Part shown: positions 1 through 6,491 of the stretch, piece by piece
How positions within the stretch are numbered: the stretch's first letter is position 1
How the letters are laid out: every line of letters starts with the position of its first letter
IMG/VR virus record: IMGVR_UViG_2660238215_000013
Coordinates: 1-6,491 of that record
Length of the DNA: 6,491 nt
Reading direction: 5' to 3' (one strand)
Origin: a virus
Taxonomy: Duplodnaviria; Heunggongvirae; Uroviricota; Caudoviricetes
Position numbers and translations under genes: made by a program
The notes under the pieces: model-generated
The model's input: the letters and a program-made list of their open reading frames with translations, nothing else
Database searches by the model: none
Told to the model about the DNA's origin: nothing

Positions 1-300
1 CGGAAGGCCTTCACCATATGCCATGCTGTTTGACTGCCCCGCCAGAACCACAACAAAGTAATACTCCGGGTCTCTGGTGGCGCTGATTACTGTGCCTTCT
101 CCATCCGACGGCTTCACCACAACAGGTGTGCTCACATCACCTTCTGCGACAATCGCCTGAATAAGTGCTGCGCCATCATCCGTATACGAAGAAAACGGCC
201 CGCCGTATGGCTGCCATCCTTCACGAATTTTTTGAGCAAGCGCATCCGCAAGGTCTGACGGCGACGCCGCCCTGACCACGTCATAGTGTTTAAATGCCAT
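1..300 (-). CDS. Partial CDS (5' end in window, continues past coordinate 1): N-terminal ~100 aa of a prophage NanS-p-like protein, DUF1737-type N-terminus followed by the start of an SGNH/sialate O-acetylesterase-like domain
   Basis: Reverse complement of 1-300 is an unbroken frame from ATG (300-298) with GGAGG 4 nt upstream (305-309): MAFKHYDVVRAASPSDLADALAQKIREGWQPYGGPFSSYTDDGAALIQAIVAEGDVSTPVVVKPSDGEGTVISATRDPEYYFVVVLAGQSNSMAYGEGLP... The GQSN block is typical of SGNH-type esterases. Position directly downstream of the prophage tRNA trio matches the gene found after stxAB/tRNAs in lambdoid Stx-type phages. Absent from the ORF track because it is truncated by the window edge. Confidence 0.7.
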   Translation of the reverse strand, partial: MAFKHYDVVRAASPSDLADALAQKIREGWQPYGGPFSSYTDDGAALIQAIVAEGDVSTPVVVKPSDGEGTVISATRDPEYYFVVVLAGQSNSMAYGEGLP

Positions 301-400
301 GAATCCTCCCGGCCGGGATAATGTTGTGAGTCAGATAAGGGGCGGGCTGAAGTCCGGAAGTTACAGGACAATGACAGAAGGAAGACTACAGCCCGCAATA

Positions 401-429
401 CGAAAAAGGCCGCGCAGTTGCGCAGCCTT
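401..429 (-). terminator. Putative intrinsic terminator, minus orientation: near-perfect 11-bp GC-rich hairpin (406-429, one mismatch) followed on the minus strand by a U5 tract
   Basis: aaggccgcgcagttgcgcagcctt folds back on itself (10 of 11 pairs), then TTTTT on the minus strand (complement of aaaaa 403-407). Lies about 100 nt upstream of the esterase gene start. Confidence 0.35.
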
Positions 430-487
430 ATAAACCCTGGTTAAAATCCACACGATAAAAATGACAATGCAAGTATCTCATGCTGTT

Positions 488-512
488 GCCCGAACCTACT
501 CGGGCGTTTTTT
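488..512 (+). terminator. Putative intrinsic terminator, plus orientation: gcccga-acctac-tcgggc hairpin followed by T6
   Basis: 6-bp perfect stem 488-493/500-505, 6-nt loop, tttttt at 507-512. It is oriented against all flanking genes, so it would stop antisense transcription entering the tRNA/late region. Confidence 0.4.
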
Positions 513-830
513 GCATGTAAAAATGCTCCTGCGATGAGGAGCCTGGATATATGCCTAATCTCTGTATACAGCATGATGCCGGGTGCCTCCCGGTGAATTC
601 TGCAATGACCAGACAGAATCCGCAACTTGCCTATACAATACGCAACCAAACATCTGTCATTATGCCCCGCCGCCCAGGGGGATTCATCATGCAGGATTTT
701 TTTAACAAACGCTCAGCATGTCAGGCAACAGTCAACTACCTGAATTGTGAGGCATTTAACATTTCACTGTCCGGTATCTTTCCTGTAATAAAAAGCCCGC
801 AAAAGAGAGTCAGGGCAGATAAGTGTGGTG

Positions 831-907
831 TGGCGCGTTGTACTGGATTCGAACCAGTGACCGATTGCTTAGAAGGCAATTGCTCTGTCCGGCTGAGCTA
901 ACAACGC
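831..907 (-). tRNA. argO: tRNA-Arg, anticodon TCT (reads AGA); phage-borne rare-codon tRNA
   Basis: Minus-strand 77 nt: GCGTTGT-TA-GCTC-AGCCGGACA-GAGC-A-ATTGC-CTTCTAA-GCAAT-CGGTC-ACTGG-TTCGAAT-CCAGT-ACAACGC-G-CCA. Full cloverleaf with 7-bp acceptor stem, TTCGAAT T-loop and encoded CCA. Symbol follows the ileZ-argN-argO order of lambdoid/Stx phages, recalled not searched. Confidence 0.85.
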
Positions 908-920
908 ATGATGCTGATAA

Positions 921-997
921 TGGACCGCCATCGGGGACTTGAACCCCGCACAGCCAGCTTCGAAGGCTGGCGCTCTGTCCCGATGAGCTAATGGCGG
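921..997 (-). tRNA. argN: tRNA-Arg, anticodon TCG as read from the anticodon loop CTTCGAA
   Basis: Minus-strand 77 nt: CCGCCAT-TA-GCTC-ATCGGGACA-GAGC-G-CCAGC-CTTCGAA-GCTGG-CTGTG-CGGGG-TTCAAGT-CCCCG-ATGGCGG-T-CCA. Acceptor, anticodon and T stems are all complementary. Middle member of the trio; anticodon is as read here, symbol by position. Confidence 0.8.
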
Positions 998-1006
998 TAT
1001 GTGATA

Positions 1007-1082
1007 TGGTGGCCCTTGCTGGATTTGAACCAGCGACCTGGCGATTATGAGTCGCTCGCTCTCACCACTGAGCTAAAGGGCC
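1007..1082 (-). tRNA. ileZ: tRNA-Ile2 type (anticodon CAT, presumably lysidine-modified to read AUA); an elongator tRNA-Met cannot be fully excluded from sequence alone
   Basis: Minus-strand 76 nt: GGCCCTTTAGCTCAGTGGTGAGAGCGAGCGACTCATAATCGCCAGGTCGCTGGTTCAAATCCAGCAAGGGCCACCA. Nearly identical in layout to E. coli tRNA-Ile2 (ileX) as I recall it; anticodon loop CTCATAA. Confidence 0.85.
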
Positions 1083-1119
1083 GGGAGCAGAATAATAACG
1101 GTCCGTAATTAATTCCGCA

Positions 1120-1145
1120 ATAAAAAACCCGCTCAATGGCGGGTT
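1120..1145 (-). terminator. tR'-like intrinsic terminator of the late leader transcript (minus orientation)
   Basis: Minus strand AACCCGC-CATTGA-GCGGGTT followed by TTTTTTATT: 7-bp stem 1126-1132/1139-1145, U-tract from 1120-1125. Sits between the Q-like gene and the tRNAs, as tR' does in lambdoid phages. Confidence 0.6.
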
Positions 1146-1203
1146 CTGGTAAAGTTCATGCGTTTGGTTCGCCTCGCGATACAGCTTTGCGAAGCTTACC
1201 GGA

Positions 1204-1232
1204 ATTGAAGCAGTTTGTGGCTCATTTTGCAA
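1204..1232 (-). promoter_or_regulatory. Candidate late promoter PR' with presumed qut region: -35 TTGCAA (1227-1232), 17-bp spacer, -10 TTCAAT (1204-1209)
   Basis: Hexamers read directly on the minus strand, starting 8 nt after the Q-like stop codon (1240-1242). The predicted short transcript would end at the 1120-1145 terminator. Hexamer choice is by eye. Confidence 0.4.
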
Positions 1233-1239
1233 TGATTTT

Positions 1240-1776
1240 TTAAGCATAATCGAACGCTTCTCTCATAGGTGAATACAAAATGAACTCAGCAATACTCAAC
1301 CACTGATCAACACGGCGTCGGCATGTAATCAACGCCCACTCTGGGTACTGTTCGTTTAGTAGCTCGGCCATCCTTCTCTTACTCATCCCTCGTCCCACAT
1401 AACGCTGACTCAGGACATTAAGCAGCCCGGGATGATCCGCCAGTACTTCGCCAATAACCCTGTCGATTATTAATGCCTCTGCATCAGTACAATGCGCCAG
1501 CCAGCTCTTTTGCTTACCGTTAATCATATCCCGCAAAAAAGCCTCAAGTTCAGACTTGTTCAGACCTGCTTTTTTCATCCTCCGGAGCGCCTCGTTAATT
1601 GCCGTTTTTGTCAGCTTTTTAGAGGCCAACAACTGGTTGAACATATTCCCCGTCTTACCGCCGCCAATATACGACCAGCGCCCCCACATGCGCAGTTTTC
1701 CCTGAATCCAGACACTTTCCAGCGTGGTGAGACGAAGGTGCTCTCCGCTTTTTCCTGTGTTCGTTGGGTAAATCAT
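1240..1776 (-). CDS. Putative late-gene antiterminator Q (178 aa). Function assigned mainly by synteny (last gene before PR'/tR'/tRNAs, after ybcO-like gene), not by a verified family match
   Basis: ORF-track frame 1240..1896 trimmed to the ATG at 1776, which overlaps the upstream stop as ATGA (ATG 1776-1774, TGA 1775-1773). Product MIYPTNTGKSGEHLRLTTLESVWIQGKLRMWGRW...SPMREAFDYA. The 40 codons upstream of this ATG overlap the ybcO-like gene in another frame. Confidence 0.6.
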   Translation of the reverse strand: MIYPTNTGKSGEHLRLTTLESVWIQGKLRMWGRWSYIGGGKTGNMFNQLLASKKLTKTAINEALRRMKKAGLNKSELEAFLRDMINGKQKSWLAHCTDAEALIIDRVIGEVLADHPGLLNVLSQRYVGRGMSKRRMAELLNEQYPEWALITCRRRVDQWLSIAEFILYSPMREAFDYA

Positions 1777-2063
1777 AAATAACCGTCCTTTCTCCAGATC
1801 TCTTGTGTGCGAAAAACACCTTCTGCATGCATCAGGCGCAATTCTTCTTTGGTGTAATCGCTGGTTTTTACTCTCCCGTCGATTAAATCGTGGCATGAGT
1901 TACAGGCAATCGCCGCCTGCATATCGTGTGGTTTTGTCGCTGTTCCGCACGTCCCCGCCAGCCTGTAATGCGCCAGCACAGAAGTTTCGGGATTGTGATT
2001 GCAGTAGCCAGGAATTCTGACTGTGCACATCTGCCCCCGCGCCGCTTTACGTAAATCCACCAT
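1773..2063 (-). CDS. ybcO: YbcO-like DUF1364 protein (96 aa), a Cys/His-rich nin-region protein
   Basis: MVDLRKAARGQMCTVRIPGYCNHNPETSVLAHYRLAGTCGTATKPHDMQAAIACNSCHDLIDGR... matches the remembered DLP12 YbcO pattern (MADLRKAARG..C.VRIPG.CN.NPETSVLAH.RL.G.CGT.TKP.D..A.IAC..CHD.ID.R). Start ATG 2063-2061 overlaps the upstream stop as TAATG. Confidence 0.85.
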   Translation of the reverse strand: MVDLRKAARGQMCTVRIPGYCNHNPETSVLAHYRLAGTCGTATKPHDMQAAIACNSCHDLIDGRVKTSDYTKEELRLMHAEGVFRTQEIWRKDGYL

Positions 2064-2662
2064 TACGCAAACTCCAGTAACTGCGCGGCCACATTTTCGA
2101 CTTCCTCCGGAGAGGAAAATTTACGGAACAGGATCCAGTTCCACAGCACATTCAGTACAGATTTATAAACCTGCTGAAACTCGGTTTCGTCCATGTTCGC
2201 AAATGCGATAGATTTTGCCCTGCGCCCACGACTACCGTCCGGATAAAAATGTTCGGTGTAAAATCCGGCCTGAATGGTTACCCATTCGCGAAAAGCGTCA
2301 AAGGACTTGAGTAAGGCCGTATCCCGGGTTCTGCAAGTCGTAACGGTGTTAAGGTATTGCTCTGCGGCATCACTCAGGGCTGGCGTATGTTCCCGACCTA
2401 CTGATTCGCACAGGAAATCAACGAAACCGGACACCAGTTCTCGTTCGCGAGGCGTGATCGCCCCACCGTTCGGAGTCCAGTAATCGAATCCCAGTTGCAG
2501 GAGTTTGAAAAAACGCTTGTGGAACGCGTAGTTACGCACTCGCTTAAAGTCCGCGTGTATCCACTCACCTATTTTGATTTGATGCAAAAAATCGCAACTC
2601 TCCGGCGTCGCCGGGAGAAGTAATCCGGAAGAGGTTTGTTTGACCAGTTGTATATGCGCCAT
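2063..2662 (-). CDS. Conserved lambdoid nin-region protein, probably DUF1367 family (199 aa)
   Basis: ORF-track frame 2063..2674 begins at a TTG; the first ATG (2662-2660) has GGAG 6 nt upstream. Product MAHIQLVKQTSSGLLLPATPESCDFLHQIKIGEWIHADFKRVRNYAFHKRFFKLLQLGFDYWTP... Family assignment is from memory of prophage nin-region proteins and is unverified. Confidence 0.65.
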   Translation of the reverse strand: MAHIQLVKQTSSGLLLPATPESCDFLHQIKIGEWIHADFKRVRNYAFHKRFFKLLQLGFDYWTPNGGAITPRERELVSGFVDFLCESVGREHTPALSDAAEQYLNTVTTCRTRDTALLKSFDAFREWVTIQAGFYTEHFYPDGSRGRRAKSIAFANMDETEFQQVYKSVLNVLWNWILFRKFSSPEEVENVAAQLLEFA

Positions 2663-2721
2663 TGCTGTCTCCAATGGCGCTGTAGGTTGCCAGTTGTTCA
2701 GGCTGGCTTACGAATTATAAC

Positions 2722-2895
2722 TCATTCCCGAATCACCTTGAAACCGAGCCTTTCAAGATATTCAATGAATGCCTCGATAGATAAAATTACATGATTATCA
2801 GGGATTAACGTTGCGTAGATAACTTCCCCATTCTCAACGCGCACAGCATAGAGGCCATTTTCACTAAAAATTTCACGCAATTCTTCGATTTTCAT
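2722..2895 (-). CDS. Small acidic hypothetical protein (57 aa), not in the ORF track
   Basis: Hand translation: MKIEELREIFSENGLYAVRVENGEVIYATLIPDNHVILSIEAFIEYLERLGFKVIRE, stop TGA 2724-2722. SD-like GGAAGGA 6 nt upstream of the ATG. Lies in the AT-rich patch between the A-B-C terminator and the DUF1367-like gene. Confidence 0.5.
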   Translation of the reverse strand: MKIEELREIFSENGLYAVRVENGEVIYATLIPDNHVILSIEAFIEYLERLGFKVIRE

Positions 2896-2976
2896 CAACA
2901 GAATCCTTCCAGATAAATAGCACTCCCCTGCTCGGGGTCCATCCCTCTTCTCCCTGCGCGCTACTTAAGTGCATCG

Positions 2977-3004
2977 ATTCTAGTCAGGCATACCCGCTTA
3001 TCAA
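2977..3004 (-). promoter_or_regulatory. Candidate sigma70 promoter: -35 TTGATA (2999-3004), 16-bp spacer, -10 TAGAAT (2977-2982)
   Basis: Hexamers read on the minus strand about 80 nt upstream of the 57-aa ORF and just downstream of the A-B-C terminator. Could give lysogen expression of the 57-aa ORF independent of phage antitermination. Confidence 0.35.
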
Positions 3005-3057
3005 CAAACGAAGGTCGGTTTAGTGGAGGAATCGGCTAAAACTTGATCTGTTAAAGT

Positions 3058-3083
3058 AAAAAACCCGCCGAAGCGGGTTTTTT
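3058..3083 (-). terminator. Strong bidirectional intrinsic terminator closing the A-B-C operon
   Basis: aaaaaacccgccgaagcgggtttttt: 6-bp GC stem (3063-3068/3073-3078), loop UUCG on the minus-strand RNA, flanked by A6 and T6. Starts 6 nt after the stop of gene C (3089-3091). Confidence 0.75.
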
Positions 3084-3088
3084 GTATA

Positions 3089-3481
3089 TTACATACTCTC
3101 AATGTCATTTTTTAGTGAGTGCTTGTGTAACTCCATGGAGTAATCAACATCACGAAGAGTTTTTTCAATCTGCTTGCTTCTCAGGGTGGCAAGCGCATTA
3201 TCAATTGACACTTTTTCTTCATCTGAAGCATCAGCTCTCATTTTCGTAAGAGTCTTACGAGCCCTTGCCACATCCACCTTGAAACGTACGTCCTCTATGC
3301 TAGGTACGTTAACAAACGTAAGAAGTAGCAAAAAGAAGTGAGCAATAACAACAGCAACCCCAGGGAGAAATGCGTTGATATCAGCAGGTAACCCAATATA
3401 TGCGCTAGCCTTGACCAATAGGTAATTTGCCACCGGTGTGCACCACGCTTGGCTTGCAACATACTTAGATTGTTGAATCAT
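3089..3481 (-). CDS. Gene C of the candidate cassette: 130-aa predicted membrane protein, one clear TM segment (FLPGVAVVIAHFFLLLLTFVNV) and a charged, probably helical C-terminal tail. No family recognised
   Basis: ORF track 3089..3481. ATG 3481-3479 overlaps the stop of gene B as ATGA, with GAGG 6 nt upstream. Low GC like A and B. Confidence 0.7.
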   Translation of the reverse strand: MIQQSKYVASQAWCTPVANYLLVKASAYIGLPADINAFLPGVAVVIAHFFLLLLTFVNVPSIEDVRFKVDVARARKTLTKMRADASDEEKVSIDNALATLRSKQIEKTLRDVDYSMELHKHSLKNDIESM

Positions 3482-3717
3482 GAAGTGCCTCGCGTTAAAT
3501 CACGCTGAACCTCACTCAACGTGGACGCGAGCTCACGTGCATCCTTTGCATCCAACTGAACTTCGCAATAATGCCTAACTCCACATCGATCTATATAAGT
3601 AAATTTGAGTGTCTTACTTGGTTTAAGCCAAACCAAAAAATGATATACAGCAAAACGAGCCAACATAAAGGCGGCAACAAAAACCGTAATCATCAACATG
3701 ACACTTAAATAAGGCAT
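3478..3717 (-). CDS. Gene B of the candidate cassette: 79-aa small membrane protein, N-terminal TM helix (residues ~3-30) then a ~50-aa soluble tail with a Cys pair (DRCGVRHYC). No family recognised
   Basis: ORF track 3478..3717. Start is 8 nt after the stop of gene A (TAG 3728-3726) with AGGT 6 nt upstream. Stop overlaps the start of C. Confidence 0.7.
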   Translation of the reverse strand: MPYLSVMLMITVFVAAFMLARFAVYHFLVWLKPSKTLKFTYIDRCGVRHYCEVQLDAKDARELASTLSEVQRDLTRGTS

Positions 3718-3725
3718 ATTATTAC

Positions 3726-4595
3726 CTATACGATTCGACGTTCAGCTGCGGCGCGATGCCGTACAACCTGCGTGATAATGTATGCTGGATTCCCCAATAC
3801 ACCATTAGTTTCTTTGACTCTTTTTGTCACATTCACTACAAAAAGATCATCTTTACTGAATGACGCTTCGTTTAAATTTACTCGCTCAAGAAAACCAGCA
3901 TCCGCCATCTTAACCTTTACATCCTCGCCGTCTGGCAATACCATCCTCCAATCTGTATCGGAAGTAAAGCTCAGCTTAGAAAACTTGACGTTTAAGGTCA
4001 ATGAGTCTTCATGTGTATGTTGTACAACCGTATTATTCACTTTTTTAAAAGAAACAGATTGCTCTTGCGAAATAGAGACAATCTCCTCCCCACTTGAGTT
4101 TTTTACTCTAAACGACGAGTTTTTTTCAGTTTGCAGAGGAGTGTGTACCAATTTACTCATTTCATTGCGGATCGTAGAGTTTGTAACGAGCTTTTGTACG
4201 TCATTTGAACACTCAAATCGCTCATTATCAACAACAAAAGTCGCTCGGTTATTGGCTTCATCTATAACAACCTCATGTGGCTTTCGCCCTCGCAACCATT
4301 CTACAACCCCAACCAAACTCCCAGCACTTGCGCCGGTGGCAACAGAAAGCCCCAAGAGTTGCAAAGTAGATAAACTACCCAAAACAGAGACAAGAACAGT
4401 AAAAGATCCTTCCTGAATTGCCTTAATACTAACCCTAGTTGTTGCAGTCTCACCGTGGATAATTTTCTCTGCATTATCAATCAAATTACTTAATGAAGAC
4501 AGAGCATCACCAAGCATTTTAGCATCGATCTCATTATTCGCATATGCATCCCCAGCATATGCAATCTCAAGCTCTGTTACCTGTTGGTCGGTCAT
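3726..4595 (-). CDS. Gene A of the candidate cassette: ~289-aa protein with soluble N-terminal ~60 aa, a ~35-residue hydrophobic segment (FTVLVSVLGSLSTLQLLGLSVATGASAGSLVGVV; one long TM or a TM hairpin), and a ~190-aa C-terminal domain. No family recognised
   Basis: ORF track gives 3726..4613. The ATG at 4595-4593 has GGAG 9 nt upstream, whereas the ATG at 4613 has only A/T upstream, so 4595 is preferred (4613 remains possible). 870-nt frame in low-GC DNA, coupled to B and C downstream. Confidence 0.75.
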   Translation of the reverse strand: MTDQQVTELEIAYAGDAYANNEIDAKMLGDALSSLSNLIDNAEKIIHGETATTRVSIKAIQEGSFTVLVSVLGSLSTLQLLGLSVATGASAGSLVGVVEWLRGRKPHEVVIDEANNRATFVVDNERFECSNDVQKLVTNSTIRNEMSKLVHTPLQTEKNSSFRVKNSSGEEIVSISQEQSVSFKKVNNTVVQHTHEDSLTLNVKFSKLSFTSDTDWRMVLPDGEDVKVKMADAGFLERVNLNEASFSKDDLFVVNVTKRVKETNGVLGNPAYIITQVVRHRAAAERRIV

Positions 4596-4714
4596 GAAGT
4601 TCAACTCCACCATAAAAAATATGCAAAATAATTAACAGTATTTTCACTTTATGGCGGGTGCGTTGAGGATGCCTGACACATCAGAGGTGGCGGGGGTTTA
4701 CCCCGCCTGGTCTC

Positions 4715-4870
4715 TTACTCCTCAGGTTCGTAAGCTGTGAAGACAGCGACCTCCGTCTGGCCGGTTCGGATTCGTACCTCGCAGAGGTCTTTCCTCGTTA
4801 CCAGTGCCGTCACTATGACGGTTAAACAGATGACGATCAGGGCGATTAACATCGCCTTTTGCTGCTTCAT
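4715..4870 (-). CDS. hokD: Hok-family type I toxin (51 aa), HokD/RelF-like
   Basis: MKQQKAMLIALIVICLTVIVTALVTRKDLCEVRIRTGQTEVAVFTAYEPEE: single TM plus the conserved Hok C-terminal motif. Matches my recollection of K-12 Qin HokD. AAGGAG 9 nt upstream of the ATG at 4870. The ORF-track entry 4715..4927 is the same frame extended 19 codons upstream. Confidence 0.85.
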   Translation of the reverse strand: MKQQKAMLIALIVICLTVIVTALVTRKDLCEVRIRTGQTEVAVFTAYEPEE

Positions 4871-4991
4871 AGCCTGCTTCTCCTTGCCTTTCGGCGCGTA
4901 AGAGGCTAACCTACATGTGCAAGTCATAGATATGGCCTCAGATTAATGTTAAGCGTCTTGCCGGACGCGTAATGTTAACTGGGGCTTTTCT

Positions 4992-5027
4992 CTATCTGCC
5001 GTTGGTGTTCATGCCCGAGGCAGATAG
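4992..5027. repeat. 9-bp inverted repeat (ctatctgcc ... ggcagatag) with 18-nt spacer in the hokD upstream leader region
   Basis: 4992-5000 is the exact reverse complement of 5019-5027. Could be a structured RNA element of a hok/sok-type leader. Confidence 0.6.
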
Positions 5028-5085
5028 CCTCAAGCACCCGCAGCAATTCTACTTAACTCTCGCTTTACCGCAAACCGTTTTTACC

Positions 5086-5107
5086 CGATATGGGAATTCC
5101 CATATCG
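5086..5107. repeat. Perfect 22-bp palindrome CGATATGGGAATTCCCATATCG centred on GAATTC
   Basis: Reverse complement equals itself. Lies 9 nt downstream of the 34-aa peptide stop and ~215 nt upstream of the hokD start. Candidate dimeric-regulator operator or a 9-bp-stem RNA hairpin in the hok leader. Confidence 0.9.
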
Positions 5108-5115
5108 TAATGAAT

Positions 5116-5220
5116 TCAGTTCCCTAGTCGATCCATCAAAAACACAACCAGGCAGTAAACGCCCACAACAGCAATAACAGCCAGCGCACCTTCCATTGCC
5201 AGTGAAATATCATCCGACAT
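5116..5220 (-). CDS. Small hydrophobic peptide ORF (34 aa), predicted single-TM peptide; not in the ORF track
   Basis: Hand translation: MSDDISLAMEGALAVIAVVGVYCLVVFLMDRLGN, stop TGA 5118-5116. AGGAGGG immediately upstream of the ATG (5220-5218). Confidence 0.45.
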   Translation of the reverse strand: MSDDISLAMEGALAVIAVVGVYCLVVFLMDRLGN

Positions 5221-5255
5221 ATTCCCTCCTTTGGTGTTAATCCCGGCGAACGTTT

Positions 5256-5339
5256 TTACCCCCACCGACAAATAACATATACTAAAAAAGCGATAGCCAT
5301 AGCAACGCCTGTAATTGCAAATGCTTCAGGCCAGTTCAT
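5256..5339 (-). CDS. Small hydrophobic peptide ORF (27 aa), predicted single-TM peptide; not in the ORF track
   Basis: Hand translation: MNWPEAFAITGVAMAIAFLVYVICRWG, stop TAA 5258-5256. ATG 5339-5337 overlaps the stop of the DUF551 gene as ATGA, with AGGAGG 7 nt upstream. Confidence 0.45.
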   Translation of the reverse strand: MNWPEAFAITGVAMAIAFLVYVICRWG

Positions 5340-5920
5340 TGGCGCACCTCCTGCGGCGGTTCTGGTAGCGGCATCCAGTCGGTTACATTGCGGCTCTGTG
5401 TTTCGAAAAATTCATCACCATCACGGACTACATCAAAAAACTCACCGTCTCGATATTGCGCATAAAGAACGAATGCGCCATCACATAAAATAATTACGTG
5501 CTGACAGTCATCCGGCATTCGCTCACTACAGCTTATCCAACCATCCAGAGTTACCGGATAGTTGGTTGACGTTTCCGAGATTTCCCGAAAATTATTGGTT
5601 GACGAACCCTTATTTTCCCGAAAGTTTCCAGCCTGAAGCATGGCGGCGCTGTCTGGCGGGGCAGCATATAGCGGCACGTATATTTCCGGTTCCTTATCAG
5701 CACCGGGTTGCTCTTCCAGTGAGAATGTCTTTCCGGTAAATCGATTCATATAAAGCACGGGCTCTGCTTCCAGCGAAGCCTGAGCAACAAGGGCCAGTGC
5801 TAAATCCAACTCAATTGCCTCGAGAGAATTTTTGAATGCTGTCTGTTTTACTGCAAATTTCATCGCCTTTACATTTTCACTAACATGACTGATTAACTGC
5901 TCTTTTGTAAAAGTGGTCAT
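5336..5920 (-). CDS. Prophage protein with C-terminal DUF551-like domain (194 aa)
   Basis: ORF-track frame 5336..5980 starts at a GTG; the internal ATG at 5920-5918 has AAGGAG 6 nt upstream. C-terminus ...DGWISCSERMPDDCQHVIILCDGAFVLYAQYRDGEFFDV...VTDWMPLPEPP fits the DUF551 pattern as I remember it. Confidence 0.7.
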   Translation of the reverse strand: MTTFTKEQLISHVSENVKAMKFAVKQTAFKNSLEAIELDLALALVAQASLEAEPVLYMNRFTGKTFSLEEQPGADKEPEIYVPLYAAPPDSAAMLQAGNFRENKGSSTNNFREISETSTNYPVTLDGWISCSERMPDDCQHVIILCDGAFVLYAQYRDGEFFDVVRDGDEFFETQSRNVTDWMPLPEPPQEVRQ

Positions 5921-5976
5921 CTCATTCTCCTTTGATGCGAATGCCAGCGACAATTGAAGCCTGATAGCTAATTCAC

Positions 5977-6372
5977 TCACAGTACCGCCTCCTGAAAATT
6001 GCCCTGATAGAACGCCAGTACACGCAGCATAACTTCACTCTTCCGGCACTCGCCACAGATTATGTTCTGTTGTCTGTCGTAGCGGCGTATTTCTCCGTCT
6101 GGTAACTTTCGAATCAATGTCTGGTCGGTTGTTTTCTCCGCTGCCTTACGCCATACGCGATACACCTGTTCTGATGTAAAAACACCGTATTTACCGGGCA
6201 TGTATAAATCGCCACAAGCCAGTACATCCACAAGGCAACGTCTGACTGAATGCCAGCCTGCTCCCGTCGCTCTCTCCAGTTGTGATATCGTCATGCGTTC
6301 ATTTTTGCGTACCAGCCCGATAATTCGGGCCTTCAGTTCTTCACGCTGTTCGTGTGTAAAAGGTTTCGCCAT
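5977..6372 (-). CDS. Hypothetical prophage early-region protein (131 aa) with a probable helix-turn-helix segment (RMTISQLERATGAGWHSVRRCLVDV)
   Basis: ORF-track frame 5977..6387 trimmed to the ATG at 6372-6370, which has GGAGG 5 nt upstream. The stop overlaps the GTG of the next frame (GTGA). Confidence 0.65.
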   Translation of the reverse strand: MAKPFTHEQREELKARIIGLVRKNERMTISQLERATGAGWHSVRRCLVDVLACGDLYMPGKYGVFTSEQVYRVWRKAAEKTTDQTLIRKLPDGEIRRYDRQQNIICGECRKSEVMLRVLAFYQGNFQEAVL

Positions 6373-6387
6373 AAGCGCCTCCGGCAA

Positions 6388-6491
6388 TCACTTTTCCGAC
6401 ACAATACGACCGGATGAATCGACAATCTGCCGAACAATATCCCGGTGCTTGTTCAGCTCCCGCAGCGCGGCGCAGACTCGCTCCCACTTCT
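6388..6491 (-). CDS. Partial CDS, C-terminal 34 codons of a gene that begins beyond the window end
   Basis: Open minus-strand frame from the window edge to TGA 6390-6388: ...KWERVCAALRELNKHRDIVRQIVDSSGRIVSEK. The stop lies within the SD region of the downstream HTH gene (operon-like spacing). Too short to assign a function. Confidence 0.4.
   Translation of the reverse strand, partial: KWERVCAALRELNKHRDIVRQIVDSSGRIVSEK

Follow-up and report, generated by a model that had tools for sequence, protein, structure and literature searches.

The window, that is, the whole stretch of DNA analysed here, comprises 6,491 bp of a lambdoid, Stx-phage-like E. coli prophage. Between the hokD toxin gene and a DUF1367 gene (NinB/Orf-like PHROG match) it encodes three genes, here named A, B and C, and a short ORF of 58 amino acids. 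The features of this interval are collected in Table 1.

Table 1. Features of the hokD-DUF1367 interval (positions in the window)
Feature	Position	Strand	Basis
AT-rich block, replaced relative to the O55:H7 CB9615 prophage	2686..4647	(-)	blastn, GC 0.41, ML segmentation
58-aa ORF, phrog_340	2722..2898	(-)	PHROG 1.4e-18
Promoter-like site TTGATA-16-TAGAAT upstream of the 58-aa ORF	2977..3004	(-)	Scan, 10/12 matches
Rho-independent terminator hairpin AAAAAACCCGCTTCGGCGGGTTTTTT	3058..3083	(-)	Fold -16.4 kcal/mol, z = -3.25; copy census across loci
Mobile A-B-C cassette, 1,572 bp (58-nt leader and three genes), GC 0.408	3082..4653	(-)	Junction alignments
Gene C, 130 aa, two hydrophobic (TM) segments and charged coiled-coil tail	3089..3481	(-)	phrog_26468 2.1e-9, synteny, hydropathy
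Gene B, 79 aa, N-terminal TM helix and small soluble domain	3478..3717	(-)	phrog_27630 5.8e-13
Gene A, 289 aa, MichelleMyBell gp29 homologue	3726..4595	(-)	PADLOC PDC-S42, NCBIfam LAPAL_fam, phrog_3243
AT-rich leader of gene A	4596..4653	(-)	SD GGTGGAG 8 nt before ATG at 4595
hok mRNA fbi element CCUCAACGCACCCGC, complementary to 5' tac	4654..4668	(-)	Sequence, pattern search, junction alignment
hokD toxin CDS, 51 aa, upstream neighbour of the cassette	4715..4870	(-)	Pfam HOK_GEF 2.9e-23
hok mRNA 5' end / tac element GCGGGUGCUUGAGG	5028..5041	(-)	Sequence; TAGAAT -10-like hexamer upstream

The predicted product of gene A comprises an N-terminal strand and long helix, a hydrophobic, Gly/Ala-rich stretch (residues 65-101) and a C-terminal OB-like beta-barrel. 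Gene B, which is not annotated in RefSeq/PGAP, lies directly 3' of A in all close relatives and, judged by architecture, also in the Orbaceae, Pseudomonas and Vibrio loci described below; its soluble domain carries the motif phi-x-phi-x-phi-x-D-x-x-G. The start of C overlaps the stop codon of B (ATGA). Pfam gave no match for A, B, C or the 58-aa ORF. This ORF is marked as a pseudogene fragment in RefSeq and is chimeric: its first 27 residues match a widespread 86-aa protein at the same position (tblastn and comparison of translations). The promoter-like site upstream of it is retained in alignments with loci that hold a Doc-family toxin cargo or an empty site.

HokD of the window is 100% identical to the RefSeq HokD of two related loci (L002 and L003), and the Rfam sok model RF01794 covers positions 4865-5039 (108 bits). 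The last base of the hok fbi element forms the cassette junction, so that the first base of the cassette follows it directly; the other end of the cassette lies just ahead of the terminator hairpin of hok, which stands directly 3' of hok at empty sites and is now found 3' of C, 5 nt past its stop codon. A consensus scan of the 58-nt leader of A detected neither promoter nor terminator, and by eye only a weak sigma-70-like match was seen (GTGAAA-18-CATATT); the interval between hok and A as a whole contains no terminator or strong promoter. As a transcription unit of its own the cassette has a terminator hairpin after C, and no leader promoter that passed the scan.

An earlier note, made from the letters of the window alone, had described a sharp AT-rich island over 2700-4650, and its hand-counted GC values proved exact (0.367 at 3781-3840, 0.317 at 4021-4080, and 0.550 at 2401-2460). 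The computed profile is not flat; it drops significantly over 2700-4650 (GC 0.413, against 0.502 for 1-2699 and 0.490 for 4651-6491). Maximum-likelihood segmentation with two boundaries, performed on the whole window and blind to the earlier finding, placed the block at 2711-4650 (GC 0.412 inside, 0.497 outside), and its log-likelihood gain of 19.7 exceeded that of each of 100 shuffles of 25-nt blocks (mean 5.1, maximum 11.6). In GC3, the flanking genes (0.44-0.66) exceed A, B, C and the 58-aa ORF (0.36-0.40), and the Karlin dinucleotide distance is 83 between cassette and flanks, compared with 35 between left and right flank. The island was borne out by all of these measures; with a GC drop of about nine points, its edges are fairly called sharp and its amplitude is moderate. 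Its limits, which had been placed near the hairpin 3' of hokD and the start of the DUF1367 gene, agree with the segmentation and with the junction alignments: the right edge coincides with the end of the hok fbi element (4654), 29 nt past the hairpin 3' of the hok stop codon, and the left edge falls 11 nt ahead of the DUF1367 start codon (2674), with homology to the isogenic backbone back at 2685. In structure the island is composite: the cassette at 3082-4653 is accompanied by a separate variable segment at 2686-3081 (terminator, promoter-like site and 58-aa ORF), a part of which (2828-2989) is found in thousands of E. coli genomes.

In the isogenic prophage of O55:H7 strain CB9615 (L041), only 466 bp stand in place of the 1,962 bp of the window (2686-4647), and the flanks match by blastn at 95.9% (1-2685) and 99.3% identity (4648-6491). 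Compared with a locus that carries Doc cargo (L003), the cassette junctions fall at 3081/3082 and 4653/4654; the right junction is identical against three further loci (L002, L043 and L128). At the hok site of other E. coli prophages, hok is followed directly by the terminator or by a Doc-family toxin pair. At least 80% of the region 2700-4700 is present in only four of 5,426 complete E. coli genomes. A second allele, with cassette DNA of 86% identity and a different downstream backbone, shares the junction at fbi, hence the insertion is not very recent. The alignment of related prophages, which the note had proposed as a check, found the A-B-C genes not at identical junctions in all related backbones. 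The reading of the block as acquired cargo is therefore supported by presence or absence at conserved flanks, by rarity, and by the same genes in unrelated backbones, and it is highly probable that the block is horizontally acquired accessory DNA, i.e. prophage cargo; its most plausible setting is a recombination hotspot between hokD and the DUF1367 gene.

The order A-B-C is kept in each of the 33 related loci, even where the identity of A falls to 35-42%. The triad was found in the lambdoid nin region (that of the Raoultella type included), in an Orbaceae Mu-like prophage, on Pseudomonas megaplasmids, and in a Vibrio Vinavirales (tectivirus-like) element. In a second E. coli variant (variant 2) the module is located in the lambdoid Q-holin gap on the opposite strand, and these cassettes have their own conserved promoter (TTGCGT-17-CATAAT). 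In the Vibrio element, the A-like gene lies beside the integrase, after the structural block, and was labelled MMB_gp29_gp30__gp29 by the depositor; this distant element is the one exception among 50,697 deposited phage genomes, in which no close relatives were detected. Most relatives of A are on viral or prophage contigs, and distant family members are mostly solitary genes without a partner. No convincing partners resembling B/C or gp30 were seen beside distant LAPAL-type relatives, whose small downstream ORFs look spurious. Nor does the hydrophobic segment at residues 65-101 of A cleanly divide triad from solitary forms, since the trend is graded (1-4 charged residues in triad forms, median 5 in solitary forms); A is not claimed here to be an integral membrane protein.

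Gene A matches the PADLOC model PDC-S42 (PDLC05015) over its full length (residues 13-291; 157.6 bits, E 1.2e-46) and the NCBIfam model NF053583 (LAPAL_fam) with 208.7 bits (cutoff 60); the position of the LAPAL motif in the N-terminal helix is kept and reads MLGDAL in the window. Gp29 of mycobacteriophage MichelleMyBell (MMB) matches PDLC05015 too (1.6e-16), and hhalign of the A family against gp29 gave probabilities of 96.3% (E 1.8e-9) and 97.7% (E 1.9e-12), the alignments running through about 265 columns from one end to the other. By these profile comparisons, A is a remote full-length homologue of gp29. B and C occupy the place of gp30, next to the gp29-family gene, in an analogous architecture, and have no similarity to gp30 by hhalign and HMM comparison (probability below 1%). 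A tblastn search with the Vibrio A-like protein yielded no bridge to mycobacteriophages, and a sequence-profile search of the PDB yielded only a chance-level match to a tubulin complex. Foldseek against viral models returned uncharacterised proteins only, one of them from a cluster-N mycobacteriophage; this match gained meaning only after the link to gp29. A literature search, including the supplements of the PADLOC preprint, returned nothing on PDC-S42 or the LAPAL motif, and no statement connecting PDC-S42 to MMB gp29 was found in the literature searched, within the portions of text available.

Gp29 is described as the large, reportedly toxic part of a prophage defence under which a competing phage adsorbs and injects and its production is blocked (PMC11856565, PMC6426606, PMC8549241). 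Gp30 is a putative membrane protein (PMC11856565), the defence is abortive-infection-like (PMC6426606), and the plating efficiency of phage Tweety is decreased 10^4-10^5-fold (PMC8549241). Since A is homologous to gp29 and B and C stand in the place of gp30, a lysogen-expressed, membrane-associated defence of the abortive-infection type against heterotypic phages is the most likely function of A-B-C; A might act as infection sensor or effector, and B and C might act as membrane partners, restraints or effectors. Abortive-infection protection and gp29 toxicity are known for the Mycobacterium system only (PMC6426606, PMC8549241, PMC11856565). The composition and junctions of the block, its rarity and mobility, the conserved synteny and the homology of A to gp29 are shown here, and from these the defence function, the membrane mechanism and the coupling of transcription to hok are inferred; acquired cargo with a gp29-like defence cassette is the best explanation overall, which we favour with moderate confidence, limited by the defence function.

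Several other explanations were weighed. The low GC content might reflect only a local constraint (AT-rich intergenic hotspot, membrane-protein composition or xenogeneic silencing) on old backbone, with no recent acquisition. The filler at the empty site of CB9615 is even more AT-rich (GC 0.363), the cassette is 4-15 GC points (mostly 7-12) under the flank mean in 16 of 17 host contexts, AT-rich Orbaceae at about 0.30-0.32 included, and the two alleles share one junction. The AT-rich empty allele and the low GC of the cassette across hosts indicate that low GC is typical of the hotspot and module rather than a clean donor signature; nevertheless, presence or absence defined to the base pair, the count of four in 5,426 genomes, and unrelated replicons speak for mobility whatever the composition, so that this explanation is largely refuted by the empty-site comparisons and very improbable. 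That A is a virion structural protein, and the block a divergent structural or accessory allele, is suggested by the name of NF053583 ('LAPAL motif-containing putative phage structural protein'), which A matches well above the cutoff, and by the viral or prophage contigs that hold most relatives. The term 'structural protein' in this name is not supported: A is encoded in the early nin region outside the morphogenesis operon, is missing from isogenic prophages and found on megaplasmids elsewhere, and is missing also from the 50,697 phage genomes, with the distant Vibrio element as sole exception; furthermore, its homologue gp29 is a defence gene (PMC11856565, PMC6426606). Membership of A among structural proteins was rejected, and we regard this explanation as extremely improbable.

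Alternatively, A-B-C may be an addiction or toxin-antitoxin-like stabilisation module with A as toxin and B and/or C as neutralising partners, for which selection would act on keeping the prophage and not on phage exclusion. Toxicity has been described for gp29 (PMC11856565), the slot of the cassette elsewhere holds a Doc-family toxin pair right beside hok/sok, and B and C are translationally coupled through the ATGA overlap. This role is unlikely, however, given the strong phage exclusion by the mycobacterial system (PMC8549241) and the solitary state of most distant family members, which is hard to fit with an obligate toxin-antitoxin pair. A toxin-antitoxin role and one in abortive infection need not exclude each other. 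Finally, A-B-C could serve the lytic cycle of the phage itself, i.e. lysis timing, membrane remodelling or envelope superinfection exclusion during lytic growth, rather than being a defence expressed in the lysogen. Lysis genes adjoin the A-like gene in MichelleMyBell (where it follows lysin A, holin and gp28), in the Orbaceae Mu-like prophage (before a holin and an SLT endolysin), in another locus (L033; followed by a GH108 endolysin), and in variant 2 of E. coli (with Q on one side and the holins on the other); B and C are small membrane proteins like holins and antiholins, and the cassette of the window is co-oriented with the early nin operon. Against this stand the variant-2 module, which runs antisense to the late operon from a conserved sigma-70-type promoter of its own, the adjoining sets of holin, endolysin and spanin genes, which are complete without A-B-C, and the homologous triads on Pseudomonas megaplasmids with no visible phage context. 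The cassette is also dispensable, being missing from isogenic prophages, and neither B nor C matched holin families in Pfam or PHROG; a lytic role is thus quite unlikely, and the gp29-like prophage defence remains the preferred reading.

As for expression of such a defence cassette, insertion on the first base after fbi pushed the hok terminator beyond C. With no terminator or good promoter between hok and A, transcription of A-B-C probably continues from hok, as an extension of its transcript at the 3' end, and/or reads through from the early operon; hokD is a possible transcriptional driver, and its coupling to the cassette is proposed from this arrangement. A closer wiring into hok/sok is conceivable but doubtful, in which the long-lived hok mRNA, extended at its 3' end, would be the sole source of A-B-C, and either the tac/fbi fold-back and processing would gate the abortive-infection module or the extension would shift the timing of Hok. 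If true, the locus would be a composite, two-layer suicide device, and the triad a distinct Gram-negative branch of the gp29 family with its own membrane partners.

Prophage defence by MMB gp29/gp30 was reportedly described by Dedrick et al. in 2017. In comparison with this system (MMB_gp29_gp30 in DefenseFinder), A (289 aa) and gp29 (310 aa) are of the same size class, align end to end and have common motifs (GSF, W-R/K, D..FL.RV and V..HR); both are prophage-encoded in a variable accessory slot, and a gene for a small membrane protein comes directly after each. The identity is only about 23%, however, and the host of the window is Gram-negative; there are two partners, B (one TM helix and a soluble beta-hairpin domain) and C (two TM segments and a coiled coil), where MMB has only gp30 (67 aa, two TM), and the module is probably carried in the 3' part of a hok transcript, unlike in MMB. 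The families PDC-S42 and NF053583 are now linked to an experimentally validated defence protein, which points to an improved annotation, and to a testable phenotype, for about 2,850 representative proteins (50%-identity clusters, E ≤ 1e-3). A is a strong member of PDC-S42, which as modelled is a single-gene candidate, picked out because it lies inside BREX, DISARM or type I RM loci (Payne et al. 2024, 10.1101/2024.01.29.577857); the form in the window is a conserved three-gene prophage operon instead. This form, A with two small membrane proteins, is hereby defined across Enterobacterales, Orbaceae, Pseudomonas plasmids and a Vibrio tectivirus-like element.

The general design of A-B-C is also like that of lambda RexAB, Sbash gp30/31 and CarolAnn gp43/44, in which a prophage-encoded cytoplasmic protein of about 280-370 aa is combined with a small multi-pass membrane protein for abortive infection, with membrane depolarisation as proposed mechanism (PMC6426606). 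The likeness is an analogy only: among the PADLOC and Pfam models compared, A, B and C matched none of RexA, RexB or DUF4747, PDC-S42 for A being the only match, and membership in a RexAB-like family was rejected.

AT-rich morons are abundant in lambdoid prophages, and a compositional island alone is therefore ordinary; an example of a lambdoid cargo hotspot is the location of stx between Q and the lysis genes. Like morons and hotspot cargo, the insert in the window is discrete, AT-rich, dispensable, placed between conserved backbone genes and ended by a terminator; alternative cargo (the Doc-family toxin pair) is found in the same slot, and the second allele group, which has its own promoter, occupies the Q-holin gap, a classic slot. 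Unlike the usual moron, the cassette has no recognisable promoter of its own and lies upstream, not downstream, of the hok terminator, hence it is probably no autonomous promoter-gene-terminator unit here. The base-precise insertion between fbi and terminator of the hok mRNA, in EHEC/STEC-type prophages, makes a concrete case in which to study how cargo may borrow the transcription of a type I toxin locus, and how prophages compete in E. coli rich in Shiga-toxin phages. In comparison with other hok/sok loci, hokD, the sok-region RNA and the tac and fbi elements of the window are intact and typical; the terminator, which usually follows within about 6 nt of fbi, is located about 1.57 kb away, beyond three translated genes.

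The AT-rich island that an earlier note had placed at 2700-4650 is present in the window: GC is 0.413 over this interval, against 0.502 to its left and 0.490 to its right, and the three hand counts behind the claim (0.367, 0.317 and 0.550) are exact. A two-boundary likelihood segmentation, performed blind to that finding, gave 2711-4650, with a gain of 19.7 nats compared with a mean of 5.1 and a maximum of 11.6 in 100 shuffles (25-nt blocks). The drop is moderate in amplitude (about 9 points) with well-defined edges. GC3 is 0.36-0.40 in genes A, B, C and the 58-aa ORF and 0.44-0.66 in neighbouring genes; the dinucleotide distance is 83 between cassette and flanks and 35 between the flanks. The cassette lies 4-15 points (mostly 7-12) under the mean of its flanks in 16 of the 17 loci compared, the exception (L004) having a right flank of only 95 bp; the same holds for Orbaceae loci (0.30-0.32 in the cassette, 0.34-0.40 in the flanks). 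The 466-bp filler of the E. coli O55:H7 CB9615 prophage (L041, 3187-3652; GC 0.363) contains a 70-aa ORF that is unrelated. Regardless of cargo, the hotspot is AT-rich, even in this 'empty' allele. Since the filler is AT-rich too and the cassette lies below its flanks across hosts, low GC is a property of module and hotspot and is not usable as a donor signature.

Alignment with CB9615, which has a common backbone on both sides (window 1-2685 at 95.9%, 4648-6491 at 99.3%), defines a replaced block of 2686-4647, nearly identical to the interval of the earlier note, with 1,962 bp in the window versus the filler. The common empty site (O55:H7 DEC5B) aligns to 2828-2989 and 4654-5122 with 61 bp intervening, and prophages with a Doc-family toxin and a small partner align to 2828-3081 (or 1336-2983) and again from 4654; the mobile unit is therefore 3082-4653, and the rest of the block is a separate variable segment.

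Features of the window, with coordinates in the direction of transcription where the strand is minus
Feature	Position	Strand	Remark
DUF977	6387-5977	minus	first in transcription order
DUF551	5980-5336	minus	second in transcription order
51-aa ORF		minus	between DUF551 and mok/hokD
tac	5041-5028	minus	hok mRNA 5' end; GCGGGUGCUUGAGG
sok-region RNA of hok locus	4865-5039		Rfam
mok/hokD	4927-4715	minus	Hok CDS 4870-4715; upstream of A, B, C
fbi	4668-4654	minus	complement of tac; CCUCAACGCACCCGC
mobile cassette	3082-4653	minus	1,572 bp, GC 0.408; 58-nt leader, A, B, C
gene A	4595-3726	minus	
gene B	3717-3478	minus	
gene C	3481-3089	minus	
separate variable segment	2686-3081		terminator, promoter-like site, 58-aa ORF
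promoter-like site	3004-2977	minus	TTGATA-16-TAGAAT; variable segment
58-aa ORF	2898-2722	minus	variable segment
DUF1367 gene	2674-2063	minus	after 58-aa ORF
YbcO	2063-1773	minus	after DUF1367
DUF1133 Q-type antiterminator	about 1794-1240	minus	after YbcO
three tRNAs	1082-831	minus	after Q-type antiterminator
STnc100 prophage sRNA	513-721	minus	Rfam, 170 bits; beyond tRNA trio
AgvB, anti-GcvB sRNA	453-512	plus	Rfam, 59.9 bits (gathering score 56); beyond tRNA trio

All genes of the window are carried on the minus strand and together make up the early-right (nin/Q) part of a lambdoid prophage. Among complete genomes, EHEC/STEC-type E. coli come closest, with O157:H7 F3113 as the top match (93% window coverage, 95.9% identity); no deposited phage genome covered more than 31% of the window. 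Strains F3113, UTAK-10 and 2000-3039 are without the tRNA trio and have an ORF6N gene after Q; a single tRNA-Met is also present in F3113 and UTAK-10. The CAT-anticodon gene of the trio was called tRNA-Met by ARAGORN versus tRNA-Ile for the CB9615 orthologue in RefSeq. The mechanical ORF of the Q-like antiterminator (218 aa, ATG at 1896; 1240-1896) overlaps YbcO by 124 nt; its true start is probably near 1794, as RefSeq orthologues (184 aa) begin about 100 nt downstream. The 58-aa ORF is chimeric, its first 27 aa being those of a widespread 86-aa protein of the same position elsewhere and the remainder different; PGAP labels it a pseudogene fragment, although its full length aligns to phrog_340 (1.4e-18).

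The hok 3' region reads …CCUCAACGCACCCGC-ACUUAA-CCCGCUUCGGCGGGUUUUU in every comparator and closes with a Rho-independent terminator hairpin. In the window, homology to all comparators ends with the final base of fbi (4654), and the hairpin (AAAAAACCCGCUUCGGCGGGUUUUUU; fold -16.4 kcal/mol, z = -3.25), which directly follows hok in empty sites, occurs as a single copy at 3083-3058, 5 nt past the C stop codon; the cassette thus sits between fbi and the terminator of hok. The tac and fbi elements of hokD are intact (4654-5041), and the terminator is about 1.57 kb off, past three translated genes. In other E. coli, the Doc-family toxin and its 59-aa partner occupy the same hotspot (L003, 3255-4103; L043, 4103-5074), inserted downstream of the hok terminator, with another copy of this hairpin behind the pair, so that the hairpin serves as a repeated cassette boundary; in one such locus it was found both after hok and after doc. 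No terminator-like site was found between hok and A, and no promoter passed the scan of the cassette leader, where a weak GTGAAA-18-CATATT match was seen by eye only. As the operon lacks an upstream terminator and a good promoter of its own, its transcripts probably come from the hok promoter or from early-operon read-through and would end at the relocated hok terminator; the putative coupling to hok transcription is more probable than not.

A second allele (cassette DNA 86%, A protein 89% identical) has the same junction (…CGCACCCGC joined to CAUAAAGUGAAAAU…) and the hairpin after C, on another downstream backbone (92-aa gene, DUF968, RusA, Q); the two alleles fit one old insertion that later spread via flank recombination. 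The hok-linked cassette is present in four of 5,426 complete E. coli genomes (three with the window allele, one with the 89% allele). A third allele group (variant 2; A 51% identical), found in 37 or 38 E. coli genomes, sits on the opposite strand in the gap from the Q antiterminator to the holins, with a conserved TTGCGT-17-CATAAT-type promoter upstream. In Raoultella-type lambdoid prophages, relatives whose A is 65-73% identical occupy the nin region, with unnamed nin genes on one side and, on the other, a theta-like gene and then NinB; relatives at 35-42% belong to Mu-like Orbaceae and Gilliamella prophages, where they stand directly before holin and SLT endolysin. At about 25-27% A identity, the A-B-C architecture recurs on the Pseudomonas megaplasmid pR31014-IMP (308, 84 and 139 aa) and in Vibrio phage 10N.286.45.F8_PE001 (Vinavirales; 284, 83 and 161 aa). 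The module is dispensable and mobile and occurs on prophages and plasmids; with the empty site in CB9615 and relatives in other backbones, the AT-rich block is very probably acquired cargo, as the earlier note had proposed. Genes of the gp29/A family adjoin lysis cassettes in four unrelated backbones (mycobacteriophage MichelleMyBell, L127, 1832-5478; Orbaceae Mu-like prophage, L037, 8001-10371; L033, 2500-4626; E. coli variant 2, L015, 3462-7515), which may point to a functional link or be a chance effect of where cargo hotspots lie.

Each of the 33 loci retrieved with the A alignment has a pair of genes directly behind A, within about 10 nt. The first partner (B-like, about 80 aa) has an N-terminal transmembrane helix; the second (C-like, about 127-132 aa), which usually overlaps the first, combines two hydrophobic segments with a charged coiled-coil tail. 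A phi-x-phi-x-phi-x-D/G-x-x-G motif is common to the B-like proteins. By hydropathy, B and C are predicted membrane proteins. Gene B is conserved in more than 30 loci, yet is missing from the RefSeq (PGAP) annotation of two genomes with an identical cassette (L001, L042).

A Pfam search of A gave no match. A was assigned to PADLOC PDC-S42 (E 1.2e-46), one of 145 PADLOC candidates, proposed from a homologue that lies inside a BREX, DISARM or type I RM locus, and to NCBIfam NF053583, 'LAPAL motif-containing putative phage structural protein'; the motif position is a conserved N-terminal helix, where A reads MLGDAL. In the AlphaFold model (pLDDT 78), the N-terminus forms a strand and a long helix, ahead of an ill-defined hydrophobic Gly/Ala-rich stretch (residues 65-101); a mixed middle domain follows, and the C-terminus folds into a five-stranded barrel. 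An exhaustive profile search (50% identity, E ≤ 1e-3) yielded 2,852 family representatives, nearly all of 280-320 aa; a word-indexed search reached only 26 clusters. The distant 'LAPAL' branch showed no consistent small partner among 80 viral loci sampled, and the family thus comes in solitary, two-gene and three-gene forms.

The decisive lead was the depositor's label on the Vibrio homologue, 'MMB_gp29_gp30__gp29', which led to MichelleMyBell (KF986246; accession from PMC4939774). Its gp29 has 310 aa; gp30 (67 aa, two hydrophobic segments) overlaps the gp29 end. The profile of the window branch aligns to gp29 end-to-end (A 5-282, gp29 8-296; probability 96.3%, E 1.8e-9), that of the LAPAL branch with 97.7% (E 1.9e-12), and gp29 also matches the PADLOC profile of A (E 1.6e-16); by these alignments and the common profile, A, PDC-S42, NF053583 and gp29 are a single family. 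In the presence of the MichelleMyBell prophage, phage Tweety plates four to five orders of magnitude less efficiently, an effect that Tweety gp54 counters (PMC8549241). This defence is abortive-infection-like, in that adsorption and injection go ahead and phage production is blocked (PMC6426606). Toxicity is described for gp29, and gp30 is a putative membrane protein; the mechanism is unknown (PMC11856565).

With moderate confidence, we favour a gp29-type role of the module in anti-phage defence. The three proteins would form, in the lysogen, a membrane-associated system answering infection by an unrelated phage, which would be halted through damage to, or arrest of, the host cell, with A as sensor or toxic effector and B and C as restraint or membrane effector. 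A toxin-antitoxin or addiction module, which the toxicity of gp29 and the neighbours Doc and hok would fit, is rather unlikely, and it overlaps with abortive infection. We also consider it unlikely that A-B-C serves the phage's own lysis or envelope biology: the position beside lysis genes recurs in four unrelated backbones, but variant 2 is antisense with its own promoter, plasmid copies exist, and the module is dispensable. The locus comparisons contradict a purely compositional artefact, which is very improbable for the block, and likewise a structural role of A, which we regard as extremely improbable.

Taken by themselves, AT-rich morons are ordinary in lambdoid prophages; the interest of this one lies in its placement, a base-exact insertion between fbi and the hok mRNA terminator, and in its identity as a candidate Gram-negative, three-gene variant of the gp29 defence family. 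This identity ties two groups, an untested PADLOC candidate and an NCBIfam family that may be misnamed, to a system already validated. Relative to MichelleMyBell, the large protein A is homologous, end-to-end by profile alignment, to the validated defence protein gp29, whereas in place of gp30 the window has two partners, B and C, for which no similarity to gp30 was detectable.

Follow-up and report, generated by a model that had tools for sequence, protein, structure and literature searches.

A three-gene prophage cassette of Escherichia coli related to the MichelleMyBell gp29-gp30 system, with two predicted small membrane proteins

Gene content of the locus

The window, which is the whole stretch of 6,491 nucleotides analysed here, belongs to a lambdoid E. 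coli prophage, and all of the genes relevant to this study were on the minus strand. Three consecutive genes termed A, B and C were located within the nin region, well away from the lysis genes, and the features of the locus were as follows.

3058..3083, minus strand: intrinsic terminator hairpin AAAAAACCCGCTTCGGCGGGTTTTTT, located 6 nt past the stop codon of C
3080..4653, no strand assigned: discrete inserted module of 1,574 bp (58-nt leader, then A, B and C), delimited by empty-site alignment; GC 40.7%
3089..3481, minus strand: gene C, 130 aa, probably two hydrophobic helices and a charged tail; phrog_26468, 2.1e-9
3478..3481, minus strand: ATGA, overlap of the B stop and the C start, with a Shine-Dalgarno-like GAGG about 8 nt upstream, within B
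3478..3717, minus strand: gene B, 79 aa, N-terminal transmembrane (TM) helix, conserved residues and a short helix; phrog_27630, 5.8e-13
3718..3725, minus strand: A-B spacer of 8 nt; the TAG stop of A lies inside TAGGTAATAATATG, giving B the Shine-Dalgarno-like AGG
3726..4595, minus strand: gene A, 289 aa, gp29 / LAPAL / PDC-S42 family by profile matches
4596..4653, minus strand: AT-rich 58-nt module leader, with a GGTGGAG Shine-Dalgarno 9 nt before the ATG at 4595
4715..4870, minus strand: hokD toxin gene (context), from Pfam HOK_GEF (2.9e-23), Rfam sok (108 bits), the PGAP annotation and the empty site
Downstream of A-B-C: DUF1367 protein, YbcO and a DUF1133/Q-type antiterminator
Upstream of A-B-C: hokD/sok, a DUF551 protein and a DUF977 protein

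Over positions 2900-4720 of the window, three complete genomes of E. coli were 99.9-100% identical, one of them that of the O157:H7 strain F3113. The cassette was rare among complete genomes of the species (4 of 5,426), and in other O157 prophages the same slot was occupied by a Doc-family toxin-antitoxin (TA) pair. A megablast of the phage collection with the window matched the flanks only.

A discrete module inserted behind hokD

The prophage L050 of E. coli BCE049 carried the empty site. Its sequence aligned at 95.0% to window positions 1426-3079 and at 94.7% to 4654-5086 with only 4 nt between the two blocks, which places the insertion at 3080-4653. The GC content of this module was 40.7% compared to 49% in both flanks. 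The site was exactly between the hokD 3' region and the hokD terminator, which is now found 3' of C, and read-through from hok into A-B-C is therefore possible. The terminator hairpin (fold energy -15.7 kcal/mol, z = -4.4) is also a feature of the prophage backbone, as it followed hokD in L050, and it was found 3' of C in loci L002, L003, L005 and L021.

The leader had only a weak promoter-like match, GTGAAA-18-CATATT, at 8 of 12 positions, and a consensus promoter scan of the window, including the 58-nt leader, and of three relatives gave no enrichment over shuffled sequences with no leader site passing. A motif identified by eye, GTGACA-16-TATCTT, recurred in relatives and passed the consensus scan in L008 only. 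A weak promoter in the leader, hok read-through or the early phage operon could each drive expression of A-B-C. Phage morons in the definition of Hendrix are discrete insertions in the phage backbone with a deviant composition and their own promoter and terminator. The A-B-C module was a discrete insertion between backbone genes, was absent from a close relative and differed in composition from its surroundings.

Genes B and C encode predicted inner-membrane proteins

An initial annotation of this DNA, made from the sequence alone, described B as having one TM helix at the N-terminus and then about 50 aa of tail with the residues DRCGVRHYC, and this arrangement was observed at 3478-3717 on the minus strand. 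Gene B had one strongly hydrophobic segment (Kyte-Doolittle 19-residue maximum of 2.37, centred on residues 10-22) with the TM helix at approximately residues 3-21. No positive charges precede this helix and a positive cluster follows it, giving a predicted N-out/C-in topology. Conserved residues across the family were R21, W30-x-K-P33 and D43-x-x-G46, followed by a short helix. The cysteine pair that had been singled out (C45 and C51) is present, but its proposed significance did not hold: C45 was confined to the lineage of the window, and outside that lineage C51 was present in its closest relative alone. On this lineage specificity, and on the predicted location of the tail in the reducing cytoplasm, a role of the pair as a disulfide or metal site was rejected.

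Gene C had a strong TM segment at approximately residues 37-59 (hydropathy maximum of 2.44, centred on 42-54) with the motif P-G-x-A-V-x-x-S/A-H, and a weaker hydrophobic helix ahead of it at about residues 8-31. Positive charges were located at both ends of the hydrophobic region, which fits an N-in/C-in hairpin, and C probably has two membrane helices rather than the one described initially. The charged helical tail of that description was retained: it is about 70 aa long, 44% charged with mixed charge and predicted to be cytoplasmic. AlphaFold2 (AF2) modelled C as all helical with the tail forming two long helices (62-84 and 87-129, pLDDT 70-85). By these topology predictions, a check suggested with the initial annotation, B and C are inner-membrane proteins with cytoplasmic C-terminal tails.

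Both genes were full-length in 22 distinct sequences, with sizes of 78-84 aa for B and 124-135 aa for C, and pairwise dN/dS values over many lineage pairs were 0.06-0.39 and 0.035-0.24, respectively. The full-length conservation together with the low dN/dS shows that B and C are real genes and rules against their being fragments of a disrupted larger gene, a reading that had been raised against them at the outset. The families are tiny: 5.8 billion proteins contained 6 clusters of B at 90% identity, and 1.84 billion representatives contained 12 clusters of C at 50% identity. Gene B matched no Pfam, NCBIfam or PADLOC family and its sole family was a PHROG of unknown function. The same was the case for C, where Pfam returned only a sub-threshold match to DUF1659. 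Gene B is systematically missed by annotation: PGAP skips it in an identical genome copy, and exact-protein calls placed B on 171 contigs compared to 524 for A and 511 for C.

Gene junctions and strict synteny of A, B and C

The ATGA overlap of B and C reported in the initial annotation was present at 3478-3481. The A-B junction, which was not part of that description, is also tight with a gap of 8 nt.

Forty-five loci were collected from the window, annotated genomes, contigs with homologs and scans of GTDB and IMG/VR, and were searched with iterated HMMs. Every evaluable A homolog with at least 41% identity had B and then C directly downstream (approximately 40 loci). The exceptions were L016, which was cut at a contig end, and L024, in which C was truncated near a contig end, and the apparent gaps in the automated gene calls of L011 and L012 contained an intact B. 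Neither B nor C was found without A in the 45 loci. Gaps ranged from 3 to 11 nt between A and B and from -14 to +6 nt between B and C. The 8-nt A-B spacing and the TAGG motif recurred in most lineages, and across loci the 3' end of the upstream gene contained Shine-Dalgarno-like motifs. Both junctions are consistent with translational coupling, and the suggestion that B and C are co-expressed small membrane proteins is supported by the close B-C junction in every lineage, although the exact ATGA varied.

The trio occurred in mutually unrelated contexts. These were the lambdoid nin region, the interval between Q and holin on the opposite strand, the neighbourhood of P2-like tail genes and an Enterobacter chromosomal island with a resolvase, and in Mu-like phages of Gilliamella/Orbaceae the trio immediately preceded holin-SLT. 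Mobility of this kind is typical of defence cassettes.

Within the trio clade the mean pairwise identity was 59% for A, 41% for B and 37% for C, the latter two diverging faster. Variation in B and C was correlated after controlling for A (partial r = 0.61). In a sliding-window comparison L013 and L018 were 90-99% identical in A and 48-79% identical in B-C, and the reverse pattern was observed between L017 and L018. This covariation and the breakpoints at the A/B boundary indicate that B-C behaves as an exchangeable sub-module that recombines as a unit independently of A.

Gene A and its relationship to MichelleMyBell gp29

An alternative start of A at an upstream ATG (4613) would give a protein of 295 aa. 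The start at 4595 (289 aa) is the most likely as all homologs were 288-292 aa in length. Gene A matched the PADLOC PDC-S42 model PDLC05015 over its full length (1.2e-46, profile positions 4-294 of 302) and also matched NCBIfam NF053583, with the product name "LAPAL motif-containing putative phage structural protein", and phrog_3243. No Pfam family matched A at E <= 0.1, and DUF4747 was accordingly not detected. The AF2 model (pLDDT 78) had an N-terminal helix/strand region and beta-rich C-terminal domains including an OB-like beta domain, for which a structure search returned generic OB folds only. Searches of PDB sequence profiles with A, B and C gave nothing meaningful. A hydrophobic stretch rich in Gly and Ala (approximately residues 65-100) was poorly modelled. 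This stretch was considered as a marker of membrane partners and discarded, as MMB gp29 has a partner but its score, 1.09, equalled that of the solo Ewingella protein; the trios of the Mu-like phages scored 1.3-1.4. In one strain A was split by a frameshift with B and C intact.

When the phage collection was searched with A by tblastn, the sole match was in a small Vibrio phage, and an annotation note on this distant homolog, "MMB_gp29_gp30__gp29", was the decisive lead to mycobacteriophage MichelleMyBell (MMB). Dedrick et al. 2017 is the primary paper on MMB gp29-gp30 prophage defence (DefenseFinder MMB_gp29_gp30), and its findings are given here as cited in later papers. MMB gp29 is 310 aa in length. 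Its partner gp30 is 67 aa with two clear TM helices, and the gp30 gene overlaps that of gp29 by 41 nt. The pair occupies a moron slot bounded by the lysis genes and the integrase, just after lysA-holin-gp28. An hhalign comparison of the A family with gp29 gave a full-length alignment with a probability of 96.7% (E 3.2e-10) over 268 columns at about 21% identity, and the motifs GSF, W..R, PL, WR, DE.FL.RV and HR were common to A and gp29. MMB gp29 itself matched phrog_3243 (7e-81), NF053583 (181 bits, cut-off 60) and PDC-S42 (1.6e-16). The profile alignment together with the common PHROG, NCBIfam and PADLOC families places A, by these sequence comparisons, as a bona fide member of the gp29 family. 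Homology to gp30 was not detected for the B and C families by hhalign (P 0.26 and 0.43), and the three proteins belong to different PHROGs, gp30 being assigned to phrog_12868.

The effect of the MMB system on infecting phage has been described. Adsorption and injection are reported to proceed and phage production to fail, which is called "typical of abortive infection" (PMC6426606). In another report gp29 is toxic, gp30 is a putative membrane protein and the mechanism is unsolved (PMC11856565). A 2023 DefenseFinder survey listed "gp29-gp30" in Actinobacteria only (10.1101/2023.03.30.534874). We have taken this to mean the MMB system, although Phrann also has an unrelated gp29-gp30 pair. The "gp29-gp30 (ppGpp-mediated)" of one paper was set aside as it refers to Phrann, a different system. 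PDC-S42 is one of 145 candidates arising from "guilt-by-embedding" in known defence systems (10.1101/2024.01.29.577857). The string PDC-S42 was not found in the supplements of that study, and literature searches for PDC-S42, the LAPAL motif and the RefSeq accessions returned no papers.

The wider gp29 family

Distant homologs of A at about 25% identity were identified in the Vibrio phage, a Pseudomonas megaplasmid and a Shewanella IncC plasmid, and each was accompanied by two overlapping small genes. One of these encoded a B-like protein in which a TM helix was followed by a beta-hairpin containing a D-G turn and then by a helix, and the other a C-like protein with two hydrophobic segments and a charged tail. 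Comparisons by hhalign of B with distant B and of C with distant C gave P of ~1e-4 against 0.05-0.34 for the cross-controls, which is weak support for a relationship. A single membrane-protein partner was found in MMB and in the Vibrio plasmid pAQU2. No partner was found in the subclade with a literal LAPAL motif (Halomonadaceae, Ewingella, Burkholderia and Caballeronia), and the PDC-S42 model was matched best by LAPAL proteins that lack a partner, from Halomonadaceae and Ewingella (e-90 to e-94).

The E. coli cassette compares with two catalogued systems. It is like MMB gp29-gp30 in that a gp29-like gene is followed by coupled small membrane-protein gene(s) in a prophage moron slot. It differs in having two membrane partners, B with one TM helix and a soluble tail and C with two helices and a coiled tail, whereas gp30 is a bare two-TM hairpin to which neither is detectably related, and in its host, which is a gamma-proteobacterium when the MMB-type system had been reported from Actinobacteria only as of 2023. 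It is like PDC-S42 in the full-length match of A to the model, but PDC-S42 is defined as a single gene and the version in the window is an obligate three-gene prophage cassette that is not embedded in BREX, DISARM or RM systems.

Proposed function and alternative explanations

We propose, with a probability of roughly 60%, that A-B-C is a moron-type prophage cassette for a membrane-associated abortive infection (Abi) system related to MMB gp29-gp30. In such a system A, B and C would be expressed as one unit from the prophage. The gp29 homolog A would correspond to the component reported as toxic in MMB, and is by this analogy the prime candidate for the effector. Gene B, with one TM helix and a small beta-hairpin/helix domain, and C, with a membrane helical hairpin and a long helical tail, would be anchored in the inner membrane with their tails in the cytoplasm, where the two together would fill the role of gp30 and dock A at the membrane. 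By analogy both appear to act as membrane partners in the place of gp30 and may restrain A or relay its activity, and a physical interaction among the three proteins would be expected. Infection by an unrelated phage would trigger the complex, which would then damage or depolarise the inner membrane such that injection proceeds and no progeny are produced. A defence function of the trio in Proteobacteria is likewise what we infer from the MMB relationship. Among the roles suggested initially for B and C, accessory subunits of a membrane complex with A was the best fit, as they directly followed every evaluable A homolog with at least 41% identity. A small toxin-immunity pair had also been suggested. 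The reported toxicity of gp29, with gp30 as its membrane partner (PMC11856565), partly supports this, and a toxin in the system would by analogy more likely be A than B or C.

Systems of the RexAB type combine a soluble prophage sensor of about 280-370 aa with small polytopic membrane protein(s), and Abi occurs through loss of the membrane potential. The likeness of A-B-C to RexA/RexB of lambda and to actinophage Sbash gp30/gp31 and CarolAnn gp44/gp43 is one of overall logic and serves as a working analogy. There was no sequence relationship to these pairs and A lacked DUF4747. The RexB-type partners are also single four-TM proteins, whereas here B had one hydrophobic segment and C had two.

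Superinfection exclusion (Sie), in which A-B-C at the inner membrane would block injection of the incoming genome and the cell would survive, is unlikely. B and C have the usual Sie profile of small inner-membrane proteins from a prophage moron, in a slot that holds other lysogen-benefit genes in relatives, and resemble in this respect P22 SieA, T4 Imm/Sp and HK97 gp15, small inner-membrane proteins of prophages or phages that protect against other phages. These block DNA entry, have no gp29-like partner and had no sequence similarity to B or C, and known Sie proteins act alone or in pairs without a largely soluble OB-like partner of 289 aa. The homologous MMB system is reported to permit adsorption and DNA injection (PMC6426606), and the reported toxicity of the A homolog (PMC11856565) suits Abi better than a passive block. 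Selfish addiction is very unlikely as the sole function. Here A would be a toxin neutralised by B and C at the membrane, and the module would only stabilise the prophage or plasmid. The reported toxicity of gp29 (PMC11856565) agrees with this, as do the position of the module beside hok/sok, the Doc toxin-antitoxin pair in the same slot of relatives and the presence of the module on large plasmids. The MMB homolog has a demonstrated anti-phage phenotype, however, and many TA modules are Abi defences, so that this explanation overlaps with a defensive role rather than excluding it. Three-component membrane antitoxins are, to our knowledge, not a known TA class, which also counts against addiction.

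The location of the cassette next to lysis genes in several phages, including MMB, makes a lysis-related role possible. In Mu-like phages it was directly upstream of holin-SLT, in one lambdoid group it was between Q and holin, in MMB it was just after lysA-holin-gp28, and the two-helix N-in/C-in layout of C recalls class II holins. A role at the membrane in the lytic cycle of the phage itself, such as lysis timing or holin triggering, is nonetheless decidedly unlikely, as the cassette of the window was well away from the lysis genes, within the nin region, the trio also occurred in a chromosomal island and in a diverged form on plasmids without a lysis cassette, and close relative prophages lacked it. 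Its presence in so few complete E. coli genomes indicates that it is dispensable for phage growth, and the flanks of lysis genes are well-known moron hotspots. The narrower reading of the initial annotation, that B and C are a holin/antiholin pair, is essentially excluded by the context and family tests. Like such pairs, B and C are small membrane proteins from overlapping genes, but neither matched a Pfam holin family, no endolysin or spanin was adjacent and the host prophages carried separate canonical holin-endolysin cassettes. The two proteins were also mutually unrelated, when antiholins are usually near-identical to their holin, and they were strictly tied to A, a 289-aa non-lysis protein, even outside phages. 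The same tests essentially exclude A as a virion structural protein with B and C as assembly factors, a reading that comes from the NF053583 product name. The cassette was among early/nin or moron genes and not in structural modules, it occurred on plasmids and chromosomal islands and was absent from near-identical prophages, and the MMB homolog is a defence gene expressed from the prophage.

Implications for the gp29 family

The MMB gp29-gp30 pair is a validated defence system that was hitherto considered specific to Actinobacteria. A related cassette with a different architecture was found here in E. coli O157-type prophages and in elements of other Enterobacterales, Orbaceae, Vibrio, Pseudomonas and Shewanella. 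What is new is a three-gene proteobacterial form of a known defence family, for which a defensive function would follow from the relationship to MMB. Three entries catalogued separately, the NCBIfam "LAPAL putative structural protein", PADLOC PDC-S42 and DefenseFinder MMB_gp29_gp30, are joined by the analysis. The results also suggest that the product name used by NCBI for the A family is misleading and show that the single-gene definition in PADLOC misses two obligate partners in the trio clade. E. coli also offers a genetically tractable host in which to study the gp29 family.

A more speculative possibility, which we regard as doubtful at present, is that B-C is an unrecognised exchangeable membrane module that makes a gp29-type protein into a three-component Abi device in Proteobacteria. 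If true, swaps of B-C independent of A would retune which phages are sensed or would allow escape from counter-defence, and gp29/LAPAL/PDC-S42 would represent a sensor-effector core present across bacteria, with non-homologous small membrane proteins recruited as its partners in different phyla.

Insertion site of the A-B-C module

The A-B-C module was inserted beside a toxin-antitoxin locus that is intact, and a small ORF lies on either side of the region in addition:

4715-5039, minus strand: intact hokD/sok type I toxin-antitoxin locus
5116-5271, minus strand: 51-aa ORF, hydrophobic in its C-terminal half and annotated by PGAP as a 34-aa version
2722-2898, minus strand: 58-aa ORF matching phrog_340 (1.4e-18), a family of unknown function, and annotated by PGAP as a partial pseudogene

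The insertion separates the 3' region of hok from a terminator that comes after hok in the empty-site prophage of E. coli BCE049. Insertion of the module may have changed 3'-end formation of the hok mRNA and may allow read-through into A-B-C. Many O157-type prophages (E. coli genomes H7-H15) have a Doc-family (death-on-curing) toxin gene and a hypothetical gene at this position, with hokD on one side and the DUF1367 gene on the other, so the interval is a hotspot for exchangeable cargo.

Small RNA and tRNA genes

The tRNA cluster of the window is located downstream of a Q-like antiterminator, and a short way downstream of the cluster are back-to-back matches to two small RNAs, both above the Rfam gathering score. 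The sRNA matches and the tRNA genes are:

453-512, plus strand: AgvB, an anti-GcvB sponge sRNA (59.9 bits)
513-721, minus strand: STnc100 sRNA (170 bits)
831-1082, minus strand: tRNA cluster of the prophage with three genes, for Arg(tct), Arg(tcg) and a tRNA with a CAT anticodon that was called as Met

The same arrangement of AgvB and STnc100 next to a tRNA cluster occurs in EHEC prophages. The tRNA called as Met may be of the Ile2/ileZ type, as in Stx-like phages.

Variation and distribution of the module

A conserved 117-aa ORF was located approximately 150 nt upstream of A in Enterobacter and Raoultella prophages (positions 4380-4733 of loci L003-L006) and was missing from the window and from loci L007-L009. 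No family match was obtained for this ORF, which may be an optional fourth gene of the module or just adjoining cargo. In a Pectobacterium odoriferum contig (L024, 5115-5273), C diverged beyond approximately 37 residues and reached a stop at 51 aa near the contig end; C is disrupted in this locus or the assembly is broken there, perhaps where an insertion lies.

The protein family of A carries unrelated labels in three resources: "putative phage structural protein" in NCBIfam (NF053583), an untested single-gene defence candidate in PADLOC (PDC-S42), and a two-gene defence system that has been validated in DefenseFinder's entry MMB_gp29_gp30. For these proteins, the product name given by NCBI is probably incorrect.

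A gp29-like gene and two small membrane genes also adjoin the integrase gene of a 14.4-kb phage of the Vinavirales, Vibrio phage 10N.286.45.F8_PE001, which belongs to the tectivirus class and has no tail. The cassette thus occurs in two viral realms, Duplodnaviria and Varidnaviria.

Follow-up and report, generated by a model that had tools for sequence, protein, structure and literature searches.

A hok locus in a lambdoid prophage region very probably forms a complete hok/mok/sok type I toxin-antitoxin cassette of the hokW/hokD type

In the hokW-sokW system of prophage Sp5, HokW is a toxic protein located in the inner membrane, and sokW, which is transcribed from its own promoter, neutralises HokW with a partial dependence on RNase III and Hfq; the hokW and sokW RNAs have both been seen by northern blot (PMC8621323). 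The inactive full-length form of hok mRNA is defined by two pairings, one between the tac element at the 5' end and the fold-back inhibition element fbi, the other between ucb and the Shine-Dalgarno (SD) sequence of mok (PMC9841398). A recent large-scale preprint survey found hok to be enriched in prophages.

The window, i.e. the whole stretch of 6,491 nucleotides of viral DNA analysed here, carries on its minus strand, from about 5051 to 4654, what is very probably a type I toxin-antitoxin cassette, namely a complete hok/mok/sok system of the hokW/hokD type that a lambdoid prophage carries as an accessory gene. This identity is based on sequence homology, on the finding that no element is missing, on the potential for pairing and on covariation across the family; transcription, processing, toxicity and biological role of the window cassette would follow those of the characterised relatives. 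A preliminary description of the sequence had suggested that the hok locus retains its cis-regulation and that the plus strand yields an antisense Sok-like RNA, and this proposal is supported by homology, a covariance model, folding and covariation. In the alignment to the hok/sok family, which had been recommended as a check, tac, ucb, dcb, fbi, the 3' hairpin and the promoter, body and U-tract of Sok could all be placed (Table 1). The impression that the locus is unusual did not hold. Positions 4654-5051 are 94.7% identical over 407 nt to the mokW/hokW/sokW locus of phage 933W and VT2-Sakai (phage records), which is already annotated as such in 933W, and megablast found the cassette in 4726 of the 5426 complete E. 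coli genomes, where its PGAP name is hokD; the hits number roughly 11,000. Among the matches listed, at least 10 genomes have 100% identity over 404-407 nt; the genomes with identical copies came from cattle, bovine faeces, veal, beef and one human isolate. E. coli 13E0780 and F6294 are two strains with an identical cassette. E. coli genomes contain a median of 2 and a maximum of 10 cassettes of this type. Additionally, PHROG 251, 'MokW-like host killing', matches the mok ORF (7.5e-33). The locus type is already described, and the window cassette is an ordinary member of a known, experimentally characterised kind.

Table 1. Positions of the hok/mok/sok elements in the window, listed along the hok mRNA and followed by those of the antisense gene.
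Feature	Position	Strand	Basis or remark
Possible hok -35, TTTGCG, 17-nt spacer	5069-5074	-	3 of 6 matches
hok promoter -10, TAGAAT	5046..5051	-	by homology
tac, hok mRNA 5' end, GGGTGCTTGAGG	5028..5039	-	pairs with fbi; predicted +1 at about 5039
Leader stem-loop, CTATCTGCC...GGCAGATAG	4992..5027	-	95.1% paired across 68 sequences
ucb, mok anti-SD, AAGCCCCAG	4979..4987	-	full-length fold, Rfam structure, covariation; element definition PMC9841398
mok SD, GAGG	4936..4939	-	8 nt upstream of ATG 4927; GAGGC conserved in aligned loci
mok reading frame, 70 codons	4715..4927	-	in frame with hok, common stop codon; start homologous to mokW and mokC
dcb, GCCTC	4902..4906	-	mapped Rfam structure; mok SD/dcb helix 89% paired
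hok SD, GGAG	4880..4883	-	AAGGAGAAG nearly invariant across the family
hok toxin gene, 51 aa	4715..4870	-	Pfam HOK_GEF, identity to K-12 HokD
TAC codon (Tyr47) in CTTACGAA, possible TadA A-to-I editing site (Tyr to Cys)	4730..4732	-	inferred only
GC-rich stem-loop right after the stop codon	4689..4707	-	helices 90-99% paired, compensatory changes
fbi, fold-back inhibition element, CCTCAACGCACCCGC	4654..4668	-	pairs with tac; family homology ends just after
Sok promoter: -35 TTGCCT (4884-4889), 17-nt spacer, -10 TAACCT (4907-4912)	4884..4912	+	homology
Sok-like antisense RNA, about 71 nt	4919..4989	+	mapped from annotated sokW of 933W

Re-reading of hok revealed no frameshift and no premature stop. 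The encoded protein scored 81.6 bits against Pfam PF01848 (HOK_GEF; cut-off 22) and is identical to K-12 HokD at 51 of 51 residues, with 92% identity to HokW, 82% to HokC and 43% to Hok of R1/R100. The query for the R100 comparison was what we take to be the R1 hok sequence, and the R100 hok CDS is identical to it. The narrower NCBIfam Hok subfamily model gave 48.5 bits against a cut-off of 73, and the NCBIfam Hok models, being sub-threshold, were therefore left out of naming; a PADLOC run on Hok gave no match. The motif CTTACGAA is nearly invariant across the family, and its Tyr47 codon is a possible candidate for editing by TadA; the hokD mRNA of K-12 is reported to be edited at about 6% (PMC12214031). 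Two plus-strand ORFs, 4737-4901 and 4972-5127, were rejected as genes, as they are unsupported and run antisense to the conserved hok CDS and leader.

The covariance-model search suggested in the preliminary description matched RF01794 to 5039-4865 with 108.4 bits (gathering score 59, E = 1.1e-24, model positions 1-157). The match is in hok-sense orientation with its end at the hok AUG, and the model is oriented in the same way at hokC/sokC of K-12 and hokW/sokW of 933W. Since the matches at these curated loci are hok-sense, the Rfam "sok" model describes the hok-sense leader, i.e. the complement of Sok. Model position 1 aligns at 5039, and when this position is taken as +1, the transcribed leader comprises about 169 nt (5039 to 4871) instead of the roughly 245 nt estimated before; the remaining part, 5040-5115, contains the hok promoter and an unrelated 22-bp palindrome. 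A T-A-x-A-A-T hexamer located 6-7 nt upstream of a conserved CGGGTGC is nearly invariant in 69 loci (consensus GGTATAAT). A generic sigma-70 promoter/terminator scan of positions 4550-5200 returned no promoter and no terminator for hok or sok. Because both -35 hexamers are weak and the scan flagged neither promoter, the hok and Sok promoters were assigned by homology only.

The repeats reported before were found again. The 9-bp inverted repeat of the leader is formed by CTATCTGCC (5027-5019) and GGCAGATAG (5000-4992); in 7 of the 9 pairs both sides have changed, and in a repeat search it extended to 20-nt arms (4981-5000 and 5019-5038). The direct repeat TAATGTTAA is present at 4944-4952 and 4970-4978, where it flanks the GCGTC/GACGC hairpin, and the GC hairpin after the hok stop codon is present as well. 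The latter probably represents the 3'-terminal protective hairpin of the processed (truncated) hok mRNA, a role taken from R1 (PMC9841398). The most diagnostic repeat had been missed, namely a perfect 8-nt inverted repeat at 4654-4661 and 5034-5041, 372 nt apart, that corresponds to the end-pairing of tac and fbi.

The 70-aa ORF in front of and including hok consists of a 19-aa extension and the 51-aa Hok. Both the in-frame ATG (4927-4925) and the GAGG (4939-4936) upstream of it are present as previously stated, and the alternative offered then, a mok-like coupling ORF, turned out to be right, as position and frame are those of annotated mokC and mokW. In mokC of K-12 and mokW of 933W the start lies 57 nt upstream of hok, in frame, and the stop codon of hok is used; the arrangement in the window is identical. 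The remark that classical mok is in a different frame is correct for the plasmid type of R1/R100, with the R100 mok starting 58 nt upstream of hok in the +1 frame, but not for mokC and mokW. An ATG with a GAGG(C) SD occurs at the homologous position in 63 of the 69 aligned loci, which come from many Enterobacterales. Relative to hok, mok is most commonly in frame (34 loci), followed by the +1 frame (21) and the +2 frame (8), and the +2-frame ORFs are short (19-20 aa). Since the reading frame opened at this ATG differs between relatives, all three being in use, conservation concerns the mok start site and its SD, not the peptide, which fits a coupling frame better than a functional N-terminal extension.

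When the full-length RNA (5039-4652) was folded, the minimum-free-energy structure had -158.9 kcal/mol (z = -7.07) and no shuffle folded as well. In this structure tac, GGGTGCTTGAGG (5039-5028), pairs with CCTCAACGCACCC (4668-4656), the tac/fbi helix being made of 5' GGGUGCUUGAGG and CCUCAACGCACCC (fbi, 4668-4656), and GCCCCAG of ucb pairs with CTGAGGC at the mok SD. Covariation was evaluated over 69 aligned loci, which were taken from Escherichia, Photorhabdus, Pantoea, Kluyvera and others. In the tac/fbi helix, columns 84/553 hold CG 31 times and UA 27 times, and in the ucb/SD helix, which is 89.5% paired, columns 165/215 hold GC 27 times and AU 26 times. For the full-length structure 76.4% of cells were paired, compared with 40-45% when the partners were slid by 1-3 columns, and the observed covariation score was reached by 0 of 500 shuffles. 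The structure of the truncated form, with the tac/ucb and mok-SD/dcb pairings, was paired at 68.3% versus 38-45% when slid. The window sequence is able to form these pairings as well, and the tac/ucb and mok-SD/dcb pairs are conserved at 79% and 89%, respectively. Accordingly, ucb would be bound to the mok SD as long as the mRNA is full-length and to tac once it is truncated; in the truncated form, dcb would pair with the mok SD and give rise to the Sok-target hairpin. The minimum-free-energy fold of the 3'-truncated RNA showed a local 5' hairpin in place of the tac/ucb stem, and for this reason we infer the refolding switch from complementarity and covariation, not from thermodynamic prediction. 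Altogether, the listed features exceed chance (Rfam E = 1e-24, full-length z = -7.1, Sok-strand z = -5.0).

On the opposite strand, the sequence predicts an antisense Sok gene with its own promoter and complementarity to the mok start region. The Sok RNA would consist of a single-stranded 5' tail of 15 nt (4919-4933), a hairpin of 53 nt (4934-4986) and a U-tract; its fold reached -29.7 kcal/mol (z = -4.96), and no shuffle folded as well. The -35 and -10 hexamers of Sok are identical to those of 933W/Sp5, in which mutation of nucleotides around the sokW -10 by Takada et al. abolished antitoxin activity (PMC8621323). From position 17 on, the Sok body is identical to SokW; in the 5' tail, 9 of the first 16 nt differ. 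On the plus strand the two copies of TAATGTTAA pair with each other via two G-U wobbles and thereby extend the inner GCGUC/GACGC hairpin, whereas on the hok strand the same two positions are C-A mismatches. This wobble pairing stabilises the hairpin in Sok by about 10 kcal/mol relative to the hok mRNA. The inner hairpin is an 18-nt insertion that is common to hokW/hokD-type loci and absent from hokC and R1.

The surroundings of the cassette are those of a lambdoid prophage early-to-late region. The window contains DUF977, DUF551, the hok cassette, three ORFs of unknown function, DUF1367, YbcO and a Q-like antiterminator (DUF1133 / Phage_antitermQ), and farther downstream three tRNAs and the sRNAs STnc100 and AgvB are located, a layout that is typical of STEC prophages. 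In agreement with the preliminary description, no relE-sized ORF precedes hok; upstream lie two tiny ORFs and the DUF551 gene. At the other end, the minus strand beyond 4654 showed no intrinsic terminator, i.e. no hairpin plus T-run. The similarity to otherwise identical cassettes breaks off at 4654/4653, right after fbi. Exactly at this break point six relatives have CCCGC-TTCG-GCGGG-T6 and another one a similar but diverged CCTAC-TTCG-GCGG-T8; R100 has a different terminator of a GC-rich stem plus T-run after fbi. An intrinsic terminator at this place is present in R100 and in most hokD-type relatives. The next ORF begins 59 nt downstream of the cassette end and is a candidate defence gene (PDC-S42/LAPAL).

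A mechanism for the cassette can be modelled on R1 hok/sok and on hokW-sokW of Sp5. A constitutive promoter would produce a stable hok mRNA from near 5039. In the full-length RNA, tac would be paired with fbi and ucb would mask the mok SD, allowing neither translation nor binding of Sok. Slow trimming of the 3' end back to the GC hairpin would strip off fbi, after which tac would pair with ucb and the mok SD with dcb; the Sok-target hairpin would form and ribosomes could start at the mok ATG at 4927. Reading through mok would then open the hok SD and lead to synthesis of the 51-aa membrane toxin. The unstable Sok RNA from the opposite strand would use its single-stranded 5' tail to pair with the mok start region, block translation of mok and hence of hok, and trigger cleavage by RNase III. 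Once Sok synthesis stops, Hok would be made; possible causes are loss of the element or prophage induction, the latter having been shown for Sp5.

Two other readings of the locus concern what it encodes and whether it works at all, and both appear very improbable. The real product could be a 70-aa protein from ATG 4927, a toxin with an N-terminal extension that is functional in itself, and indeed this ATG lies in the hok frame, follows a good SD and opens an ORF that ends at the stop codon of hok; moreover, the in-frame arrangement of 34 of the 69 loci comes with a recognisable RLASY.PKGKE motif. Yet the same ATG position serves the +1 and +2 frames in other relatives, the conservation of RLASY.PKGKE is explained by the dcb element, the Sok promoter and the hok SD that the same nucleotides carry, and HokW made from its own ATG alone is already toxic (PMC8621323). 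The locus could also be a decayed, unregulated and silent hok remnant of the kind represented by K-12 hokD, which is reported to be inactivated by rearrangement (PMC12214031); the PGAP name hokD, the identity of the protein to K-12 HokD and the missing terminator after fbi all point in this direction. Unlike K-12 hokD, however, the window has the whole leader, with 108 bits on the covariance model, and the following elements are intact: the hexamers of both promoters, tac, ucb, the SD and start codon of mok, dcb, fbi, and the hairpin and U-tract of Sok. The locus contains no IS element and no frameshift. Since the 933W/Sp5 locus is likewise without a terminator and nevertheless functional (PMC8621323), a terminator after fbi is a variable feature, the absence of which does not disqualify the cassette.

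A regulated hok/mok/sok cassette whose mok serves as coupling frame remains the preferred reading. With the same mechanism it might have a role other than maintenance of the element, either as a lysis-timing helper upon induction, as proposed for Sp5, or as an abortive-infection or defence module together with the neighbouring candidate defence gene, and we consider this a serious possibility, though somewhat short of an even chance. In Sp5, mitomycin C causes sokW to disappear and HokW to appear in a RecA-dependent manner, and deletion of the locus halves phage release (PMC8621323). R1 hok/sok is reported to reduce plating of T4. Counting against the preferred reading, the chromosomal hok loci tested in earlier work are reported not to have mediated post-segregational killing. 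On the other side, the sequence offers nothing to tell these roles apart, a preprint found no enrichment of hok near defence systems, and NCBIfam calls the downstream ORF a putative phage structural protein.

The part of the cassette that varies most among close relatives is the start of Sok. Positions 4919-4934 form the most divergent 16-nt stretch of the mRNA, with 40% divergence against a pairwise mean of 10.7% in a small sample of 11 close relatives. Co-resident loci with different tails occur in Shigella flexneri SFBU1023 (three) and in E. coli ECMA0423 (two). Within the limits of this small sample, the divergence of the tail suggests a diversification of antitoxin specificity. A bolder reading, which we regard as rather doubtful, holds that the Sok tail and mok start region are under diversifying selection as a specificity determinant and that, after loss of the terminator at a recombination junction, the hok mRNA runs into the PDC-S42/LAPAL gene. 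If so, hokD/hokW-type cassettes that co-exist in one genome would stay orthogonal without cross-neutralisation, the window would carry a specificity allele distinct from SokW, and read-through into the PDC-S42/LAPAL gene would alter the timer set by 3' processing. The Hok diversity preprint analysed the peptide alone.

As a discovery the locus is of low value: its type can be found annotated in the record of 933W, was studied experimentally (PMC8621323) and was covered by a large preprint survey. Automatic annotation gives just "hokD" and omits mok and sok, and confusion with the deregulated K-12 gene is therefore possible. The window provides an example of an intact hokD-type cassette, with a Sok 5' tail unlike that of SokW, and the cassette could be used for testing antitoxin specificity between co-resident prophage cassettes.

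Compared with known systems, the toxin itself is that of K-12 hokD (relF, Qin), and both loci lie in lambdoid prophage remnants upstream of a Q-like gene. K-12 retains the hok SD, the 3' hairpin and most of fbi. As the preliminary description had stated, relB-relE are found immediately upstream of hokD in K-12. In front of the hokD ATG, similarity to the window extends for no more than about 16 nt, and hence K-12 hokD is without promoter, tac, ucb, mok and Sok gene. A relBE-hokD operon of the K-12 type was rejected for the window, which contains no relBE and has the full leader; the protein sequence alone matches. With hokC/mokC/sokC (gef) the window shares the order of the elements and the in-frame mok, and the RF01794 scores are comparable (118 bits for hokC, 108 for the window). 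SokC, at 59 nt, is shorter, and the 18-nt inner hairpin (GCGTC...GACGC) responsible for the TAATGTTAA repeat of the window is missing from it; the hokC copy of K-12 is disrupted downstream by IS186.

The regulatory logic is also that of R1/R100 (parB), with tac/fbi, ucb, dcb, the mok SD, the 3' hairpin and a Sok promoter overlapping the hok SD region as common elements that are backed by shared covariation. R1/R100 differs in the frame of mok, in a longer leader stem-loop and in a clear intrinsic terminator after fbi; it is plasmid-borne, and its role in post-segregational killing has been demonstrated. The locus of 933W/Sp5 agrees with the window in the 70-codon in-frame mok, the 51-aa hok, the 71-nt antisense RNA, the 18-nt leader hairpin insertion, the Sok promoter hexamers, the Sok body and the lack of a terminator after fbi, and both are located in lambdoid prophages of STEC-type E. 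coli. Differences are found at 4 of the 51 Hok residues, where the window matches HokD instead, in the 9 of 16 nt of the Sok 5' tail and mok start region, and in the N-terminus of mok, which reads MTCTC in the window and MLNTC in mokW. The genome position differs as well, with the window cassette lying between the DUF551 gene and the Q region and that of 933W near the right end of its record.

Matches to RF01794, the Rfam covariance model named 'sok antitoxin', were found on the hok/mok strand (window 4865-5039; hok loci L003, 602-754, and L001, 1522-1696), opposite to the annotated antitoxin RNAs sokC of K-12 and sokW of the Stx2 phage 933W, and in the window the match stopped at the hok start codon. 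A hit to this model thus locates the leader of hok, with the antitoxin encoded on the other strand. In a comparison of 11 close relatives, no 16-nt stretch varied more than the predicted 5' tail of the antisense RNA Sok, with 40% divergence versus a mean of 10.7%. The tail also differed between cassettes residing in the same strain, namely those of Shigella flexneri SFBU1023 (L010, L012, L020) and of Escherichia coli ECMA0423 (L007, L019). Variability of the Sok tail may reflect diversification of antitoxin specificity. Coordinates of the individual features are compiled in the table.

Features of the hok cassette and of other parts of the window
Feature	Position	Strand	Details
AgvB anti-GcvB sRNA	453-512	plus	Rfam, 59.9 bits (gathering score 56)
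STnc100 sRNA	513-721	minus	Rfam model, 170 bits
Three-tRNA cluster	831-1082	minus	anticodons Arg-tct, Arg-tcg, Met-cat
Q-like antiterminator gene	1240-1896	minus	DUF1133 and Phage_antitermQ match
289-aa ORF	3726-4595	minus	starts 59 nt downstream of fbi
hok Tyr47 codon TAC	4730-4732	minus	inside CTTACGAA
Predicted single-stranded Sok 5' tail	4919-4934		also mok start region
Perfect 22-bp palindrome	5086-5107		CGATATGGGAA / TTCCCATATCG; between stop codon of 34-aa ORF and hok promoter
34-aa ORF, very small, hydrophobic	5116-5220	minus	MSDDISLAMEGALAVIAVVGVYCLVVFLMDRLGN; upstream of hok
27-aa ORF, very small, hydrophobic	5256-5339	minus	MNWPEAFAITGVAMAIAFLVYVICRWG; upstream of hok

When 69 hok loci were aligned, the stretch CTTACGAA around the Tyr47 codon turned out to be nearly invariant at the nucleotide level. 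A-to-I editing has been reported for the hokD, hokC and hokE mRNAs of K-12, with a level of about 6% for hokD, and gives Cys at the equivalent of HokB residue 46 (PMC12214031). The sequence of the site edited in these K-12 mRNAs is intact in the window.

A search of genome contigs also recovered hok loci that match E. coli or R1 types completely or almost completely from assemblies labelled Veillonella, Acinetobacter, Xanthomonas, Ferruginibacter, Streptomyces and Oscillibacter (L015, L025, L032, L067-L069). Most of them sit on short contigs. Contamination, or plasmid or phage DNA placed in the wrong bin, is a more probable origin than true hosts.

Upstream of the hok promoter, the palindrome is common to the window and strain 13E0780 (L002); it might form a hairpin resembling a terminator or serve as a binding site for a protein. 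The two small ORFs beyond it gave no match in Pfam or PHROG, and the 34-aa ORF is labelled hypothetical in RefSeq. Elsewhere in the window, two prophage sRNA genes, STnc100 and AgvB, lie back to back at 453-721; at the AgvB site the related AsxR model scored below its own threshold. The tRNA cluster is located directly downstream of the Q-like gene, an arrangement typical of Stx-type lambdoid prophages.

The 289-aa ORF downstream of the cassette matched the PADLOC phage-defence candidate PDC-S42 (1.1e-46), the NCBIfam entry 'LAPAL motif-containing putative phage structural protein' (score 208.7 bits, cut-off 60) and phrog_3243, a PHROG without known function, and a Pfam search of this ORF returned no match. 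Co-transcription with hok is possible, because a generic scan of 4550-5200 found no intrinsic terminator between the two.

The 3' edge of the cassette is sharp. Compared with L002 (5400-5440) and with L007, L010, L013, L015, L019 and L021, similarity to otherwise identical hok cassettes stops at 4653/4654, exactly past fbi (CACCCGC), the 3' element of hok mRNA that is predicted to pair with the 5' tac. This edge looks like a recombination junction. In most relatives a terminator made up of a hairpin and a T-run comes next, whereas 933W and the window lack this terminator and each runs past fbi into a different, unrelated sequence.

Follow-up and report, generated by a model that had tools for sequence, protein, structure and literature searches.

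Genes and features around the palindrome

The window (the whole stretch of viral DNA analysed here, 6,491 nucleotides) carries on its minus strand two small peptide genes and a hok/sok region, the latter homologous to hokW/sokW of 933W (Table 1). Between them lies a 22-bp sequence, CGATATGGGAATTCCCATATCG, that is identical to its own reverse complement (an arm-swapped variant that is still palindromic would be, for example, CGATGCGGGAATTCCCGCATCG) and that would read D-M-G-I-P-I-S in frame 2 of the plus strand. The palindrome begins 8 nt past the stop codon (5118-5116, minus strand) of the 34-amino-acid peptide gene, and the hok leader follows downstream, such that the palindrome is hok-upstream. 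An earlier, sequence-only reading had described this placement and had judged perfect self-complementarity over 22 bp to be improbable by chance, and both observations stand: perfect arms of at least 11 nt are expected 0.0015 times in 6,491 bases of the window's composition, and none of 300 shuffles contained 11-nt arms (the shuffle maximum, 10 nt, was seen once).

Table 1. Features at and near the palindrome, in window coordinates
Feature	Position	Strand	Evidence or remarks
Perfect 22-bp palindrome	5086..5107	.	Orphan copy of a KilA-N/BstA-family intragenic dyad element
KilA-N/BstA-family gene relic	5083..5122	+	Comprises the palindrome, 3 nt before it and 11-15 nt after it, with stop codons
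hok mRNA leader and sok antisense region	4865..5039	-	Rfam RF01794, 108 bits, model positions 1-157
mok/hok frame (Hok/Gef toxin)	4715..4927	-	Pfam PF01848, E 2.9e-23; hokD in the identical RefSeq locus
Putative hok promoter	5046..5073	-	-35 TTGCGG 5073-5068, 16-nt spacer, -10 TAGAAT 5051-5046
34-amino-acid membrane peptide gene (MSDDISLAMEGALAVIAVVGVYCLVVFLMDRLGN)	5116..5220	-	105-nt CDS in RefSeq NZ_CP027544.1 (identical locus)
27-amino-acid peptide gene (MNWPEAF...CRWG)	5256..5339	-	Window 5260-5339 = L265 4753-4832 (blastn)
11-nt direct repeat GGGTAAAAACG, copy A	5076..5086	-	Copy B at 5251-5261
DUF977 protein ('HTH-like' open reading frame)	5977-6387		

The hok 5' end was set at the start of the Rfam model and the promoter elements were read off the sequence; a promoter scan left this putative promoter unscored, its -35 element matching at only 3 of 6 positions. 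If transcription starts near 5039 (+1), about -47 to -68 of the hok promoter would be taken up by the palindrome. Such a place, just upstream of the putative -35, would suit an activator or a divergent operator, and the palindrome is retained in four different hok-upstream contexts. We nevertheless regard it as very improbable that a prophage regulator, the DUF977 protein or another, controls hok or the peptide genes from this site. The upstream HTH-like protein that had been put forward as the binder is a DUF977 protein. Among 53 informative hok-type loci with the palindrome, only 27 encode a homologue of it within 2.5 kb; loci from other phyla never do, and outside the enterobacteria the palindrome is never accompanied by one. 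Moreover, 933W-type hok loci work without the palindrome, the window holds neither a second copy nor a further half-site (CGATATGGGAA, even with two mismatches allowed), and the adjacency to hok is accounted for by descent, as described below.

The palindrome is an immediate neighbour of the hok/sok cis elements (fbi, tac, sokT and the mok frame), 47-68 nt upstream of the presumed hok mRNA start, but it lies outside the RF01794 match, which ends at 5039, and neither 933W hokW nor most chromosomal hok loci have it. The leader is a neighbour outside the palindrome element, and the palindrome is not needed for the known hok/sok RNA mechanism. A terminating or processing hairpin, also suggested from the sequence, is unsupported: neither strand has a U-tract or T-run after the palindrome (the absence had been noted at the outset), a terminator scan made no call at the site, and the sequence proves to reside inside coding regions, with no G-U preference and a symmetric centre (see below). 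The palindrome is neither an operator of DUF977 nor an intrinsic terminator, and it does not belong to the RNA machinery of hok/sok.

The palindrome is a remnant of a KilA-N/BstA-family gene

The window is collinear, in the same orientation, with Escherichia coli phage vB_EcoS-613R10 (ON470590; L265 in our numbering): both contain the Q region, hok/sok (Rfam match at 3410-3580 in L265), a KilA-N gene or its relic, an MxWPEAF peptide gene and downstream genes. In L265 the annotated KilA-N gene (3935-4708; KilA-N/BstA-type protein URE76544.1) is intact and contains the palindrome at 4108-4129, some 170 nt into its sequence. Alignment by blastn matches window 5083-5118 to L265 4105-4140 (88.9% over 36 nt, with collinear matches on either side), and outside the 22-mer 10 of the 14 bases are identical. 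Stop codons interrupt the bases downstream of the palindrome in the relic (TCG TAA TGA ATT CAG). Relic and intact gene are both oriented antisense to the phage early operon, and in vB_EcoS-613R10 the 27-amino-acid peptide gene is found beyond the intact gene. The last codon and stop of the 34-amino-acid peptide gene fall within the relic. Copies of GGGTAAAAACG flank the relic together with this peptide gene, and precisely that segment is absent from 933W-type hok loci; we infer a deletion between the repeats.

Continuation in register past the palindrome is seen in three relic types. PPompW is common with the window up to 5122 and divergent thereafter, and downstream of its palindrome 11 of 14 bases match KilA-N variants (a manual comparison rather than tool output); the relics in L016 and L105 stay in register with the KilA-N gene for 20-22 nt, with 15 of 18 and 16 of 20 bases identical, respectively. 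By homology beyond the palindrome in register, and by synteny, the window palindrome is the remnant of a KilA-N/BstA gene of which deletion or replacement has left only about 36-40 nt, and it adjoins hok because it descends from a hok plus KilA-N gene pair.

The product of the intact gene matches Pfam KilA-N (E 4e-27) and, over its full length, PHROG 6287 'BstA abortive infection system' (E 2.7e-89), and its C-terminal half matches the PADLOC BstA model (E 3e-21). In intact relatives, therefore, the palindrome lies inside a gene called BstA by both PHROG 6287 and PADLOC, and this gene is missing from the window. A fold search with the BstA-type C-terminal domain returned no PDB match, whereas that with the modelled N-terminal domain identified Mbp1 and the PCG2-DNA complex (PDB 1mb1 and 4ux5). 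The palindrome codes for residues 58-65, which AlphaFold2 (pLDDT 92.8) predicts to form the end of helix 47-60, a G-I-P turn and the start of a short helix that precedes a beta-hairpin. The palindrome also occurs in KilA-N genes without the BstA C-terminal domain (two proteins), and its role may therefore exceed BstA immunity.

The palindrome is selected at the nucleotide level

Among contigs representing one genome per species, the exact 22-mer was found at 63 loci, with about 0.03 expected by chance; these are distributed over cyanobacteria, Bacteroidota, Bacillota, Chloroflexota, several Proteobacteria classes, Spirochaetes and others. At about 40 of the 63 the 22-mer sits within KilA-N open reading frames whose flanks have diverged. 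Saprospiraceae-type genes read it in another frame, where the same 22 nt encode R-Y-G-N-S-H-I rather than D-M-G-I-P-I-S. Origin as a laboratory linker with an EcoRI core was considered and dismissed, since many genes contain the sequence in frame and hundreds of complete genomes have it at a fixed locus.

The exact sequence is one case of a more general property of the family. Perfect arms of at least 8 nt occur at this site in 39 of 71 KilA-N genes drawn as an unbiased sample, as compared with 5 of 284 control windows and none of 71 shuffles. The arm sequences of these 39 genes differ and the position does not: the centre stays at -50 nt from the QGTW codons. The palindromes span 20-28 bp and almost always have CG steps near their ends, and the 22-mer of the window belongs to the commonest class at the G-I-P codon site, about 50 nt upstream of the QGTW codons. 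Pairing is found in 77.5% of cells, against 60% after shuffling and 30-46% when the partner is slid, and the covariation score (0.414 versus 0.162) was matched by none of 500 shuffles. Codon usage at the site is skewed correspondingly: GGA makes up 77% (21% elsewhere), ATT 84% (39% elsewhere) and, for Ser and Thr, NCG 83% (about 20% elsewhere). L261/L299 have a double compensatory change, at the cost of two altered amino acids. Covarying arms, palindrome-keeping codon choice and the difference in reading frame together identify an element at the level of DNA, selected as nucleotides and not via the protein.

Covariation between the arms is classically read as the mark of a helix, and a hairpin or cruciform predicts it; a protein-binding site requires in addition either co-evolving specificity or homogenization of the arms by template switching. 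The covariation would thus agree with an RNA hairpin (a 9-bp stem with an AAUU loop, formed from a transcript of either strand). Such a hairpin could stabilize or process the peptide transcript at its 3' end, protect the hok promoter against read-through or, in intact genes, regulate the KilA-N mRNA. The site lies 8 nt past a stop codon, the 76-nt region around the palindrome has a predicted fold of -22 kcal/mol (z-score -3.3) with the hairpin as its core, and the single mismatches common in E. coli phages either affect what would be the loop or change C1 to T, giving a G-U pair. Against this, besides the missing U-tract and terminator call, Rfam has no match to the palindrome, whether in the window or at four related loci, and the mismatches found in relatives are not biased towards sense-strand wobble pairs (17 G:T or T:G versus 24 A:C or C:A). 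The four central bases, which cannot pair in a hairpin, are also symmetric and are kept so by codon choice. RNase III substrates usually have longer stems than the 9-11 bp available here, and the orphan is transcribed from the opposite strand to the intact gene. We consider the RNA hairpin improbable; the lack of a G:T excess and the symmetric centre point to DNA, rather than sense-strand RNA, as the form on which selection would act.

Literature searches (with the sequence itself, and for KilA-N palindromes or inverted repeats, GGGAATTCCC in phage and anti-BstA) returned no description of the element, and only the BstA/aba paper was relevant. A second copy of a gene's own palindrome was not found within flanks of 5-14 kb, and a local regulon is therefore unsupported.

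Stand-alone copies

About one third of all exact copies stand alone, with the KilA-N flank absent, and within the fetched loci a KilA-N gene is almost never near them. A second palindrome variant behaves similarly: of its copies, 33 lie in a KilA-N gene and 17 stand alone. The orphan locus is present in at least 667 of 5,426 complete E. coli genomes, and the intact L265-type gene in 137. When relic loci were retrieved by their flanks, the 22-mer was intact in 118 of 120 and five adjacent positions were polymorphic, which is weak evidence of constraint because these E. coli loci are closely related; comparison of the two main relic lineages gave P of about 0.05-0.1, and four of five L016-type loci have an intact 22-mer.

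Small arrays of related palindromes were observed at four loci (L135, L055, L160 and L171), and the genes flanking the L135 array gave no Pfam match. A search of viral contigs for arrays with the GGGAATTCCC core returned 20 matches, mostly unrelated 13-nt tandem repeats at contig ends; since most of these arrays are not of the KilA-N type, 'decoy arrays' are rare. One copy of the palindrome (L145, L175) adjoins a tRNA-like T-arm, where no tRNA call was possible as the contigs begin 22 nt upstream.

The sequence-only reading had raised the prospect that the palindrome belongs to a widespread repeat family. It does range very widely across phyla, but as an element internal to genes that also has orphan copies, and not in the manner of REP sequences. 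The notion of a REP-like or miniature mobile palindromic repeat that inserts at many sites, including the inside of genes, draws on the roughly 30 unrelated stand-alone contexts of the exact 22-mer in many phyla, on the small arrays and on the copy beside the T-arm; we give it hardly any credence, less than any other explanation considered here. Palindrome-free KilA-N homologues are equally long at the site, which rejects an origin by insertion and means that the palindrome evolved in place. The element is single-copy in the window and at each locus, without family-typical flanks or target duplications, whereas a REP family is confined to one species, in which it has many copies. With terminators, REP and BIME it has in common that a stable short hairpin is possible and that the copy in the window is intergenic; it differs from them in the absence of a U-tract, in being single-copy, in lying within coding sequences across phyla and in being symmetric through its centre.

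The stand-alone copies could also be functionless. In this explanation the 22-mer is a neutral relic whose symmetry restores itself by hairpin-templated or strand-switch repair and that serves in mosaic phages as a recombination breakpoint or a small stretch of common homology, its flanks being exchanged while it stays. The abundance of copies without a KilA-N flank accords with this, as do several junctions: 933W-type hok homology stops at window 5083, many E. coli hok loci end at 5082-5086, the pairs L135/L179 and L434/L443 have one flank in common and differ in the other from the palindrome edge, and L410 joins the flanks of two relic types. Arm-to-arm copying would, in addition, yield both perfect symmetry and covariation. 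Self-correction, however, preserves symmetry and not sequence, and the sequence of the orphans has remained exactly that of the intact E. coli gene, with variation in the neighbouring bases. Among intact enterobacterial alleles there is no convincing discordance that would mark a recombination breakpoint at the palindrome, identity being equal upstream and downstream of it, bar one probable misalignment. A neutral relic also leaves unexplained why, across phyla, more than half of KilA-N genes have a palindrome at one codon position, maintained by biased synonymous codons. We judge neutrality to be unlikely, although less so than the RNA hairpin.

Comparison with aba and with binding sites inside the binder's own gene

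The aba element is a DNA element in the bstA locus, cognate to each BstA and active as DNA on a replicating element; aba-BTP1, 63 bp in length, straddles the start codon and is bounded by CCCGCC direct repeats (Owen et al. 2021, Cell Host Microbe, PMC8585504). The palindrome does not have this published architecture (63 bp, start codon, CCCGCC repeats): aba-BTP1 is without a dyad, whereas the KilA-N palindromes are dyads that lie about 170 nt into the gene, in KilA-N codons. BstA-BTP1 itself has only the C-terminal domain in common with the KilA-N family described here, and has another N-terminal domain and no mid-gene palindrome. Both elements are nevertheless short stretches of DNA inseparable from the gene of a prophage KilA-N(-like) abortive-infection protein, and the cognate specificity of aba would, by analogy, fit the diverse arm sequences of the KilA-N palindromes. 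Any link between the palindrome and aba is by analogy only.

Sites within the coding sequence of their own binder are known from other systems, such as parS within parB/spo0J and the lambda ori iterons within gene O. Like the KilA-N palindrome, these are dyad DNA sites tolerated by the encoded peptide, and parS is conserved across phyla; they have one consensus, however, whereas the arms of the KilA-N palindrome co-vary at a single site, with no partition or replication role indicated. The APSES domains of Mbp1 and PCG2 bind short CG-containing sites, some of them palindromic (ACGCGT). The KilA-N palindrome is far longer than this MCB box, and the segment that it encodes is an insertion relative to Mbp1. 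We know of no DNA target defined for any bacterial or phage KilA-N domain.

Proposed function

The most probable reading, in our assessment, is that the window palindrome is a gene relic of an element that serves as a dyad site for a KilA-N dimer, or as an aba-like self mark, and that the orphan is now either inert or a decoy. As duplex DNA, the palindrome would be bound by a dimer of the KilA-N domain (an APSES-like winged helix) that it partly encodes. By analogy with aba, it might act as a mark of 'self' inside the gene, sparing a BstA-encoding prophage the effects of its own abortive-infection protein. The orphan in the window, with no cognate gene adjacent, would then be an inert relic, or would become a decoy upon prophage replication, titrating BstA-like proteins from co-resident prophages that bear the same palindrome. 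Of the operator originally envisaged for a dimeric HTH regulator, a dyad site for a dimeric DNA-binding protein thus survives as the best functional reading, and the candidate regulator does not.

A broader generalization, which we advance with considerable doubt, is that KilA-N domains carry their own recognition site in the codons of the helix-turn-wing, the two being inseparable and co-diversifying; that the site is a self-immunity tag of the BstA type; and that orphans, the copy in the window among them, are captured tags that phages keep as decoys against abortive infection by resident prophages.

Both for the mechanism of BstA with its silencing by aba and for the DNA target of KilA-N domains, the covarying palindrome offers a concrete 22-bp candidate. 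Even if the orphan is inert, it illustrates how a motif that looks like an operator between genes may turn out to be the fossil of a gene, it sets right the obvious assumption that the motif belongs to hok regulation, and it documents nucleotide-level constraint inside the gene of a widespread viral DNA-binding domain. If orphans do act as decoys, they would constitute a protein-free anti-defence strategy, frequent in E. coli prophages as judged from the genome counts above, in which 22 bp of DNA alone serve as the anti-defence device; this would explain the persistence of short perfect palindromes at the module junctions of lambdoid phages.

A perfect palindrome in the nin/Q region

The 22-bp site between the small-peptide genes and the hok leader, CGATATGGGAATTCCCATATCG, is identical to its own reverse complement, and such symmetry is unlikely by chance, as the sequence-only reading had held: arms of 11 nt or more are expected 0.0015 times per sequence of the window's size and composition, and 0 of 300 shuffles of the window gave them. 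Further copies of the half-site, for which that reading had proposed a search, are absent from the rest of the window even with two mismatches tolerated. Every gene near the palindrome lies on the minus strand, as part of the nin/Q region of a lambdoid prophage; the remaining neighbors are the DUF1367 and YbcO genes, a Q-like antiterminator gene and three tRNA genes. The putative hok promoter, which a simple promoter scan left unscored, would leave the palindrome roughly between -47 and -68. The U-tract already noted as missing is indeed absent (no T-run follows the palindrome), and a scan found no terminator-like site there, which speaks against the terminator that had been offered as one function.

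Features of the window and of the matching locus (L265) of Escherichia coli phage vB_EcoS-613R10 (ON470590)
Feature	Window	Strand	L265	Remarks
AgvB anti-GcvB sRNA	453-512	plus		Rfam, 59.9 bits; directly adjoins STnc100, likewise downstream of tRNA cluster
STnc100 sRNA	513-721	minus		Rfam, 170 bits; downstream of prophage tRNA cluster
Prophage tRNAs Arg-tct, Arg-tcg, Met-cat	831-1082	minus		between Q-like gene and late region
Q region	1124-2705		462-2045	blastn
hok/sok match	4689-5051		3236-3592	blastn; Rfam confirms hok/sok in L265
mok/hok	4927-4715	minus		
hok/sok leader	5039-4865	minus		Rfam RF01794, 108 bits
Putative hok -10, TAGAAT	5051-5046			
Putative hok -35, TTGCGG	5073-5068			
Palindrome segment	5083-5118		4105-4140	blastn, 36 nt, 88.9%
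Palindrome	5086-5107	self-complementary	4108-4129	inside KilA-N gene in L265
Annotated KilA-N gene			3935-4708	strand opposite early operon, divergent from hok
34-aa peptide gene	5220-5116	minus		
11-nt direct repeat GGGTAAAAACG	5261-5251 and 5086-5076	minus		flanks relic and 34-aa gene
Peptide gene match	5260-5339		4753-4832	blastn
27-aa peptide gene	5339-5256	minus		
DUF551 gene	5336-5980	minus		
Tandem direct repeats in DUF551 gene	5562-5626			two of 32 nt, 75% identical, 33 nt apart (TTGGTTGACG...TTTCCCGAAA.TT)
DUF977 gene	5977-6387	minus		

Exact copies lie mainly in KilA-N genes

The exact 22-mer is confined neither to E. coli nor to hok. It occurs on at least 119 viral contigs and at 63 loci of a one-genome-per-species collection (chance expectation about 0.03), in taxa including Nostoc and other cyanobacteria, Saprospiraceae and other Bacteroidota, Bacillota, Dehalococcoidia, Rhizobiales, Alcaligenaceae, Nitrosospira, Brachyspira, Saccharibacteria, Xenorhabdus and Rouxiella. 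About 40 of the 63 genomic copies fall within ORFs recognized by a KilA-N profile, and Pfam PF04383 confirms the domain in representatives. In these genes the palindrome encodes D-M-G-I-P-I-S, preceded by '...DY.RLK.T.EFL.EL.' and followed by 'ELIQ..KGG...QGTWVHP', flanks that are conserved at the protein level only. Six KilA-N genes (Saprospiraceae, Aureispira, Haliscomenobacter) carry the same 22 nt at the equivalent domain position but translate them in a different frame, to R-Y-G-N-S-H-I; the conserved thing is therefore the nucleotides and not the peptide. A KilA-N gene on a MAG contig binned as a giant virus (L277, GVMAG-M-3300017991-11) shows inverted repeats there too (AAACGAGGTG-8 nt-CACCTCGTTT, at the corresponding site), and the feature may thus reach beyond bacterial viruses.

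The symmetry is maintained at the nucleotide level

Enterobacterial homologues, sampled through their C-terminal part only, carry the palindrome either unchanged or with a single substitution, which falls at one of the two central positions or is T20A or C1T; in one gene, CGATGCGGGAATTCCCGCATCG, two compensatory substitutions change two amino acids. Homologues further away lack the palindrome and are equally long at the site, which rules out its being an insertion in the KilA-N gene. In a second sample, KilA-N genes picked only by a DNA pattern for QGTWVHP (71 non-redundant genes), perfect inverted arms of at least 8 nt stand just upstream of this anchor in 39 of 71 genes, versus 5 of 284 control windows from the same genes and 0 of 71 shuffles. 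The center lies 50 nt before the anchor or is offset from there by multiples of three, and the sequences vary widely (for example, TACCGAAACCGGAATTCCGGTTTCGGTA, CCGATGTCGGAATTCCGACATCGG, CCGTTGCGGGAATTCCCGCAACGG, CGGAAACGGGATATCCCGTTTCCG, CGTTGTGCAAATTTGCACAACG and TTCGGCGGTGCTAATTAGCACCGCCGAA).

Aligned with MAFFT, the genes form the 12 proposed pairs in 77.5% of cells, compared with 60.3% for shuffled partners and 30-46% for slid partners; double-sided changes number 135 versus 50, and the covariation score is 0.414 versus 0.162, a value reached by 0 of 500 shuffles. Codon choice follows the same pattern: GGA is used for Gly in 33 of 43 genes (versus 21% in the rest of those genes), ATT for Ile in 36 of 43 (versus 39%) and NCG for Ser/Thr at +4 in 30 of 36 (versus about 20%), and the third base of the Pro codon tracks that of codon -2, indicating that synonymous sites take part in the symmetry. 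Among 120 homologous proteins, the residues two positions either side of G-I-P match complementarity (M/I-I, T-V, V-T, A-A). KilA-N genes almost certainly carry a covarying palindrome at this site that is kept as nucleotide sequence.

The stable RNA hairpin of the sequence-only reading is conceivable, the local RNA fold being at -22 kcal/mol (z = -3.3); no Rfam family matches the palindrome in the window or in four related loci. Imperfect copies have 17 G:T versus 24 A:C mismatches, and this lack of a G:T excess does not favor a sense-strand RNA helix, while the four central bases, the loop of any hairpin, are held symmetric by codon choice. Mismatch types and symmetric center together suggest either that a symmetric factor reads the site as duplex DNA or that one strand is copied onto the other.

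The window copy is probably a gene relic

By blastn the window is collinear with L265 (see table), and the matches go on further downstream. Relative to L265, about 510 nt are missing on the hok side of the palindrome; on the opposite side, now occupied by the 34-aa peptide gene, the loss is about 610 nt. The relic reads TCG TAA TGA ATT CAG versus TCG GAG TTA ATT CAA in the intact gene. Other contexts upstream of hok hold the same relic with flanks of differing length; downstream of the palindrome 11 of 14 bases match the KilA-N gene in the PPompW relic type, and the L016 and L105 types match in register at 15 of 18 and 16 of 20. From this collinearity and these in-register flanks we conclude that the window palindrome is very probably the fossil of a KilA-N/BstA gene. 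In the nin region of lambdoid phages (L265 3236-4708; window 4689-5122), the BstA-like KilA-N gene adjoins hok/sok and is transcribed divergently from it, the two making up a small toxin and defense islet antisense to the early operon.

The palindrome stands at a mosaic junction. In Stx phages of the 933W type, hok homology to the window ends at 5083 and the peptide gene directly adjoins the hok promoter with no palindrome between; across 4,251 E. coli genomes, most hok matches on the chromosome likewise stop at 5082-5086, and at least 667 E. coli genomes match the window's orphan locus in full. PPompW-type phages do have the palindrome, there perfect over 24 bp, and homology extends to 5122 before switching to an unrelated upstream gene. 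The segment between the two GGGTAAAAACG copies is exactly what 933W-type hok loci lack, and the 933W arrangement looks like a deletion by recombination between them.

The proposal of an operator for a dimeric regulator survives in that a dimeric DNA-binding protein is still the likeliest reader of the site. The protein named for that part, the HTH-like DUF977 product, is not the partner: of 53 loci with the palindrome just 27 also have it, and outside enterobacteria the two never occur together. The reader would be the KilA-N protein of the gene now gone from the window.

Stand-alone copies

Among 120 relic loci retrieved by flanks alone, the 22-mer is intact in 118, with a single change in the other two, and four of the five positions adjoining it are polymorphic. 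Between the main two relic lineages, 8 of 61 flank positions have changed versus 0 of 22 in the palindrome (P about 0.05). The intact L265-type gene is found in 137 of 5,426 complete E. coli genomes, versus at least 667 with the orphan locus; of the 63 genomic copies outside E. coli, 23 are not enclosed by a KilA-N ORF, and a second variant, CGATATCGGAATTCCGATATCG, lies inside KilA-N ORFs at 33 of 50 viral loci and stands alone at 17. The best explanation is selection for the bare site. The main rival is a recombination-prone palindrome, and the pattern fits either. Some CGATATCGGAATTCCGATATCG copies sit where two contigs have one flank in common and the other different, and of the five L016-type loci four are intact, the fifth having a central change and recombinant flanks. 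That the window orphan works as a decoy seems rather unlikely.

Several individual loci deserve description. Upstream of the hok promoter in L410 (IMGVR_UViG_2913112809_000002) is a recombinant relic, with an L016-type flank on the hok side and a PPompW-type flank on the other, joined at the palindrome with a central T13C change. The prophage contig L003 (IMGVR_UViG_2690316115_000011; 10.6 kb) has two copies: the common one-mismatch variant GGGGATTCCC in an intact KilA-N/BstA-like gene (4231-4992), and a perfect orphan upstream of hok at 10624. Small intergenic arrays of different KilA-N-type palindromes about 37-40 nt apart (for example, TCGTTGTGGGAATTCTCACAACGA, GTGAAACGGGAATTCCCGTTTCAC, TCGATATGGGAATTCCCATATCGA and TCGTTGCAGGAATTCCCGCAACGA) occur in L135 (2527-2705, an Alcaligenaceae MAG, where a gene for 806 aa that lacks Pfam hits lies downstream), L179, L055, L160, L171 and L180, and could be multi-site decoys or a regulatory cluster. 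In L012 (6840-6935) a direct repeat of about 30 nt lies on both sides of the palindrome (GCAACCAATGCGCGCA.AAATT.TAA..TTTTA.G), which may be iteron-like or may have arisen by duplication where an insertion took place. Positions 1-70 of L145 and L175 hold an exact copy, 22 nt into the contig, with a T-arm and acceptor end like those of a tRNA (GCGGGTTCGAGTCCCGCGGGCGGC) directly after it; the palindrome occupies the place of a long variable arm, and the contigs diverge past the tRNA-like end, as at an integration site. ARAGORN made no tRNA call in these sequences, which begin only 22 nt before the palindrome.

Relation to BstA and aba

PHROG 6287 ('BstA abortive infection system, replication inhibitor') covers the full length of the L265-type protein (E 2.7e-89), whose C-terminal half matches the PADLOC BstA model (E 3e-21). 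At E <= 1e-10 the family numbers 2,650 or more, with precomputed Pfam PF26567 and PF04383. In an AlphaFold2 model (46-sequence alignment, pLDDT 92.8), the N-terminal domain matches Mbp1 (1mb1) and the PCG2-DNA complex (4ux5), and the C-terminal domain has no match in a PDB fold search. The palindrome codes for residues 58-65, comprising the last part of helix 47-60, the G-I-P turn and the first part of a short helix that precedes a modeled beta-hairpin (68-71/80-83); in the weak Mbp1 alignment from a PDB sequence search these residues are an insertion. Judging from the fold match, the encoded segment would correspond to the helix-turn-wing region that touches DNA in APSES domains.

In the bstA locus a short DNA element, aba, spares the encoding prophage; it acts as DNA, must be carried on an element that replicates and is in each case specific to its cognate BstA (Owen et al. 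2021, PMC8585504). The aba mapped there is that of prophage BTP1 (63 bp that include the start codon and have CCCGCC repeats at their ends), those of the E. coli and Klebsiella homologues being unmapped in that study (PMC8585504). BstA-BTP1 has only the C-terminal domain in common with the present family (32% identity), and its gene has no mid-gene palindrome. Given this architecture and this absence, the palindrome is not the published aba; we found no later paper on the palindrome or an aba equivalent in the literature searched. In true KilA-N-type members the palindrome is the obvious candidate for an aba-equivalent element. It is present too in KilA-N genes with other C-terminal parts, so that the common denominator is the KilA-N domain, and it is quite possible, if still short of probable, that the palindrome is the DNA site of a KilA-N dimer with an aba-like role.

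Follow-up and report, generated by a model that had tools for sequence, protein, structure and literature searches.

The window analysed here, a stretch of 6,491 nucleotides, is a lambdoid prophage of Shiga-toxin-type E. coli. Positions 4650-5450, the stretch to which the genome search was limited, are 100% identical to several cattle and O157 genomes. Surrounding genes include ydaT/U/V-type replication genes, DUF1367/1364/1133, three tRNAs and the AgvB sRNA. By direct reading, all genes in the part of the window considered here lie on the minus strand, in the order DUF977, DUF551, ORF1, ORF2, a 22-bp palindrome, the hok promoter region (~5074-5046) and hok/mok/sok. The features are as follows.

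6387-5977, minus strand: DUF977 gene, part of the minus-strand gene series
5980/5920..5336, minus strand: DUF551-domain gene (Pfam PF04448, E=7e-20; RefSeq WP_000206794.1 in the identical locus L001)
5352-5347, minus strand: ORF1 Shine-Dalgarno sequence AGGAGG, inside the DUF551 coding sequence, with a 7-nt spacer to the ATG
5339..5256, minus strand: ORF1, predicted single-pass membrane microprotein of 27 aa, peptide MNWPEAFAITGVAMAIAFLVYVICRWG
5243..5261, minus strand: direct-repeat copy 1, GGGTAAAAACGTTCGCCGG, a degenerate version of the sequence forming the hok -35 region; the ORF1 stop falls within it
5230-5224, minus strand: ORF2 Shine-Dalgarno sequence AGGAGGG (direct reading), invariant in a 5-sequence alignment
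5220..5116, minus strand: ORF2 (subtype 2a, see below), predicted single-pass membrane microprotein of 34 aa, peptide MSDDISLAMEGALAVIAVVGVYCLVVFLMDRLGN
5086..5107, minus strand: perfect 22-bp palindrome CGATATGGGAATTCCCATATCG, directly 3' of the ORF2 stop, forming a 9-bp RNA hairpin
5068..5086, minus strand: direct-repeat copy 2, GGGTAAAAACGGTTTGCGG, containing the inferred hok -35 TTTGCG (5074-5069)
5046..5051, minus strand: putative -10 hexamer TAGAAT of the hok promoter
4715..5039, minus strand: hok/mok/sok type I toxin-antitoxin locus (Rfam RF01794, 108 bits; Pfam HOK_GEF)
5039-4865, minus strand: hok mRNA leader (Rfam RF01794)
4927-4715, minus strand: mok, part of the hok/mok/sok locus
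4870-4715, minus strand: hokD (Pfam HOK_GEF, E=1.2e-23; RefSeq WP_000813254.1)

The longest DUF551 ORF begins at GTG 5980, while the RefSeq start is at 5920. Placement of the hok promoter follows from position 5039, where the Rfam match puts the 5' boundary of the hok RNA. A preliminary description had placed two ORFs of 27 and 34 codons, preceded by AGGAGG and AGGAGGG respectively, upstream of hokD, and had the first of them overlapping the stop of the DUF551 gene. Direct reading of the minus strand bears this out. The last codons of DUF551 (..PQEVRQ, then stop) contain the Shine-Dalgarno sequence of ORF1, and the ATG of ORF1 overlaps the DUF551 TGA as ATGA. ORFs of at least 20 codons in which GGAGG precedes the start codon number 4 in the window, against 1.03 +/- 1.08 in shuffled sequences. 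These four are DUF977, DUF551, ORF1 and ORF2, and they are consecutive on one strand.

The ATGA overlap of ORF1 with the preceding gene is constant across loci, and at least five unrelated upstream C-termini are coupled to ORF1 in this manner, including ..PEPPQEVxQ, ..RNGLISVEDILR, ..NIEQEVNR and ..QGENQ. At least 5 of the 6 bases of AGGAGG are matched ahead of ORF1 in 124 of 130 homologous loci. In 18 loci the ORF1 frame is closed by a stop 2-6 codons ahead of the ATG, indicating that ORF1 is a stand-alone ORF. These same stops rule out a frameshift fusion that would append the transmembrane segment to DUF551 as a tail, and no slippery site was seen. What follows ORF1 is variable. hok is directly downstream in about 70 of the 130 loci; in others a P1-like gene begins 2 nt after the ORF1 stop, or DUF4222 does so after 4 nt and is followed by xis and int. 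ORF1 therefore appears to be a translationally coupled operon gene rather than an accessory of hok, and the special link to hok that the preliminary description had implied does not hold for it, ORF1 being followed equally often by hok and by DUF4222/xis/int or the P1-like gene.

Homologues of ORF1 at about 75% nucleotide identity retain both the frame and the 27-codon length. Three of them are listed here.

L007: MSWPEAFTTVGIAMAVALVVYTICRWG
L008: MTWPDAFAIVGVAMSIALIVFAICRWG
Phage 933W, between L0139 and hokW: MTWPEAFANVGTVMAVVLVVYSICRWR

The family consensus is MxWPEAF..G.AMA.AL.VY.ICRWG. A tblastn search finds the family in 92 phage records, among them Stx1 and Stx2 phages, BP-4795, YYZ-2008 and Salmonella phage SJ46, the last of which we take to be P1-like. 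A DNA pattern fixed at codons 1-7 and free thereafter recovers 130 ORF1 copies (68 distinct DNAs, 49 peptides) from IMG/VR. All but two of them remain open and stop after 23-29 codons; of the two exceptions, one reads through to 40 codons and the other is truncated by the end of its contig. Unrelated genomes amounting to 596 Gb served as a negative control: there the pattern has about 80 chance matches, which run into non-hydrophobic sequence of random length. In a DNA-motif scan of genome contigs, genuine copies were found only in Escherichia/Shigella and in two tiny contigs, the motif being strict at the DNA level so that other genera could be missed. The two contigs are labelled Xanthomonas and Acinetobacter, and we take them to be contaminants.

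ORF1 is missing from essentially all annotations, including those of 933W, Sp5/VT2-Sakai, VT1-Sakai, BP-4795 and many E. coli prophages. It is likewise unannotated in the RefSeq genomes inspected, in the Stx1 converting phage AP005153 and in Shigella phage POCJ13. Gene callers such as Prodigal apply a minimum gene length of 90 nt, and ORF1, at 84 nt, falls below it. Its presence in GenBank amounts to a single entry, ETJ68712.1. The description of both ORFs as unannotated is thus accurate for ORF1, save for that entry, and wrong for ORF2, which is RefSeq WP_001278450.1, 'hypothetical protein', at the exact position in every matching E. coli genome inspected; the cluster to which WP_001278450.1 belongs occurs on about a thousand contigs.

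ORF2 has also been encountered experimentally under another name. Hücker et al. (2017, PLoS One, PMC5597208) reported XECs145 as a translated intergenic ORF of E. coli O157:H7 Sakai, and the last 34 residues of XECs145 are identical to ORF2. The start of XECs145 was placed at an ATA lying 60 nt farther upstream (PMC5597208), and the resulting extension crosses the 3' end of ORF1. The conserved AGGAGGG-ATG start and the homology with subtype 2b (see below) speak for the 34-aa form. In LB, XECs145 gave an RNA RPKM of 79.1, a RIBOseq RPKM of 346.1, an RCV of 4.35 and a coverage of 0.99 (PMC5597208, S2 Table), figures to which reads multi-mapped among the Sakai prophage copies may have contributed. 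The corresponding values were 121.3, 150.1, 1.14 and 0.84 in BHI, and 73.3, 1.1, 0.01 and 0.37 in BHI under stress (PMC5597208). By these data ORF2 is translated in growing EHEC (PMC5597208). The ribosome occupancy that the preliminary description had proposed as a check is therefore on record for ORF2; any RIBOseq coverage of ORF1 is limited to the ~25 nt that it shares with XECs145. For ORF1 the evidence of translation consists of the strong Shine-Dalgarno sequence, the ATGA coupling and conservation. The peptide strings of the two ORFs had no match in a full-text literature search, nor did the ORFs in the EDL933 supplements of Neuhaus 2016. Adding ORF1 and correcting the start of ORF2/XECs145 would improve the gene maps of medically important phages.

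At the protein level the ORF2 family looks narrow. A phmmer search of 1.84 billion representatives yields 7 hits, all of subtype 2a, and a protein-database homology search with the 51-aa upstream-extended form returns only near-identical E. coli entries. Protein databases lack ORF1 and subtype 2b because both are shorter than 30 aa. At the DNA level a second subtype, 2b, becomes apparent. It encodes 29 aa, (GTG)MLVLKCALAIAAVMAIYCLVIVLMDHLSD, in the same frame as 2a and with 48-55% identity to it. Its GTG start is invariant and lies 5-6 nt after AGGAGG or GGGAGG. Subtype 2b also carries an invariant CATATT, in many cases with TTGAAG/T 17 nt ahead of it, and the two together look like a promoter of its own. 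It is found in contexts like that of the window (L009) and also in the nin region of mEp460-like phages. A pattern scan retrieves 124 real copies of the ORF2 family, about half per subtype, and ORF2 was found in E. coli only.

Codon statistics were obtained as pooled pairwise pN/pS. For ORF1 they cover codons 8-28 of 55 distinct 84-nt sequences; for ORF2 they cover the codons left unfixed by the pattern in 23 distinct cores. In frame, pN/pS is 0.38 for ORF1 and 0.36 for ORF2; in the shifted frames it rises to 0.88 and 1.50 for ORF1 and to 0.68 and 1.24 for ORF2. These values derive from closely related sequences and so reflect few independent events, particularly for ORF2. The third codon position of ORF1 is 2-3 times more variable than positions 1 and 2, both of its other forward frames contain stops in 55 of 55 sequences, and an in-frame deletion of 2 codons is tolerated among its homologues. 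The terminal motifs are conserved in either family (WPEAF and ICRWG in ORF1; ALA..YCL..LMD in ORF2), as is length across ~25% nucleotide divergence. Conservation of the two frames across related prophages, the other check that had been proposed, is thus borne out in 130 ORF1 and 124 ORF2 copies. These substitution patterns show selection at the level of the predicted amino-acid sequences of ORF1 and ORF2. ORF1 represents a new, well-conserved and uncharacterised microprotein family in Stx and related phages.

Each peptide contains one strongly hydrophobic stretch, the best 17 residues scoring 2.48 (ORF1) and 2.95 (ORF2) on the Kyte-Doolittle scale, and the AlphaFold model of ORF2 is a single helix (residues 3-33, pLDDT 90.6). 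The single transmembrane-like helix ascribed to each ORF in the preliminary description is therefore upheld as a prediction. Likewise, the authors of the Sakai study predicted XECs145 to be an inner-membrane protein with one transmembrane helix (PMC5597208). The flanking charges of 2a and 2b predict opposite membrane orientations. The preliminary description further regarded the two ORFs as a tandem related pair sharing the pattern A.I..VA....VY..V. This pattern has a literal match in neither peptide, and profile-profile comparison of the ORF1 and ORF2 family alignments by hhalign gives a probability of 1.9%. We conclude from these alignments that the predicted peptides belong to two unrelated families and are not homologous.

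ORF1, ORF2a and ORF2b have no hit to HOK_GEF (PF01848) at E<=1, against 1.2e-23 for HokD of the same window, and searches of Pfam, NCBIfam, PHROGs and PADLOC give only sub-threshold noise for them. The idea that ORF2 is a degenerate Hok helix was rejected, as it has no profile support.

Our favoured explanation is that ORF1 and ORF2 are genuine protein-coding genes for single-pass inner-membrane microproteins, of two unrelated families that differ in genomic behaviour. We consider this probable. That both ORFs are coding follows from the conservation of their frames in diverged homologues, from the third-position substitution bias and, for ORF2, from published ribosome profiling. Translation of ORF1 would be coupled to whichever gene happens to precede it, with AGGAGG placed in the last codons of that gene and the ATG over its stop. 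At mosaic junctions in lambdoid, Stx and P1-like phages of Escherichia/Shigella, ORF1 would then move as one piece with its Shine-Dalgarno sequence and the last few upstream codons, whether hok is present or not. ORF2 would reside in a small cassette between ORF1 and the hok promoter, and its family would travel with the prophage hok locus. Both peptides presumably insert into the inner membrane, where they may act through helix-helix contacts, either among themselves or with some larger membrane protein. They would thus be accessory factors of the 'moron' type rather than type I toxins.

It could be argued instead that only the act of translation matters, for example by bringing ribosomes up to the hok promoter against Rho polarity, or that the ORFs are decaying or neutral remnants without any peptide function. 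The ATGA-coupled junction is always ended by ORF1, and the distribution is narrow (ORF1 in Escherichia/Shigella only, ORF2 in E. coli only), which would suit such a proposal. Truncated copies of ORF2 do exist. In addition, the common O157:H7 allele of ORF1, A17D, places an Asp in mid-helix and fits poorly with a simple membrane anchor. However, neither a translation-only role nor decay accounts for constraint at the amino-acid level (in-frame pN/pS 0.36-0.38 against 0.7-1.5 when shifted), for the conserved motifs at both termini of either peptide, or for the conserved length. We therefore find this proposal improbable and retain the reading of ORF1 and ORF2 as functional microproteins.

The relationship of ORF2 to hok is closer than that of ORF1. 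Every hok locus sampled retains the hok promoter motif TTAAGTAGAAT. Of the ORF2 copies, 111 have flanks long enough to show where this motif lies, and in 104 of these it follows ORF2 at fixed spacing. The distance from the ORF2 stop to TTAAGTAGAAT is 25 nt for subtype 2b and 57-59 nt for subtype 2a. In the window, two copies of GGGTAAAAACG(G)TT(C/T)GC(C/G)GG enclose a cassette of ~155 nt that comprises the Shine-Dalgarno sequence, ORF2a and the palindrome. These 19-bp direct repeats are at 5261-5243 and 5086-5068, and the second contains the hok -35. L007 and 933W have nothing between the ORF1 stop and the adjoining hok promoter (..AAAAACGGTTTGCGG..).

The palindrome CGATATGGGAATTCCCATATCG occurs once in 63 loci, of which two are without ORF2a, and the RNA of 5040-5130 folds with -25.2 kcal/mol (z=-3.45). 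Two roles were considered for it. As an intrinsic terminator it was rejected, having no U-tract and being uncalled by a terminator scan. A role as an activator site was rejected too, since the spacing to the hok promoter changes by 18 nt from one context to the other.

An unbiased sample of hok loci was obtained by scanning with the hok promoter and leader alone, which gave 77 usable loci among the 80 listed, plus 62 newly fetched loci. Among these loci, the neighbour upstream of hok is an unrelated 59-aa two-helix protein (MKNALQFLFVAFWLF...CIEYWR) in about 23, an intact subtype 2b in about 16-20, ORF1 with ORF2a and the palindrome in 11, ORF1 alone in about 10-14, a truncated 2b remnant (..MDHLSD, then stop) in 10 and a truncated 2a remnant with the palindrome in 3. 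Most hok loci of this type in the sampled phage contigs have, directly upstream, a small membrane-protein gene or what remains of one. Truncated 2a and 2b remnants are common upstream of intact hok, and from this pattern ORF2 appears dispensable for hok.

Given the tight linkage, a role for ORF2 as a small membrane regulator or a modulator of Hok is plausible. A related proposal is that ORF2 is functionally coupled to Hok, either as a membrane modulator (co-toxin or antidote) or in cis, by tuning through transcription into the hok promoter. The fixed distance to that promoter is kept in 104 of 111 copies, which come from two distinct genomic settings. In subtype 2b a terminator-free gap of ~8 nt separates the stop from the hok -35, and a small membrane-protein gene or remnant is upstream in most of the 77 hok loci of the unbiased sample. 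However, the fixed spacing may just reflect co-inheritance of one DNA block. Moreover, many intact hok loci, that of 933W included, have a truncated ORF2 or none, a few subtype 2b copies are without hok, and hokW-sokW of Sp5 works as a toxin-antitoxin system on its own (PMC8621323). The paper on hokW-sokW makes no mention of the upstream ORFs (PMC8621323). We judge functional coupling to be very doubtful. By extension, the prophage hok locus might consist of more than two parts, with upstream single-helix peptides (ORF2a/2b; elsewhere ORF1 or the 59-aa two-helix protein) working with or against Hok. If this quite unlikely arrangement were real, the peptides would be a protein-level modulator, an immunity factor or a co-toxin that tunes Hok-assisted phage release.

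What is new here is the ORF1 family, subtype 2b, the ORF2-hok linkage and the recurrence of a small membrane-protein neighbour of hok; the Sakai study mentions neither the hok linkage nor subtype 2b (PMC5597208). The recurrent neighbour raises the question of an effect of such peptides on Hok activity or on phage release. If there is none, ORF1 and ORF2 would be two more accessory microproteins, in keeping with our favoured reading.

The proximity of hok/sok also invites the view that ORF2 and possibly ORF1 are type I toxin-like, membrane-damaging peptides; the preliminary description had named type I toxin-like peptides as one option for the two ORFs. ORF2 would then form, with an undetected antisense RNA, a second module beside hok/sok. 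Toxins of the Fst, Ldr and ZorO type resemble the ORFs in size, hydrophobicity and polar tail. By hydropathy, and for ORF2 also by its helix model, ORF1 (27 aa) and ORF2 (34 aa) are predicted small hydrophobic membrane peptides, and a bona fide type I system adjoins ORF2. A sigma-70-like sequence, TTGCCA-16-CATATT, lies antisense across the ORF2 start (5196-5223, plus strand), and subtype 2b has an apparent promoter of its own with the invariant CATATT as -10. However, this site, the only antisense one of its kind, is one of 2 found where 1.2 are expected by chance, its -35 is lost in the A8V variants, and subtype 2b has no counterpart, so that no antisense promoter is common to 2a and 2b. No Rfam RNA matches 5116-5339, and ORF2 has no Hok/Gef match. 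ORF1 has its place inside operons, its neighbours being 2-4 nt away. Translation of a type I toxin is repressed in normal growth and its mRNA is silent, whereas ORF2 is highly occupied by ribosomes in exponential growth (RIBOseq RPKM 346 and RCV 4.35 in LB; PMC5597208). Since ORF2 is ribosome-occupied during growth, no Rfam RNA is present, the antisense site is at chance level and ORF1 is internal to operons, a classical type I toxin role for the ORFs is unlikely. We rate the wider proposal of a toxin-like, membrane-damaging ORF2, possibly joined by ORF1, as unlikely too.

These conclusions can be put beside three groups of known systems. With Hok/Gef and hok/mok/sok (PF01848, RF01794) the ORFs have in common a small hydrophobic N-terminal helix, a prophage location and adjacency. 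They differ in being without the periplasmic Cys-containing domain, a mok-type leader frame and fold-back RNA elements, and an antisense RNA was not found. ORF2 co-travels with hok, yet it is translated during growth.

The short type I toxins Ldr, Fst, ZorO, Ibs and TisB are similar to the ORFs in length and hydrophobic-helix architecture. Fst has a short acidic tail, as does subtype 2b. In contrast to these toxins, the ORFs are without a long structured 5' UTR and a cognate antisense RNA was not found; growing cells translate ORF2, and ORF1 sits inside operons.

The third group consists of the small single-pass inner-membrane regulators of E. coli, AcrZ, MgtS, MgrB, KdpF and CydX. Members of this class have 50 aa or fewer, one transmembrane helix, short polar ends and a strong Shine-Dalgarno sequence, and they are often missed by annotation. 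ORF1 and ORF2 are like them in size, in their one predicted transmembrane helix and in the strong Shine-Dalgarno sequence. The way of acting suggested above for the two peptides is modelled on this group. However, these regulators are chromosomal core genes without sequence relationship to ORF1 or ORF2, whereas ORF1 and ORF2 are phage-borne.

Truncated 3' remnants of ORF2, the gene of the 34-aa microprotein, stand 5' of intact hok toxin loci in other contigs. They derive either from ORF2b, the 29-aa subtype from other phages (..ATGGATCACCTTTCTGATTGA), or from ORF2a, the subtype found in the window, together with a palindrome. Because these remnants are fused to other sequence, recombination breakpoints must lie within ORF2. 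In many phage contigs, the gene directly 5' of the same hok promoter encodes an unrelated 59-aa protein, MKNALQFLFVAFWLFVSCMPIIFTARYMEKVDVLILIFGYINALFLGVFMAVMCIEYWR, predicted to be a membrane protein with two helices; it matched no Pfam or PHROG family.

L319, L322, L325, L326, L328, L329 (about 50 nt 5' of the hok -10, the inferred promoter hexamer); L332, L337, L341: truncated ORF2 remnants
L317, about 4200-4400; also L318, L324, L327, L333, L349: 59-aa two-helix protein gene

The palindrome that is found together with ORF2a is a perfect one in the window.

5086-5107: 22-bp palindrome CGATATGGGAATTCCCATATCG, 3' of the ORF2 stop and 5' of the hok promoter

It folds as a stable hairpin (z=-3.45) without a U-tract. 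In L041 and L107 it lies 5' of hok in the absence of ORF2a, and its spacing to the promoter differs. An RNA 3' end, an insulator and a binding site are candidate roles.

On the other side of hok, the window carries a gene whose product matches PDC-S42, a phage-defence candidate in PADLOC (E=1.2e-46), and also the NCBIfam entry 'LAPAL motif-containing putative phage structural protein' (E=1e-61).

3726-4613 (-): 295-aa protein gene, directly 3' of hokD

Prophage L001 is identical to the window across ORF1-ORF2-hok, but its hok-DUF1367 interval holds a Doc (death-on-curing) toxin gene and a small hypothetical gene instead of the 295-aa protein gene. The slot adjoining hok looks like a variable cargo site.

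A copy of ORF1, the gene of the 27-aa microprotein, is borne by a plasmid.

L010, 1513-1587: ORF1 copy on plasmid NZ_CP037905.1

Here ATA replaces ATG at the start position. No stop interrupts the frame between there and an ATG further 5', which gives a 31-aa peptide (METGGEVISWPEAF...), and the C-terminus differs as well (..IFIFWG). An alternative start may be used.

Putative sigma-70-like sites run antisense to both microprotein genes.

5196-5223 (+): TTGCCA-16-CATATT, antisense to ORF2 and overlapping its start
5255-5283 (+): TTTACC-17-TATACT, antisense to ORF1

Two such sites against 1.2 expected is chance level, and the natural A8V variants of ORF2 have lost the -35 of the site at 5196-5223.

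Elsewhere, the window holds several RNA genes.

453-512 (+): anti-sRNA AgvB (Rfam RF02702, 59.9 bits)
513-721 (-): sRNA STnc100 (Rfam RF02076, 170 bits)
831-1082 (-): tRNA cluster Met(cat), Arg(tcg), Arg(tct)

In Stx-type prophages, the combination of AgvB, STnc100 and a tRNA cluster is typical of the region 5' of the late or stx genes.
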